From: Nitrospirota bacterium
GTDB lineage: Bacteria; Nitrospirota; UBA9217
Assembly: GCA_035623825.1 (NCBI GenBank)
Contig: DASPSR010000022.1
Span: 64,001 to 128,000 of the forward strand
DNA length: 64,000 bases
Reading direction: 5' to 3'
This document shows, piece by piece, positions 1 to 64,000 of this stretch; position 1 is the first letter of the stretch; every line of letters begins with the position of its first letter. The notes beneath the pieces are model-generated. The model was not told where the DNA came from. It saw only the letters and a program-made list of their open reading frames with translations, and did no database searches. The position numbers and the translations under genes were made by a program.

Positions 1-259
1 CTAGGCGGCCAGAAAAAAATATTTGATGGATATGTAATCAAAAAGCCTACGGGCGAGCAGATTATCATCAGCTATCCGACACCTCACTTCGGCTTCATTA
101 TTCAAAGCTCTTTTAAGTAGCGCGTATTCTCGTGAATAAAGAAAAAGATTATCGATCTCTCGCGTCTGTTTGTGAGATTTGTCGGAAAACAGCGGCTGTC
201 CCAATATTCCTGATCGCTCCGGTTAAGGCAAAGATTTCATGATAAAAAATACGTTGGAG

Positions 260-465
260 CTATTATCTGTTGATAACTTTATATCCCTTTAAAAATATGA
301 GGAATTTTCAGTCTATCATGATAAGTTATTGATTTTACTGAGTTTGCACTGCTTATTCTGTATGCAAGTTACAATTTCGTTACGATTATAAGGCCTGAAA
401 TTATCTATCTAACCCAGTATTCAACAAGTTATCAACATATTTTGTTTATAGTATAAGTAACCAAT
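260..465. other. AT-rich non-coding segment with DnaA-box-like 9-mers and an IHF consensus site (oriC-like)
   Basis: TGTTGATAA at 268-276, TATTCAACA at 418-426, TTATCAACA at 429-437. TAAGTTATTGATT at 322-334 fits IHF YAANNNNTTGATW. Confidence 0.35.
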
Positions 466-492
466 TCTTCCTTCGATCTCCCGACATCCCAA

Positions 493-521
493 TTGACATA
501 TCCAGTTCTGACTGCTATCAT
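493..521 (+). promoter_or_regulatory. sigma70-type promoter of the antiporter gene
   Basis: TTGACA-17 bp-TATCAT with TG extension, about 55 bp upstream of the ATG. Confidence 0.65.
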
Positions 522-575
522 TGCTCCGGAAAAATGCCTTGACCTGCTGCGCCGAGCTCCTCTGAGGGGGAATCA

Positions 576-1814
576 ATGCAATCTTCTGCCTCGATTGAAA
601 TTGCCAAACAGATCCTTCTTACCTTCAGCATAATCCTTGCCACGGGCGCTGTGTCCGGAGCTTTTGCCAAAAGGCTGAAAATACCTGACGTGGCTGTTTT
701 TCTCGTAGCCGGTGTAATTCTGGGACCGGAGGCCTTCGGTCTCATAACGGTAAAGGCCGAGTCGGTATTGAACCAGATTATTCTGATATTCGGTTCGTGT
801 TACATTCTCTTTGACGGCGGAGCGACCGTGCGTCTATCGGTCCTCAGAGAGGTCTGGATAACGATCGTCGTCATCGCAACGGTCGGCGTCCTGATTACGG
901 CGGGTGTAACGGGCATTGCAGCCCATTTTATCTTTGACGTACCGCTCATCATTGCGTTGCTTCTCGGGGCAGTGCTGGCTGCAACCGATCCGGCGACCCT
1001 TATTCCCATCTTCAAGCAGATCCGGATTGAGGACCGAATCGCTCAGACGATCATGAGCGAATCAGCGTTCAATGACGCGGTAGGCGCTGTCGTTACTTTC
1101 GCCGTCCTCGCAGTGGCGACAGGGGCGGAGAAATTCTCGATCCAGTCCTCATTGACCGATCTCATGAAGCAATCACTTCTCGGCATCGCTGCAGGAGCGG
1201 CGGTGGGATATGGTGCGGCATCCCTGATAGCTCATCAAAAATACAACCTCCTTTCCGAGTATGCCCCCGGGGTGACCCTAATGTCCGTTCTCGGAGCATA
1301 CTTGGGCGCGGATGGGCTGCATGCCAGCGGATTCATGGCTGTCTTCGTCTTCGGCATTATTCTCGGAAATAAGAACGTGTTCGGCTTCCGGATGGAAAGG
1401 CGCGAAGAGGAAAGAATCGAGGACTTCGTTCTCAGAACGGCCTTCGTCATGAGGATGTTCATTTTCATTCTGCTTGGGGCGCAAGTCGATTTCGGCTTGA
1501 TGAAGCAGTATCTTGCGGGCGGATTCGCGGTGGTCCTGATCTTCATGCTTATAGCTCGCCCGCTCACCGTGTTTGCCAGTGCCCTGGCCGATCGAAGGGC
1601 AAAGTGGAGCTTCAAGGAAATGCTTCTTATGTGCTGGACCAGGGAGACTGGGGTCATACCTGCCGCTCTTGCGGGGCTCCTTATAGGCATGAACGCCCCG
1701 GGGGCGAAGATGATCGCATCGGTGACGTTCATCGCTATCGTGACGACCATCCTCATTCAGGCAACGACGACGCGTCTGCTCGCCCGAAAGCTCGGTCTGC
1801 TTCTCGAAGAATAA
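576..1814 (+). CDS. CPA1/NhaP-type Na+(K+)/H+ antiporter
   Basis: About 12 hydrophobic segments; LFDGG, ATDP and ESAFND motifs typical of CPA1 exchangers; SD GAGGGG. Confidence 0.9.
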   Translation: MQSSASIEIAKQILLTFSIILATGAVSGAFAKRLKIPDVAVFLVAGVILGPEAFGLITVKAESVLNQIILIFGSCYILFDGGATVRLSVLREVWITIVVIATVGVLITAGVTGIAAHFIFDVPLIIALLLGAVLAATDPATLIPIFKQIRIEDRIAQTIMSESAFNDAVGAVVTFAVLAVATGAEKFSIQSSLTDLMKQSLLGIAAGAAVGYGAASLIAHQKYNLLSEYAPGVTLMSVLGAYLGADGLHASGFMAVFVFGIILGNKNVFGFRMERREEERIEDFVLRTAFVMRMFIFILLGAQVDFGLMKQYLAGGFAVVLIFMLIARPLTVFASALADRRAKWSFKEMLLMCWTRETGVIPAALAGLLIGMNAPGAKMIASVTFIAIVTTILIQATTTRLLARKLGLLLEE

Positions 1815-2153
1815 GATAGACAGGGTGTAAGCACCATCTGCAGAGTTTATGGCGGCACAGTCATGAGCGGCAATCGTCACAAGCCCCACTTCTGCGAATC
1901 ACGGCCAGTAGTGAAATTTTCAGTAACAACATTGGGAACACCCCAAGCGTGTGTATGCCTTGTGCATGATTCCCACGTGATTTTATGGCATGATTAGGCT
2001 TGCTTAACAACGGGCGATGATATATAGTAAAGACAGATAGTGAAAGAATGACCTGCACGCCGGAGGGATGTTGCCCTTGTTCCGAGAGAGAGGATGATAA
2101 TGCCTGACTCTCCGCACGCTTAAGACCAGCCTGTGCATTTGACGGAATTTCCA

Positions 2154-3479
2154 ATGAACCCTATTTGCATAGTAGATGACGAATCTTCCATCGGTACCAC
2201 CATAGCCGGCATCCTGAGGGATGAAGGGTATCAGGCCGTGGTATTTCCGGATGCCGAGAGCTTCTGGCATAAGCTTGACATCATGGAGCCGTCTCTCGTG
2301 CTGCTGGATGTCTGGCTGCCGGGCATGGACGGCATGCAGCTCCTGAAAAGACTGAGGGAGCGGTATCCGTTGCTCCCTGTCATCATGATGAGCGGCCATG
2401 CCCGCATCGAGGCGGCTGTTGCGGCCATCAAGGACGGCGCCTATGATTTTCTCGAAAAACCGCTGCATCTTGAGGTCCTTGTCGACAAGGTGAAGTCCGC
2501 GCTGAAGCACCGGCCCGCCAGCCGCGACGCGGACCTGCCTTCGGATACGAGGCTTGAAATAGCCGATGCTGATCTATCGATCCCTCCCGGTACGGTAGAA
2601 GTTTCGGATTCCCCCGTGCCGCAGCGCACCATCAAGGGCAACGTTGTCCTGAACGGCATCGGACTTCTTAGCGGACGGAACACCGGCATCATCTTGAACC
2701 CGCTCGGGATCAATGAGGGGATAGTCTATCAGACGCTGGACGGCCATTCCATCAAAGGCCATATCACCTCCGTTGAGGACTACTCCCAGCCAGGGGCGAA
2801 GAAGACCTTCTCAGCGAACTCAACCGCCCTGTATAACGGAAGGCGGAAAGTGCGTACCGTCGAACACCTCATGGCGGTCCTTTCCATGTACGGCATCACG
2901 AACGTCCTGATCAAGGTCGATGAGGAGATCCCGAACGTCGACGGTTCTGCAAAGGACTTCTGCGATCTCATAGAGGAAGCGGGATTAGTAGAACAGTCCG
3001 CCTTCACCAAGGTCGCCATCATCCGCAGCAAGATAGGAGTGGGGAATGAGGGCCGCCAGGAAAAGCATCTCTACGCGGAGCCCTTTGAAGGATTCGAAAT
3101 ATCGATGCGCGTCGACTACCCGCCGCCCATCGGAGAACAGGTTCTTTCATTCAATCCGGCAAAAGATTCCTTTAAGAAGGAGATAGCCCCGGCCCGCTCT
3201 TTCAACACATTCGAAAATATCGAAATGGCCCAGAAGCTCGGAAAGGTCGGCGGCGGGTATCTTAATTCCCACATTATTATGTACGACGGCAAGGTCATCA
3301 ATACCGAACTTAGGTATGCCGACGAATTCGTGCGCCACAAGATATTGGACCTGATCGGAGACCTCTATCTTCTGGGCTTGCCCATCAGCGGGCGCATTAC
3401 CGCCAACATGACGTCCCATGGATACAATCAAGCGCTCGTGCAGCGCTTGTACCAGGCTGTCCAGAGCAGCACCCGGTGA
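2154..3479 (+). CDS. lpxC: Response-regulator receiver domain fused to UDP-3-O-acyl-GlcNAc deacetylase
   Basis: N-terminal REC (VDDE, LLD52VWLPGMDG, MSGH, FLEKP). C-terminal LpxC (QRTI..GIGLLSG, TVEHLMA, EIAPARSF, RHKILDLIGDL, SHGYN). Confidence 0.88.
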   Translation: MNPICIVDDESSIGTTIAGILRDEGYQAVVFPDAESFWHKLDIMEPSLVLLDVWLPGMDGMQLLKRLRERYPLLPVIMMSGHARIEAAVAAIKDGAYDFLEKPLHLEVLVDKVKSALKHRPASRDADLPSDTRLEIADADLSIPPGTVEVSDSPVPQRTIKGNVVLNGIGLLSGRNTGIILNPLGINEGIVYQTLDGHSIKGHITSVEDYSQPGAKKTFSANSTALYNGRRKVRTVEHLMAVLSMYGITNVLIKVDEEIPNVDGSAKDFCDLIEEAGLVEQSAFTKVAIIRSKIGVGNEGRQEKHLYAEPFEGFEISMRVDYPPPIGEQVLSFNPAKDSFKKEIAPARSFNTFENIEMAQKLGKVGGGYLNSHIIMYDGKVINTELRYADEFVRHKILDLIGDLYLLGLPISGRITANMTSHGYNQALVQRLYQAVQSSTR

Positions 3480-3585
3480 CGCATGGGTTTCACGATCACT
3501 CTATTGTAAATTCCATCACTCGGCATTTCTCTGCCTCTTCTGGGTATTCCCGCCAGCAGTTTCCTGTGAGGACGGAAGGAGGAAG

Positions 3586-5028
3586 CTACATTATCTCAGA
3601 GACGGTATCGGCATCTCTGACATGCCCTAGCATCTTGAGCGGGCCCACTGTGGACCTCCTCTTATCCACGACATAGACGCTTCCCCCTATGGTCTTGGCG
3701 TACTCTTTCAGTTCCGCGGCAATTTCCGACACTTCGAGCGGGTTGTTCAAGCTGCGCTGGACATTTGTTACGATCGCTACGGATATTGTCATGATCGGGA
3801 ACCTGATCTCTTCTCCTAGCCTGTTGCTGCCGAGAATATATCCATTGTCACGGTCACACTGATCGTAGAACCCCGGTATGCGCCGGTCAAACTCACTTAT
3901 GATTTCACTGCAGATATGGTGCATGTACTTGGGCGTGGTGATGACCACAAAGTCGTCGCCGCCCACGTGACCAACGAAATCCTCGTGAATACCGTTACTT
4001 TTAACAGCATTCTCAATGATTCGCGCGGTTTCTTTAATCACTTCGCTGCCATGGGCATAACCGTAGCGGTCGTTGAATGCCTTGAAGTTGTTCATGTCCA
4101 GGACGCAGAATGCCATAGGTTGTTTCGATTCGAGACGTTTTTTCAGCACGTTTTCAATGGCGATTCCCCCGGGGAGACGAGTGAGCGCATTTGCATCGAG
4201 GTGCAACTCCTCGAGCTGCTGCAGCCTCTTGCCCATGGAGAGAAAAGATTCCGAGAGGTTGCCGACCTCATCTTTTGTATTAATCCGAGGGTCATAATCG
4301 AAGTGCCCTTTCGCAATATGCTCCGTTGCGACACTAAGCTTGTGGATAGAGAAGCAAATATGGCGGGTCACGATTATACCGGCCAAGCCGCCAATTATTA
4401 TGCTAAAAATACAGAGCAGCGCTGTGGTGACAAAAGCGAAACGACCGATCCGGCCGATTCGTTCCATCATGTTTGCCTGGGATTCTTTCGCCTCGACCGA
4501 CATTGCCTGGATCGTTTTGAAAAGCCGTATCCACTTGTTCTTTAGCTGACCACTTGATAGGGAGCTCGCTTTCGCCGCATTCCCGCTCTTTATCAGAGCC
4601 ACTTCCTTGACGAACAAATCGCTGTACTGCCGGTGGAGGCTCTCTAAGTTTTTGATGGGCAGGCCTTTTTGGCCGGGGAGCCCATCGAGTACGGCAAGCC
4701 AATGATTGAACTCTTTTCCACGCTTCCAGAACAGATCGACCATATTGCCTTTCAGGATCAGGTATCGTTTCTCATAATTGTCTTGAGCCAGGATTGCATC
4801 GAGCATTTTCTCCGACACTTCTTGTACGGGGATGTCAACCGTGATAATACTCTTGTTGAGGCTGTTCAGTCGCAGAAGGCTGATCAGTGCAAAGGCCACA
4901 ACAACCACTGTCAGCACAGCCAGCATCATATAACCAAGTATCATCTTGCTTACGATGTCCAATCTGGCGAAAAGCTTGTTAGGGGTCAGGAAATCCAATA
5001 TTCTATGCTGTACAGGGGGCTTCATCAT
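3586..5028 (-). CDS. Membrane sensor HAMP-GGDEF dinucleotide cyclase (Hypr-like signature)
   Basis: 2 TM segments, HAMP (KDEVGNLSESF), FKAFNDRYGYAHGS, HVGGDDF. Confidence 0.88.
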   Translation of the reverse strand: MMKPPVQHRILDFLTPNKLFARLDIVSKMILGYMMLAVLTVVVVAFALISLLRLNSLNKSIITVDIPVQEVSEKMLDAILAQDNYEKRYLILKGNMVDLFWKRGKEFNHWLAVLDGLPGQKGLPIKNLESLHRQYSDLFVKEVALIKSGNAAKASSLSSGQLKNKWIRLFKTIQAMSVEAKESQANMMERIGRIGRFAFVTTALLCIFSIIIGGLAGIIVTRHICFSIHKLSVATEHIAKGHFDYDPRINTKDEVGNLSESFLSMGKRLQQLEELHLDANALTRLPGGIAIENVLKKRLESKQPMAFCVLDMNNFKAFNDRYGYAHGSEVIKETARIIENAVKSNGIHEDFVGHVGGDDFVVITTPKYMHHICSEIISEFDRRIPGFYDQCDRDNGYILGSNRLGEEIRFPIMTISVAIVTNVQRSLNNPLEVSEIAAELKEYAKTIGGSVYVVDKRRSTVGPLKMLGHVRDADTVSEIM

Positions 5029-5574
5029 ATAATTCTTTTAAATAACAGATTGTTACCAATGCTATCAAAGTTATACCTTAGTATTACAAAATATTAACTA
5101 ATAATATTAGTTTTGTCAAGTATTTTTATTATAATGTTGCAGGCCTGTCTTTGGTCAGGGTTTAAGAAAAACCGGTATTTTTCTCGGGGCTCCAGGTCTT
5201 TTAACGATATTCAAAGCAAAATTTTCGAAAACGGCGTCACTGTCTTCGGCTGGACCTCCAGCCGTATGCCTGAGAATCAGCCGTCCGCGATCGCCGAGGG
5301 GACATTTTCATTTTGGCTTGACAACAGGGGAAGAAATACTTTAAAAAATTTTCATTTTATGATATAGTGCCCTTGGATTGTTTCACGTAGCCCATATGCA
5401 CGAGGGGTTCTGCAGACGCTGGTAAGTTTGCGCCCGATTTGAACTCGGAGCTCTTTAAGCTTATCGCCTCGATGGATTGTGATCTGAATCACGGTCTAAA
5501 ACGTAACAGTCTTTTATAATCAGAGTGAGCATCATTAGTTTGAAAACGAAGGCACAGGAGAGGGCTTTAAGATT

Positions 5575-6096
5575 ATGATGACAAGAAGGCTCTTTTTGCA
5601 GTCAATGGCGCTTGTTGCCCTGTCCGGCTACACCAGGAACGTCTTTGGACTCGATAAAAGAGAGAGGGCGCTGAATCTTTACAACATCCATACCGGAGAA
5701 AGACTCGATGCAACGTATTATTCCTCGGGGATCTACGACCATGACGCCATGAGCGAGATCAATAACATCTTTCGGTGCCATTATACCAATGAGGTAAAAC
5801 CCATGGATGTCAAAGTTGTCGACCTCCTGTGTGACATAAAGGACGCTCTCGGGAAAGACAGAGAGGTGCTCATCGTTTCAGGATACCGATCACATGTCTA
5901 TAACGAATATCTGCTGAGTAACGGGAAGGGCGTGGTAAGTAACAGTATGCATCTCCAGGGGCGAGCAATAGATTTCCGCATCCCCCGTGTTGATAACCAT
6001 AAGCTTGCGACTCTGGCAAAGTCCTTTTATGCGGGCGGGGTCGGGAAATACCCTGAGTTCGTTCATATCGATGACGGGCGAGTCAGGTACTGGTAA
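5575..6096 (+). CDS. YcbK/MepK-family (DUF882, peptidase M15) peptidoglycan endopeptidase, Tat-exported
   Basis: TRRLFL Tat motif; HTGE, SGYRS, SMHLQGRAID, FVHIDDG..RYW. Confidence 0.88.
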   Translation: MMTRRLFLQSMALVALSGYTRNVFGLDKRERALNLYNIHTGERLDATYYSSGIYDHDAMSEINNIFRCHYTNEVKPMDVKVVDLLCDIKDALGKDREVLIVSGYRSHVYNEYLLSNGKGVVSNSMHLQGRAIDFRIPRVDNHKLATLAKSFYAGGVGKYPEFVHIDDGRVRYW

Positions 6097-6181
6097 TCGT
6101 AGAGAAAACCTCGTCACGCCGCATCGTTCTATTTCAACCACCTGAAAAACAAGAACCGATCAGACAAAAATCCTTCCTAAC

Positions 6182-7012
6182 CTATCTGGAGCGACGTCTG
6201 CTTCCCGGCGCATTGCCAATGATCAGGACCTTGGGCCCGTCTTCCAAGGGGCGTAATCCATCGCTATCAGGGGGCTGTGCGATGACCCATTCAAAGAGCT
6301 TCCGGGCATCTTCGAGTTCCGGCTGCACGGGATTTTTATAATATTCATTCTGCATGGCCTCGTCGTAAAGACCAATACAACCGTGTGATGCCGGATACCC
6401 GGGTAGGTCGCGGCCATGAAACCAGTAGGAGACCCCGTCTCTGTCTATGTGGAACCTGAGCCCGTAGTTCATCGGATAGAATGTGGATGTGTTCGGAATT
6501 TGGTATAATGACGACTCATGCTTCCTGCTGTATGCGGTTATCCTGAATTCACCCGTCGGGGTTTTGTTTTCCGGATTCCCTGTTGCGATGGGCGTTGAGA
6601 ACACCAGCTCCCCGTATTCATAAGCGCCGAGGAACTGCTCCGAGAGGTCCACGAGGATAAATTTAGCCTCTGATTCAGCGGGTTGATAGTGACGGGGCAT
6701 CGGCGTATAGTCCCGTATATCATCCAGACGTTTGGGGACTTTAAGGTACATGCCGGGGTATGTGTGACGCCTGTCTATCCTGTTAAAACGGGCAACGTCC
6801 TGCCACCTATCACCGAACATGCTTTCGAGCGTTTCGCCTTTGAGCAGACGTTGACAGTTCCATTCTATCGCCATATCGCTCATGTGATTGATTTTACAAG
6901 GGGAATAGGCCGTCTTCGCCGCTACGCTCCCCGAGTGGCTGATCGCGAGGAGCAGTGAAAGGCCGGCAAGCAAAAAGAAATTAGGGACTGAAATTGTCCT
7001 GTTTTTCATCAT
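6182..7012 (-). CDS. L,D-transpeptidase (YkuD family)
   Basis: Signal peptide; VDLSEQ, TPTGEF, HG..PGYPASHGCI catalytic motif. Confidence 0.88.
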   Translation of the reverse strand: MMKNRTISVPNFFLLAGLSLLLAISHSGSVAAKTAYSPCKINHMSDMAIEWNCQRLLKGETLESMFGDRWQDVARFNRIDRRHTYPGMYLKVPKRLDDIRDYTPMPRHYQPAESEAKFILVDLSEQFLGAYEYGELVFSTPIATGNPENKTPTGEFRITAYSRKHESSLYQIPNTSTFYPMNYGLRFHIDRDGVSYWFHGRDLPGYPASHGCIGLYDEAMQNEYYKNPVQPELEDARKLFEWVIAQPPDSDGLRPLEDGPKVLIIGNAPGSRRRSR

Positions 7013-7228
7013 AACTCATAACTCCTCTTCATGGACGTCTCAAAGGCCGCTGCAGCCTTCCTCAAAGCGTCCGCATCGGATTTGAGCCCATGCAGCGTGT
7101 CCGAAACACCTTGAATCATTCCCTGATTATATTATAGTGCAGATTTTCCCTGTTGTCACGATAGCGCGCAGGGGGAGCCGATCGATTCATATCAACAAAA
7201 TATAAAAGCACGAACAGACTCGATCGCT

Positions 7229-7257
7229 TTGACAGCCGGATTCTTTTTTCGTATAAT
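7229..7257 (+). promoter_or_regulatory. Perfect-consensus sigma70 promoter of the groES-like gene
   Basis: TTGACA-17 bp-TATAAT; SD GGAGGAGG before ATG 7286. Confidence 0.8.
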
Positions 7258-7285
7258 AAGGCATTATCATGGGAGGAGGAATCCG

Positions 7286-7882
7286 ATGAAACTAAAACCG
7301 TTGCACGACTGGGCCGTGATTCTGCCCTCGACAGGTGATGAAAGGACCGCCGGTGGCCTGTATATCCCGGACACGGCGAAGGTCAAGCCGCAGGAAGGGG
7401 TGGTTGAGGCCGTCGGGCCGGGGGCGTATGAGGAGAAGAAACGCGGCAAGAAGACGAAGGAAGAGAAGCAGCGCAAATTTTTTTCCACGACAGTAAAGCC
7501 GGGCGACCATGTGCTCTACGAGCAGTATGCGGGGCAGACCTATAAAATAAATGGTGAGGAGCGCATACTGGTGCGGGAGCGTGATATTCTCGGCATTCTG
7601 CCGGAAAGACCATTGCAGATTCCCTCCATTACAGCCTCTGCGGGAACAACGGCGCTCACAAAGCGTGCGGCGCGTCCACGCGAGGAAACGTTGAAGCCCG
7701 GGAAGTCATCAGGAAAGACAGCGGGAAAAACGACGATGAGAGCTGCTTCGGAACCTGCTCCGAAAAAGAAGGCATCTAAAAAGGCCGCTCCGAAGGCGGC
7801 AAGGAAGAAGACCGCGGCCAAATCAACAAGGAAGGCCTCGGGCAGCGGGGCCAAAGGCAGGAAAACGGGGAAAAAGAAATAG
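7286..7882 (+). CDS. groES: GroES/Cpn10 co-chaperonin paralogue with a Lys/Ala-rich histone-H1-like C-terminal tail
   Basis: MKLKPLHD, mobile loop TAGGLYIPDTAK, VEAVGPG, VKPGD, RERDILG, then about 90 aa of basic low-complexity tail. Confidence 0.8.
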   Translation: MKLKPLHDWAVILPSTGDERTAGGLYIPDTAKVKPQEGVVEAVGPGAYEEKKRGKKTKEEKQRKFFSTTVKPGDHVLYEQYAGQTYKINGEERILVRERDILGILPERPLQIPSITASAGTTALTKRAARPREETLKPGKSSGKTAGKTTMRAASEPAPKKKASKKAAPKAARKKTAAKSTRKASGSGAKGRKTGKKK

Positions 7883-7891
7883 GGGCGTACC

Positions 7892-8482
7892 ATGGATGAC
7901 GACGTCGAATCGCGCGTGAATAAGATACGACAGCTTTTGGCACAGGAGATTGAGGACGGCGAGAACCTGGCCGCCGAGGCACGGAAAATGATCGCATACC
8001 TTCTTCTCGAAAAGAAGGGGTATCGACCGGATGATGTCCAAAGAGGCGTGGCCTTCGAGGTGGAACTCGGCGGGGGAGCAGCCATGTCCTCGGTGGATTT
8101 TATCGTTTCAGTCGACGGTATGAAGGCCATGATCGTTAAGTGTGCAGCGGGCTCGCTGGACTCCCGGCAGCGGCAGGCCGTTGCCGCTGCGAGGGTAATA
8201 GCCTCACCCCCTGTCCCGATTGCGGTCGTTGCTGACCCGGAGAACGCGGAGGTCATCGATGTAGCGACCGGCAAGGTGATCGGAGAGGGCTTCGGCGCCA
8301 TTCCTGTCAAGGGACAGCTTGTCCGAATCCTCGCTGAAACGGAAACCAAACCTCTTGCCCTCGATCGCATTGAGAAGGAAAAGCGCATTCTCCTGGCATT
8401 CGATGCCATCAAGTGCTGCGTTCCGCAGGGGACGGACGGGGGAGTGCAGCTTAAGAGCGGCGAAGTGAAAGAAATGAGCTGA
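7892..8482 (+). CDS. Stand-alone HsdR-N-terminal-like (restriction endonuclease fold) protein
   Basis: LLEKKGY, VDFIV..MIVKC, GSL.SR.RQ.VAAAR, PIAVV pattern resembles HSDR_N_2-like proteins. Confidence 0.55.
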   Translation: MDDDVESRVNKIRQLLAQEIEDGENLAAEARKMIAYLLLEKKGYRPDDVQRGVAFEVELGGGAAMSSVDFIVSVDGMKAMIVKCAAGSLDSRQRQAVAAARVIASPPVPIAVVADPENAEVIDVATGKVIGEGFGAIPVKGQLVRILAETETKPLALDRIEKEKRILLAFDAIKCCVPQGTDGGVQLKSGEVKEMS

Positions 8483-8604
8483 ACAGGCAGGTCAGGATTA
8501 ACCGCGCCGCCGCGAAGAGCCTTGTCCTCAAAGAGAACGCATGAGGATTTTTGTCCTTAGCGGCGTCGCGGCAGATTGGTTCCCCCCTCAACTTCCTTTT
8601 TGGT

Positions 8605-9444
8605 ATGACCCGACTCACCGAAGAAACCTTTGAGCAGACGCTTCAAACCTTTATCCACTCCGAAGAGATTGATCTCAGCGACGTCTCCTTCATCGACCCC
8701 TATGGCATGCTGGGTCTCCTCGAGATCGGCGAACTCTGCACATGCGAAGACGTACGGAAGGCTGTTGTTCTTCCGAGGTCCGGTGAGGTCCTCAAGTACC
8801 TCGAACGCATGGACTTCTTTACCCACGCGGGCCGTTATTTTTCTCTTGAACACTCCTCTGATGCACCTGAGAAATATCAGCGCAACCCCGATTCCGATGT
8901 ATTGCTCGAGATCACTCCTATTGAGCAATCCAACGATATCCACTACATCGTCGGGAAGGTAAGAGACCGCGCCCAAGCCATCCTCGCCACCCACCTGGGC
9001 TACAACGATCGCGCCATCGACGGTTTCATCGTGGCCCTCTCCGAGGTCTGCCAGAACATCATTGAACACAGCGAGAGCAAAGGATTCGTGGGCATCCAAA
9101 AGTACCGGTTCCAGAGCATGAATAAGAACGTGGTCAAGATCGCAGTCATGGACGCGGGCATCGGGTTTCGGAAGTCCCTGGCCGGCAGGTTCAAACTGCG
9201 GAGCGACCTTGAGGCCATCGACAAGGCGCTCCTGCATGGGGCGTCCCGGTACGAGGAAGAGGGCCGCGGCCACGGCCTAGCCGCTGTCCGCAGATTCGTC
9301 AATCAATGGCAGGGCAAGCTCTCCATCCGCTCAGGCACGGCCCGTCTCTGCATCATACCCACATGGGCCCGGGGCAGGGGACAGGAGCGGAACCTAACCC
9401 GCTTCCCCGGTGCGCAGATCAATATCCTCCTTCCGGAGGTGTAA
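8605..9444 (+). CDS. STAS-like plus HATPase_c (anti-sigma/RsbW-like) ATP-binding protein
   Basis: IDLSDVSFIDPYG STAS-like N-terminus; N-box SEVCQNIIEHS, DAGIG, GRGHGL; no HisKA helix. Confidence 0.75.
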   Translation: MTRLTEETFEQTLQTFIHSEEIDLSDVSFIDPYGMLGLLEIGELCTCEDVRKAVVLPRSGEVLKYLERMDFFTHAGRYFSLEHSSDAPEKYQRNPDSDVLLEITPIEQSNDIHYIVGKVRDRAQAILATHLGYNDRAIDGFIVALSEVCQNIIEHSESKGFVGIQKYRFQSMNKNVVKIAVMDAGIGFRKSLAGRFKLRSDLEAIDKALLHGASRYEEEGRGHGLAAVRRFVNQWQGKLSIRSGTARLCIIPTWARGRGQERNLTRFPGAQINILLPEV

Positions 9445-9538
9445 ATCTATTGCTGCTCCCTCTTGGCACTCTGATCGCCCGTCCTGCCCGCACGAACCCG
9501 GCATGATTATTGGCTGATCCTATGCTTCAAAAATTCCC

Positions 9539-9580
9539 TTGACAAAATATGGGAAATATGGTTCAATTGATTCAATTGAA
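9539..9580 (+). promoter_or_regulatory. Putative promoter overlapped by a repeat/palindromic operator
   Basis: TTGACA at 9539, AAATATGG twice, then TTCAATTGA twice (palindromic core TCAATTGA). Confidence 0.45.
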
Positions 9581-9602
9581 TTTGTTTGATCCCGATGCGA
9601 AG

Positions 9603-10163
9603 ATGATCAGATACGACCTCTATAAATTCCTCAAAGAAGAGCTCGTGAATGGCTCGAAGGACCTCGTGACGCGGCCGTCGGGGGAAAAAATCAGAAGACG
9701 GATCGAGCGGGGCATGGAGAAGGAGCCGGACGGGGCTGTCGTTGGGCTCGATTTTGCGAAAATCGGGATCATAGACTATTCATGCGCAGACGAGATCGTG
9801 GCGAAGCTCGTATCGCGCCTTTTAGGCGGCGAATACGGCGACAAGTATCTTATCCTCACAGGGCTGAACGAAAACCAGAAGGAGAACATCGAGGTGGCCC
9901 TCGAGCGGAAGGACCTGGCGGTCATGGCCTCGATGAAGGACGGCGGCAGGATCGTTTTGGGGAACCTGAACAACTATCTCAAGGACACTCTTGCTTTTAT
10001 CTCCGTGCGGAGAAAAGCGACCGCCAAGGACCTCGCGGATGCAAGGAAACTCGAAGCAAATACGAGCGGCACCCGGCTCCTGAACCTGCACAAGAAACGG
10101 CTCGTCAAGCGAAACGAGGAGAGTCGGAGCGATGGAACAGTATGGGTCTACGAACTGTTGTGA
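9603..10163 (+). CDS. STAS-like (DUF4325-like) plus C-terminal winged-HTH protein
   Basis: LVTRPSG, LDFAKIGIIDYSCADE; C-terminal TAKDLADARKLEANTSGTRLLNLHKKRLVKR..WVY wHTH. Confidence 0.7.
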   Translation: MIRYDLYKFLKEELVNGSKDLVTRPSGEKIRRRIERGMEKEPDGAVVGLDFAKIGIIDYSCADEIVAKLVSRLLGGEYGDKYLILTGLNENQKENIEVALERKDLAVMASMKDGGRIVLGNLNNYLKDTLAFISVRRKATAKDLADARKLEANTSGTRLLNLHKKRLVKRNEESRSDGTVWVYELL

Positions 10164-10176
10164 GGGCCAATTTTCG

Positions 10177-10206
10177 TTGACGGATGATGTTAGCCGATGC
10201 TACAAT
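10177..10206 (+). promoter_or_regulatory. sigma70-type promoter upstream of pgpA
   Basis: TTGACG-18 bp-TACAAT with extended TG. Confidence 0.5.
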
Positions 10207-10231
10207 ATACGGTCTTTCGGGATTGCATGCG

Positions 10232-10696
10232 ATGAACAGATTCACGAGAGAGGTCGTCCTCTTCATGGCCCAAGGGGCGTACAGCGGCAGGGCTCCCATG
10301 GCGCCTGGGACCGCTGGTACAGCAGTGGGCGTGCTCGCCTATTTGTGGATGAGACGGCTTTCGCCCGGTGCCTACGTTCTGTCCTGCATTCTGATTGTTC
10401 TTATCGGGACCTGGATCGCGGGCCAGGCCGAGGGACTGCTCGGGAAGAAGGACCACCCATCCATTGTAATCGACGAGATCGCCGGATATCTTGTTTCTGC
10501 GGCCATGCTGCCCGGGACATGGGTTTTCATCATCGCGGCATTCGTTCTCTTCAGGTTCTTTGATATTATGAAACCCTATCCTCTGAAGCGGCTTCAGAAT
10601 CTCCACGGAGGCGTCGGGATTATGTTCGATGATATCGGGGCCGGAGTGTATACGAACCTTGTGCTCAGGATCGTTGCTGAAGCGTTTAATGTATGA
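10232..10696 (+). CDS. pgpA: Phosphatidylglycerophosphatase A
   Basis: PMAPGTAGT, DHPSIVIDEIAG, LFRFFDIMKPYP, GIMFDD. Confidence 0.93.
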   Translation: MNRFTREVVLFMAQGAYSGRAPMAPGTAGTAVGVLAYLWMRRLSPGAYVLSCILIVLIGTWIAGQAEGLLGKKDHPSIVIDEIAGYLVSAAMLPGTWVFIIAAFVLFRFFDIMKPYPLKRLQNLHGGVGIMFDDIGAGVYTNLVLRIVAEAFNV

Positions 10697-10774
10697 CCGC
10701 AAAGGGCGGAGAGCGCGGTGCGGAGCGAAAGGATCTATGCTCATGCGCTCTGCTCTCCGCAGAGGTGCTTTTGC

Positions 10775-12010
10775 ATGCGCGCAGAAATCATAGCTACAGG
10801 GACCGAACTTCTGTCCGGCGGTGTGTCCGAAACCAATGCCCTTTTCCTCTCGGAAGAGATCCTGCTCATAGGCCTTGAAACGGCTTTCAAGACTGTGGTC
10901 GGAGATGATGAGAAGGACATGGAAGAGGCGCTCCGCAGGGCCATGTGTCGGGCCGATGTTGTCATAATTACCGGCGGAATCGGCCCGACCGAGGACGACA
11001 TTACCAGAAAAGTGATTGCGAAGATCGTCAAGCGGCGCCTGGTGCTGAACGAGGATGCCTTTAAAGCCATCCGTGCCATGCTTTCCAGGAGGGGCAGGGA
11101 GTACGCGATTGCGAACGACCGACAGGCATTGATCCCCGCGGGTGCGCGGCTCCTGCAGAATCCGGTGGGATCAGCGCCTGGCTTCTTTCTTGACGAGGGG
11201 AGCACGTTCATCGCTGTCCTCCCCGGCGTCCCCAAGGAAATGACGGCAATGTTCAGAGAGGGGCTCAAGCCGGCCCTTGAGGAGCGGTTCGGCGGCAAGG
11301 CATTCATCAAACGCAGGATATTGCACACCTGCGGCATGTCCGAGTCAGCGGTAAATCAGGCCATACAGGACATCATGAAGCGCGAGGCGCCGGCAGTGGG
11401 GCTTACGGCAAAGGAGACGGGCGTGGACATCCGCATCATCGCCAGGGAGTCCGATGCTGAACGGGCTCAGTCGATCGTGGACATCACGGAGACGGCGATA
11501 CGGGGAAGGCTCGGCGATGTCATCTACGGCGTGGATGGTCTGTCTATGGAAGAGGTGGTGGGCGCACTCCTGAAACAACGCAGGATTAAGCTCTCGGTCG
11601 CCGAATCCTGCACTGGCGGTCTGATCGGAGCGCGTATCACGAATATCGCCGGGAGCTCGGAATATTTCGAACGGGGTGTCGTCGTGTACAGCAATGTCTC
11701 GAAGTCCGAGATGGTCGGAGTGCCTGGAGAATTGATCGAGCGTTGCGGCGCGGTCAGCAGCGAGGTGGCGGCGGCCATGGCGCAGGGGATCAGGCAGACG
11801 GCTAAAACGGACCTCGGGCTTGCGGTCACCGGTATTGCAGGCCCCAGCGGCGGCACCGAGCTGAAGCCCGTTGGCCTTGTGTACGCGGCGCTCGCGAGTG
11901 CTCAGGGAGTCAAGACTGATGAATACAGGTTCCTGGGAAACAGGGAGCAGGTGCGTATGAAGGCGTCCCAGATGGCGCTGGATATGGTGAGAAGGTATCT
12001 CATCGGGTAG
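10775..12010 (+). CDS. cinA: Competence/damage-inducible protein CinA (MoCF-like domain plus NMN deamidase)
   Basis: GTELLSG, TGGIGPTEDDIT, LPGVPKEM, AESCTGG, TGIAGP. Confidence 0.95.
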   Translation: MRAEIIATGTELLSGGVSETNALFLSEEILLIGLETAFKTVVGDDEKDMEEALRRAMCRADVVIITGGIGPTEDDITRKVIAKIVKRRLVLNEDAFKAIRAMLSRRGREYAIANDRQALIPAGARLLQNPVGSAPGFFLDEGSTFIAVLPGVPKEMTAMFREGLKPALEERFGGKAFIKRRILHTCGMSESAVNQAIQDIMKREAPAVGLTAKETGVDIRIIARESDAERAQSIVDITETAIRGRLGDVIYGVDGLSMEEVVGALLKQRRIKLSVAESCTGGLIGARITNIAGSSEYFERGVVVYSNVSKSEMVGVPGELIERCGAVSSEVAAAMAQGIRQTAKTDLGLAVTGIAGPSGGTELKPVGLVYAALASAQGVKTDEYRFLGNREQVRMKASQMALDMVRRYLIG

Positions 12011-12113
12011 ACAAAAGATCCATGGTTTCAGCCGCAATGGCATCAGGGTGCGAGGAGTAAATATTGATTTTTTGACTCTATGACGCGTGTTTCGGTGGCG
12101 GAGATTTTCGAGC

Positions 12114-12671
12114 ATGAGGACCTTCATAGCCGTAGAGATCCCTGATGGGATCAAGAAGGAAATGGAGAAGGCCCAGGAGCAGCTCAAGCGCTCCGGCGCA
12201 GATGCGGGGTGGACCAGACCCGAAGGGATTCATCTGACGCTCAAGTTCCTGGGCGAGGTGATGGAAGCGAAGATCGACGAGATCAAGAACACCCTGACCC
12301 GCGCCGTCGGTGACATGGGCAGGTTCCGGCTGGAGATAGGCGGTGCAGGCGCCTTTCCGAACTCGAAGAATCCCCGCGTGGTCTGGCTCGGGGTGTCGGG
12401 AGACATTGACAAGCTTGAGGCCCTTTGGCGTTCGGTAGAGGATTCGATGACAGCGATAGGGTTCGACCGGGAAGAACGGGCCTTTTCGCCTCATCTGACG
12501 CTGGCGAGGATCAAATATCTCCGGCCACGATTCTCTTGGCAGAAGGCGATAGACGGCATCAAGGATATACGGCTCGCCGGGTTTGAGGTGGACCACATCA
12601 GCCTCATGAAGAGCGAGTTAAAACCGTCAGGGGCGGTGTATTCGGAAATCGCGAGGGCGGATTTAAAATAA
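12114..12671 (+). CDS. thpR: RNA 2',3'-cyclic phosphodiesterase (2H family)
   Basis: Two HxT motifs ([15 protein letters not shown]); starts MRTFIA. Confidence 0.92.
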
Positions 12672-12726
12672 ATTTAAATTCAAATTCGATTTGATGAGCC
12701 GCGGCTGCGGCGAAAGGAGATTCGTA

Positions 12727-13839
12727 ATGGCTGACAAGGACAAGTTGAAGGCGCTGGAACTGGCGGTGGGCCAGATCGAGAAGCAGTTCGGCAAAGGATC
12801 CATCATGCGGCTGGGCAAGGAGGAGGTCCCGGCAGGGATTCCCGCCATATCAACGGGCTCCCTCGGCCTGGACATCGCACTCGGCGTGGGCGGTGTTCCG
12901 CGCGGGAGGATCATCGAGATCTACGGCCCCGAGTCTTCCGGAAAGACCACGCTCGCGCTCCATGTTATCGCCGAAGCGCAGAAGGCCGGGGGCCAGGCGG
13001 CCTTCATCGATGCGGAGCATGCCCTCGACGTCGCCTATGCGCGCAAGCTCGGGGTACGTACCGATGACCTGCTGATCTCGCAGCCGGACACCGGAGAGCA
13101 GGCGCTCGAGATCACGGAGACCCTCGTTCGGAGCGGTGCCATCGACGTCATCGTCGTGGACTCCGTTGCAGCACTGACTCCGCGGGCCGAGATCGAAGGC
13201 GAGATGGGAGATGCACACATGGGGCTCCAGGCGAGGCTCATGAGCCAGGCATTGAGAAAGCTCACGGGCGCGATCAGCAAGTCTGCGACAACGCTTATTT
13301 TCATCAATCAGATCCGAATGAAGATCGGCGTGATGTTCGGCAACCCCGAGACGACGACCGGCGGCAACGCTCTGAAGTTCTACGCCTCGGTGCGGCTCGA
13401 TATCCGGAAGGTCTCAGCGATCAAAGAAGGCGAGGACGTGACCGGCGGCAGGGTGAAGGTGAAGGTCGTAAAGAACAAGATCGCGCCGCCATTCAGGTCC
13501 GCTGAGTTTGATATAATGTTCAACGAAGGGATCTCCAAGATCGGCGAGATCATCGACATGGGTGCCGATAAGAATATCGTTGAGAAGAGCGGCGCCTGGT
13601 TCTCCTACGGCGGCACGCGTATCGGCCAGGGACGGGAGAACGTCAAGCAGTTCCTTGCGGGGCATCCCGATATGGCGTCTGAGATCGAGCTCAAAGTGCG
13701 GCAGTCCGCTGGCCTGCCGGCCGCAGTGGCGCAAGTGGCGGAGGGCAGCGCCTCTGCCAGGGACAAGGATTCGGCCGCTGGAGAGCGCGGAGGCAAAGCC
13801 GCGAAAGGTCAAAAGTCGGAGAAACACATGGAGGCGTAA
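12727..13839 (+). CDS. recA: Recombinase RecA
   Basis: [35 protein letters not shown]. Confidence 0.99.
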
Positions 13840-15090
13840 ATGAACCTGAATGAACTGCTCAAGCTCACTTTTGAAAAGCGGGCATCAGACCTGCACATCA
13901 AAGTGGGGAATCCGCCGATTCTCAGGATCGACGGGAAGCTGACCCCCATCGAGGCCGAGAAGAGGCTCACCCAGGAAGATGCCGTTGGCATCGCGTCCGG
14001 CATCATGAACGCGAGCCAGAAAGCGAAGTTCAAGGAAAAGAACGAGCTCGATATGGCCTATGCCGTGCCGGGGCTGGGCCGTTTCCGCGTGAACGTGTTC
14101 CAGCAGCGCGGCAGCGTTGGGATGGTCTTCCGCCAGATTCCGATGAAGATACTGAATTTTGAGGAGCTCATGCTCCCCGCGGTGCTGTTAAAGGTGGCTC
14201 AGGAGCAGCGCGGACTGGTCCTGGTGACGGGAACGACCGGAAGCGGAAAATCGACCACTCTTGCGTCGATGATCGATTACATCAACACTTCCAGGACGGC
14301 GAACGTTGTCACCATCGAGGATCCCATTGAGTTCCTCCACCGGGACAAGAAAAGCATAGTCAACCAGCGCGAGATCGGCACCGATACTTTTTCATTCAGC
14401 GAAGCTCTGCGGAGCGCCCTGCGTCAGGACCCTGATGTGATCCTCGTGGGCGAGATGAGGGACTTCGAGACCATCTCTACGGCGCTAACCGCAGCCGAGA
14501 CCGGCCACCTCGTGCTCTCCACCCTGCACACCCTGGATGCAGCCGAGACCGTCAACCGCATCATCACCGTCTTCCCTCCGTATCAGCAGAAGCAGGTAAG
14601 GATGCAGCTTGCCTCGGTGATCAAAGGTATTATCTCGCAGCGTCTCGTCGCCAGAGCGGACGGCAACGGGCGCGTGCCGGCTGTCGAGGTAATGCTCGGG
14701 ACGATGTCGGTGCGCGAGGCGATCATCGACGATGCCAAAACCCGTCAGATACCGTCGATCATTGCAGCCGGGATGTCTCATTACGGAATGCAAACCTTCG
14801 ACCAGTCGCTCCTTGTGCTCTATAGGAAGGGCGTGATCACGTATGAAGAGGCGATCATGACCGCGAGCAACCCCGATGACTTTGCGCTCAAGGTCAAGGG
14901 CGTCCAGTCCACGAGCGACATGGCCGAGGAGGAGGAGGATCTGCGAAAAAGAGCCGCCAAACCGGCAGGAGGGACGGCGCCGAGGCCGGCCGGCCCAGGG
15001 AGGCCCGCGCCGAAGGAACAAGAGGCGAAGGAGTACACCGGCGGGTCGCAGGACACTGACTTCAAGATAGACCGGTTCGGGGACAAGTAG
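13840..15090 (+). CDS. pilT: Type IV pilus retraction ATPase (PilT/PilU family)
   Basis: ASDLH, GTTGSGKST, TIEDPIE, ALRQDPDVILVGEMRD, GHLVLSTLHT, GMQTFDQ. Confidence 0.92.
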   Translation: MNLNELLKLTFEKRASDLHIKVGNPPILRIDGKLTPIEAEKRLTQEDAVGIASGIMNASQKAKFKEKNELDMAYAVPGLGRFRVNVFQQRGSVGMVFRQIPMKILNFEELMLPAVLLKVAQEQRGLVLVTGTTGSGKSTTLASMIDYINTSRTANVVTIEDPIEFLHRDKKSIVNQREIGTDTFSFSEALRSALRQDPDVILVGEMRDFETISTALTAAETGHLVLSTLHTLDAAETVNRIITVFPPYQQKQVRMQLASVIKGIISQRLVARADGNGRVPAVEVMLGTMSVREAIIDDAKTRQIPSIIAAGMSHYGMQTFDQSLLVLYRKGVITYEEAIMTASNPDDFALKVKGVQSTSDMAEEEEDLRKRAAKPAGGTAPRPAGPGRPAPKEQEAKEYTGGSQDTDFKIDRFGDK

Positions 15091-15115
15091 AAGGGCACGT
15101 GCGGGGACGCGGTGA

Positions 15116-15589
15116 ATGGATGACGCGAATGACAAAGAAGGTGTCCGAGCAAAAAACGTCGCCTACCGCTATCTCTCATACCGGCCCAGAAGTCATGCAG
15201 AGGTCGAGAAGAAGCTGCGCGACAAGGGATTTGGGCATGACGCTGTTCGTACGGTCCTTTCCCAACTGGTCCGGCTCGGATACATCGATGATGAGAAGTT
15301 CGCGGATCAATGGGTACAGAGCAGGGTTAGACTCCGCGGGCTAGGCAGGCACAGGATCGAAAGGGAACTGAGAGACAAAGGCGTTGACCGTGAGACCGTC
15401 CGCCGGGCGCTGGCCGGCGTTCTGACCGCTGATGTCGAAACTGAAACTGCGAGAAAAGCGGCCAAGAGGAAGCTCACAATGATGAAAGACCTCGACCGAG
15501 AGACAAGGCGCAGACGGATTGCGGGTTTCCTGGAAAGAAAAGGATTTTCGCACGGAGTAATCTGGGACATCTTGAAGAATACTGACTGA
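15116..15589 (+). CDS. recX: Regulatory protein RecX
   Basis: LSYRPRS, GYIDDEKFA, ELRDKGV, FLERKGFS; located next to recA. Confidence 0.92.
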   Translation: MDDANDKEGVRAKNVAYRYLSYRPRSHAEVEKKLRDKGFGHDAVRTVLSQLVRLGYIDDEKFADQWVQSRVRLRGLGRHRIERELRDKGVDRETVRRALAGVLTADVETETARKAAKRKLTMMKDLDRETRRRRIAGFLERKGFSHGVIWDILKNTD

Positions 15590-15738
15590 CTTCGAGACAA
15601 CAGATAGTCGAAAGCAGGTGTTCCGCAGAGACAGGCGATCAACACAGGCACCCATCCTCAGGGCGCATCATTGGTAACCGGTTTCCCACCGTATTCATCT
15701 GCGGTTATTTAAGTTTGATCCGACATAAGGAGTGTGAC

Positions 15739-18375
15739 TTGAAGGCAAACGATTTGCGGAAGATTTTTCTAGACTACTTTGCGGCGCGGGGGCACAAGAT
15801 CGTGCCGAGCTCGGCTCTCGTCCCCCGGAGCGACCCCACGCTCCTGTTCACGAACGCAGGCATGGTGCAGTTCAAAAGCGTGTTCCTCGGAGAGGAAGCG
15901 CGGGAGTATAAGCGCGCAGTGACGAGTCAGAAGTGCATGCGCGCCGGCGGCAAACACAACGATCTCGAGAATGTGGGACATACTGCGCGGCACCACACTT
16001 TTTTCGAGATGCTTGGCAACTTCTCGTTCGGCGACTACTTTAAAAAGGAAGCAATCACCTTCGCCTGGGAGTTTCTGACGACTGTCATAGGGCTTCCGAA
16101 GGAGAAGCTCTGGGTCACGATCTACAAGGATGACGACGAGGCGTTCAAGCTCTGGCAGGACGTGGCCAGGGTCCCTCCCGACCGCATCGTGCGTCTCGGC
16201 GAACAGGACAACTTTTGGCAGATGGGCGACACCGGTCCCTGCGGCCCCTGCTCCGAGATCATCATCGACCAGGGGCCCGAGATCGGATGCGGGAAGGCGG
16301 AGTGCGCCGTGGGATGCGACTGCGACCGCTATCTTGAGATCTGGAACCTTGTGTTCATGCAGTTCAACCGGGACGCATCGGGGACACTCGCGCCCCTGCC
16401 CAAGCCGAGCATCGACACGGGTATGGGGCTCGAGAGGCTGTCTGCCGTGGTGGAGGGCGTCAAGAGCAATTTCGAGACCGACCTGTTCCGACCGATCATC
16501 AAACAGATTGCAACGCTTGCAGGCGTGCCGTACCATAAGGACCAGCAGGCGGACATCTCCTACCAGGTGATTGCCGACCACCTCCGGGCAATGACTTTTT
16601 TGATCTCTGACGGCGTGCTCCCCTCGAACGAGGGCAGGGGTTATGTGCTCCGGCGCGTGATCCGCAGGGCAAGCCGATACGGCAGACTCATCGGTATCGA
16701 CAAGCCGTTCCTGTACAAACTCACAGGAGTAGTGGTTGACGGGATGCGCGAAGCCTATCCTGAACTCGTTGACACCCGTGAACATGTTGCCAAGGTCGTT
16801 CTGCTCGAAGAGGAACGTTTTGCCACGACGCTCAGCTCGGGCATCGCGCTGTTGAACGAGACGGTCGCGAAAATCAAAGCAGAGAACAAGGACGAGATCC
16901 CCGGCGATGTGCTGTTCAAGCTCTACGATACCTTCGGCTTCCCCCTCGATCTGGTCGCGGACATGGCCCGGGACACGGGCCTGCGGCTTGATGAGGAAGG
17001 ATACCATAAGGCCATGCAGGAGCAAAGAGATAAGGCTCGGGCGGCTTGGGCCGGATCGGGAGAGGCAAAGATAAACCCCGTGTATAGAGAGGTTGCCGGC
17101 AGCATTCGCAAGCCGGCGTTCACGGGTTATGATATACTTCAAGATAACGGCCAGATCGTGGCCATCATTAAGGGAGACAAAAAGGCCGCGGAGGCGCATG
17201 AGGGCGACGATGCCGAGATCATCCTGGACCGCACGCCCTTCTACGCCGAATCCGGCGGGCAGGTGGGAGACAAGGGGGATCTTCTCGGCGAAGGCTCCAA
17301 ATTCTCGGTAAACGGGACCGTAAAACCCTACGAGGATCTCATCGTTCATCGGGGCAGGCTCAGGAAGGGCACCCTCAAGGTCGGTGACACGGTGCTCGCA
17401 CGGGTGGACGAGGAAAGCAGGGGCGATACGGCTCGACACCACACCGCCACGCACCTGCTCCATGCCACGCTCCGGTACGTGCTCGGTGACCATGTCAAAC
17501 AGGCGGGCTCGCTCGTGGCACCCGACCGGCTTCGCTTCGACTTCTCGCACTATGCGGCGCTGACTGACCGGGAACTGAACAGGATCGAAGAACTCGTCAA
17601 TGATTACATCATCGAAAACCACCCCGTGGAGACAGCGGTAATGGACGTTGACCAGGCGGTCGCCTCCGGAGCAATGGCCCTGTTCGACGAAAAATATGCA
17701 GACAAGGTGCGGGTCGTCACGGTCAAGGACGTGAGCAAAGAGCTCTGCGGCGGTACGCACACCCATGCGAGCGGCGACATCGGCGTGCTCAAGATCATCT
17801 CCGAGGTGGGCATCGCCGCGGGTGTCCGGAGGATAGAGGCCGTGGCCGGCAGGCATGCGTACCGGGCGTTTAAGGGCGAGGAACAGAGAATCGTGGATAT
17901 CGCCCAAATGCTCAAGGCGTCGGAGTCCGACGTGGTTGCGCGCGTGGAGAGACTTGTGGCTCAGGTGAAGAGCCTTGAAAAGGAGATAGACCAGTTCAAG
18001 CACAAGCTCCAGTCGTCTCAGGCGGACGACGTGGTCGGCGGCGCGCAGGTGATCAACGGAATTAAGGTGCTTGCAAAGCGCGTTGACGGGATGGACCCGA
18101 AGGACCTTCGCGACTTCGGCGACAAGCTGCGTGACAAGCTCGACTCCGGCATACTGGCGCTCGGCTCGGTAAAGGACGGGAAGGTGAGCCTTATCGTGAT
18201 GGTCACGAAAGATCTCACGAACCGGTTCCACGCGGGCCGGATCATCAAAGAGATGGCGGGCATCCTCGGCGGCACCGGAGGCGGCAAACCCGAGTTGGCG
18301 CAGTCCGGAGGAAAAGACCCGGCTAAGCTGGACGCGGCGCTCGGGGCGTTGTATACTATAACTAAGAAGGCATGA
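15739..18375 (+). CDS. alaS: Alanine--tRNA ligase
   Basis: LLFTNAGMVQFK, HHTFFEMLGNFSFGDYFK, HTATHLL, ELCGGTH; TTG start after SD AAGGAG. Confidence 0.98.
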   Translation: MKANDLRKIFLDYFAARGHKIVPSSALVPRSDPTLLFTNAGMVQFKSVFLGEEAREYKRAVTSQKCMRAGGKHNDLENVGHTARHHTFFEMLGNFSFGDYFKKEAITFAWEFLTTVIGLPKEKLWVTIYKDDDEAFKLWQDVARVPPDRIVRLGEQDNFWQMGDTGPCGPCSEIIIDQGPEIGCGKAECAVGCDCDRYLEIWNLVFMQFNRDASGTLAPLPKPSIDTGMGLERLSAVVEGVKSNFETDLFRPIIKQIATLAGVPYHKDQQADISYQVIADHLRAMTFLISDGVLPSNEGRGYVLRRVIRRASRYGRLIGIDKPFLYKLTGVVVDGMREAYPELVDTREHVAKVVLLEEERFATTLSSGIALLNETVAKIKAENKDEIPGDVLFKLYDTFGFPLDLVADMARDTGLRLDEEGYHKAMQEQRDKARAAWAGSGEAKINPVYREVAGSIRKPAFTGYDILQDNGQIVAIIKGDKKAAEAHEGDDAEIILDRTPFYAESGGQVGDKGDLLGEGSKFSVNGTVKPYEDLIVHRGRLRKGTLKVGDTVLARVDEESRGDTARHHTATHLLHATLRYVLGDHVKQAGSLVAPDRLRFDFSHYAALTDRELNRIEELVNDYIIENHPVETAVMDVDQAVASGAMALFDEKYADKVRVVTVKDVSKELCGGTHTHASGDIGVLKIISEVGIAAGVRRIEAVAGRHAYRAFKGEEQRIVDIAQMLKASESDVVARVERLVAQVKSLEKEIDQFKHKLQSSQADDVVGGAQVINGIKVLAKRVDGMDPKDLRDFGDKLRDKLDSGILALGSVKDGKVSLIVMVTKDLTNRFHAGRIIKEMAGILGGTGGGKPELAQSGGKDPAKLDAALGALYTITKKA

Positions 18376-18416
18376 GGATCCGTGCGGCAGCGGGACAACC
18401 AAGGGAGGAGGAGATC

Positions 18417-18737
18417 ATGACGGTTTCAGAGATTATCAAGAAGGCTATGCTGGCAGGACTTGGCGCGCAGGAAAAGGCCAAGGAGTTCATCGATGATCTG
18501 GTTAAGGCTGGAGAGCTTTCGAAAAGCGAGGGCGCATCGCTGGTGAAGGAATGGGTCTCCAAGGCCGAGGAGAGCACCAAGGATATGGACCACAAGGTCA
18601 AGGACGCCATGTCGGCCGCCTTTGAGAAACTCAACATCCCTACCCGCGGCGACCTCGAGAAAGTCGAGAAGAAGCTCCAGAACATCTCCGCAAGGCTTAC
18701 GAAGCTTGAGGGAGGCGAAGGGAAAGGCGGGGCGTAG
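18417..18737 (+). CDS. Phasin/PhaF-like coiled-coil protein
   Basis: KAMLAGLG, LVKAGELSKSEG, LNIPTRGDLEKV; this family is typically found upstream of ubiB. Confidence 0.75.
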   Translation: MTVSEIIKKAMLAGLGAQEKAKEFIDDLVKAGELSKSEGASLVKEWVSKAEESTKDMDHKVKDAMSAAFEKLNIPTRGDLEKVEKKLQNISARLTKLEGGEGKGGA

Positions 18738-18757
18738 CTCGCGGCCCCGCAATACCA

Positions 18758-20461
18758 ATGTCTCTTTTGGGCTTTTGGAGAAGACACTACCGGGACATAC
18801 CCAGGATCAGGCAGATTATCATGGTGGCGTCCCGGCACGGGTTCGGCCATGTCGTGGAGCAGCTCGGCCTGCAGCGGTTCATCTCCGTCGGCAGGCGGGT
18901 ACTGACGTTCAAGCAGCCCCTCCCAGAACACCGGCTGAACGCGCCGGAACGGCTACGACTCGTATTCGAGGAACTGGGTCCCTCCTTCATCAAACTCGGG
19001 CAGGTGCTGGCCTGCAGGCCGGACATGATGCCCATAGAGTATGCCCAGGAACTTGTCAAGCTTACCGACTCAGTCTCTCCCTTTCCATACGATGATGTCA
19101 AGACGATCATCGAAAAAGATCTAGGCGCGCCCATAGAGCAGGTCTTTGCGCAGTTCGACCGAGTCCCCATCGCGGCTGCGTCAATCGCACAAGTCCACAG
19201 GGCGGTTCTCAGCGACGGCACCGAAGTGATAGTCAAGGTCCAGCGGCCCAACATCGACCGGATCATCTCACGGGACATCAGCATTCTGCGCGGACTCGCC
19301 GAACTCATCGAGATGTACGTCCCTGATGTGGCCGTTTACAATCCCAAGGGCATCGTCGAGGAGTTTGCGCGAACCATAAGCCGGGAGATGGATTTCTTCA
19401 TAGAAGCCTCGAACGCCGCGCAACTCAGGAAAAACTTCGAGAAGAGCGACATCCTCTACATTCCCGAGGTCCATGCCGATCTGTCGAGCAAGCGGGTGAT
19501 GGTCCTGGAGAAACTCGAGGGTGTCCGCATCGATGATTTTGGCGCCATAGAACGCATGGGTTTCGACCGCGGGGAGCTATCAAAGAAGGGTGCCGCTGCT
19601 TTCTTCCAGATGGTCTTCCAGGACGGGTTCTTCCATGCAGATCCCCATCCCGGCAACATCTTCGTGCTCAATGACGGACGGCTAGCCCTTGTCGATTTCG
19701 GGATCGTGGGGAGGGTGAGCGAGGAAAATATGGAATACTTCGCCAACTCCTTTCTGGCCCTGGTGAACCACGATTATGATGCCTTGGTCCGGCAGTACGT
19801 GAACCTGGGATTCGTTTCGGACGAGGTGGTTGACCTCGAACGCTTCCAGCGGGAGCTCAAGGAGGACTTTACGGAGCTTCTCGAACCTTATTACGGGATG
19901 AAGGTGAGGCAGATCGATTTTGGGGCCTACGTGGACCGTGTGACCCATATCCTCCTCCGGTACCACCTGCGTCTTCCGCAGAACCTGTACCTCATCGACA
20001 AGGCGCTCATAACGCTGGAAGGCATATTGAGGCAGCTCGATCCCGAGTTTGACTATATCGAGGCCGCGAGGCCCTACGTGGCGGACCTGATCCGCAAACG
20101 CCACAGTCCCTTCAGGTACGCCCGGACCATGCAGAAAAACGTGGCGGAAATTTCCGACATGGTATCCCAAATGCCGCGCCAGCTGCGGAACGTGGTCAGG
20201 AAGATCCTGCGGAACGACGTCCACATGATCCTTCATCACGAGGGACTCCAGCACTTGATTCGGGACCTGGACAAGGCGAGCAACCGAATCGCGTTCAGCG
20301 TCATAACCGCTGCAATAATCATGGCGTCCTCCATCATCATCCATTCGGGGGCGGGGCCGACGCTCTTCGGTCTGCCGACGTTCGGGCTGATCGGGTATGT
20401 AATTGCTGCGCTCTTCGGGATATGGATCCTCATCGGCATCCTGCGGTCGGGGCAGCTGTAG
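18758..20461 (+). CDS. AarF/ABC1/UbiB-family atypical kinase
   Basis: EELGPSFIKLGQ, AAASIAQVH, VKVQRP, FFHADPHPGN, DFGIVG. Confidence 0.93.
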   Translation: MSLLGFWRRHYRDIPRIRQIIMVASRHGFGHVVEQLGLQRFISVGRRVLTFKQPLPEHRLNAPERLRLVFEELGPSFIKLGQVLACRPDMMPIEYAQELVKLTDSVSPFPYDDVKTIIEKDLGAPIEQVFAQFDRVPIAAASIAQVHRAVLSDGTEVIVKVQRPNIDRIISRDISILRGLAELIEMYVPDVAVYNPKGIVEEFARTISREMDFFIEASNAAQLRKNFEKSDILYIPEVHADLSSKRVMVLEKLEGVRIDDFGAIERMGFDRGELSKKGAAAFFQMVFQDGFFHADPHPGNIFVLNDGRLALVDFGIVGRVSEENMEYFANSFLALVNHDYDALVRQYVNLGFVSDEVVDLERFQRELKEDFTELLEPYYGMKVRQIDFGAYVDRVTHILLRYHLRLPQNLYLIDKALITLEGILRQLDPEFDYIEAARPYVADLIRKRHSPFRYARTMQKNVAEISDMVSQMPRQLRNVVRKILRNDVHMILHHEGLQHLIRDLDKASNRIAFSVITAAIIMASSIIIHSGAGPTLFGLPTFGLIGYVIAALFGIWILIGILRSGQL

Positions 20462-20474
20462 GTAAGAAATCTGC

Positions 20475-21572
20475 ATGGAGAAGGAAAGACCACAAAAGGC
20501 ATTGATCTCCCGATGGTTGGGCGTCCAGAAATGGGTCAAGAAACACCCGTGGCCGTCGTTCCTGATTGCCACGATCATGCTCACAGTCATTGTCCATTTT
20601 TATATTGCCCTGTTCGTCCCCCCGTCAAGGGAAAAGGTGTGGGTTGAAGTTCAGGTGACCGAAGGCATGAGTTTCAAGGCTATTGCGGGCATGCTCCAGA
20701 AAGAGGGCATTATCCGCTACCGCGGGTATTTCGAGATCATCGGCAGGCTCCAAGGCATCAGCCGCAAGGTGCGTCTGGGCTATTACGGGATGAACACGAA
20801 CATGAGCATGTGGGAGGTGCTGGAGGCTCTCAGGAAAGGCAAGATCATCGAGTACGAGATCGTGGTCCCCGAGGGATACAATCTTTATCAGATTGGATGG
20901 ACACTAACCGGCACACCCCTCATCTCCGATCCGCAGGAGTTCATCAACCTGGTGAAGAACAAGGACTACGTCCATTCACTCGGCGTTGATGCCGATACGC
21001 TCGAGGGTTACCTGTACCCGGACACCTACTTTTTCCCCAAAGGCATCAGACTCGAGGATATCCCGAAGAAGATGGTTCAGCGCTACAAGGCAGTGTTTGA
21101 CGACAGCTACCGCGCCCGGGCGAAGGAACTCGGGTTTACCGAGCAGCAGATCATTACGCTGGCCTCGATTGTGGAGAAAGAGGCCAAAGTGGCTTCTGAG
21201 CGAAAGCTCATCTCCGCGGTGTACCACAACCGGTTAAGGAAGGGCATGAGGCTTCAGGCAGACCCGACAGCTGTTTACGGGACCAAGGCATGGGTCACGA
21301 AAGTATCGGCGCAGGATCTCAAGCGGCATTCCCCGTACAACACGTATCTCCACAAGGGCTTACCGCCCGGGCCAATCGCAAACCCCGGCCAAGGCGCAAT
21401 CCTCGCTGCGCTGTATCCTGAACCCGTGGACTATCTCTTCTTCGTGGCGCAGGGCGATGGAAGCCACTATTTCACCACGGATTTCAATGCGCATACGAAG
21501 GCTGTGGACAGATATCGGTCGAATAAGAGGAAGGCAAGGCAGCAGGCGCTCATGAAGAAGAAACAGGATTGA
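20475..21572 (+). CDS. mltG: Endolytic transglycosylase MltG
   Basis: N-terminal TM, LEGYLYPDTY, LASIVEKEA, LQADPT, SPYNTY..GLPPGPIANPG. Confidence 0.95.
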   Translation: MEKERPQKALISRWLGVQKWVKKHPWPSFLIATIMLTVIVHFYIALFVPPSREKVWVEVQVTEGMSFKAIAGMLQKEGIIRYRGYFEIIGRLQGISRKVRLGYYGMNTNMSMWEVLEALRKGKIIEYEIVVPEGYNLYQIGWTLTGTPLISDPQEFINLVKNKDYVHSLGVDADTLEGYLYPDTYFFPKGIRLEDIPKKMVQRYKAVFDDSYRARAKELGFTEQQIITLASIVEKEAKVASERKLISAVYHNRLRKGMRLQADPTAVYGTKAWVTKVSAQDLKRHSPYNTYLHKGLPPGPIANPGQGAILAALYPEPVDYLFFVAQGDGSHYFTTDFNAHTKAVDRYRSNKRKARQQALMKKKQD

Positions 21573-21573
21573 G

Positions 21574-21978
21574 CTATTCGATGCGGACCATGAAGGCAGA
21601 GAACGCGGGCAGAGAAAGCATCTTTTTCTTCAGCCCCTCGATTTCGAATTTCCCATAGGCCATCGAGTTGTCGTAGAGCTTGATGGTCTTTCTCTTCGTA
21701 TCGATTTCGTATTTTCCGCCGCCGGCGACCGACCACGCACGATCGGGGATGACGTACCGCTTGCCTTCGGAGTCATAGAACCCCTCAACTCCCTTATCGA
21801 GACAGAACCGCTCAACGATGTTGGCATGATACTTCGTGAACTCCTTGGGCGAGAAGACAAGATATTCCGTGGCCTCGTTCCGGATCTGGACGAACTTGCC
21901 GCTCATCACCGGAGGGACCTCGGTGCGCGCGATCGCCTTGTAGTACAGATGCGCGTAATCAATGATCACCATGGTCAT
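21574..21978 (-). CDS. Hypothetical protein resembling Janus/Ocnus (PHPT1) phosphohistidine phosphatases
   Basis: GKFVQIR, YHANI, GGGK, KTIKLYDNSMAYG occur in the same order as the PHPT1 motifs. Confidence 0.6.
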   Translation of the reverse strand: MTMVIIDYAHLYYKAIARTEVPPVMSGKFVQIRNEATEYLVFSPKEFTKYHANIVERFCLDKGVEGFYDSEGKRYVIPDRAWSVAGGGKYEIDTKRKTIKLYDNSMAYGKFEIEGLKKKMLSLPAFSAFMVRIE

Positions 21979-22049
21979 AATGATATTATAACCCTATTCC
22001 CCGAACTCCCCGATGCATGAAAACTGCGTGCAGCAGGAGTTTGAGCAAT

Positions 22050-22904
22050 CTACTCCCGCTGCCTCGGGTCGAGGGCATCGCGGATGCCTTCGCCGAGGAG
22101 GTTGTAACCGAGCACGGTGATGAGGATCGCGAGGCCGGGGAAAGCCGAGAGCCACCAGGCAATCTCTATATTGTCCTTGCCCGAGGAGAGCAGACTGCCC
22201 CAGCTCGGCGTAGGCGGCTGAACGCCGAGTCCGAGGAAGCTCAACGCCGACTCGATAAGGATGGCTCCGCCGATGCCCAGGGTCGCTGACACGAGAATGG
22301 GCGAGAGCCCGTTCGGCAGAACGTGCTTCATGATGATGCGTCTGTCGGAGGAGCCTATGGCGCGGGCGGCGATCACGAATTCCCGCTCCTTAAGAGATAT
22401 GAACTCCGCACGGATGAGCCGGGCCGGCTCCATCCAGCTCGTAAGCCCGATCACGGCCATGATGTTGATGATGTTCGGCTCGAGGATTGCAATGACGGCC
22501 AGCACCAGAAAAATCGTCGGGATGCTCAGCATGATGTCGACTGCCCGCATGATGAGGCTGTCGACCCAACCGCCGTAGTAGCCTGCAATCGAGCCCAGAA
22601 GGATGCCTATGACTGTGGCAATCCCGACGGCTACGAACCCTACCTCAAGAGAGATCCTTCCGCCCCAGAGCATGCGAGAAAGCACGTCCCTGCCCAGGTC
22701 GTCGGTTCCGAGCGGGTGCGATATGCTCGGCCCGACGAGGATGTTTTTGATGTCGATGGTGGATGGGCTATAAGGGGCGATCAGCGGCGCAAATATGGAC
22801 AGGATGAAGACGAGCAGCACCAGTATCCCGCCAATGACGGCAAGCCGGTTCTTCATGAGGTAATGAAAAGTTTGGGAGGTGAAGGACTCAGAGCTGATCG
22901 CCAT
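22050..22904 (-). CDS. Oligopeptide/dipeptide ABC transporter permease (OppC/DppC)
   Basis: HPLGTDDLGRD, EREFVIAARAIG, LSFLGLGVQPPTPSWG. Confidence 0.93.
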   Translation of the reverse strand: MAISSESFTSQTFHYLMKNRLAVIGGILVLLVFILSIFAPLIAPYSPSTIDIKNILVGPSISHPLGTDDLGRDVLSRMLWGGRISLEVGFVAVGIATVIGILLGSIAGYYGGWVDSLIMRAVDIMLSIPTIFLVLAVIAILEPNIINIMAVIGLTSWMEPARLIRAEFISLKEREFVIAARAIGSSDRRIIMKHVLPNGLSPILVSATLGIGGAILIESALSFLGLGVQPPTPSWGSLLSSGKDNIEIAWWLSAFPGLAILITVLGYNLLGEGIRDALDPRQRE

Positions 22905-23077
22905 TCGTACTCCTGTTTCTTATCTTAACGCCGGCGGATGCCCGGCATGCGTGTCAGACCTGCGGCTGTAGCATGAAATCCTGGCCATGAATTACCGCCT
23001 TCCAGGATAGAAAGCGCAGGCCAGGATCTAAGGTCCGCATGCGATATATTGCGCTTCGAGCTTGATATGTGCGCGTG

Positions 23078-24049
23078 TCAACGCAATCTCACCCTCGGGT
23101 CCGTAAAGGCATACGCAATATCGGCAAGGAAATTGCCGAGCATCGTCAGAAATGCCGCCGGCACGAGGATTCCCATAGCGAGGTTGTAGTCGCGCGAGAA
23201 TACCGCCTGATACAGGAGCAGGCCCATGCCGGGGATACTGAAGACCGTTTCCATGATTACGCTGCCGCCAATGATGCCGGGGAGCGAGAGGCCGAGAATG
23301 GTGATCACGGGCATGAGCGCGTTCCTGAGCGCGTGCTTGTAAATGATTATTTTTTCCGGAAGTCCCTTGGCCCAAGCGGTACGAATGTAGTCCTGGCGCA
23401 ATACCTCGAGCATGTTGTTCCGGACGTAGCGTGAGAACCCTGCCAGCCCGCCGAAGGCCGATACAAGGACCGGCAGGATCAGGTGCCTACCCCAGTCCGA
23501 AATCCTGCCCCAGAACGTCAGGCTTGCCGTATCCAGGCTCTGGATGCCCGAAATGGGAAGCAAGCCCCATTGCACGCCGAGCATGTAGATCAGCAGGAGT
23601 GCGAGCCAGAACGAGGGCGTGGAAAAACCTACAAAGACGAAGACTGTCGTGAACCGATCAATGAACGAGTATTGTCGTGTTGCTGACATGATGCCGATAG
23701 GTATCGCGATCAGGAGTACGAGCCCGAGGGAGAGCAGGTTGATCGTGAGCGTGATCGGAAGGCGTTCCAAGATCTTGTCCTTGACCTTGCGTCCATCGGC
23801 AAAGGCCTCGCCGAAATCAAGTGTTATGAACTTCTTGAGCCACGTGGCATACTGTTTGTAGAAGGGTTGGTCCGCGCCGTAGAGTTTCCTGAGACGCTCC
23901 CGGGCTTCGGCCGACGCCTTGGCCGAGAACTCCATCTGCGCCTCGGCAGGCCCCCCCGGCGCGAGGCGCATGATGCCGAAGCTCAGCACCGTGATGCCGA
24001 GCAGGATGGGGATCATCAGGAGCGTGCGTTTTATGATGTAGATGAACAT
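23078..24049 (-). CDS. Oligopeptide/dipeptide ABC transporter permease (OppB/DppB)
   Basis: LAPGGP, DYIRTAWAKGL, HALRNALMP, ETVFSIPGMG, DPRVR. Confidence 0.93.
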   Translation of the reverse strand: MFIYIIKRTLLMIPILLGITVLSFGIMRLAPGGPAEAQMEFSAKASAEARERLRKLYGADQPFYKQYATWLKKFITLDFGEAFADGRKVKDKILERLPITLTINLLSLGLVLLIAIPIGIMSATRQYSFIDRFTTVFVFVGFSTPSFWLALLLIYMLGVQWGLLPISGIQSLDTASLTFWGRISDWGRHLILPVLVSAFGGLAGFSRYVRNNMLEVLRQDYIRTAWAKGLPEKIIIYKHALRNALMPVITILGLSLPGIIGGSVIMETVFSIPGMGLLLYQAVFSRDYNLAMGILVPAAFLTMLGNFLADIAYAFTDPRVRLR

Positions 24050-24061
24050 TGGGCCGGCGAT

Positions 24062-24316
24062 CTATCCAGTGACCTTGTACACGAGGTCGAAGGGCTTGAC
24101 AGGATGGGAGAGCTTTATGCCGGTGAACTGGCCGCGGATGGCTTTCTGCACTGGCTGATGGTCGAACTCCATCATTTCAATCTTCTGAGTGAAGTCGGAA
24201 CTGCTCCCCTTGATGCGGACGGTATCGCCCACGGAAAGGTCGCCGAACTCCAGTTTGACCGCCGCGACGGATGTTTTTTCGAAAAACCGTATCACTGACC
24301 CGATCCGCTCTTCCAT
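24062..24316 (-). CDS. Small translation-factor-like beta-barrel protein (U32 peptidase C-terminal-like)
   Basis: IG.V..FF.K..VAAV, L.VGD.V.IKG..DFTQ, G...GIK..V..DLVYKV. Confidence 0.65.
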   Translation of the reverse strand: MEERIGSVIRFFEKTSVAAVKLEFGDLSVGDTVRIKGSSSDFTQKIEMMEFDHQPVQKAIRGQFTGIKLSHPVKPFDLVYKVTG

Positions 24317-24439
24317 AGCCGTAATCATAGTATAAAATACGCGGTATTACAAGAGAAAAGCTGTTTGAACGGACGAAAATCGTGTGGAAGTTCTGTCTCT
24401 GTGAAAGGGGAAAATGTATATTCTTCGGATATATAGAGC

Positions 24440-24468
24440 TTGACAACACTAGGCGGCGTGAGTATTAT
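24440..24468 (+). promoter_or_regulatory. sigma70 promoter P1 of the tRNA operon
   Basis: TTGACA-17 bp-TATTAT. Confidence 0.7.
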
Positions 24469-24569
24469 CAAGTTGCGCCGTAAAAAACCTCTGTCGCTCC
24501 GACGGGATAGAAGGCGCTGATTTTCTATTTGCTCTTTAACTGCCCGTTAGCTATATATATTTACCATCT

Positions 24570-24583
24570 TGTTCTTTGACAAT
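24570..24583 (+). promoter_or_regulatory. boxA-like antitermination element in the tRNA operon leader
   Basis: TGTTCTTTGACAAT, compared with rrn boxA TGCTCTTTAACAAT; a second copy TGCTCTTTAAC at 24530-24540. Confidence 0.5.
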
Positions 24584-24683
24584 CAGCATGGCGTTGACTG
24601 TCAGGCGTGGTTGACGGAGAAAGACTGTCGACATCAAAGGAGCTGCGGGTCAGGGATAAGCGGTAAACAGCGGTAAGGTACCT

Positions 24684-24760
24684 CGGGGCGTGGCGCAGCC
24701 CGGTAGCGCGTCTGCTTTGGGAGCAGAAAGCCGGAGGTTCAAATCCTCTCGCCCCGACCA
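24684..24760 (+). tRNA. tRNA-Pro(TGG)
   Basis: Cloverleaf CGGGGCG...CGCCCCGACCA; anticodon loop TTTGGGA. Confidence 0.97.
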
Positions 24761-24823
24761 GTTATTGCTCATGGCCCATAGTCGAGGTTCATAGCTATGA
24801 GCTTCAGAGCAATGAACTCACGT

Positions 24824-24900
24824 GCGCCTGTAGCTCAGGTGGATAGAGCAACAGCCTTCTAAGCTGTGGGTCAGGGGTTCGAATCCCTTCAGGCGCGCCA
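24824..24900 (+). tRNA. tRNA-Arg(TCT)
   Basis: GCGCCTG...CAGGCGCGCCA; loop CTTCTAA. Confidence 0.97.
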
Positions 24901-25002
24901 TAATACTGAGAAAATTAAATAGAAAAGTCCGTGATTTTAAGGTATCATTTATATCAATCGCGCTTTCTTGATTTTTTGCATTTTTTCACATTGGTTTCAC
25001 AT

Positions 25003-25079
25003 GGTGGGCGTAGCTCAGCTGGTAGAGCACAAGGTTGTGGCCCTTGTGGCCGCGGGTTCGAGCCCCGTCGCTCACCCCA
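25003..25079 (+). tRNA. tRNA-His(GTG)
   Basis: G-1 present; loop TTGTGGC; ends CACCCCA. Confidence 0.96.
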
Positions 25080-25087
25080 ATTTTATG

Positions 25088-25116
25088 AGTGAGACGGCCA
25101 GTCGGGCCGTCTCACT
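25088..25116. repeat. Perfect 12-bp inverted repeat in a tRNA spacer
   Basis: AGTGAGACGGCC...GGCCGTCTCACT. Confidence 0.7.
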
Positions 25117-25134
25117 GTTTATACGGTAGATTCC

Positions 25135-25211
<77 letters not shown>

Positions 25212-25280
25212 AGTAATTGCATGGCTGCCAGCCCTGTTCCCGTTGTTCAGAACAATACGCTATCTGTTTTGATCTAAGTT

Positions 25281-25357
25281 GCGCCCGTAGCTCAGTTGGA
25301 TAGAGTGTCGGCCTCCGAAGCCGAAGGTCGTGGGTTCGACTCCCGCCGGGCGCGCCA
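25281..25357 (+). tRNA. tRNA-Arg(CCG)
   Basis: GCGCCCG...CGGGCGCGCCA; loop CTCCGAA. Confidence 0.96.
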
Positions 25358-25384
25358 TAAGATCCACAAGAAACAGAAAAGAGA

Positions 25385-25530
25385 AGCTGCATTCGTCCCG
25401 TTAGGTCGTGGCGTCATGCGGGAAACCGCGGCATCGGGAATTTCAGAGTGGGTCTCTCTCGGCGTCGGGGACATGCCGGAGGGGACTGGCACGCCCTGGG
25501 AATCGTTCATGAGTAAATGAGTGTGTTCGG
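25385..25530 (+). ncRNA. Candidate multi-branched structured RNA (unassigned; strand uncertain)
   Basis: Nested helices with G-U pairs and a GAAA tetraloop hairpin; GC-rich island in a non-coding spacer. Confidence 0.3.
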
Positions 25531-25618
25531 CTCGTATCGGGTGCCGTTAATAATTGCAATATTGGGAATAAAAAAGGACTCAAGTCAGTTTCCTCGGGTT
25601 GAATCATTAATTTTCTTG

Positions 25619-25647
25619 TTGCATACAATAGCAAAGATAAGTATAAT
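25619..25647 (+). promoter_or_regulatory. sigma70 promoter for tRNA-Lys/tRNA-Leu/tig
   Basis: TTGCAT-17 bp-TATAAT. Confidence 0.65.
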
Positions 25648-25685
25648 ACACCCGCTTTTCACCCGGTTCTATCATCAATCGTTAC

Positions 25686-25761
<76 letters not shown>

Positions 25762-25840
25762 TAAAACTGTAAGGGAGCAGTGAGCAGCAGGCAGCGAGAT
25801 CATGAGCTGCTTATCGTTCACTGCTCTCTTTGTTCGTGCG

Positions 25841-25923
25841 GCGAGAGTGGCGGAACTGGCAGACGCGCCAGACTTAGGATCTGGTGGGCAACCGTGGGGG
25901 TTCAAGTCCCCCCTCTCGCACCA
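25841..25923 (+). tRNA. tRNA-Leu(TAG)
   Basis: GCGAGAG...CTCTCGCACCA; loop CTTAGGA; long variable arm. Confidence 0.96.
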
Positions 25924-26064
25924 CATATTCAAATAGACAGTGCAGAATGTAGGCCCTTGCTGCCGAGCGGCATATTGAAAATCCTGTCCCGACACATCTT
26001 CACGAATTAAAAATTCACTAGGCTCAGAAGACCCTATAGACTCTCAAGCATAAGGTGGTAGATC

Positions 26065-27345
26065 ATGAAAGTAGCCGTCGAAAACATCAGTCCGGTAAAG
26101 AAAAGACTCAATATCGAGATCGCACCAGATTCCGTCGCCAAAGAGATGGACAAGGCTATTTCGGATGTGGCGAAGAAGGCCAGGATCCCGGGATTCCGCC
26201 CAGGAAAGGCCCCAAGGGCGGTCGTGGAACGGCACTATGGGGAAGAGGTCCGGTCCGAGGTCATGAACCGTCTGATCTCAGATTCGTATTTGAGGGCGTT
26301 GCAGGAACACAATCTCAGCCCTGTTGACGTGCCCGCGATCGATAATGTTTCGTCTTTGGCAAAAGGCTCGCCGCTGAGCTTCACGGCTACCGTTGAGGTC
26401 CGGCCGAACATCGAACTCGGGATATACGACGGTATCGAGGTGAAGGAGAAGGACGTCACGGTCAATGACGAAGAGGTAAGCAAGACCATTGACCACCTCC
26501 GCGAAATGTATGCGCAGCTCGAGGTCGTTGAAGGACGACAGCTCGAAAAGACCGACACCGCGATCATCGACTTCGAGGGATACCGGGAAGGCAAGCCGAT
26601 TGACGGCGCCAAAGCGTCCGATTACATGCTGGCCTTGGGTACAAATACACTGATCCCCGGCTTCGAGGACCAGCTTGTCGGCATGGACAAGGGTGCGACG
26701 CGGGAGGTCCGGGTAACATTCCCCGCGGACTACAACAACAAGGACCTTGCCGGCAAGGACGCAACATTCAAGGTCACGCTCAAGGAGATCAAGAAAAAGA
26801 TAATTCCCGAGCTGAACGATGAGTTCGCTAAGGACATCGGCGGCAACAAATCCGTGGACGAATTGAAAGAAGGCATCAAGAAGGACCTCGAGGCCCGGAA
26901 ACGGGACGGTCTAGCATCGGCTCAGCGCGAGGAACTGCTGTCGAAGCTTGTGGACGCCCATACCTTCGATATTCCTTCCGGTATGGTGGATCGTGAACTG
27001 CAGGCCATGGCCCGTCAGCAGGCCACGCGCATTGCTCGTCAGGGAGGCGATGTGAAATCATTCGATATCTCCAAATTCCGCGAGGAGAACAGGTCGCTGG
27101 CGGAGAAGCGCGTCAAGGGACTGCTGATCCTCGACGCCATCTCTGAGAAAGAAAAGGTTGAAGTGAGCGAGCAGGAAGTCTCCTCCGCGCTTGCCGCTAT
27201 GGCCAGGACATCGGGCCAGTCAGTGGATGCGATCAAGAAATACTATGAATCGCTCGATGGCGGCCTGGACAACCTGAGTTCCTCGCTCAGACAGGAAAAG
27301 ACCCTCGGTCTCTTGCATTCTCGCGCAAAGAAGAGTTATAATTGA
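26065..27345 (+). CDS. tig: Trigger factor
   Basis: [10 protein letters not shown] ribosome-binding loop; FKBP domain [11 protein letters not shown]. Confidence 0.97.
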
Positions 27346-27377
27346 ATAAAAGAAAGACGTCAGGAGAAAATAACAAT

Positions 27378-27983
27378 ATGTCATTGATCCCCATGGTGAT
27401 CGAGCAGACAAGCCGCGGCGAGAGGGCGTATGATATTTATTCCCGGCTTCTCAAAGACCGCATCATATTCCTCGGTACGCCCATCGACGATATCGTCGCG
27501 AACACAGTGATTGCGCAGCTCCTGTTCCTCGAGGCGGACGACCCCGACAAAGATATCTATCTGTACATAAACTCGCCCGGGGGCATCGTCACGGCGGGAT
27601 TGGCGATCTACGACACAATGAACTATATCAAGTCGCCAGTCTCGACCATTTGCATCGGTCAGGCCGCAAGCATGGCGGCCTTGCTGCTGGCTTCCGGCAC
27701 CAAGACCAAGCGGTTTTCGCTTCCCCACGCCCGCGTCATGATCCATCAGCCGGTCGGCGGATTTCAGGGCCAGGCATCAGACATCGAGATCCACGCCAAG
27801 GAAATCCTGAAGCTCAAGGATACGCTCAACCAGATCCTCGCCAATCATTCGGGGCAGCCAATTGAAAAGATCGCGACCGATACCGAGCGTGATTTTTTCA
27901 TGTCCGGGGAGGACGCGAGGCAGTACGGCATTGTTGACGAGGTGATTACGAAGAAAGCTGCTCGCGGCACAAAGGAGAAGTGA
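27378..27983 (+). CDS. clpP: ATP-dependent Clp protease proteolytic subunit
   Basis: [31 protein letters not shown]. Confidence 0.98.
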
Positions 27984-27985
27984 CC

Positions 27986-29233
27986 ATGACAGACAAAGAG
28001 AAAAAAGAGCATGCCGCCCCGCTCAAGTGCTCATTCTGCGGCAAAGGTCAGGACGAGGTGAAGAAGCTCATTGCCGGCCCATCGGTATTCATCTGCAACG
28101 AGTGCGTCGACCTCTGCAACGAGATCATCGCAGAGGAGTGGGAGGAGGTAAAGGAAGCCAAGATACCCCGTCTGCCGAAGCCGGCGGAGATCAAGCGCAC
28201 CCTCGATGATTACGTGATCGGCCAGGAGCGCGCGAAGAAGATCCTGTCGGTTGCAGTGCATAACCACTACAAGCGGATCGGCGTTCAGCACGAGATCGGC
28301 GACGAGGTGGAACTCCAGAAGAGCAACATTCTCCTCATCGGCCCCACAGGCGTGGGCAAGACCCTGCTGGCGCAGACGCTGGCCCGTATCCTCGATGTCC
28401 CGTTCACCATCGCCGATGCCACCACGCTCACCGAGGCTGGGTACGTGGGCGAGGATGTGGAGAATATCATCCTCAAGCTCCTCCAGAACGCTAACTACGA
28501 CGTGGAGCGCGCGCAACGCGGCATTGTTTACATCGACGAGATCGACAAGATCAGCCGCAAGTCCGAGAGCCCTTCGATCACGCGCGATGTCTCCGGTGAG
28601 GGCGTGCAGCAAGCGCTGCTGAAGCTGATTGAGGGCACCGTAGCAAGTGTTCCGCCGCAGGGCGGCCGCAAGCATCCGCACCAGGAGTTCATCCAGGTAG
28701 ATACGAAGAACATCCTCTTCATCTGCGGCGGCGCGTTCGTCGGCCTTGATTCCATCATAGACCAGAGAATCGGCCAGAAGACCATGGGGTTCGGCGCCGA
28801 TATCCAGAGCAAAATGGAGCGGAAGCTGAGCGAGACGCTCTCCAACCTGCAGCCGGGAGACCTTCTCAAGTACGGGCTCATCCCGGAATTCATCGGCCGT
28901 ATGCCGGTCGTGGCCACACTCGAAGAGCTTGACGAAAATGCCCTGATCGACATCCTCACGCGTCCCAAGAACGCCCTCATCAAACAGTATCAGAAGCTTC
29001 TGGGGCTCGAGGGCTGCAAGCTGCGCTTTACCGATGGCGCGCTCGAAGCCGTGGCCAAGAAGGCAATCAGCCGGAAGACCGGTGCACGTGGTCTCCGCGC
29101 CATCCTCGAGGACGTCATGCTGAACGTAATGTACGATATCCCGTCCCAGCCCGGTATCAGAGAGTGCATCATCAACGAAGAGGTGATCAATGACGGAGCC
29201 GAGCCGCTGCTCATTTACGAGAAGATAGCCTAA
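27986..29233 (+). CDS. clpX: Clp protease ATP-binding subunit ClpX
   Basis: CSFCGK zinc-binding domain, [21 protein letters not shown]. Confidence 0.98.
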
Positions 29234-29336
29234 ACCAGACGGCAGGAGAGGACAGACAGGAGACGTCAGTATTGCAACGTGTTCAGCTGTCCTCTCTTTT
29301 TGTCCTCTGGGTGCCGTATCGCGCCCTCTGAATTTC

Positions 29337-29939
29337 ATGAAAATACTTTCTGCCAAATTTGTTACGAGCGCTACGGGCCCGAAACAGTTCCCCGATGATC
29401 GGCGGCCGCAGATCGCCTTTGCCGGGCGGTCGAACGTGGGCAAATCATCCGTCATCAATTCTCTCCTGCACCGCAAAAACCTGGTAAAGACAAGCTCCAC
29501 GCCCGGGAAAACCCAGCTGATCAATTTTTTCATCATCAACGACGCATTTTATTTCGTTGATCTTCCGGGATACGGTTATGCACGCGTTCCGCAGGCAGTG
29601 ACCGACTCCTGGAGGCCGATGATCGAAGGCTATTTGAAGCATACTGCGGAATTACGCGCTGTCGTCGTGCTGCTCGACGTTCGACGGGAACCCGATGAAC
29701 GTGATGCGCGTCTGACTGAATGGCTGAAGCAGTATGATATACCGGCGATCTACGCACTGACCAAAGCCGACAAGCTGAACCGTCAGGAAGCCGAGCGCGC
29801 GCGGCGTAAAATCTTTTTCCACCTGGCGATCATGGAGCCATTGATCCTTACGTCGGCCAAAAACGGCCAGGGGATCAAGGAGCTGTGGGGAGAGATCAAT
29901 AAAAGAATCGAAAATGAGAAGGGGGGGGCGCGGAGTTAA
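29337..29939 (+). CDS. engB: Ribosome biogenesis GTPase YihA/EngB
   Basis: GRSNVGKSS, DLPGYG, TKADK. Confidence 0.95.
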   Translation: MKILSAKFVTSATGPKQFPDDRRPQIAFAGRSNVGKSSVINSLLHRKNLVKTSSTPGKTQLINFFIINDAFYFVDLPGYGYARVPQAVTDSWRPMIEGYLKHTAELRAVVVLLDVRREPDERDARLTEWLKQYDIPAIYALTKADKLNRQEAERARRKIFFHLAIMEPLILTSAKNGQGIKELWGEINKRIENEKGGARS

Positions 29940-30005
29940 GGTTGGCTGAAGCTGTCCGAAATTTTCATTTCCTTTTCGTGTTTTTAATATTTCAGGGGGG
30001 ATTCG

Positions 30006-31532
30006 ATGGATTTCCTGCACGTTCTCACGGGTTCTCTGATATGGGCGCTGGCGCTTAGTGTCGTCATTTACGTCGGGGGCAGCATCGCAATCGGCTTGCT
30101 CGCGAAAAAATCAGACCTCCTAAAACCCATCGGTACCGGTCTTAAGCTGATCGTATTATTCATTTCCCTGCAGATATTCCTGCGTTTCGGCGCGGCTGGA
30201 TATCCCGTGATTTTTGATGCCCTCGATTTTCTTTCATGGCTGGTTTTTGTCTTCGCGGGGCTCCGTCTCGGGCTCTATATATACGGTGACCTTTTTGTGG
30301 TCCGGTGGAAGCGGGGCAGCTTCCCGGCCGCATTCAAGAATATCATCACGGCTCTTGTCCTCGTCGTACTGACGCTGATTCTCCTTAAGGAAATCCTGAG
30401 GATCAACGTCACATCGCTTATCGCGACAACCACAGTCCTTACGGCAACCATCGGTCTGGCGTTCCAGAGCACACTCGCCAATGTGCTTGCCGGTCTGGAG
30501 ATCCAATTTGAAAGGCCGCTCAAGCAGGGCGACTGGATCCTTGCAGGTGGACATGAGGGTCGCGTGCTCGACATAACGCTCCGGTCGACGAGGATCATGA
30601 CCGTCGAGAACAACGAAGTGTTTATCCCGAATAGCAAGGTTCTGGGCGAGGCTTTGGTGAACTATAGCCGGCCGGATTCTACCGTGATGCGAAAACTTAC
30701 CATAGGAGTGAGCTATGCCATTCCGCCGAACAAGGTAAAAAGAGCCGTCCTCGAGGTCCTTTCAGGCGTGCCTGGCGTTGTCAGGGGCCTGGCATCCAGG
30801 GTCCGGGTGATCAGCTACGGCGATTTTGCTGTCCAATACGAGATACGGTATCCTCTTGCCAGTTTTGCCCTCTATGGGGATACGGAGGGGCAGATAATGG
30901 ACCTCCTCTGGTACCACTTCAGGAGAAGCGGCATCGACATCCCCGTGCCGATCCGGGAGATAAACATGCGCCACATCACTCCCGGGAGCCTCAGGGCGGA
31001 ACAGGAACAACAGGCAGAGGAGATTGTGGCTCTGCTCGAAAAGGTGGAAATTTTCTCGCCGCTCAGCAAACCTGAGCTCACGAAGCTGGCCGAGCATTTG
31101 AACGTGAAATCCTATGCAGAGGGTGAGGTTCCCGTGCGACAGGGGGATCCGGGAGATTCGTTCTACATCATAAAGAGCGGCAGGGTGGACGTGATCGTTG
31201 AAAAATCTCCAGGCGAATCCGCGGTCGTGGCAACGCTTGGTCCCGGAAATTTTTTCGGCGAGATGAGTCTGCTCACCGGCGCGGTTCGTACGGCAAGCAT
31301 CCGCATGACAGAGGATGCCGAATGCATCGTGATCGACAAGGAGAAGTTCGGGATCACGCTCGCCAATAACCCGTCTATCGCAGAATCATTGAGTCGCATC
31401 CTAACCGAGCGCCAGGCAGGACTTGATGCGGAGCGCGGACGACTCGATGCTGCAGCCCTTGAGCGCCGCAACAAGGATGTTTCGGTCAGGTTGCTCACGA
31501 AGATCAGGGATTTCTTCGGCTTGAGTTATTGA
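30006..31532 (+). CDS. MscS-family channel with a C-terminal cyclic-nucleotide-binding domain
   Basis: GLAFQSTLAN..AG, GDWI, IPNS; cNMP domain QGDPGDSFYII, FFGEMSLLTG..RTAS. Confidence 0.9.
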   Translation: MDFLHVLTGSLIWALALSVVIYVGGSIAIGLLAKKSDLLKPIGTGLKLIVLFISLQIFLRFGAAGYPVIFDALDFLSWLVFVFAGLRLGLYIYGDLFVVRWKRGSFPAAFKNIITALVLVVLTLILLKEILRINVTSLIATTTVLTATIGLAFQSTLANVLAGLEIQFERPLKQGDWILAGGHEGRVLDITLRSTRIMTVENNEVFIPNSKVLGEALVNYSRPDSTVMRKLTIGVSYAIPPNKVKRAVLEVLSGVPGVVRGLASRVRVISYGDFAVQYEIRYPLASFALYGDTEGQIMDLLWYHFRRSGIDIPVPIREINMRHITPGSLRAEQEQQAEEIVALLEKVEIFSPLSKPELTKLAEHLNVKSYAEGEVPVRQGDPGDSFYIIKSGRVDVIVEKSPGESAVVATLGPGNFFGEMSLLTGAVRTASIRMTEDAECIVIDKEKFGITLANNPSIAESLSRILTERQAGLDAERGRLDAAALERRNKDVSVRLLTKIRDFFGLSY

Positions 31533-31632
31533 CCTTCAATATTATTCCCAAAGGTCGCGGCTGCAAGGTGTCTGGCCCCATCTGTGCCACTTGCCATTAG
31601 GAGCAATGAATTGGACGGGTGGTGAGAAAACG

Positions 31633-31669
31633 AAAAGAGAGGATGACGAATCTCATCCTCTCTTTTTTT
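31633..31669. terminator. Bidirectional intrinsic terminator between the mscS-like gene and argB
   Basis: AAAAGAGAGGATGA...TCATCCTCTCTTTTTTT between convergent genes. Confidence 0.8.
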
Positions 31670-31691
31670 CACGTGGGCTGTTCTACCGGTA

Positions 31692-32573
31692 TCACAATGT
31701 TATCTCCGTCCCGATCCCTTCTCTGGTGAATATCTCAAGCAGGATGGCGTGGGGGATGCGTCCGTCGATGATATGGACCTTGGCGCAGCCCGCGTCGAGA
31801 GCCTCGAATGAGGATTTTGTCTTGGGCAGCATGCCCCCGGCGATGACACCCGCATGGATCATTGTCTCGACCCTCTTTTTGTCCAGCGTCGGGATGAGGT
31901 TCTTGTCCTTGTCCAGGATCCCGGATTGATCGGTGAGAAGGATGAGCTTCTCTGCCTTGATAGCGCCGGCCACGGCGCCCGCTACCAGATCGGCGTTGAT
32001 GTTGTAAGTCTCGCCGTTCTCTCCGACGCCGACAGGAGCGATAACCGGGATAAAGCCGCTTTGCTCCAGGGCCACGAGCGCTCCGGGCCGGACCTCGGTC
32101 ACTTCGCCGACGAGGCCGATATCGATGATCTCGGCCTCTCCTGTGCCTTCGGACTTTTTCGACATCTTAAGCTTCTTCGCCTGGATCAGGCCGCCATCCT
32201 TGCCGGTGAGGCCAACAGCCTTGCCCCCTGTGCGGTTGATAAGGCTCACGATCTCCTTGTTCACCTTGCCGCCGAGGACCATCTCCACGATATCCATGGT
32301 TTCCTCGTCGGTTACGCGCTGGCCCGATACGAATGTGGGCTTTTTACCCATCCGCTCCATTGTCTTGCCGATCTGCGGCCCGCCGCCGTGAACGACCACA
32401 GGATTGATACCGATATAGCGCAAGAGGACCACATCCTGGGCAAAGCCCACCTTTAGGGCCTCATCAATCATGGCATTCCCGCCGTACTTGATGACGAAGG
32501 TTTTGCCCCGGAAGGTCTGGATATAGGGCATGGCCTCAATAAGGGTTTTAGCCTTTTCGATAAGCTTGTCCAT
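31692..32573 (-). CDS. argB: Acetylglutamate kinase
   Basis: [29 protein letters not shown]. Confidence 0.97.
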
Positions 32574-32700
32574 GAACACATCCTCTGCACTTGCGACGGT
32601 CAAAATTTCCTGGTCATTGCGGGCACAGAAATCAAGGTTCAAAGTCCAGGAGAACCAGTAAAACATTTATCTGAACCTTCAGCCTTGGATGTTGCCTCCC

Positions 32701-34044
<1,344 letters not shown>

Positions 34045-34131
34045 TAAATCCTCCGAGAAATTCAGGATAAAGGTTCCAAGGCGCGGCGTCCAGGGAATCA
34101 TAACCTCGCCACCGGCCTCTGACCGCGGTTC

Positions 34132-34674
34132 TTACAGCTCTTCAATCGAAATTTCTTTATTGGTGTAGATGCATATCTCCGCTGCGATCTTCATGGCTTC
34201 TTCCACGATCATTCGTGCGTCCAGCGCGGTGTGATCCATGAGCGCCCTGGCGGCAGACAGAGCGTAGGCGCCGCCAGAACCGATGGCTGCGATGCCGTTT
34301 TCCGGCTCGATCACATCGCCGCTCCCTGACAGCACGAACGAGCGTTCAGCATCCGTCACGATCATAAGCGCCTCAAGCCTGCGGAGGACCCTGTCCGTTC
34401 TCCAGTCCTTGGCAAGTTCCACGGCGGCGCGCGTGAGGTTGCCGTGGTACTGCTCCAGCTTGGCTTCGAATTTTTCGAAGAGGGTGAAGGCGTCTGCGGT
34501 GGCTCCGGCGAAACCGGCAAGGATCTTGTCGTTGTACATCTTGCGCACTTTCTTCGCGTTGTGCTTCATGACCGTGGCGCCGACCGTTACCTGCCCGTCA
34601 CCCGCGATCGCCGTCTTGCCGTTTCGTCTGACAGACAGTATCGTTGTACCGTGTAAAGGCATTGTCCCGCTCAT
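34132..34674 (-). CDS. hslV: ATP-dependent protease subunit HslV
   Basis: [30 protein letters not shown]. Confidence 0.97.
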
Positions 34675-34815
34675 GGTGCCTCCCGCAGAGGATCGGAAGC
34701 CGGATATCCGGCCGTCAGGAGACCGATAGCAAGCCGTCACATGACGGCCTCAAGCGGAGCATCTGAGGCCCCGAGCAATTCCTGACTCGTCCCTTCTATC
34801 CTCTTCCGTTGCCGT

Positions 34816-35703
34816 CTATTTTTTTCTCGCCTTCGGATGCGCCTTGTCATACACATCCATGAGCGAGTCGAGATTGAGGTGCGTGTATCGCTGGGTGGTT
34901 GAAAGACTTGCGTGGCCCAAGAGCTCCTGGATTGCGCGGAGGTCCGCGCCGGATTCGAGCATGTGCGTGGCGAAGCTGTGTCGGAGCGTGTGCGGGCTCG
35001 CTTTCTGCTGCAGTCCCAGTTGTTTTCTGTAATTTTCTAAAATACGCTGAACCGTGCGCGCTGTCAAGCGTTTTCCTGAAGGCCCGGTGAAGACCGCCTG
35101 CGTTTCGCCGCCCCCGGGCTTCCGGTCGAGATACGTATCGATTGCGGCGAGAGCTTTTCGTCCCACGGCCACGACCCGCTCTTTCCTCCTTTTGCCTCTG
35201 ATGCGGATGAGCTGATCATGACGATTGATGTCTTCTCTATTCATTCCGGTAAGCTCGCTTGCGCGAATGCCGGTGGAGTAGAGGGTCTCAAGCACAGCGC
35301 GGTCCCTGAGCACCGAATCGTGGCCCCCGGCCTCTTTTTTGCCGGGTGCTTCCATGAGCCGTTGCGCGTCATCAGCGGTCAGTACCGCGGGAAGACGTTT
35401 TTCCTTGCGGGGGGTCGAGATCAGTCTGGCGGGGTTGTTCGTGAGAATTCCCTCACGGTTCAGGTACTTGAAGAAAGCCCTGATGGCCGAGAGTTTCCTG
35501 GCTATTGAGGATTTCCTCACCTCCAGTTCCAGGAGGTGCGCAATGAATTGCCGCAGGGTCTGATGGTCGACGCTGGAGAAATCGGTTTCGCCGAGAAAGT
35601 CCGAGAACTGCTCCAAGTCGGAAAGGTAGCTACGCTCTGTGTGAGGAGAAACATTTCTTGCGCTCTTGAGATAATTGATGAAATCGAAGATGTGCTTTCG
35701 CAT
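34816..35703 (-). CDS. xerC: Tyrosine recombinase XerC
   Basis: GIRASEL, HTLRHSFATH, LLGH, TTQRYT; topA-xerC-hslVU synteny. Confidence 0.93.
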   Translation of the reverse strand: MRKHIFDFINYLKSARNVSPHTERSYLSDLEQFSDFLGETDFSSVDHQTLRQFIAHLLELEVRKSSIARKLSAIRAFFKYLNREGILTNNPARLISTPRKEKRLPAVLTADDAQRLMEAPGKKEAGGHDSVLRDRAVLETLYSTGIRASELTGMNREDINRHDQLIRIRGKRRKERVVAVGRKALAAIDTYLDRKPGGGETQAVFTGPSGKRLTARTVQRILENYRKQLGLQQKASPHTLRHSFATHMLESGADLRAIQELLGHASLSTTQRYTHLNLDSLMDVYDKAHPKARKK

Positions 35704-35775
35704 AATGTTACTTTATCGCAAGAGAGGCGATTTTGCAAGAGAGATGGAGGGGGGCCAGCAGGCGGCATCGAGAGT

Positions 35776-38085
35776 CTATGCTGCGCTCCCTGTCGGAGCT
35801 TGCTCTTTTCCATCCGGGTTCTGTCCAGTGGTTTCGGTTTTCGGTTCCTCCTTATACCCGCACTCTTTCTTCAGGCAGGCGATAAAGGGCCCTGTCTTCT
35901 TCGAATATTTTTCCACGAGGAACGGCGCGCCGCACTGTGGACAAGGCCTGGAAACGGGCTTGTACCAGATGGCGAATTTGCACGCAGGATAGTTGGAACA
36001 GGAATAGAACACCTTCCCGAAGCGAGAACGCCGCTCAACGATCTTTCCTCCGTCTTCGGGGCAGGTCACGCCTGTTGACATCCCTTGGGTATAGTTGCAT
36101 TCGGGATAGCGCGAGCAAGCGAGGAACTTGCCGAACCTTCCACGTTTGACCACCATCGGAGAGCCGCACTTCGGGCACTTTTCGTCCGTGGTCTCCTCGG
36201 GCGCGGCCTCTACCTCGCCGTTCTCCCTGCGCACGAAAGGCTTCGTGTTTTTGCAGTCCGGGTAGCCGCTGCACGCAAGGAACTGTCCGTTCCGACCCCA
36301 CTTGATGACCATGGGTTTGCCGCATTTTTCGCAAGCGATGTCCGTGGCTATCTGCTCTGCCTTGAAATCTTTCATGTCCGCCTGCGCCTTCTCAAGGCTC
36401 TCGTTAAAGGGTTTGTAGAAATCTTTTACCGCTTCGACCCACTGCATCTGGCCTTCTTCGATCTTATCCAGCTCTTCTTCCATGCGGGCGGTAAAGGCTA
36501 CGTCCATCACCACAGGGAAGTGGTTCACGAGCAGGTCACTTACGAGAATGCCGAGTTCAGTGGGCCTGAACCTGTTCTCCACCTTCTGGACATAGTGCCG
36601 GTCCTGGATAGTGGATATTATGGCCGCATAGGTGCTTGGTCTTCCGATGCCTTTTTCTTCGAGCGTCTTGACGAGTAAAGCTTCTGAGAAACGAGGCGGC
36701 GGCTGGGTGAAGTGCTGCTTGGGATCGAGCTTGATGAGCCTGAGCATCTCTCCTTCGCTGAGGGGCGGGAGGACGGCTTCCCCGTTTTCATCGTCGGTCA
36801 CCATGTCCTCGGGCTTCTCCTCCATGTAGACAGCCATGAACCCGGGAAATTTGACGGTCGATCCCGTGGCGCGGAATGTGTAGTCGCCGGCCTTGATGTC
36901 CACCGATGTCTGGTCGATGACTGCGGAACTCATCTGGCTTGCCACGAAACGGTTCCAGATCAGCTTGTACAGTTTATACTGGTCTTTTTCGAGATACTTC
37001 ATCATCGACTCGGGTTCGCGCAACGCCGAAGTGGGTCGTATGGCTTCGTGCGCCTCCTGTGCGGATTTGGCGCTGGCGTACACCGGCGGCTTTTCCGGCA
37101 GGTAGTCCCTGCCGTATTTGCTGGCAATGAGCTCCCGCGCCTCCTCCTGCGCCTCCTTTCCCACACGGGTGGAGTCGGTCCTCATATAGGTAATGAGCCC
37201 GGTGGTGCCTTCCTTGCCCAGGTCAACGCCCTCATACAGCGACTGGGCGATCCCCATTGTTCTCTTCGCGGTGAAGCCCAGCTTGCGGCCGGCCTCCTGC
37301 TGGAGCTTGCTCGTGGTGAAGGGCGGGACGGGATTTCTCCGTCGCTCCTTCTTTTCAACTTTTGTCACGGCATAGGGTTTGCCCTGCAGGTCATCGAGGA
37401 TCTTCTGAACCTCTTCGTTGTTCTTGACCCTTAGTTTTTCTTCGTCTTTCTTCAGGAGCCTGGCCTCGAACTGCGGCGGGGTTTTCCCCTCGAGGAGCGC
37501 GGTGAGCGACCAGAACTCCTCAGGTACGAATGCCTTGATCTCTTCTTCACGCTCACGGATCAGGCGCAGGGCAACGGACTGCACACGGCCCGCGGAGAGT
37601 CCGCGCCGGACTTTTTTCCAGAGAATGGGGCTGATCTGGTAACCCACGAGACGATCGAGCACGCGCCGTGCCTGCTGGGCATCGACTTTGTTCTCGTCGA
37701 TCTTGCCCGGATGCTCGATTGCCAGGAGGATGGCCTTCTTGGTAATCTCGTTGAACAGCACGCGGTAGATCTCCGCGGTCTTGGCGCTGTCCGCTATGGT
37801 CTCCGCAACATGCGAGGCGATGGCCTCGCCTTCTCGGTCCGGGTCGGTCGCGATCAAGATGCGGTCGGCCTTTTTTGCGGCGGACTTGAGCTCTTTCACG
37901 ACGGGGGCTTTCCCCTTGATCATGATGTACTTCGGCTCGAAGTCCTTCTCTATGTCCACACCGAGCCTGCTCTTGGGCAGGTCCATGATATGGCCAACGG
38001 AGGCTTTGACCGTAAAGTTCTTGCCGAGGTACTTGGCGATGGTTTTCGCTTTTGCCGGTGACTCGACTATCACGAGTGATTTCAT
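35776..38085 (-). CDS. topA: DNA topoisomerase I
   Basis: IVESPAKAKTI, DPDREGE, SAGRVQS, ITYMRTD, C-terminal zinc ribbons. Confidence 0.98.
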   Translation of the reverse strand: MKSLVIVESPAKAKTIAKYLGKNFTVKASVGHIMDLPKSRLGVDIEKDFEPKYIMIKGKAPVVKELKSAAKKADRILIATDPDREGEAIASHVAETIADSAKTAEIYRVLFNEITKKAILLAIEHPGKIDENKVDAQQARRVLDRLVGYQISPILWKKVRRGLSAGRVQSVALRLIREREEEIKAFVPEEFWSLTALLEGKTPPQFEARLLKKDEEKLRVKNNEEVQKILDDLQGKPYAVTKVEKKERRRNPVPPFTTSKLQQEAGRKLGFTAKRTMGIAQSLYEGVDLGKEGTTGLITYMRTDSTRVGKEAQEEARELIASKYGRDYLPEKPPVYASAKSAQEAHEAIRPTSALREPESMMKYLEKDQYKLYKLIWNRFVASQMSSAVIDQTSVDIKAGDYTFRATGSTVKFPGFMAVYMEEKPEDMVTDDENGEAVLPPLSEGEMLRLIKLDPKQHFTQPPPRFSEALLVKTLEEKGIGRPSTYAAIISTIQDRHYVQKVENRFRPTELGILVSDLLVNHFPVVMDVAFTARMEEELDKIEEGQMQWVEAVKDFYKPFNESLEKAQADMKDFKAEQIATDIACEKCGKPMVIKWGRNGQFLACSGYPDCKNTKPFVRRENGEVEAAPEETTDEKCPKCGSPMVVKRGRFGKFLACSRYPECNYTQGMSTGVTCPEDGGKIVERRSRFGKVFYSCSNYPACKFAIWYKPVSRPCPQCGAPFLVEKYSKKTGPFIACLKKECGYKEEPKTETTGQNPDGKEQAPTGSAA

Positions 38086-38188
38086 TCTATAAAAACCTTC
38101 TTACCACGGAGCGCATGGAAGGGCTTACACGCGAGCGATGTCTGGGATTCGATTTCGCCCTGCAGCGATTCCGGGTGAAGCAGTCTAT

Positions 38189-38665
38189 TTAATTCCACGC
38201 TGTCTTTTTAATGCGCCGGAGGTCCGCAGCGAAGCTGTGCTCTTGTTCCTGAGGATTCACGAACAGAACGAATGCGATGAGGTTTTTGATGTGGTCAAGC
38301 TCGATTCGCCCGGCGTTTATCGTCATGGCCTTCTCGAGCAGATCCTCGCGCTCATCGTCGGAAATTATGCCGAGATGGGCGAGCTTTGAGGCAAAGCCGA
38401 AGGCATCGATTGTGAACCGATCGCGTTCTTCCCGGTTCATAGCCCTCATCCGGACTGTTGCCGCGTTCTGTACCGTGGTGAAAAAACTTTCGGACTGTTT
38501 CTGCACGAGCGTCTGCATGAGCGTAAGCGCAGCGTCCGCCTCATGGAGCCGGCACCCGCTGTTAAGCAGGACCTGCATGATCTTGCCCTCGTTGTCAAAC
38601 AGTTCCTGCTTGTTCCTCACCTGACCAGCGATGAGCGAGAAAAGGTTCATCATCAGTTCGTTCAA
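38189..38665 (-). CDS. DUF494/Smg-family protein
   Basis: Immediately upstream of topA; R.MNREE..RF, GIISDDEREDLLE; TTG start after GGGGGA. Confidence 0.7.
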   Translation of the reverse strand: MNELMMNLFSLIAGQVRNKQELFDNEGKIMQVLLNSGCRLHEADAALTLMQTLVQKQSESFFTTVQNAATVRMRAMNREERDRFTIDAFGFASKLAHLGIISDDEREDLLEKAMTINAGRIELDHIKNLIAFVLFVNPQEQEHSFAADLRRIKKTAWN

Positions 38666-39222
38666 AATTTCCCCCAAGATAAAAGTTCGAACGTGGCCCT
38701 CTGGGCCCGCGGAACGTTGCTGAGCCCTTTCAAGAAGAACGCAGGATGAACGTTTTCCCCAATCCGCTGTCCGTCTAAGAGGCAGTCCTGCGTTCAAGGG
38801 TAGAAATTATACCGACTCGGGAAAGATAGTCAAGTTTTTTTTTTGCCCTGAGGGTCGGGTTGCGTTGGGGAAGATCATCATCGGCAAGAGCGCCAGCACG
38901 CCCCACCGTATCCCATTTTTCTAAGGACAGGTCTGCTAAAAGTTGGTATAATTCTTTTATATTACTTTTTTATGTGGCAGATCCATAGCGCTTCGAGTGA
39001 CAAAAAGTTGCATAATAGCTGGTGCCGGCCACGAGATTGGTAAATTTGACCGATGGCGGGCGATGAAGAAATCGGTATCCCGGCAAGTCTGGACATCGGA
39101 AATGGCATCTCGCCGGGATTGCACCTGGTTACACTCTTGTCGCAAGACCAGCCAGGCGGCCACGGTGAATTTATGCGGAACGGAAAAACCGGCTGCCGAA
39201 TCCGGTTTGAAGGAGTAGACGC

Positions 39223-41478
39223 ATGAACAAAGGGACAATCCTCGTCGTTGAAGACGGGGTCATCATTGCTGATGATATAAGAAGCCATTTACAGAAATTC
39301 GGCTACGACGTCCCGTCGATAGCAAAGTCCGGAGAAGAAGCGCTGATGAAGGTCCGCAACATACGGCCGGACCTCGTCCTCATGGATATAGCGTTGCGCG
39401 GAAGGATGGACGGCATCGAAACGGCGGAAAGAATCCGTTCCGAGTTCAATATCCCGGTCGTGTACCTTACAGCCTTCGAAGATGATCGGAACCTTAAGCG
39501 GGCGAAAATAACCGAGCCATTCGACTACATCGTCATGCCTTTTGCGGATCGGGACCTGCATAAGACTATCGAGATGGCCCTCTACAGGCATAGGGTAGAG
39601 GGAAAATTAAAAGAGAGCGAGGAGAAATTCCGCAGGATCGTTGAGACGGCGCGGGAGGGGATCTGGGTGCTGGATACGGAGGACAGGACAACCTACGTAA
39701 ACAAGCGCATGGCGGAGATGCTCGGATACCGCGAGGAAGAGATGATCGGGAAAAAGCCATTTGACTTCCTCATTGAGAGGGAACAAGCAAGGGCGCAGCA
39801 GGGTTTCGAGCTCCACGGGGTTGAAATAGGGGAAGTCCGTGATTTTAAATTTCATCGCAGGGACGGTTCATTCCTCTGGGGAATGCTTTCCACCATGCCT
39901 ATCCAGGATTCTGAAGGCAAGATCATCGGGTTCCTCGGCCTGATCACCGATGTCACCGAACGCAAACGGGCAGAAGCGGCGTTAAAGGAATCACATGAAA
40001 GGCTCATAACAATTCTTGAGAGCCTGGACGCTATCGTGTACGTAGCGGATATGGAGACGAATGAGGTGCTGTTCGCGAACAATTATGCCCGCAAGGTTTT
40101 CGGCGACATCGTCGGCAAGGTATGCTGGAGTACGCTCCAGGAGGGACAAGACGGCCCCTGCGGCTTCTGCACGAATGACAAGTTGCTTACTGCGGATGGT
40201 AAGCCCGCGGGTGTTTGTGCATGGGAATTTCAAAATACCTTCACCGGAAAGTGGTTTGATGTCCGGGATCGGGCCATCCTTTGGCTCGACGGCCGCATGG
40301 TCCGTCTGGAGATCGCAACAGACATTACAGCGCGCAAAAGGATGGAAGAAGAGGTCATCAAGTCGCAGAAACTTGAATCCATAGGGATTCTTGCCGGAGG
40401 CATCGCCCATGACTTCAATAACATTCTGACTGGCATCATGGGCAATATCTCGCTTGTCATGCTCGACAGGGATCTGGCGGAAAAGACTCGACAGAGGCTA
40501 GCGGGGGCGGAGAAATCATGTCTCAGGGCCAAGGACCTGACCCAACGGCTGCTTACATTCGCCAAGGGGGGCGCCCCTGTGAAGAAAATCTCTTCTGTGC
40601 CTTCATTACTCAAGGACGCGGCTGGATTCGCGCTCGCGGGAACAACGGTAAAGTGTGAATTCATTCTGCCTGAGGAAGACTGTTTTGCTGAAATTGATGA
40701 GGGACAGATTCGTCAGGTCATTCATAATATCATCATGAACGCCGTCGAGTCCATGCCGCAAGGGGGAATGGTAAAGGTGGCCTGTGAAAAAATTGCGCAG
40801 AGGATGGACGACGGCGTGCCCCTGCAGGCAGGCGACTATGCAAAAATTACCATCCAGGACTCGGGAACAGGGATCTCTCCTGAAAACATGCCGAGGATAT
40901 TTGATCCTTATTTCACGACCAAGGAGAAGCGGGCTGGGATGGGTCTCGCTACAAGCTATTCCATAATCAAGAACCACGGCGGATACATTACCGCAGAATC
41001 AGAGCGGAGAAAAGGGACGACCATTCTCATCTACCTTCCGACTGTCATGACGGCATCTATGCCCCCGACGGCAGAAGACGTGAAGTTCACCGCTACCGGC
41101 GGCAGGATTCTGGTCATGGATGACGAAGAGGTCATCAGGGACGTTGTCGGTGAGATACTCGTTCACCTCGGATATGAAGTCGCATTCGCAGGAGACGGCG
41201 CCGAAGCAATAAGACGTTATCAAGAGGCGATGAGAGCTTCCCGGCCGTTTCATGCGGTCATCATGGACCTGACCATCCCGGGAGGGATGGGCGGAAAAGA
41301 GGCTATTGCCAAGCTGCGCGAGATTGATGCAAATGTGAAAGCGATCGTATCGAGCGGCTATTCGAACGATCCCGTCATGGCCAACTTCACAGAATACGGC
41401 TTTAGCGGAGTCGTTACAAAACCCTATAAGATGAAGGAGCTCGGCGAAATCCTCAGAAGGGCACTTTCTGATACGTGA
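39223..41478 (+). CDS. Hybrid sensor histidine kinase (REC-PAS-PAS-HisKA-HATPase-REC)
   Basis: LAGGIAHDFNNIL H-box, DSGTGI, FDPYFTTK, two receiver domains. Confidence 0.95.
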   Translation: MNKGTILVVEDGVIIADDIRSHLQKFGYDVPSIAKSGEEALMKVRNIRPDLVLMDIALRGRMDGIETAERIRSEFNIPVVYLTAFEDDRNLKRAKITEPFDYIVMPFADRDLHKTIEMALYRHRVEGKLKESEEKFRRIVETAREGIWVLDTEDRTTYVNKRMAEMLGYREEEMIGKKPFDFLIEREQARAQQGFELHGVEIGEVRDFKFHRRDGSFLWGMLSTMPIQDSEGKIIGFLGLITDVTERKRAEAALKESHERLITILESLDAIVYVADMETNEVLFANNYARKVFGDIVGKVCWSTLQEGQDGPCGFCTNDKLLTADGKPAGVCAWEFQNTFTGKWFDVRDRAILWLDGRMVRLEIATDITARKRMEEEVIKSQKLESIGILAGGIAHDFNNILTGIMGNISLVMLDRDLAEKTRQRLAGAEKSCLRAKDLTQRLLTFAKGGAPVKKISSVPSLLKDAAGFALAGTTVKCEFILPEEDCFAEIDEGQIRQVIHNIIMNAVESMPQGGMVKVACEKIAQRMDDGVPLQAGDYAKITIQDSGTGISPENMPRIFDPYFTTKEKRAGMGLATSYSIIKNHGGYITAESERRKGTTILIYLPTVMTASMPPTAEDVKFTATGGRILVMDDEEVIRDVVGEILVHLGYEVAFAGDGAEAIRRYQEAMRASRPFHAVIMDLTIPGGMGGKEAIAKLREIDANVKAIVSSGYSNDPVMANFTEYGFSGVVTKPYKMKELGEILRRALSDT

Positions 41479-41497
41479 GGACTTTACTGCCCGCCCT

Positions 41498-42133
41498 TCA
41501 GATGTTTCTCGATGGACAGATGTCGTAGAGGACGCATTCCCCGTGGTTCGGCTTCTTCGCCTGGCATATTTCCCTCCCGTGAAAGATAAGGAGATGCGAT
41601 AAATTGCCCCATTCCCTTTTGGGGGTGATAGACATCAAATCGTCCTCGATCTTGACGGGGTCCTGGTGTTTGGTGAGCCCGAGCCGGTTGGCAAGCCTCT
41701 TCACGTGGGTATCAACGGCGACGCCCTCATTGATCCCGAAAGCGTAGGACAGCACGATGTTCGCTGTTTTCCGGGCCACACCGGGCAGGCTGATGAGCCC
41801 CTCCATGGTCTGCGGCATTTCCCCTCCGAATTTCTCGAGAATCATCTTACCGGCCTTGTTGATGCTCTTTGCCTTGTTGTTGAAGAAGTTTACGGACCTG
41901 ATGTCTTCCGCGAGTTTTTCGGGTGTCGTTTCCGCGAAGTCCCGCACGGTCCGGTATTTCTTGAACAACCCTTCGGTCACCTTGTTGACCTGCACGTCCG
42001 TGGTCTGCGCCGAGAGGATTGTCGCGATAAGGAGCTCGAAGGGTGACGAGAATCGGAGCGCCGTCTGCTGCGTACCAGCATATTCCTTTTTGAGGCTCTT
42101 CAGAATGATCGTTATCTTGTCCCGCTTGTCCAT
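41498..42133 (-). CDS. nth: Endonuclease III
   Basis: ILSAQTTD, LPGVARKTAN, VDTHV; C-terminal Cys cluster with one Cys replaced by His. Confidence 0.95.
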   Translation of the reverse strand: MDKRDKITIILKSLKKEYAGTQQTALRFSSPFELLIATILSAQTTDVQVNKVTEGLFKKYRTVRDFAETTPEKLAEDIRSVNFFNNKAKSINKAGKMILEKFGGEMPQTMEGLISLPGVARKTANIVLSYAFGINEGVAVDTHVKRLANRLGLTKHQDPVKIEDDLMSITPKREWGNLSHLLIFHGREICQAKKPNHGECVLYDICPSRNI

Positions 42134-42370
42134 AAACCCTCCCTTGTCCGTCTCCCCTCTTTCCGGCCATGTGCGGGATCGGGTTTCCCCATGTGCCGCA
42201 TCACTTCGGGAAAAAGGGAATAGCGGCACTGTCTCGAGCGTTCCTCGAGGAACGGAGCGAAAGAAATCTCTACAACCGTCCCCATTGCAATTCCTTTCCC
42301 TCTGGATTGGTTCTGTGAGGGGTCTGGCAGAATGTCTGTCCCATGCCATCTCCGGGTGCAGAATAACGCC

Positions 42371-43051
42371 TCAAGAGAGGAATCGATCCCTGTTCTCCAT
42401 AAGATATGCCATGGTCCTCGATTTGTCAAATGTCGTATCCCTGTTCCGTTCGAAGAGCGATTTGAGGTCGTCCTTGGTGTCCACATCCTGCCACTCGGGC
42501 ACGAGATGAACTCGAAGCGACGCCTCGTGAAGAATGCCCATAGTCTCCCGAAAAACCGTACTCGTGCCCCAGACAATGCCGTGAAATACGTTCGGCAGGA
42601 ACGAGCCCCTGTTACAGCCGATGAGGTAATATCCGCCATCAGCAGCCGGGCCCATGACCACATCGTTCGTCCCGAGAGATTCAATGGCCTCATTGAGGAC
42701 AGCCGGAGTGACATCCGGAATGTCACTTCCGAGGAGCACGGCTCTCGTAAAGCCTTCTGTAAAGACTTTTCTGAAGGCCCTCTCCATGTTTTCTCCCAGA
42801 TCATCCCCCGCCTGCGGAATATAGTGAAAGTGAGGGCCGAGCCAGCTGGCCAATGCCTCACCGGCGTCAGGCGGATGGAAAAAGATCCTGAACGGGTGGC
42901 CGCTCTTCACTATCGCGTCGATGGTGTCGAGGACGAAGTTCCTGTACAGTTCGAGAGCGGCATCTTCGCCTATGGCCGAGCCGAGGCGCGATTTTATCTT
43001 TCCTTTGACCGGTGCCCTGACGAATAGAAGGATGATCGATTGATTCCGCAT
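42371..43051 (-). CDS. TIGR04282-family (DUF2064) glycosyltransferase-like protein, arsenosugar-associated
   Basis: P..GKIKSRL, Q.GDDLGE.M, LLGSDIP, GPAADGGYYLIG, DVDT.DDL. Confidence 0.85.
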   Translation of the reverse strand: MRNQSIILLFVRAPVKGKIKSRLGSAIGEDAALELYRNFVLDTIDAIVKSGHPFRIFFHPPDAGEALASWLGPHFHYIPQAGDDLGENMERAFRKVFTEGFTRAVLLGSDIPDVTPAVLNEAIESLGTNDVVMGPAADGGYYLIGCNRGSFLPNVFHGIVWGTSTVFRETMGILHEASLRVHLVPEWQDVDTKDDLKSLFERNRDTTFDKSRTMAYLMENRDRFLS

Positions 43052-43365
43052 TTGTAGAAGTTCGGAGGAATACTCACCAAAAGAGCGAATTTTGGAGCAC
43101 AAAAGGTTCTCCTGTGCCCCTTTTCGCATTATAGTAAGTATTACACAAATAAAGGGCCAATTCAAGGGGAACTGCCGGGTACGCAAACGTCAATCAATGA
43201 AAGTATTGATCACTGAGCTCGCAGAACCCGCTCCCCATCACATTGAGAACGGCGCGCGGCTTGACCGGATTCGATGGGGAAGCGGATTGTCAGACATGGT
43301 TGTGAGAATTGGGATCCACGCAAGCCGGAAAGAGTTATAATGTAGATAATCAAGGGGAGATGGAT

Positions 43366-43596
43366 ATGCCGAAGGAAGATACCGTAACGGTGCGGGGGAA
43401 GATCACCGAAGCACTCCCCGGCAGCAGGTTCAGGGTTGAATTGGAGACCGGCCAAACGGTCGTGGCGTATTTGTCAGGGAAAATGCGGATACACTACGTG
43501 AAGATCGTGCCGGGAGACCGCGTGATGGTCGAGCTCTCCGCCTACGATCTGACAAAGGGCAGGATCACATATCGGCTGAAACATGAAGCTGCGTGA
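43366..43596 (+). CDS. infA: Translation initiation factor IF-1
   Basis: [40 protein letters not shown]. Confidence 0.96.
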
Positions 43597-43621
43597 ACTC
43601 CAAAGAGCACGGGAGGATTTC

Positions 43622-43652
43622 TCAGCGGGCACCCTGCCTGCTAGGTCGCTGA
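43622..43652 (-). promoter_or_regulatory. Putative bacterial SECIS element
   Basis: Stem-loop AGC-A-GGCA-GGG-UGCC-C-GCU with a G-rich apical loop about 24 nt 3' of the UGA. Confidence 0.55.
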
Positions 43653-44603
43653 TCCTGTTCAGGTGGATCCACTGCCGGCGGTGCAACCGAAACAATGATC
43701 GTCCACCGCTATGAGCCGCGCAGAGAGGCGAGCGAAGTCGAAGTCCCTGATATGCGCGGGAACGGAGGAATCCACCGTGAGACCGAGGGCCTGGTTGAAA
43801 TCACAGTCAAAGAGGGTTCCGTCCCATCGTACGCTGATCAGGTGACGGCACATAATGTCATCGAGGGTTCGGTGGTTGAAGGCGCAGACAAGAGCATGCA
43901 TATATTTTTCGAGGTTGCCGGTCCGTGCGAGAAACTCCCTGAACCTGCCAATCGGCATGTTCGTGATAGCAAAGAGACGATCGAATGAGATGTCGAAGCG
44001 GTCCTTCAATTCGCGCTTGTATTCATATTCGAGGGTGTTCTGTGCCGGCGGGAGGAGCGCTCCTGGAGGATTGTATACGAGGTTCAGGTTCCTCTCTCCG
44101 GTCCCCTTGCCGTATCCGAGGCTGTTCAGTTTCTGCAGGGCTGCGATACTTTTTCTGAATGTTCCAATGCCGCGCACCCTGTCCACATTATTTTCAAGAT
44201 AGTAGGGGAGAGAGGCGATGAGATCCACGTCGTTTTCATGGTAGAATCGGGGGAGATCGTCCATGCCTTCCTCCTGGAAAATGGAAAGGTTAGTCCGGGC
44301 GATCACCTTGCGGCCTAGTTTTCGCGCTTCCTTTACCAGATAGCGGAAGTTAGGATTCAGCTCCGGCGCGCCTCCTGTTATGTCAAGGATGTTGATGGGG
44401 CTTATTGAAAGCGCCCGGAGAACCTCGTCAACCGTGCCTCGGTCCATCATTTCTGTCCGTGAGGATCCGGCCGCAAGGTGGCAATGTTTGCAGGCCAGGT
44501 TGCATCGGTAGCCGATGTTCACCTGGAGCGTCGCTATCTCCAGTGCTTTCAACGGTCCCGGCCTCGCGGAGAGGACTTTTTTAGAAAACTCGGTTTCTTT
44601 CAT
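43641..44603 (-). CDS. arsS: Arsenosugar biosynthesis radical SAM protein ArsS, probable selenoprotein (UGA at 43659-43661)
   Basis: LQVNIGYRCNLACKHCH, DITGGAPE, DCDFNQ; HCFGCTAGSGST-UGA-TGSAT-TAG. Confidence 0.85.
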
Positions 44604-44630
44604 GGCACCCTGCATGTCCGCTCGTACCGT

Positions 44631-44963
44631 CTACAGCGACAGCGCGTCGGCTGCGTTATGCGCCTGAATAGCGTGGACCAGCGAAGCTCCTCCACGTATG
44701 GCGGCGGCCACATGTACTGCCTCGGTGATATGCTCGAGGCTCATGCCCTCCTCAAGGCATGCCTTGGTATAGGCGTCGATGCAGTAGGGGCATTGAACCG
44801 CGTGCGCCACGGCAGCACCGATAAGAGCTTTTTCCCGTTTCGTCAATACGCCGGGAGCGAGCGCGGCGTTGTACCATTCAAGGAATTTGTTGAAAAGTAC
44901 GGGATTGTGCTTGCCCACTTCACCGAATCGATCGAGATCTTCCGGCTTGTAATAGTCGCCCAT
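44631..44963 (-). CDS. Arsenosugar-biosynthesis-associated peroxidase-like (AhpD/CMD) protein
   Basis: YY.PEDL..F, LTKREKALI..AVAHAVQCPYCIDAY, AIRGGASLVH. Confidence 0.85.
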   Translation of the reverse strand: MGDYYKPEDLDRFGEVGKHNPVLFNKFLEWYNAALAPGVLTKREKALIGAAVAHAVQCPYCIDAYTKACLEEGMSLEHITEAVHVAAAIRGGASLVHAIQAHNAADALSL

Positions 44964-45035
44964 TCAGGAACCCTCCTTATCATTTTTATTCAATATGTCC
45001 ACGGTCTTCGTGGGATCCCGCCACAGCGAGATCGC

Positions 45036-45776
45036 CTATGCGTAGAGCATGATCTTTCCTATGTGGCCTTTGAGATCATCAGCGGCTTTCACGAAGGCAT
45101 CGACAACTGCGGGATCGAAGTTTTTCCCCGAAGCGGCAAGAATTTCCTGATGCGCCCCTTCAAATGGCAGGGCTTCTCGATATGGTCTTGTTACCGTGAG
45201 CGCATCAAGGGCATCCGCCACGGCAAAGACTCTCGCCCCCATCGGTATCTCTCCCCCTTTGAGCCCGAGAGGATAGCCCGTGCCGTCGAAGTGCTCGTGA
45301 TGATTCCTGATAATCTCCGCTGCCTTTGCGAAATATCCGATATGGCTTATGATCCGATGGCCAATTTCAGGATGGCCATGCATGATAGCCCGTTCCTCGG
45401 GGGTGAGCGGGCCTGTCTTGTGGAGGACCGAATCTGGAACCCCTATCTTTCCGATGTCGTGAAGGAGTGCACCGCAATAGAGGTCCACGAGGTCTCTGCC
45501 GGTCACACCGCAGGCATGGCCCATGATCATGGCAAACTGCGTCACGCGCAATGAATGGTCGCCGACTTCGTGCTCGCGGGCGTCTATGGCGCTCACGAAA
45601 GCCTCAAGCGTCACGAGATAGCTCGTCTCGATCTTGTCGACGACGTCTTCGAGATGAGTATCGGCAAAATAACAATGCTCGCAGCGATACGTGCCGTCTG
45701 CCCTTTTGATGTAGCGGTTGCCTTCGATCTTTGCTCCGCAGTGTGGACATACGCGGATGTCTTCCTGGGCCTGCAT
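45036..45776 (-). CDS. HD-GYP phosphodiesterase with an N-terminal CxxC...CxxC zinc finger
   Basis: CPHC...CEHC; HSLRV, LHDIGK, HHEHFDGTGYP, RPYR. Confidence 0.9.
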   Translation of the reverse strand: MQAQEDIRVCPHCGAKIEGNRYIKRADGTYRCEHCYFADTHLEDVVDKIETSYLVTLEAFVSAIDAREHEVGDHSLRVTQFAMIMGHACGVTGRDLVDLYCGALLHDIGKIGVPDSVLHKTGPLTPEERAIMHGHPEIGHRIISHIGYFAKAAEIIRNHHEHFDGTGYPLGLKGGEIPMGARVFAVADALDALTVTRPYREALPFEGAHQEILAASGKNFDPAVVDAFVKAADDLKGHIGKIMLYA

Positions 45777-46492
45777 CACGTGGCCGTGCCTCCTCCTTCT
45801 TGGTACCATTTCTGCAGTCGTTCGGGAGGGACCCCAAGCGCATACAGCGTTTGCACGGTCCAGTTCCTGAAAGTGCAAAAAAGGATCCCCTCCTTTTCCC
45901 ATCTCCGCGGGGACGTGCGGACCTTTGCCGGGATTATGCAGATGCGGTCCCCGCGCTTCTTTATGCGTCCCATGATTTCGGCGTCTTCCATGAGGGGGAT
46001 GTCCTGGTACCCGCCAATTTTTTCAAAGTACGATCTCCGGATGAATATCGCCTGGTCCCCGAAAGGGACCCTTGTCAATCGGGTCCGGAGAAAGACGTAC
46101 TTCTCTGTAATTCTGAATATGTGTCTGTCACTCTTTATCCCCAGGTCGAACGCTCCTGCAACAAAACGGCCGTCACTCATGGCCGTTGCTACCGTGGCAA
46201 GGGCGTGGTCTGGCAGAAGGGTGTCGGCATGGAGAAAGAGGAGGATGTCGCCGGACGCGACTGACGCGCCGCTGTTCATCTGACGCGCTCGCCCCTTGAC
46301 TGAAATTATTTTGACGACCCCTTCATCTCGTACCGCGGAGATCGTGCCGCCAGATGGATCGCCGTCGACAACGATGATCTGGGAAGCGATAGCACGATTT
46401 CTGGCGCGAATATGGTCGATCACTTCGTTGATTCTTGCGGCCTCGTTCAAAACGGGCAGGATTATTGAAAACCCCGGTTGCTGGCTTGTCAC
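45776..46492 (-). CDS. TIGR04283-family GT2 glycosyltransferase, arsenosugar-associated
   Basis: SIILPVLNE, GRARQMN.GA, LFLHADT, FGDQAIF, LMED, TSPRRW. Confidence 0.88.
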   Translation of the reverse strand: MTSQQPGFSIILPVLNEAARINEVIDHIRARNRAIASQIIVVDGDPSGGTISAVRDEGVVKIISVKGRARQMNSGASVASGDILLFLHADTLLPDHALATVATAMSDGRFVAGAFDLGIKSDRHIFRITEKYVFLRTRLTRVPFGDQAIFIRRSYFEKIGGYQDIPLMEDAEIMGRIKKRGDRICIIPAKVRTSPRRWEKEGILFCTFRNWTVQTLYALGVPPERLQKWYQEGGGTAT

Positions 46493-46592
46493 GGCGTCCT
46501 TTGCTCCCTATGGTATGGGCATGGAAGGGTACGAGCGGCAATTGGAGTACGCGGCAACTGTCGTGCACATCTTCTATTTTAGCGCCGTTTCG

Positions 46593-47051
46593 TCACATTC
46601 CCGATGCCGCCCACGATTTCCTGATATCCTCCAACCGCTTCCGGTTCACGCCGAGATCAGAATGCCCCATGCGTGACGCGGATCGCATATGAATGAGCTT
46701 TGCGTTCTCGTCGCACGAGAACTCTACATCATCGACAAACCGCCACAGCGCGCTCGTGAACTCCGCGTGCAGGTAGATGCTCGTTTCGGTGACGATCTTA
46801 GTTCTCTTCTTCTGCAGGATGATGTTTTTGAGAGCGGCCATGGCGTCAGATGTCGGCGAGGAATAGGAGAGGGGTTCGACGTGATGTTCCTTATCCAGGC
46901 TTTGACTCGAAACACAGTTCGGGGTAGAAGGGCAGGGGGCCAGTCTCCCGTCCCTCAATCCAAGGTTGGCTGGCTGCGCCCCGCTACAACCACTTATGAA
47001 CGGAATCAGAACAAGGACCAAACGTGAGCTTATGACCACTCCAGTCTTCAC
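46593..47051 (-). CDS. DUF1499 family lipoprotein
   Basis: L.PCPSTPNCVSSQ, FVDDVEF, RSASRMGHSDLGVNRKR. Confidence 0.88.
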   Translation of the reverse strand: MKTGVVISSRLVLVLIPFISGCSGAQPANLGLRDGRLAPCPSTPNCVSSQSLDKEHHVEPLSYSSPTSDAMAALKNIILQKKRTKIVTETSIYLHAEFTSALWRFVDDVEFSCDENAKLIHMRSASRMGHSDLGVNRKRLEDIRKSWAASGM

Positions 47052-47153
47052 AATCAGCCATCCCCTCCCGAGTCGCGGTGTTATATGAATTATTATACTC
47101 CACTTTTCCCCTCATGTCATTGTTGCCTCGCACTTCCGCCGCAGCGGGAGGGG

Positions 47154-47591
47154 CTATCTCCACATCCCCAGGATCGCACCCATGACCAGCATGCCGGCGA
47201 GCGAGTGCCCGGCCTGGATCAGGAACAGTGACCAGACCAGGTCCTTGTCTTTGCCGCTGAACAGGGCCGCGCCCAGTACAACGGGGAATATGAAGCCGAG
47301 CCACGCCCAGAACCCGACCTGCATTCCCTCGACCGCCGTATAGACGTGCAGCCCGCTGATAAAGAGGGCAAAAACGAACGCTCCCACCAATACGCCAGCG
47401 AACATGATCCCAAAGTATGGTCTGGTATCCTTCTTCATCTGCTCCCGTTCCGCTTGGCTCATATTTTCCCTGCCGATTATTTTCATCCACATCCTCCCGA
47501 AGAGAGAACGAGAATACCAGACGATCCCAACGGTCATGGCTGCGATTGCCGCCACAACGACAGCAAGGTAATTCACATGCATATGCATCAT
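47154..47591 (-). CDS. DUF1761 family membrane protein
   Basis: NYLAVVVAA..G.VWYS..LFG..W; 4 TM segments. Confidence 0.78.
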   Translation of the reverse strand: MMHMHVNYLAVVVAAIAAMTVGIVWYSRSLFGRMWMKIIGRENMSQAEREQMKKDTRPYFGIMFAGVLVGAFVFALFISGLHVYTAVEGMQVGFWAWLGFIFPVVLGAALFSGKDKDLVWSLFLIQAGHSLAGMLVMGAILGMWR

Positions 47592-47604
47592 ACAGTCCGC
47601 CTGG

Positions 47605-48030
47605 TTATGCCGCTCTTGACAGTTTCACGCTGCTTTCTTTCTTCCGGAGATACTCGTGCCAAGGTTTCCAGTAATACGTGTCCCAGCCCTTGTTGACGTC
47701 ATCGTAATCATATTCCGGCACATTGACATGGACCAGCTCGATTCTGCCGCCGTTGTTATCCGCCCAGAAGCTGATAATCAATGTAGAGTCGATGTCCCCG
47801 GCCTTCCAGTCCTTCCCACGCCACGATTGTATGATGAGGCGCTTGGGCACGACCTGCAGCGTTCTACCGGTGATCATGCCGCCAAAGGCACGAAATCGCG
47901 ACCCCGGTGTCCGGCTGATGGTCACCGGTCCCCCGGTGATTGCCCCATGGGCTCTGGGGCTCAGATACATATCAAATAGTTTTTCCGCAGGCGCTGGAAG
48001 CGTCACGGTCTGCTGTATTGTTTTTAGCAT
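47605..48030 (-). CDS. SRPBCC/AHSA1-like (Aha1 C-terminal) protein
   Basis: GSRF.AFGG.ITG, K.IIQSWR, H.NVP, GW..YYWKP. Confidence 0.85.
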   Translation of the reverse strand: MLKTIQQTVTLPAPAEKLFDMYLSPRAHGAITGGPVTISRTPGSRFRAFGGMITGRTLQVVPKRLIIQSWRGKDWKAGDIDSTLIISFWADNNGGRIELVHVNVPEYDYDDVNKGWDTYYWKPWHEYLRKKESSVKLSRAA

Positions 48031-48073
48031 GGAAATTCACTCCCTTAACCAGACAATTTGACTCCTCTCTTTG

Positions 48074-48102
48074 AGAGTAGCGCCGAATCTTCGATCTGTC
48101 AA
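48074..48102 (-). promoter_or_regulatory. sigma70 promoter for the SRPBCC-DUF1761-DUF1499 genes
   Basis: TTGACA-17 bp-TACTCT on the minus strand. Confidence 0.55.
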
Positions 48103-48142
48103 GGCAGCAGGGTGTGTCCGGAAACCGTTGCGGATGAACCAG

Positions 48143-48460
48143 CAGTCTTGCATCGGAAATAACCGCCGTCCCTGCTGATACATCTGCCTCTCCGAACACG
48201 AAATTGAGTTCGGCAACAAAGAGGTCAACATCGGCCACGCCGAGCGCACAGTCGAAATCCTTGTGACGCACGGTCCGTATCACATTGAGAACCCTTGAGG
48301 AGTGATACTGCGTCCGCTGTGAATCATAAGAGATCGTCGGGAGGGGCATCGTCATGGCCCTTTCTACCATGCAGCGGAAGGTCTCCACTAGGGCTATTGA
48401 GATGGTATTGACGATATCAGGATCTACGCTTCCTACGGGTATGATGACGATACGTTCCAT
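48143..48460 (-). pseudogene. Truncated archaemetzincin-family Zn protease
   Basis: R.QY.S, DVDLF...LNFVFGEA...AVIS.ARL are present; the HExxHxxGxxH/Cys4 half is missing. Confidence 0.65.
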
Positions 48461-48593
48461 TGCATGTCTGCGGCATGATCAGTGCTCGTTCACATTCCCA
48501 ACCGATCGGGATATAGCTATAATTATACCATGCGGTGTTCGCACTCACTGAAAGGGCCATCATGGCCCCGTAATCTTGTAGGCACGTAGAACG

Positions 48594-49169
48594 GTGTGCG
48601 GACAGAAGAACATTCTCATAACCGGCCTTCCCGGCATCGGCAAGACCACGGCCATCAAGAAGCTGGCTGAGGGGCTGAAGGAACTCGGTCCTGAGGGTTT
48701 TTACACGGCCGAGATAAGGGAAGGCGCTGAGCGTCAAGGTTTTGAACTGATCGGCCTCGACGGGAGCAGGGGCCTGCTTTCCCATGTCGGCATAAAAAGC
48801 AACTACCGTGTCGGCAGATACGGAGTTGCTCTCGGGGACTTCGAGAAATTCCTTGACGCGCTCATGCTTGCCCGCCCGAAAACTCGGGTCATCATCATAG
48901 ACGAGATAGGGAAGATGGAGTGTTTGTCACAAAGGTTCAAGGCAGTTGTGCGTAGCGTACTGGATTCAGAAACACCGGTCATAGCTACGGTCGCGCTCAA
49001 GGGTGCGGGGTTCATTGCTGAGGTTAAGAATAGAGGGGACATAAAGCTTCTTGAGATGACGGCTGGGAACAGGGCCGCTCTCCCCGTGGAAATAGCGGGG
49101 TACGTCCGGGAGATCCTGAAAGCATCAGGGCAAGAGGACCGGAATCAATCCAACCGTATGAACGGATAG
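48594..49169 (+). CDS. NTPase_1/THEP1-family nucleoside triphosphatase
   Basis: ITGLPGIGKTT, GFYT.EIRE..R.GF, IIDEIGKME. Confidence 0.9.
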   Translation: MCGQKNILITGLPGIGKTTAIKKLAEGLKELGPEGFYTAEIREGAERQGFELIGLDGSRGLLSHVGIKSNYRVGRYGVALGDFEKFLDALMLARPKTRVIIIDEIGKMECLSQRFKAVVRSVLDSETPVIATVALKGAGFIAEVKNRGDIKLLEMTAGNRAALPVEIAGYVREILKASGQEDRNQSNRMNG

Positions 49170-49684
49170 CGCTTCAAGTCTTCCCGCATCACGAGCGTGA
49201 GTCCGGCCCACGTGCCGATTGTTTCGATTGCGATGATCGCGTCGGGGTCCTGGAACGAGATGCGGCCGGGTGCCCCCGCTTTTTTGAGCGCTTCAAGAAG
49301 CACAACATCCAAAAGCCTCTCTTCGCCGGGACTCGAAATCTTGCCCTTGAAGCCGCGCCTTCGTATCCTCACGTAGAAGCTCTTGCCCGCCAGGTGCTGC
49401 GTCCACGTGATTAATATTTCCCCGGCCTTGAGTTCGAATTCATCGGCAGAATCGAAAGTAAAGGTGTGCGTGATGGGTATCAGCCTGGCGAGAAAGGAGA
49501 GCGTCGAGGGATTTTTTAATGTCCGCTCCCTCAAGGTCTCGAGCATCTGGTTCACATCACGAGCCCTCAGCAGCAGAACATTAAAAAAATCGGTTCGTTT
49601 GACTTCTCCGAAATCTCCGAACACATTGATTGCCTGCCTGAAGCCGTGTTCGTGAACACTGATGACTGCATTCCATTCTTGCAT
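49145..49684 (-). CDS. Stand-alone THUMP-domain protein
   Basis: SFYVRIRRRGFKG, DPDAIIAIE; no catalytic domain. Confidence 0.7.
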   Translation of the reverse strand: MQEWNAVISVHEHGFRQAINVFGDFGEVKRTDFFNVLLLRARDVNQMLETLRERTLKNPSTLSFLARLIPITHTFTFDSADEFELKAGEILITWTQHLAGKSFYVRIRRRGFKGKISSPGEERLLDVVLLEALKKAGAPGRISFQDPDAIIAIETIGTWAGLTLVMREDLKRYPFIRLD

Positions 49685-49732
49685 GAGGGATTGCCTCTCG
49701 ATCAGGTTCCGGCAGGTTTGCCTGCTCCGGCA

Positions 49733-51235
49733 TCAGAGGCCGGCGCTCAGCATCTTCTCATGACGTCTAAAAACCTTCCGGAAATGGAATCCGTAGATCG
49801 AGAGGGTAATTGCGAGCGGCAGGAGCCTTGGACGGCGCACCAGGGACCATAAAAATAGTTTCCAGTACTGCAATCGTTCCCTGCCGACGATGCCCAGACG
49901 CACCACGGACTTGATCAAGGCTTTGAAGTGGCTCATCCGGAAGCGGCCGCCGCGCGACTTCGGGGGGCGATATTCCTTCAGGAATTGTTTCACACGCGCG
50001 TAGTAATGCTTCGGGGAGTAGATCGTGTTGAGTATCTTGCGGTAGCCGCTGATCAGATGATCAGCGTTCATCTTCGGTATGAAATTGATCGAAAAGTCAG
50101 TATTATCGCCTGTTGTGGCCTTCACGATCCGACCTTCGCGATTGAGGCGATGATAGAGTTTTGTCCCGTGAAGAGCGTTTAACAGCCCGACCATGGCTGT
50201 CGCGATCCCACTTTCCTGGATGAAGGAGATCAAACGCTCGAAGATAGAGGATGGATCCTTGTCAAAGCCAACGATGAACCCTGCCTGGACCTCGAGACCA
50301 GCCTTCTGGATCTTTTTCACGCTGGCAATGAGGTCCCGGTTCCGGTTCTGGACCTTGCTGCACTCGATGAGGCTCTCCTCGTTCGGCGATTCAATGCCCA
50401 CGAAGACGGTGTCGAAGCCCGCCTGGACCATCAGATGCAGGAGCTCCTCGTCATCTGCAAGGTTGATTGAGACCTCAGTGGAAAGGGCAAAGGGGTGCTT
50501 TTTCTTCTCCATCCATTCGATGATGGCGGGGAGTATGTCCCTTTTCAGCTTCGACTTGTTCCCGATGAAATTGTCATCGACAAAGAAAACGCCGCTCCGC
50601 CATCCCAGGGCATACAGCCTTTCAAGTTCCTCCAGGATCTGATTCCGGGTCTTCGTCCTTGGCACGCGTCCGTACAGCACCGTGATATTGCAGAACTCGC
50701 AGTCAAAGGGGCAGCCCCTTGAATACTGGATGTTCATGGATGCATATTTCTTCATATCGATAAGCTCGCTCATGGGGGCGGGTGTGGTGCTCAGGTCAGC
50801 CCATTGGGGAGACGTGTAGATATGCTTGGCGCACCCATTGCTCAGATCCTCCAAGAATGGCTGGAGTGTGATCTCAGCCTCGTTCAGCACCAAGTGGTCC
50901 ACGCCGTCGAAGTCCTCATAGCTGGCAGTGAAAAGCGGGCCGCCGGCTACGATCTTGACGCCGTGCGCCTTGCATCGGGAAATGACCTCCTTCGCGGACT
51001 CCTTCTGAATAGACATGGCGCTGAGCATCACGTAATCGGCCCACCGAAGATTTGCATCGGTGAGCGGTTCTACGTTTATATCCACGAGCCGCTGCTCCCA
51101 TTCCGCGGGAAGCATCGCGGCTACGGTCATCAGCCCCAGGGGAGGGTAGACCGCTTTCTTGGAGATGAACTTCAAGGCATATTTAAAGCTCCAGAAGGTT
51201 TCAGGATATTTGGGATAGACATGGAGGATCTTCAT
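49733..51235 (-). CDS. B12-binding-domain radical SAM protein (DUF4070 type)
   Basis: PPLGL.TVAA, SRGCPFDCEFC, FVDDNFIGN, GFIVGFD. Confidence 0.9.
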   Translation of the reverse strand: MKILHVYPKYPETFWSFKYALKFISKKAVYPPLGLMTVAAMLPAEWEQRLVDINVEPLTDANLRWADYVMLSAMSIQKESAKEVISRCKAHGVKIVAGGPLFTASYEDFDGVDHLVLNEAEITLQPFLEDLSNGCAKHIYTSPQWADLSTTPAPMSELIDMKKYASMNIQYSRGCPFDCEFCNITVLYGRVPRTKTRNQILEELERLYALGWRSGVFFVDDNFIGNKSKLKRDILPAIIEWMEKKKHPFALSTEVSINLADDEELLHLMVQAGFDTVFVGIESPNEESLIECSKVQNRNRDLIASVKKIQKAGLEVQAGFIVGFDKDPSSIFERLISFIQESGIATAMVGLLNALHGTKLYHRLNREGRIVKATTGDNTDFSINFIPKMNADHLISGYRKILNTIYSPKHYYARVKQFLKEYRPPKSRGGRFRMSHFKALIKSVVRLGIVGRERLQYWKLFLWSLVRRPRLLPLAITLSIYGFHFRKVFRRHEKMLSAGL

Positions 51236-51535
51236 ATTAAGTGGGCTCCTTCGAGTTCTTGGCTGTCGTGAGTCCGGCGACCCTGATCGACTGTTGAACC
51301 TTAACAAAACGAGAATATGTTGTCAAGCGATATCGCCGGAGCTCGATTAGGAAGAAAGTATTAATCCGATGATTTCGTTTCGGTTTTGTCGCGGAGCTAT
51401 TCACGGTCAGATCTGCATTCGCGCACGGTTTTGCGCGAAGCAAATTGTATTTGCATAGGTTTATTGATACATGTTAATATATGCTGTTCCATGAAGATGT
51501 CTGCAGGGCTCTAGGCCTTTCCCGAGTGTTATGAC

Positions 51536-53836
51536 ATGAATCCTTCGTTTAGTTCGAAATACATCGTTGTTCTGGGGCTGGGGTTACTGGTATTTATCGG
51601 TATCGGGGTCCTCCTCTATGAGAGCAGCGCTCACGTGGTCAACGCCATCGATGCCCGACGGTCATCGGAGGAAGTCCTTGTGCATCTCGATGGAATGCTC
51701 GCAGCTCTCACGACCCTGGAGTCCGTCGAGGGAGATATCACTCTTGGCGGACACAAGAATTATCTTGACCCCTATCGCGCGGCGGTAAGCAGAATCCAGC
51801 AGGAAGTGACCTCCATCAAGACTCTGACCGCCAATTATCCGGACCAGGGGCGCAGGGTTGCTCGCCTCGAATTCCAGATAGCGCAGAGACTGGAGCATGC
51901 ACACCAGCTGGCTGACACTCTAGAAAAAGAGGGTCGCAGCGCAGCCGAGGGGATGGTGCGGGATGAAGAAGACCGCGAGATCACTGAAAGCATCCGTAAA
52001 ACCGTTTTCGAGATGCAGAATGCGCAAAGCGAGCTTCTGAAACTGCAGGACAGTCTTGTCAAGCCGGGGATCTGGACGGCAGTAACGCTCATCGCAGCAA
52101 GTTACATCTCTGCGATCCTCCTTGTCTTGTTATTTGGAGCCGTTGCCCTGCGTGAGGACGCATTACGCCGGCGGGCGGAGGATATGCGGAAGCGGCTATC
52201 GCTGACCGTCGATCAGGCAACGGACCTCGTCGTGGTAACCGACCGGGGGGGGAAAATAGAATATGTTAACAGGGCCGTCGAGGAAACAACCGGCTACACA
52301 GCAGCTGAGCTTCTCGGGAAGAGCGGCGACTTATGGCATTCGGGGAAGCATGATGCGGAGTTCTTCCAAAAGAAACGCGATACGATCCTTTCGGGAGGAA
52401 CGTTCCAGGCGACGGTAACCTACCGGAAGAGGAACGGCGATCTCTTTTATCTTTCCGAGACACTGACCCCGCTCAGGGACTCCGCGGGGAACGTCACGCA
52501 CATCGTCTCCACGGGAAGGGACATCACGAACCAGAAATCGCTGGAAGAGCGGGTCGATTACCTGGCGTATTTCGACGTTCTCACCGGGATTCCGAATCGA
52601 GCTCTCTTTGTCGACCGGCTGCAGGAGGGAATTACCCGGTCTCAGGGATCCTCGGAGCATATGGCGGTGCTTGCGATTGACATCGATCGATTCAAGCTCA
52701 TCAACGATGTGTTCGGTTTTGCTGCCGGTGACGAGATCCTCAAGGTGATCGCCGCGCGGTTATTGGCATCGGTCGCGGAAGGGGACACGGTGGCACGCGT
52801 GGGAAACGATGAATTCGACGTGGCTCTCCATAATATCTCCCGGCCCTCCGACGTCGTGAGCTCGGTGAACAAGATCATGAAGAAAATCTCTGAATCCGTC
52901 ATTCTCAGGGGGGAAGAGATCATCATGTCTTTCGCCGCAGGCGTCACGCTCTACCCGGATGACGGCGACGACGCCGAAACGCTCATCCGGAATGCCCACC
53001 TCGCCCTCAGCAAGGCAAAAGCACAGGGAAAGAACAATTTCCAGTTCTATACGCCCAGTATCATCGAAAAGGCCTCCGAAACTTTGGTCATGGAAAAGCG
53101 CCTGTCCAATGCCCTGAAGAAGGAGGAATACCTTGTATATTATCAGCCGTATGTTGATATGACGACAAGACGGTTTGGTGGCGCTGAAGCCTTGATAAAA
53201 TGGAAGAGCGACAAGCACGGGCTGGTTTCTCCCAAGAAATTCATTCCCATGCTCGAAGATGCGGGGATGATCATTGACGTGGGGGAGTGGGTGCTTAAGA
53301 CCGCCTGCCGCCAGATCAAGGAGTGGGACGGGGGAAAATCTCGCTTCCCCGTTGCCGTGAACCTCTCGTCGCAGCAGCTCCATCACAAATACCTGGTGGA
53401 AATGGTCGAAACCACGATCAAAGAGGCAGGTGTCGATCCGGCGCGTCTTACCCTCGAGGTAACGGAAGGCATCGTCATGCACGACCTGGATTATTCGAGT
53501 AATGTCCTGAGGCAGTTGAAAAGCCTCGGCGTCTCCATTTCCGTCGACGACTTCGGTACGGGCTACTCATCGCTCAGCTATCTGAAGCGATTGCCCATCG
53601 ACAATGTGAAGATTGATATGTCATTTGTCCAAGACATCACATCGGATCCTGATGCCGCCTCGATTGTCATGGCGATCACGTCCCTGGCACGCAATCTGAA
53701 CCTTAAGACCATCGCCGAAGGCGTTGAGACCGAGGAGCAATGGAAAATCTTGCGCCTCCTGCGATGCGATATGGGGCAGGGCTTTTACTTCAGCCCTGCG
53801 TTGACTCCAGAGGAGTTCGGGAAATTACTGCTATAA
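51536..53836 (+). CDS. CHASE3-PAS-GGDEF(GNDEF)-EAL protein
   Basis: 2 TM segments, PAS, ARVGNDEF, AEAL, DDFGTGYSS, IAEGVET. Confidence 0.92.
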   Translation: MNPSFSSKYIVVLGLGLLVFIGIGVLLYESSAHVVNAIDARRSSEEVLVHLDGMLAALTTLESVEGDITLGGHKNYLDPYRAAVSRIQQEVTSIKTLTANYPDQGRRVARLEFQIAQRLEHAHQLADTLEKEGRSAAEGMVRDEEDREITESIRKTVFEMQNAQSELLKLQDSLVKPGIWTAVTLIAASYISAILLVLLFGAVALREDALRRRAEDMRKRLSLTVDQATDLVVVTDRGGKIEYVNRAVEETTGYTAAELLGKSGDLWHSGKHDAEFFQKKRDTILSGGTFQATVTYRKRNGDLFYLSETLTPLRDSAGNVTHIVSTGRDITNQKSLEERVDYLAYFDVLTGIPNRALFVDRLQEGITRSQGSSEHMAVLAIDIDRFKLINDVFGFAAGDEILKVIAARLLASVAEGDTVARVGNDEFDVALHNISRPSDVVSSVNKIMKKISESVILRGEEIIMSFAAGVTLYPDDGDDAETLIRNAHLALSKAKAQGKNNFQFYTPSIIEKASETLVMEKRLSNALKKEEYLVYYQPYVDMTTRRFGGAEALIKWKSDKHGLVSPKKFIPMLEDAGMIIDVGEWVLKTACRQIKEWDGGKSRFPVAVNLSSQQLHHKYLVEMVETTIKEAGVDPARLTLEVTEGIVMHDLDYSSNVLRQLKSLGVSISVDDFGTGYSSLSYLKRLPIDNVKIDMSFVQDITSDPDAASIVMAITSLARNLNLKTIAEGVETEEQWKILRLLRCDMGQGFYFSPALTPEEFGKLLL

Positions 53837-53911
53837 GAGCCGGCAGGCAGCGCAAACTATTCAGCACCCTCCTTAAGCTGTGCCCTGAGCCGCGCGTCTT
53901 CTGCGCTCCTT

Positions 53912-56900
53912 TCACCCTGTCGCCGGTGTCACCTTTTTGAAGTACCGCAGTGCCTTCTTGAAGTCAGCGACGATGGCATAGGCCTGCAAGCTCCCGGTAT
54001 GCCTGAAGTGCGAGGCGACGAGCGTTTTCAGTTCCTCGATGTCTTCCTCTGCGTCCACCTTCTGGGCTTTCACATACGAGGCGTCAATCCTGGACCCGAG
54101 CCGGTCATGTCGGTCCAGAATATAGATCACGCCGCCGGTCATGCCGGCACCCACGTTCAATCCCACGTCGCCGAGCACCACGACGGTGCCCCTCGTCATG
54201 TATTCGCATAAGTGATGGCCCGTGCCCTCGATCACTGCCCGCGCCCCGCTGTTCCTTACGGCGAACCGCTCTCCAGCCATACCCGCGGCATAGAACTCTC
54301 CGCCTATGGCCCCGTAGAGCGCTGTGTTTCCCACGACGACTTGTTTGTGCAGCTCGTCGGCGATGTCCGGAGGGATGATAGCGATCCTTCCGCCATACAT
54401 GCCCTTGCCGGCATAATCGTTCGCATCGCCGAGGAGCGTAAGGGACAAACCACGGTGGTTGAATGCGCCGAAGCTCTGGCCCGCGGTGCCTCGAAAGGTG
54501 AGTTTCAGCGTATCATCAGGAAGGCCATGCTCGCCGTATTTTCTGGCGATGAAATAGTTCAGCTTCACCGGAACGCTTCGGTGGATGTTCCTGATAGCAT
54601 ACTGCACGGCTACAGGCTGCCCCTGCTCGATGGAGGGAAGCAGGTCCGCGATGATTTGGTCATTGACGGATGGAGCGGGATTGTCGTTCCGGTCGACAGT
54701 GCAGTGCCTCGGTCCTCCTTCGGGATACTTGCGGAGCAGCGGTGTTAGGTTCATCCTCCCGGAACCTGGAGCGACATTTGCCGGCTGAGCTACGAGCAGG
54801 TCCGTTCTGCCGATTATCTCGGTCAGGCTGCTGGCGCCCATTTCCGCCATTATCTCCCTGACCTCGCGCGCAAGCGCCTTGAAGTATGCTGAGATCCCCC
54901 CAACGGTACCCCGGAACCGCTTCCGAAGCTTTTCATCCTGAGTGGCGACACCGGTGGGACAGGTGTTAGTATGGCACTGGCGGGCCATGACGCAGCCCGC
55001 GGCAACCATAGTTGCCGTACCGAAGCCAAACTCTTCTGCGCCGAGCAGGGCGGCGATGATCACGTCCCTGCCGGTGCGCAAGCCGCCGTCCACTCGCACC
55101 CGGATGCGGTTTCGGAGCCCGTTCTCCATGAGCACGCGAACGGTCTCCGCAAGCCCGGTTTCCCAGTGGCCGCCGGTGTTCTTGATGGAAGTGACCGATG
55201 CCGCACCCGTGCCGCCTTCGCAGCCGCTGATCTGCACAATATCGGCGTAGGCCTTTGCCACGCCTGCCGCGACGGTGCCCACCCCGGTCTCGGATACGAG
55301 CTTGACGCAGACGTGCGCGTGCGGGTTCGCCTGTTTGAGGTCGTGGATGAGCTGAGCGAGATCCTCGATGGAATAGATGTCGTGGTGCGGCGGCGGGGAG
55401 ATGAGCAGCATGCCCGGCTTGCAATGGCGGAGCTTGGCAATGTAATCGGTGACCTTGTTCTCCGGGAGATGGCCCCCTTCACCCGGCTTAGCGCCTTGGG
55501 CGATCTTGATCTCGAGGTCCGTGGCTGATGCGATGTAGGTGGGCGTCACTCCGAACCTGCCGGACGCAATCTGCTTGATGGCGCTTCCTCTGATCGTGAA
55601 GTAGCGCGCCGGGTCCTCGCCTCCCTCTCCGCTGTTGCTCTTGATTCCGAGCCTGTTGCAGGCCTCGGCAATTGTCTCGTGCGCCTCGGGCGAGAGGGCG
55701 CCTACGGACATGGCGCCCGAGAAGAACCGCTTGAGGACGCTTTCTTCCGGCTCCACCTGTTCCAGAGGCAAGGGTCTCCCTTTCTTGTACCCGAGCAACT
55801 GTCTGATGGATGTTGGGTGCTCGTTGGCCTTGTGCGAGAATTCCCTATAGATTGAATAGTCGCCGTTCTTCATGAAGCTGTTCAGCGCCTGTACTGCCTG
55901 CGGCGACCACCCATGCCGTTCGCCGTCCTTCCGGTACTTGAGAGCGCCGCCGTAGCCGAGCGACGGCGTAGTGTCGTCGAACCCCGCGTCATGCCGCGCC
56001 AGGAGCGAGCGCTCGACCTCCGGCAGACCGTCGGCCTCGATCTGCGACGGAGTGCCGGGGAAGAAGGCGTCAATGAAGTCACGATTCAGACAGGCGCCGT
56101 CGAAGAGCTGCGCTCCATTGTAGGATGCGAGGGTCGAGATGCCCATGCGGGCCATCACTTTCAAGAGCCCGTCCTCGAGCGCCGTCAGGTAATTGCAACA
56201 GGCTTCCTGGAAGGGGCGTGCGATCACCCCGCGCTCACAAAGATCCCCCAAAGTCTGGAAAGCCAGCCAGGGAAAGACGGCCGCAGCGCCGTAGCCGATG
56301 AGACAGGCCATGTGATGCGCGTCGCGGGCTTCCCCTGTTTCGACGACGACGCTCACTCGATTGGCGAGTCCCCGTTGCAAGAGGGCCTTGAAGCACGCGG
56401 AGACCGCGAGCAGGGAGGGGATGGACGCACGGTCATGCGACAGTTTCCGGTCAGACAGAATGAGGATCTCCGCGCCCGAGATGACGAGGTCAACAACGCG
56501 CTCTTGCAGCCTGGAAATGGCGCGTGACAGAGTTGAGCCTGCCCGCGCATAGGTTATCGGGACGTTAGCGTCCCTGATGCTCCTCTGCCCTCTTATCGCC
56601 TGGAACTGCGCGTAAGAGAGGATGGGAGAATCGATACCGAGCCGACGCGCGTGCTCCGGTGTCTGGTTCAGAAAGTTCCGCTTGTATCCGAGGTTCATCC
56701 GCAGGGACATGACCATGCGCTCCCTGATGGGATCGATGGGAGGGTTGGTGACCTGCGAGAAACGCTGCTTGAAGTAGCGGAATAACAATGGCGGCTGTTC
56801 TAATAGCGGGGGCAGGGGCGTGTCATCGCCCATCGAAAAGATGAGCTCTTTCGCGGTGTCTGCCATCTCTCGTAGCTGCATCTGGATCTCTTCCTGAGAG

Positions 56901-58240
56901 TACCCGAAGGCGATCTGTTTGCTCGTGATGTCGCCGTCAATCTGCTGAGACGGGACCGGGCCGCATTCGAGCTTCACGTGGTGTTTCCCCAGCCACTCCT
57001 GGTAGGGATACCGCGAAGCGAGGTCTTCCACGATTTCTCGTGTGAACCTGACCGCGGAGGTCCGCAGGTCCACGGAAAGGATCTCCCCGGGGCCGAGCCT
57101 GCCTTTTACCTGGATCGGCCTGTCGCTGAGGTCGACCATGCCAATCTCGGAGCCGAGGACCAATAGTCCGTCCCTCGTGATACTGTATCTGAGCGGCCTT
57201 AACCCGTTCCGGTCCAGGTGCGCGCCGATAGTCTCGCCGTCCGTAAAAGCGACGGCTGCCGGCCCGTCCCAGGGCCGCATGAGCAGAGACTGATATTCAA
57301 AGAACGCTTTTTCCTGAGGGCTCAGGTCGGATTGTTCCCAGGCCGGGGGGATGCAGAGCATGATTGCGTGCTCCGGTGAATAGCCCGAGAGGATGAGCAA
57401 CTCGATGATCCGGTCGAGCGAAGCCGAGTCGCTCTCGTCTCGGGAGACGAGCGGGCGGAGAAAGTCGGCCTGCGCACCGAATACCTCGTGTTGGATCTCG
57501 TGCTCGAGCGCGGTCATCGCGTTCCGGTTCCCCTGGAGGGTGTTGATTTCTCCGTTGTGTGCCAGCACGCGGAAAGGCTGCGCCAAGGGCCAGTCAGGCG
57601 ACGTGTTGGTCGAGAACCGCTGGTGGAACATGCAGAATGCGGATTCGAAGGCCCTATCCCTGAGATCGGGATAGAATTCGTCAAGGTGGGGGGCGACGAT
57701 CATGCCCTTGTAGGCCATGGTCTTCGACGAAAGGGAACAGACATATGCGCTTCTGTCATAGGTCTTCTCCACGGCCCGGCGAGCGAGATAGAGCATGGCC
57801 TCTTTTTCTGCGCTCGGGATGCCGGAAGCATCGATAAGCAGCTGCCGGATCCTCGGCCTGGACAGCAATGCCGATCTGCCGAGCGCGTCGTAGTTGACCG
57901 GCACATCCCTCCAGCCGATGGGCTTGAGGTTGAACCGCAGCAGGATGCTCTCAACGCCTGATTCCACTTCCCCGAAAAGAAAGAAGAATCCAGCCGCGAG
58001 GTCATCAGTACCCGCGGCGGGGAAGCCGAGCCTCGTCATTTCCTCTTGGAGAAATCTCCGCGGGAGCTGGACCAGTATACCTGCTCCATCACCCGTTTTT
58101 CCGTCAGCACCCACGGCGCCACGGTGGGTCAGGTTCTTGACGGCTTCGATCCCCATTGACACGATCGAGTGGCTCTTCGCGCCGTTCACGTTACAGACGA
58201 ACCCCACGCCACAGGAAGCTGAAGAATCGGAGCTCGGCAT
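53912..58240 (-). CDS. gltB: Glutamate synthase large subunit
   Basis: CGVGF, HQRFSTNT, HNGEINT, QGAKPGEGG, CVMARQCHTNTCP, GXGXG C-terminal domain. Confidence 0.97.
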   Translation of the reverse strand: MPSSDSSASCGVGFVCNVNGAKSHSIVSMGIEAVKNLTHRGAVGADGKTGDGAGILVQLPRRFLQEEMTRLGFPAAGTDDLAAGFFFLFGEVESGVESILLRFNLKPIGWRDVPVNYDALGRSALLSRPRIRQLLIDASGIPSAEKEAMLYLARRAVEKTYDRSAYVCSLSSKTMAYKGMIVAPHLDEFYPDLRDRAFESAFCMFHQRFSTNTSPDWPLAQPFRVLAHNGEINTLQGNRNAMTALEHEIQHEVFGAQADFLRPLVSRDESDSASLDRIIELLILSGYSPEHAIMLCIPPAWEQSDLSPQEKAFFEYQSLLMRPWDGPAAVAFTDGETIGAHLDRNGLRPLRYSITRDGLLVLGSEIGMVDLSDRPIQVKGRLGPGEILSVDLRTSAVRFTREIVEDLASRYPYQEWLGKHHVKLECGPVPSQQIDGDITSKQIAFGYSQEEIQMQLREMADTAKELIFSMGDDTPLPPLLEQPPLLFRYFKQRFSQVTNPPIDPIRERMVMSLRMNLGYKRNFLNQTPEHARRLGIDSPILSYAQFQAIRGQRSIRDANVPITYARAGSTLSRAISRLQERVVDLVISGAEILILSDRKLSHDRASIPSLLAVSACFKALLQRGLANRVSVVVETGEARDAHHMACLIGYGAAAVFPWLAFQTLGDLCERGVIARPFQEACCNYLTALEDGLLKVMARMGISTLASYNGAQLFDGACLNRDFIDAFFPGTPSQIEADGLPEVERSLLARHDAGFDDTTPSLGYGGALKYRKDGERHGWSPQAVQALNSFMKNGDYSIYREFSHKANEHPTSIRQLLGYKKGRPLPLEQVEPEESVLKRFFSGAMSVGALSPEAHETIAEACNRLGIKSNSGEGGEDPARYFTIRGSAIKQIASGRFGVTPTYIASATDLEIKIAQGAKPGEGGHLPENKVTDYIAKLRHCKPGMLLISPPPHHDIYSIEDLAQLIHDLKQANPHAHVCVKLVSETGVGTVAAGVAKAYADIVQISGCEGGTGAASVTSIKNTGGHWETGLAETVRVLMENGLRNRIRVRVDGGLRTGRDVIIAALLGAEEFGFGTATMVAAGCVMARQCHTNTCPTGVATQDEKLRKRFRGTVGGISAYFKALAREVREIMAEMGASSLTEIIGRTDLLVAQPANVAPGSGRMNLTPLLRKYPEGGPRHCTVDRNDNPAPSVNDQIIADLLPSIEQGQPVAVQYAIRNIHRSVPVKLNYFIARKYGEHGLPDDTLKLTFRGTAGQSFGAFNHRGLSLTLLGDANDYAGKGMYGGRIAIIPPDIADELHKQVVVGNTALYGAIGGEFYAAGMAGERFAVRNSGARAVIEGTGHHLCEYMTRGTVVVLGDVGLNVGAGMTGGVIYILDRHDRLGSRIDASYVKAQKVDAEEDIEELKTLVASHFRHTGSLQAYAIVADFKKALRYFKKVTPATG

Positions 58241-58414
58241 CGTCACCTCGTGTGCATCGAAAAAAAGCACGAACAGGAACGCGTGGGATCATTTCGGCTG
58301 CAGCTTTACGCAGGCAATCGCAGACCGAAGATCAAGAGACTTCATAATTCGAAGTTCGATCTCCCGATCCCGCCGTTCTGCATTCAACGGTGTCCCTTGC
58401 GTGAGATTTTCTTG

Positions 58415-59335
58415 TCAGAACTCGAACAGGCGCTTGTTGATATCGATCGCCGCGACAGCACCTTCACCTGCCGCTATCACGACTTGATCGTTCCCCGTGT
58501 TGAGCGGGCCGACGATGTATAGGCCATTCACCGATGATTCGTAGGCGCTGTTCACGACATACTTGAATCCTTTCGCGTCACGCTTCAGATTGAGCTCCTT
58601 CAGGAACTTATTGTTCAGCTTGTACCCGAAGTTTGACATGACGGCCTCGCAAGGGACGCGAATGCCATTCTTGAGCTCCACAGCCTCAAGACGCTCATTG
58701 CCGATGATCTTCGTCGGTTCGCCCTTGATGAGGCGGATTCCTTCATGCCGCAGCTCCTCCTTATAGTCCTCGGGTGGATCGTAGAAATAGAGAATGAGCG
58801 TTACATCGTCGGTGTACATTGCCTTCATGGCGAAAGCCAGCCGGACGGATTCTATGGTATTTCCGATGATTACCAGTTTTCTGCCTGTGGTCTTGTATCC
58901 GTCGCAGTCGACGCACGTGAAGAAGGATATGCCGAGGAATTTATGAAAGTTCTCGAGCGGGGGGAAATTATCCTGCACGCCTGATGAGACGATCAAGAAT
59001 CTAGAGCGAAAGCGGATGTCATCTGCATGGACCCCGAAATGCTCTCCCTTCACCACTGAGGTCACAAGCCCTTTAACCACGTGGACATTAAAACGATTCG
59101 CCTGCTCGAGGCCGAGCTCGATGATCTCCCTTCCGGAAATGGCCTTCTGCGTCAGAAAGTTTTCAATCGATTTCGCATGCGCAGTCCTCCCCCCGCCGCG
59201 ATCGATGATCAGGACATCCCTGTTGAACCGTCCGAGGTAGATGGCGGCTTGGAGACCGCCGGGCCCGGCGCCGATGATAATGCAGTCGTACAGACGGTCG
59301 GTGTCCTGATTCAGTTCTGGATCATTGCTCCTCAT
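58415..59335 (-). CDS. Thioredoxin-reductase-like FAD oxidoreductase
   Basis: IIGAGPGG, CVDCDG redox motif, AAGEGAVAA. Confidence 0.85.
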   Translation of the reverse strand: MRSNDPELNQDTDRLYDCIIIGAGPGGLQAAIYLGRFNRDVLIIDRGGGRTAHAKSIENFLTQKAISGREIIELGLEQANRFNVHVVKGLVTSVVKGEHFGVHADDIRFRSRFLIVSSGVQDNFPPLENFHKFLGISFFTCVDCDGYKTTGRKLVIIGNTIESVRLAFAMKAMYTDDVTLILYFYDPPEDYKEELRHEGIRLIKGEPTKIIGNERLEAVELKNGIRVPCEAVMSNFGYKLNNKFLKELNLKRDAKGFKYVVNSAYESSVNGLYIVGPLNTGNDQVVIAAGEGAVAAIDINKRLFEF

Positions 59336-59387
59336 AGGGTGATGGTCCCGGCCTGAAGTTCAGTGTGCTGGTCTGAAACGGCAGATG

Positions 59388-60041
59388 TCATTTTATCGCG
59401 GGAGATCCGTGTTTGCTCTTTATCTCCTCTCCCCCCGGGGCTAAAAAAATGACTATCCGTTTTTCAAACTCGTTAATTGTCGTAAAGTGAAGCGTTCTGA
59501 GACCTTCGCTCTCAGCCCGTTTGATGTGGCCGATGTTATCATCCACAAAGAGCGCTTCATCGGTCCGGACGCCCAGAACGCGGCAGACATTCCGGAAAAT
59601 CGATCTATCCCGCTTGCTTTCATGGAGTCTAAACGAGTTAAAGACTATGTCGAAATGCCCAAACAGGAGCGTCTTGCGGTCGATCTCCTCAAGCCAGTTC
59701 GTCTGGTCGCTCAGCATGGCGACCTTCAGCCCCGCTGCTCTCAAGCGGTCTGCGTGCGCTAGCATAACAGGCCTAAGTGCAAACCTCGCCAGGATCTCCT
59801 CTCGGAGCGCCTTGTCGCTCCCGGTTATCCCGGTCTTCTTTCTGACCGTATCCCAGAAGGTTGCTTCATCGGTCACGCCGGTAAGATATCCTGTGTCGTA
59901 GATGAGTCTATCGACTTCGGAGAAAAAACGCTCCGGGTCCAGGCTGTTTCTCTTCCCGATGGCCGTGAGCCCTTCCCGGAAGCCCTCTTCAGCAATCACC
60001 CCGCCGAAATCAAAGAGTACAGCTTTTATCTCGTCAGCCAT
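59388..60041 (-). CDS. HAD-family hydrolase (YihX-like)
   Basis: FDFGGV, LSD, LFVDDN. Confidence 0.85.
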   Translation of the reverse strand: MADEIKAVLFDFGGVIAEEGFREGLTAIGKRNSLDPERFFSEVDRLIYDTGYLTGVTDEATFWDTVRKKTGITGSDKALREEILARFALRPVMLAHADRLRAAGLKVAMLSDQTNWLEEIDRKTLLFGHFDIVFNSFRLHESKRDRSIFRNVCRVLGVRTDEALFVDDNIGHIKRAESEGLRTLHFTTINEFEKRIVIFLAPGGEEIKSKHGSPAIK

Positions 60042-60519
60042 ATACGGGACAATGGCCCTTTCCGCCATCACTGGCTATTATAATAATTCTCATTATACCT
60101 GATTCCGCGTTTCTGTACATGCTGAGGGCGATTTTATTCAAATAACCCGATTTAATACGGCCTGGACTCAAATTGCTGAACTCGAATAACTTGTCAAATA
60201 ACTTCTTGTTTTTAAAAAAAAGTGGTGATATCTTATGACACAGCACATGACCGAAAGGACCCATGGTCATCTGGTTTTCGGGCGGTGGTCGATAGACTCG
60301 AGCAGGACAAAGCTACTGTCCCTAAAACTGTCCAGGGGCCATCGTGAGACGGAGGTCAGGCCTCGATTTCCTGAATGCGGTCTTCCACATCATCATTCGG
60401 GCCATCGAAACAAAGACCACAAGACGGCCTATGAACGAAGCGTGATCGCCAGGCTCGTGCACCGCGAACAAGGATTTTGTCATGAGGAAACGGACGAGAT
60501 CTGGACAGGAGCAGAAATA

Positions 60520-62676
60520 ATGACCGAGGAAGCAAAAAAACTAAATGAGCATCTAAGCGGGGAGATTACCGAACGTGAACAGATGGAAGAAGCCTTGCGC
60601 GAGAGCGAAGCTCAGTATAGGGCGCTGTTCGAAGGCTCGCCAGACGCCGTCTTTCTTGCCGACCCAGAAACGGGTATCATCCTTGATGCAAATCAGGCAG
60701 CGTGCAGGCTCCTCGCTCGGCCATATGAAAGGATCATCGGCCTCCATCAATCCGATATCCATCCTCCAGACAAGAAATCATACTCCCAAGAGACGTTTAA
60801 CCAGTATGTCGAAGGAGCGATGGAACAAAAGGGACTGCATCCTATCGAAATAGACGTTCTCCGGCCGGATGGCTCGGTAGTGCCCGTAGAGGTCCTGGCG
60901 CAGCTGGTCACCATCAGAGGGAAAAAGATACTTCAGGGGGTATTCCGGGATATCACAGAACGGAAAATGACCGAGCAAAAGCTCGAGGAAAGCATTGTGC
61001 GGTTCCGCCGGTTGTCCGAAGCCGGCTTCGAGGGTATTGTTATCAGTGAACAGGGAGTTCTTGTTGATGCAAATACAAGAATGGCCGAGATATTAGGATG
61101 CTCAATCCCGGATCTGCTAGGCAGGAAGCTCTCCGATTTCGTCGCGCCGGAGTCTATGGATTCCATGCTGGAACATTTCCGGTCAGGGTCTGAAGAACGC
61201 TATGAGCTATTTGCCAGGAGAAAAGACGGTTCTATATTCCCGATTGAGGCACAAGACAAAGCCTTGCCGTATGCAGGAAGAATGCTGCGAATAACCGCTA
61301 TCCGGGATGTCACCGAGCGCAAGGAGGCAGAGGAACGGATCCGCTACCTGGCTTATTATGACAGCCTGACGGGACTTCCGAACCGCACGTTTTACAAAGA
61401 GCTTGTCAGCCGGGCCCTCCTCCTGGCAAAGCGCCACCGCTGGACCATAGCCGTCCTCTTCATCGACCTCGATGATTTCAAGCGGATCAATGATACCCTT
61501 GGTCATAATATAGGCGATCAGTTGCTGCGTACCGTCGGGGACATCGTGAAGACTTGCATTCGCAAGAGCGACTTCATCACTCGTTCGGAAACGGACGAAC
61601 TGGAGAATGTCGTGGCACGTCTTGGCGGGGATGAGTTCATCGTGCTTCTCAATGAGATCGCTCACAGCCAGGATGCATCCAGGGTAGCCATGCGTATCCT
61701 CAAGGAACTTGCCAGGCCCTTTAACCTGGCAGGCCATGAAGTGCTCGTCACCGCCAGCATCGGCATCGCCCTCTATCCCCTCGATGGCAGCGATGCAGAG
61801 ACCCTTTTCAAAAATGCCGATGTGGCCATGTATCATGCAAAGAATCAAGGGCGGAACAATTACCAGTTTTATACGAAATCCATGAATGCCATGTCCCTCC
61901 AGCGCTTGGATCTCGAAAACGACCTCCGAAAGGCACTGGATCGCGGCGAGTTTCTGCTCTACTATAAACCGACTGTGGACGCCCAGACCCGGAAGATCAT
62001 CGGCGCGGAAGCCCTCATACGCTGGAAGCATCCGAACAGGGGGATAATCTTGCCAGACGAGTTCATACCGCTGGCCGAAGAGACCGGACTTATAGTCCCG
62101 ATCGGCGAGTGGGTGCTGCGCACCGCCTGTTCTCAGAACAGGGCGTGGCAGCATGCCGGGCACAAGCCCTTCCGGGTGGCAGTGAACCTGTCTGGCCGCC
62201 AATTTGACCAAGAGGATCTCATCGATGTTGTATTCAAGACCCTCAATGATACCGGACTCGACCCGCGGTACCTGGAACTGGAGATAACCGAAAGCACCAT
62301 CATGAAAAACCCCGAGAAGGCGGCTACAACGCTGCAGAAATTGAAACGTATGGGGATATGCCTGTCGATCGACGATTTCGGGACTGGATACTCTTCCCTG
62401 GGGAACCTGAGGAAATTTCCCCTTGACAACCTGAAGATCGACCGTTCCTTTGTGATGAACCTCACTGCCGACAGCGATGACGCGGCCATCACGACCGCAA
62501 TTATCGCAATGGCGCACAGTTTGAAATTGGGAGTCATTGCCGAAGGCGTTGAGTCGGAAGATCAGCAATCGTTCCTGCGTGAGCGGGCGTGCGATGCTGT
62601 CCAGGGCTTCCTCTTCAGCCGTCCCGTCCCCCCAGAGGAATTTATCAAACTCGTCAGTGAAAAAAATCATCTATGA
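60520..62676 (+). CDS. PAS-PAS-GGDEF-EAL protein
   Basis: Two PAS domains, ARLGGDEF, AEALIRW, DDFGTGYSS; start chosen at the ATG after SD CAGGAG. Confidence 0.9.
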   Translation: MTEEAKKLNEHLSGEITEREQMEEALRESEAQYRALFEGSPDAVFLADPETGIILDANQAACRLLARPYERIIGLHQSDIHPPDKKSYSQETFNQYVEGAMEQKGLHPIEIDVLRPDGSVVPVEVLAQLVTIRGKKILQGVFRDITERKMTEQKLEESIVRFRRLSEAGFEGIVISEQGVLVDANTRMAEILGCSIPDLLGRKLSDFVAPESMDSMLEHFRSGSEERYELFARRKDGSIFPIEAQDKALPYAGRMLRITAIRDVTERKEAEERIRYLAYYDSLTGLPNRTFYKELVSRALLLAKRHRWTIAVLFIDLDDFKRINDTLGHNIGDQLLRTVGDIVKTCIRKSDFITRSETDELENVVARLGGDEFIVLLNEIAHSQDASRVAMRILKELARPFNLAGHEVLVTASIGIALYPLDGSDAETLFKNADVAMYHAKNQGRNNYQFYTKSMNAMSLQRLDLENDLRKALDRGEFLLYYKPTVDAQTRKIIGAEALIRWKHPNRGIILPDEFIPLAEETGLIVPIGEWVLRTACSQNRAWQHAGHKPFRVAVNLSGRQFDQEDLIDVVFKTLNDTGLDPRYLELEITESTIMKNPEKAATTLQKLKRMGICLSIDDFGTGYSSLGNLRKFPLDNLKIDRSFVMNLTADSDDAAITTAIIAMAHSLKLGVIAEGVESEDQQSFLRERACDAVQGFLFSRPVPPEEFIKLVSEKNHL

Positions 62677-63210
62677 GGGGAAACCCGCATGCAAACAGAG
62701 CGAAAAGCGATATTGCGCACGAATGTCCCTGACAGGGCCTGCAAAGGTTTCATGTCTATAATTACGAGTAAAGTTAAGCACAGGTGAAAACGGAGATTTT
62801 AAGGCCAATTAGACCTTGAAATAAAAGGAGAATTCTTTTATTTCAATGCTTTTTCATTACTTTATGTTTGCATGAGATAGCGTGATTCATGTTTTCTGTG
62901 GCCAACGGGCTTCAAAAAGGGGCATTAGTTCCGATAGTATGAAAGTTCAAGGCCGACAGATTCACAGAGGGTAATCCGGGTAGTCTTAAGTCTTGCTGTC
63001 AACCATCAAAGTTATGCTATAGTATTAGTTAGATGCAACTTCCGTGATGCTGCGTCTGGGTTGGGATTGGATTATTGATCACGGTACTATTTAATTGAGA
63101 AATTTTATTGCATTTTCCTTGATTCTGGTTCTGTTAATCATGAAGACAATCTTCGCTTCCTACCGGGAGAGCGGGGGAATGCCAAATTTCTCGTAAAGAG
63201 GTTCTTGTCC

Positions 63211-64000
63211 ATGGCCGAACAGGAAGATTCGCATCGTGCAACGCGCATACTCATCATCGTGGCAGCGCTCGCTATTATAACTGGAGGCATTCGCGAGGCG
63301 CAATCGGTCCTGGAATGGTTTCTCGTCGCTGTTTTTCTGGCTGCCATAGGCACGCCATCGGTCCTCTGGCTTGAGCAAAAAGGCATTCCTTATGTTGTCG
63401 CGGTATTTTTCGCTGTGGCGGGCATGGCGACTGTTATAGTGTTTATCGGATTACTCGTCGGAGCGTCGCTTAACAGTTTTTACAATGACCTTCCGTTTTA
63501 TCAGGCTCGGTTGCAGACTCATGTTTCTTCACTCCAAGCGTTCTTGGCAAGCAAGGGTATCACGTTCACAGACTCGTTTCTGGTCGATCAGGTCAAGCCG
63601 GAAGCGGTTAAGAGCCTGACCGCCAGCCTTCTCAGGGGGCTTGGTTCCGCGCTGTTCGAAATAGCCCTGATTCTGCTCACCGTAACCTTCATATTCCTGG
63701 AAGCCTCAAGCTTTCCCGTCAAACTCCGGGCCATTCTCGGTGACCCTCAAAAGGACTTTCACCCGTTTATGAGGTTCGTGTATGATATCAACCGCTATAT
63801 GGTCATTAAAACGGCGATTAGCCTGACGGTGGGCGCCCTGATCGGGATATGGCTTTCTGTTCTTGGCGTGGATTTCGCGATCCTCTGGGGTTTTTTGGCA
63901 TTCCTGCTCCACTATGTGCCCAATATCGGCGCCCTTATCTCAGCCGTTCCAGCGGTTTTTCTCGCCCTCATCCAGCTCGGGATCGGCCGCGCAGCACTCG
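63211..64000 (+). CDS. AI-2E (TqsA/YhhT) family transporter, truncated by the window end
   Basis: Open frame from ATG 63211 (MAEQEDSHRATRILIIVAA...FLLHYVPNIG); absent from the ORF track because it has no stop within the window. Confidence 0.85.
   Translation, partial: MAEQEDSHRATRILIIVAALAIITGGIREAQSVLEWFLVAVFLAAIGTPSVLWLEQKGIPYVVAVFFAVAGMATVIVFIGLLVGASLNSFYNDLPFYQARLQTHVSSLQAFLASKGITFTDSFLVDQVKPEAVKSLTASLLRGLGSALFEIALILLTVTFIFLEASSFPVKLRAILGDPQKDFHPFMRFVYDINRYMVIKTAISLTVGALIGIWLSVLGVDFAILWGFLAFLLHYVPNIGALISAVPAVFLALIQLGIGRAAL

Follow-up and report, generated by a model that had tools for sequence, protein, structure and literature searches.

Fusion of a receiver domain to the sole LpxC detected in the genome of a peat-dwelling Nitrospirota bacterium: a candidate for two-component control of lipid A synthesis

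Introduction

LpxC commits the cell to lipid A synthesis and is both a control point for LPS and an antibiotic target. In E. coli, the FtsH degron of LpxC is a longer C-terminal tail. Among response regulators with enzymatic output, CheB consists of a receiver and a methylesterase, with PleD/WspR and RpfG being others, while RssB and CpdR are receiver-type adaptors for proteolysis. Receivers which no longer accept phosphate usually lose their pocket residues.

Two-component systems have been linked to lpxC at the level of transcription. In Rhodobacter sphaeroides, loss of NtrYX was accompanied by an 8.8-fold increase in lpxC mRNA and raised LPS, an effect on lpxC described as indirect in the available portion of that study (PMC7240162) and also covered in a review (PMC12444477). 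In Desulfovibrio vulgaris, lpxC was the single mapped target of the regulator DVU2934 (PMC3333781). The same 2025 review, in the sections accessible, names as controls of LpxC proteolysis by FtsH/LapB, activation by MurA in Pseudomonas, a possible turnover by Lon, the LapB homologue Ght in Neisseria, and transcription via NtrYX and ChvGI (PMC12444477). No description of a REC-LpxC fusion or of such control was found in the literature searched, including the accessible sections of this review; a receiver fused to LpxC would be a mechanism distinct from the controls listed there (PMC12444477).

Gene structure and domain content

The window (the whole 64,000-nucleotide stretch of DNA analysed) derives from a peat-dwelling Nitrospirota bacterium. 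At positions 2154-3479 it carries a single complete ORF of 441 amino acids plus stop, with an ATG start and a TGA stop at 3477-3479; this and all features of the ORF given below lie on the + strand. The ATG at 2154 was preferred to a GTG at 2133 because homologues start with MNPICIVDD. Domain and homologue comparison gave the order REC-linker-LpxC, as the initial annotation had proposed, and Pfam detected both domains. The residues which it had named (D8/D9, D52, Ser and KP of the receiver, EH, HKxLD and the His of SHGYN of the enzyme) were all present, and its linker of about 35 residues was located at residues 119-153. The product of this ORF is probably best described, on balance, as an orphan response regulator with an LpxC enzyme for its output domain. 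Public sources label REC-LpxC fusion proteins simply as LpxC, so the fusion is of relevance to their annotation.

The REC domain (2163-2492, residues 4-113) scored 97.8 bits on Pfam PF00072 Response_reg (E 5.6e-28, cut-off 30.2) and is of the NtrX/NtrC type, with pocket residues D8, D9, D52, S80, F99 and K102-P103 present. D52 (codon 2307-2309) is the predicted phospho-acceptor. Among the 46 family members bearing a REC domain, D52 was conserved in 41, D9 in 43, S/T80 in 45 and K102 in 43. NtrX was the best match of the domain in both NCBIfam (NF051870) and the PDB (4d6x, 5m7n), the NF051870 score being 116 bits, well below the cut-off of 600, and covering the REC portion only. No sigma54-type AAA+ domain and no HTH_8 domain were detected in the protein with Pfam. 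It is derived from the NtrX/NtrC enhancer-binding family, and is not a member of it.

The LpxC deacetylase domain (2622-3452, residues 157-433) matched profile positions 1-267 of 268 of PF03331 with 245.3 bits (E 1e-72, cut-off 27), exceeded the equivalog cut-off of NCBIfam TIGR00325 lpxC (207.1 bits against 187.25) and matched LpxC chains in the PDB (E 4e-42). E237-H238 (2862-2867) are aligned with E77/H78 of P. aeruginosa LpxC, which serve as general base and first Zn ligand. The motif H395-K396-I-L-D399-L-I-G-D403 (3336-3362) supplies the His and Asp Zn ligands, the Lys and the Asp pairing with the catalytic His, and H422 in SHGYN (3417-3419) aligns with the catalytic H264/H265 of canonical LpxC. 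E237, H238, H395, K396, D399, D403 and H422 match P. aeruginosa and were invariant in all 54 fused and all 76 canonical sequences. The window protein is an LpxC family member with all Zn and catalytic residues, and a putative UDP-3-O-acyl-GlcNAc deacetylase. Close to the active site, the Nitrospiraceae subclade of fused proteins has L172 where 72 of 76 canonical sequences have H, S349 in place of the canonical T, and FNTF replacing FGF. Six clade-signature positions were found (G178, Y246, K254, C270, E309 and P323), and fused LpxC carries a three-residue insertion relative to the canonical form. Only eight residues lie beyond the end of the Pfam LpxC domain, so the fused protein probably lacks the E. 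coli FtsH degron.

Between the two domains, the linker (2508-2612) was predicted to be disordered, with AF2 pLDDT below 50 at residues 120-140, and is poorly conserved (mean identity 0.67), its length differing between relatives. Given the length, disorder and variability of the linker and a pTM of only 0.68 for the full-length AF2 model, no defined interface between REC and LpxC is predicted. Predicted docking of REC (1-122) on LpxC (150-441) scored 0.00, a value which counts neither way. Across 26 sequences from 23 genomes, dN/dS was 0.120 for REC and 0.091 for LpxC, with a value of 0.313 in the linker; purifying selection is as strong on the receiver as on the enzyme.

The sigma-54 promoter consensus, with up to two mismatches allowed, occurred 22 times in the window, where 26 occurrences were expected, and not at all in 1815-2153, and a sigma-70 scan detected no + strand site upstream of the fusion gene. 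A single 199-nt contig in RNA run X11 (share 0.14) covers 2453-2651 across the linker with no differences. As RNA libraries can contain DNA, it hints at transcription only weakly.

Phylogeny and origin of the fused proteins

A tree of LpxC domains, built by a quick search and midpoint rooted, placed a branch of 98% SH-aLRT support between 54 fused-type and 76 canonical domains; the Nitrospiraceae subclade of fused LpxCs received 99%. On this tree the signalling-fused LpxCs, including the window protein, appear as one clade. A profile scan of genome contigs detected at least two full-length fused loci (L034 and L035) among listed matches that ran chiefly to canonical LpxC. A metagenome scan with the fused protein P0127 gave full-length fusions at 4 of 80 loci among the matches listed. 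It had been guessed initially that such fusions occur in deltaproteobacteria, and related fusions were indeed found in two records labelled as delta-proteobacterial MAGs.

The long members of the clade (650-741 aa) have the architecture REC-AAA+-(HTH)-LpxC, with Pfam matches to REC, Sigma54_activat, AAA_lid, HTH_8 and LpxC. At two such loci (L129 and L130), a kinase of the type NtrY_N-HAMP-PAS-HisKA-HATPase ends 21-57 bp upstream of the long fusion gene. In the AAA+ domains of the long relatives, GAFTGA was absent from all 18 and Walker A was found in 15 of 18, and the AAA+ domain has been lost between close relatives, for example in the pair P0132 (735 aa) and P0126 (491 aa). The central modules decay or vanish repeatedly, while of 48 proteins with a fused architecture that were examined, 46 kept REC along with LpxC; in the remaining two, REC was not aligned. 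Judged by these architectures, the window gene is a reduced, orphan form derived from NtrY-NtrX::LpxC systems. Through gene fusion, the family connects NtrYX signalling with the cell envelope, a link independent of that from genetics in alphaproteobacteria.

Copy number of lpxC and search for a kinase

Whether the genome also carries an unfused lpxC was a question raised at the outset, and none was found: PF03331 has one match in this genome, which is 89.65% complete. In two genomes of the same genus (G209 and G176), canonical lpxC sits between two genes whose orthologues here lie approximately 277-370 bp apart on another contig (C18), with no LpxC remnant at this syntenic site (best tblastn E 1.8). 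With canonical lpxC deleted from the syntenic site, no LpxC other than the fusion was found in the genome. Other genes of the Raetz pathway are present, namely lpxA, an lpxD-like gene, lpxB and lpxK. Eight further genomes, 97-100% complete, have the fused copy only, and 22 of the 64 family genomes have both fused and canonical copies. In G242 the fusion is intact and canonical lpxC is broken over three frames, while in G170 the canonical gene is intact and the fusion broken. The fused LpxC is a paralogue, approximately 37% identical to the canonical LpxC of the family and approximately 100 bits lower on PF03331. The fused paralogue has taken the place of canonical lpxC, and the genome shows that an organism can have a REC-LpxC protein as its sole LpxC.

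The initial observation that no other lpx gene or kinase adjoins the fusion was borne out, as no other lpx gene lies within approximately 5 kb and the sole HATPase_c protein lacks HisKA. This protein (8551-9444), which matches HATPase_c_2, was rejected as a candidate kinase. No cognate kinase or shared neighbour was found at 17 related loci, the neighbourhoods of which all differ, and NtrY_N (PF19312) had no match in this incomplete genome. A Cys-rich cytoplasmic kinase lies downstream of the fusion only in two g3 genomes (G069 and G050), and no homologue of it was found in this genome. The genome encodes many kinase-NtrC pairs, and cross-talk of these with the REC domain is possible.

Proposed control and rival explanations

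Fusion of REC to the sole LpxC suggests a sensor kinase acting directly on the enzyme, and control of LpxC by phosphorylation is inferred as the best reading of the sequence data and a reasonably probable one. Phosphorylation of D52, either by a small phosphodonor or by a histidine kinase whose gene lies elsewhere, would alter the conformation or oligomeric state of the receiver. This change would in turn alter LpxC activity, as the receiver of CheB gates its esterase, and a two-component signal would then act directly on lipid A flux through the protein itself. Points against this reading are that no cognate kinase was found, that no defined REC-LpxC interface is predicted, and that the Nitrospiraceae subclade has substitutions close to the active site. 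In its widest form the proposal is more tentative: in these Nitrospiraceae a two-component signal may switch LpxC directly, and the receiver-gated form may repeatedly have displaced stand-alone lpxC and become the only entry to outer-membrane lipid synthesis, along a path from NtrY kinase with NtrX-LpxC to orphan REC-LpxC. If true, the fusion family records the conversion of a regulator of lpxC transcription into one that switches LpxC itself post-translationally. The initial annotation had suggested such control in the stead of FtsH/LapB, a contrast which the data do not bear out, as a distant LapB-like protein with TPR repeats and a Zn-ribbon is encoded in the same genome (C8:1119-2426; 96.8 bits, the equivalog cut-off being 363). 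Its presence means that other control routes may operate. The Zn_ribbon_LapB profile (PF18073) is unspecific in six-frame searches, matching 10 of 14 control genomes; one of its two matches in this genome is RadA.

That the fusion is an artefact of assembly or gene calling, joining two distinct genes, had been named beforehand as a possible refutation, together with absence from relatives. It could draw only on two genomes of genus g10 (G239 and G227), in which REC and LpxC lie in different frames, and these frameshifts may be sequencing errors, as the two fall at separate points of the linker and the assemblies consist of 7 and 9 contigs. Against it, an intact orthologue is present in 34 of 64 family genomes, and both domains are present in all 120 metagenome proteins among the matches listed. 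The junction is moreover bridged by independent contigs with no differences, including one of 1796 nt from an independent peat run (X3) which spans 1700-2981, leaving the probability of an artefact close to nil. It is also very unlikely that the fusion is an accessory or conditional isozyme, or one of shifted substrate, with an unassembled canonical lpxC doing the housekeeping. The incompleteness of the genome would allow this, and the coexistence of both copies in a third or so of the family, the low identity to the canonical enzyme and the lower PF03331 score would all fit. However, the syntenic locus is contiguous and cleanly devoid of lpxC, the eight nearly complete genomes also have the fusion alone, the TIGR00325 score is above the equivalog cut-off and the catalytic residues are all kept.

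Two further explanations concern what the receiver does. It could set the amount of LpxC rather than its activity, with phosphorylation exposing or hiding a degradation signal or recruiting a protease or adaptor, in the manner of RssB or CpdR. This would parallel the proteolytic control known from E. coli, and the possible one by Lon in alphaproteobacteria, as given in the accessible sections of the review (PMC12444477), and the short C-terminus, the LapB-like gene and the long disordered linker, which could be a site of protease entry, would be compatible with it. However, no sequence feature indicates a particular protease, and the conservation data fit control of activity equally; control of amount is considered unlikely. 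Alternatively, the receiver could be a module for dimerisation, folding or localisation inherited from NtrX, working free of phosphorylation so that the fusion carries no signal. The lack of a kinase at the loci examined and of NtrY_N in the genome speaks for this, and the state of the AAA+ domains in the long relatives indicates that ancestral signalling parts decay. Set against these points are the retention of the acidic pocket, D52, S/T80 and K102 in 41-45 of 46 members, the low dN/dS of REC and the position of long relatives still behind NtrY kinases, and a constitutive role is held to be slightly less likely again than control of amount.

Comparison with known systems

Phosphorylation control of a fused LpxC, the preferred reading, has its model in CheB, PleD/WspR and RpfG, which have the same layout of N-terminal receiver, flexible linker and C-terminal enzyme and by analogy would illustrate how the window protein may work. 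The catalytic domain of CheB is unrelated to LpxC, and the inhibitory docking of its receiver is not predicted for the fused LpxC. NtrY/NtrX of Brucella abortus, R. sphaeroides and Caulobacter crescentus are alike in REC, and the long relatives share the REC-AAA+-HTH order, without GAFTGA and in two cases behind NtrY-type kinases. In contrast, the window protein has no AAA+ or HTH, its genome has no NtrY_N match, and receiver and LpxC are joined covalently rather than through transcription. The D. vulgaris system DVU2931-DVU2934 offers a case of two-component control devoted to lpxC, but from the available portion of that study the control is transcriptional and the DNA-binding regulator and enzyme are separate (PMC3333781). 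LpxC-FabZ (NF009667; P0211, P0236, P0258 and P0263) is another case in which LpxC is naturally joined to a second domain; there the partner is C-terminal and metabolic, not signalling, and the proteins group with canonical LpxCs in the tree. With stand-alone LpxC of E. coli, P. aeruginosa and A. aeolicus, the window protein shares the full-length domain, the catalytic and Zn residues and the Raetz-pathway context, but it adds an N-terminal receiver and linker and belongs to a separate clade.

Domain organization and conservation of the fused protein

The gene at window 2154–3479 (+) is one ORF of 441 codons, in which Pfam places a receiver (REC) domain at residues 4–113 (E 5.6e-28) and LpxC, at its full extent, at residues 157–433 (E 1e-72). 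The protein scores 207.1 bits against TIGR00325, the NCBIfam equivalog model for lpxC (cut-off 187.25), and solved chains of Pseudomonas aeruginosa LpxC align with it at E about 1e-41. In this alignment E237-H238, H395, K396, D399, D403 and H422 correspond to the general base, zinc ligands and catalytic histidine; the initial annotation's description of a receiver joined to an LpxC with its zinc and catalytic motifs is thereby borne out. The receiver contains D8, D9, D52, S80, F99 and K102-P103, and its best REC-domain matches are to NtrX (NCBIfam NF051870; Brucella structures 4d6x and 5m7n). A full-length AlphaFold2 model built from 22 aligned relatives had a mean pLDDT of 84.4 and a pTM of 0.68, with both domains predicted confidently and pLDDT below 50 at residues 120–140.

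Aligning 130 LpxC domains (54 fused-type and 76 canonical, or stand-alone) showed E237, H238, H395, K396, D399, D403 and H422 to be invariant in 54/54 and 76/76, respectively. Within the Nitrospiraceae subclade, S349 stands at a position where other sequences carry T (10 of the 54 fused-type domains), and L172 (8 of the 54) at one where 72 of the 76 canonical domains have H. Signature positions of the fused clade that differ in canonical LpxC are G178, Y246, K254, C270, E309 and P323, the position of K254 being E in 56/76 canonical sequences. Of the 48 proteins of fused architecture that were examined, 46 have an alignable receiver and the other two have none; among these 46, D52 was kept in 41, D9 in 43, S/T80 in 45, K102 in 43 and F/Y99 in 41. 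Over 26 orthologous genes from 23 genomes, median dN/dS was 0.120 (receiver), 0.091 (LpxC) and 0.313 (linker), so the receiver is as constrained as the enzyme. The phospho-acceptor domain is intact and under selection, and the LpxC is intact.

Occurrence of the fusion

Both Pfam domains were present in all 120 matches listed from a search of 5.8 billion proteins (81–96% identity), the names, where given among these, being plain LpxC of Nitrospirota MAGs. Within the phylum, 34 of 301 genomes gave a match spanning query residue 1 to at least 437, all of them belonging to the window's own family (f1, 64 genomes); in the other 33 families (237 genomes) the best E was no better than 4e-48, from LpxC-only matches. 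Seven peat metagenome runs carrying no flag as a possible source (X3–X9) contained 0.25–0.97 of the sampled words, less than half in three of them, and a 1796-nt contig from X3 covers window 1700–2981 with 0 differences, running from upstream DNA through receiver and linker into LpxC. The initial annotation had named an assembly artefact as a possible refutation; family orthologues, at least 120 metagenome proteins and this junction-spanning contig uphold the fusion, leaving an error of assembly or gene calling with a negligible probability. A 199-nt metatranscriptome contig covers 2453–2651 with 0 differences; as these libraries may also carry DNA, it hints only weakly that the gene is transcribed.

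The receiver and LpxC lie in different frames in two genomes of genus g10 (G239, L125 8378–9695; G227, L126 5561–6879), through a +1 and a +2 insertion that fall at separate linker positions. Either sequencing error or genuine independent splitting may account for this, the assemblies comprising only 7 and 9 contigs.

A search with PF03331 gave a single match in the genome holding the window (G000, 89.65% complete), namely the fused gene. In two genomes of the same genus (G209 and G176) a canonical lpxC sits between two genes whose G000 orthologues (82–91% identical) adjoin on contig C18; the interval is about 1430 bp in G209 versus about 277–370 bp in G000, where no trace of LpxC was detected (best tblastn E 1.8). 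Because the flanking orthologues are neighbours, the interval is shrunken and no remnant is left, the canonical lpxC is missing from G000 by deletion at the syntenic site and not through an assembly gap; the second, unfused lpxC for which the initial annotation had proposed a check was not found. G000 retains lpxA (344.9 bits, over the cut-off) with an lpxD-like gene adjoining it, as well as lpxB and lpxK. The fusion is therefore the sole LpxC found in a genome that otherwise encodes the Raetz pathway of lipid A synthesis, and it is very improbable that it has an accessory or shifted function alongside a canonical gene that escaped detection.

PF03331, combined with a full-length fused-protein search, was used for a census of the 64 f1 genomes, in which the canonical class scored 341–365 bits (open frames of 302–399 aa) and the fused class 237–257 bits (442–560 aa). 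Both copies were found in 22 genomes, the fused type only in 20, the canonical type only in 18, neither in three and one short unclassified fragment in one. The fused type thus occurs in 42 genomes (34 intact; eight fragmentary, split or broken) and the canonical type in 40. Fused-only genomes include G042 (100% complete), G075 (99%), G033, G127 and G057 (98%), and G091, G115 and G119 (each 97%). The fused gene is a paralogue of canonical lpxC, with 35–37% identity to that of the same genus. In G242 (L210, C43:27000–30000) the fusion is intact and the canonical-type gene is split over three frames, and in G170 (L211, C14:234000–237500) the canonical gene is intact whereas a frameshift and a TAG interrupt the fusion; this may represent reciprocal decay of the two copies, with assembly errors possible in both.

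Origin of the fusion

Searching 1.84 billion cluster representatives without a profile, and scanning the matches with Pfam, gave three architectures: REC-LpxC (31–45% identity); REC, Sigma54_activat (AAA+), AAA_lid_14 and LpxC (650–736 aa), several with an added HTH_8; and REC, HTH_8 and LpxC (491–505 aa). Named members came from Nitrospinota and Candidatus Entotheonellia MAGs, one being labelled NtrX by JGI. In a quick-search, midpoint-rooted LpxC tree of best matches to the query, a branch with 98% SH-aLRT support separated 48 signalling-fused domains and six LpxC-only fragments or split forms from 76 canonical domains. Among the latter are the LpxC-FabZ fusions and 20 canonical sequences from Nitrospirota. 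The Nitrospiraceae fusions form a subclade (99% support). The central modules have been lost repeatedly, as long and short forms make close pairs (P0132, 735 aa, with P0126, 491 aa, at 99% support; P0129 with P0135).

Eighteen family proteins exceed 560 aa, 15 being full-length REC-AAA+-LpxC and three starting inside or just before the AAA+ module. Simple regular expressions found GAFTGA in none of the 18 and a Walker A motif in 15, which fits an NtrX-like, decaying AAA+ module. Among the loci listed, in two from metagenomes (L129 and L130) an NtrY-type kinase of 758–767 aa (NtrY_N, HAMP, HisKA and HATPase_c, with PAS in one of the two) ends 21–57 bp upstream of the long form on the same strand. 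The fused gene probably descends from NtrY-coupled regulators. In the most economical history, the regulator of an ancestral ntrY-ntrX operon would have fused to LpxC and the product would then have been reduced to REC-LpxC, a direction on which the tree alone is silent.

Genomic context

The fused gene lies downstream of a CPA1-type cation/proton antiporter gene and is followed by a convergent gene for a HAMP-GGDEF protein (3586–5028 (−), 480 aa). The GGDEF match of the latter spans only profile positions 6–89 of 161, so its cyclase domain is possibly truncated or degenerate. In 17 related loci, same genus included, the fused gene has none of these eight window neighbours beside it, and Pfam scans of 66 flanking proteins gave no recurrent partner. 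It should also be noted that adjoining genes for DUF882/peptidase M15 (5575–6096 (+)) and a YkuD L,D-transpeptidase (6182–7012 (−)), both with cell-wall remodelling functions, lie 2–3.5 kb from the fused gene and are not kept beside it in relatives. An ORF at 7229–7882 (+) encodes a protein whose residues 21–123 form a Cpn10 (GroES) domain and which, at 217 aa, is roughly double the normal length. The 297-aa HATPase_c/HATPase_c_2 protein at 8551–9444 (+) has no HisKA and looks closer to an anti-sigma-factor-type kinase than to a sensor kinase.

The window's fused gene is an orphan form: no NtrY_N match was detected in G000, which encodes many kinase–NtrC-type pairs. The closest receiver paralogue in G000 (44% identity) is itself an orphan NtrC-type activator of 465 aa with REC, AAA+ and HTH_8 (region C43:42829–46073; L209 2829–6073). 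Genes for an ABC ATPase and an ABC-2 permease come next after this activator, and an ABC_tran and ABC2_membrane pair likewise adjoins the ntrY-REC-AAA-LpxC operon in L129 and L130. A cytoplasmic histidine-kinase-like protein with HATPase_c, a Cys-rich N-terminal part and an HDING H-box is encoded just downstream of the fused gene in two genomes of genus g3 that are close relatives, and only there (L117 6836–7960 (−); L128 10018–11280 (+)); G000 has no homologue of this protein.

The fused protein of G151, from another genus, is 89% identical to that of the window, with 79–82% for other members of that genus, and in G239 the split fused gene is immediately followed by a DDE transposase gene (L125 9965–11716). 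Taken with the variable contexts and this transposase, the 89% identity across genera g1 and g7 hints at transfer of the fused gene within f1.

Possible role of the receiver

By analogy with CheB, a model for receiver control of enzyme activity, phosphorylation of D52 would modulate the LpxC enzyme, and control of LpxC activity by the receiver is, on balance, the reading we favour. It is unlikely that the receiver controls LpxC stability instead, and quite unlikely that its role is structural and independent of phosphorylation. The initial annotation had suggested that two-component control may operate in place of FtsH/LapB proteolysis. Such a replacement is not supported, as G000 encodes a distant LapB-like protein (C8:1119–2426; L213) with TPR repeats and a C-terminal Zn ribbon, 5 kb from lpxK, scoring 96.8 bits against NF008757 (cut-off 363). 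Control by the receiver may thus come on top of another route, without necessarily taking its place.

Comparison with known control of lpxC

A literature search, with subscription-only papers and supplements outside its scope, returned, judged by title and abstract among the papers listed, no report of LpxC fused to a receiver or response regulator, no paper on LpxC with a sigma-54 enhancer binding protein, and only unrelated papers for phrases describing an LpxC fusion. In earlier work, lpxC is the single target of the D. vulgaris regulator DVU2934 (PMC3333781) and belongs to the ChvI regulon (bioRxiv 10.1101/2021.04.17.440287), and loss of NtrYX raises lpxC mRNA 8.8-fold and increases LPS, an indirect effect (PMC7240162). 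A 2025 review (PMC12444477) presents NtrYX only as a transcriptional regulator of lpxC, and the words "receiver" and "fusion" each occur 0 times in its text. In these accounts (PMC7240162; PMC12444477) NtrYX acts on lpxC transcription, whereas in the window's protein the receiver is fused to LpxC itself.
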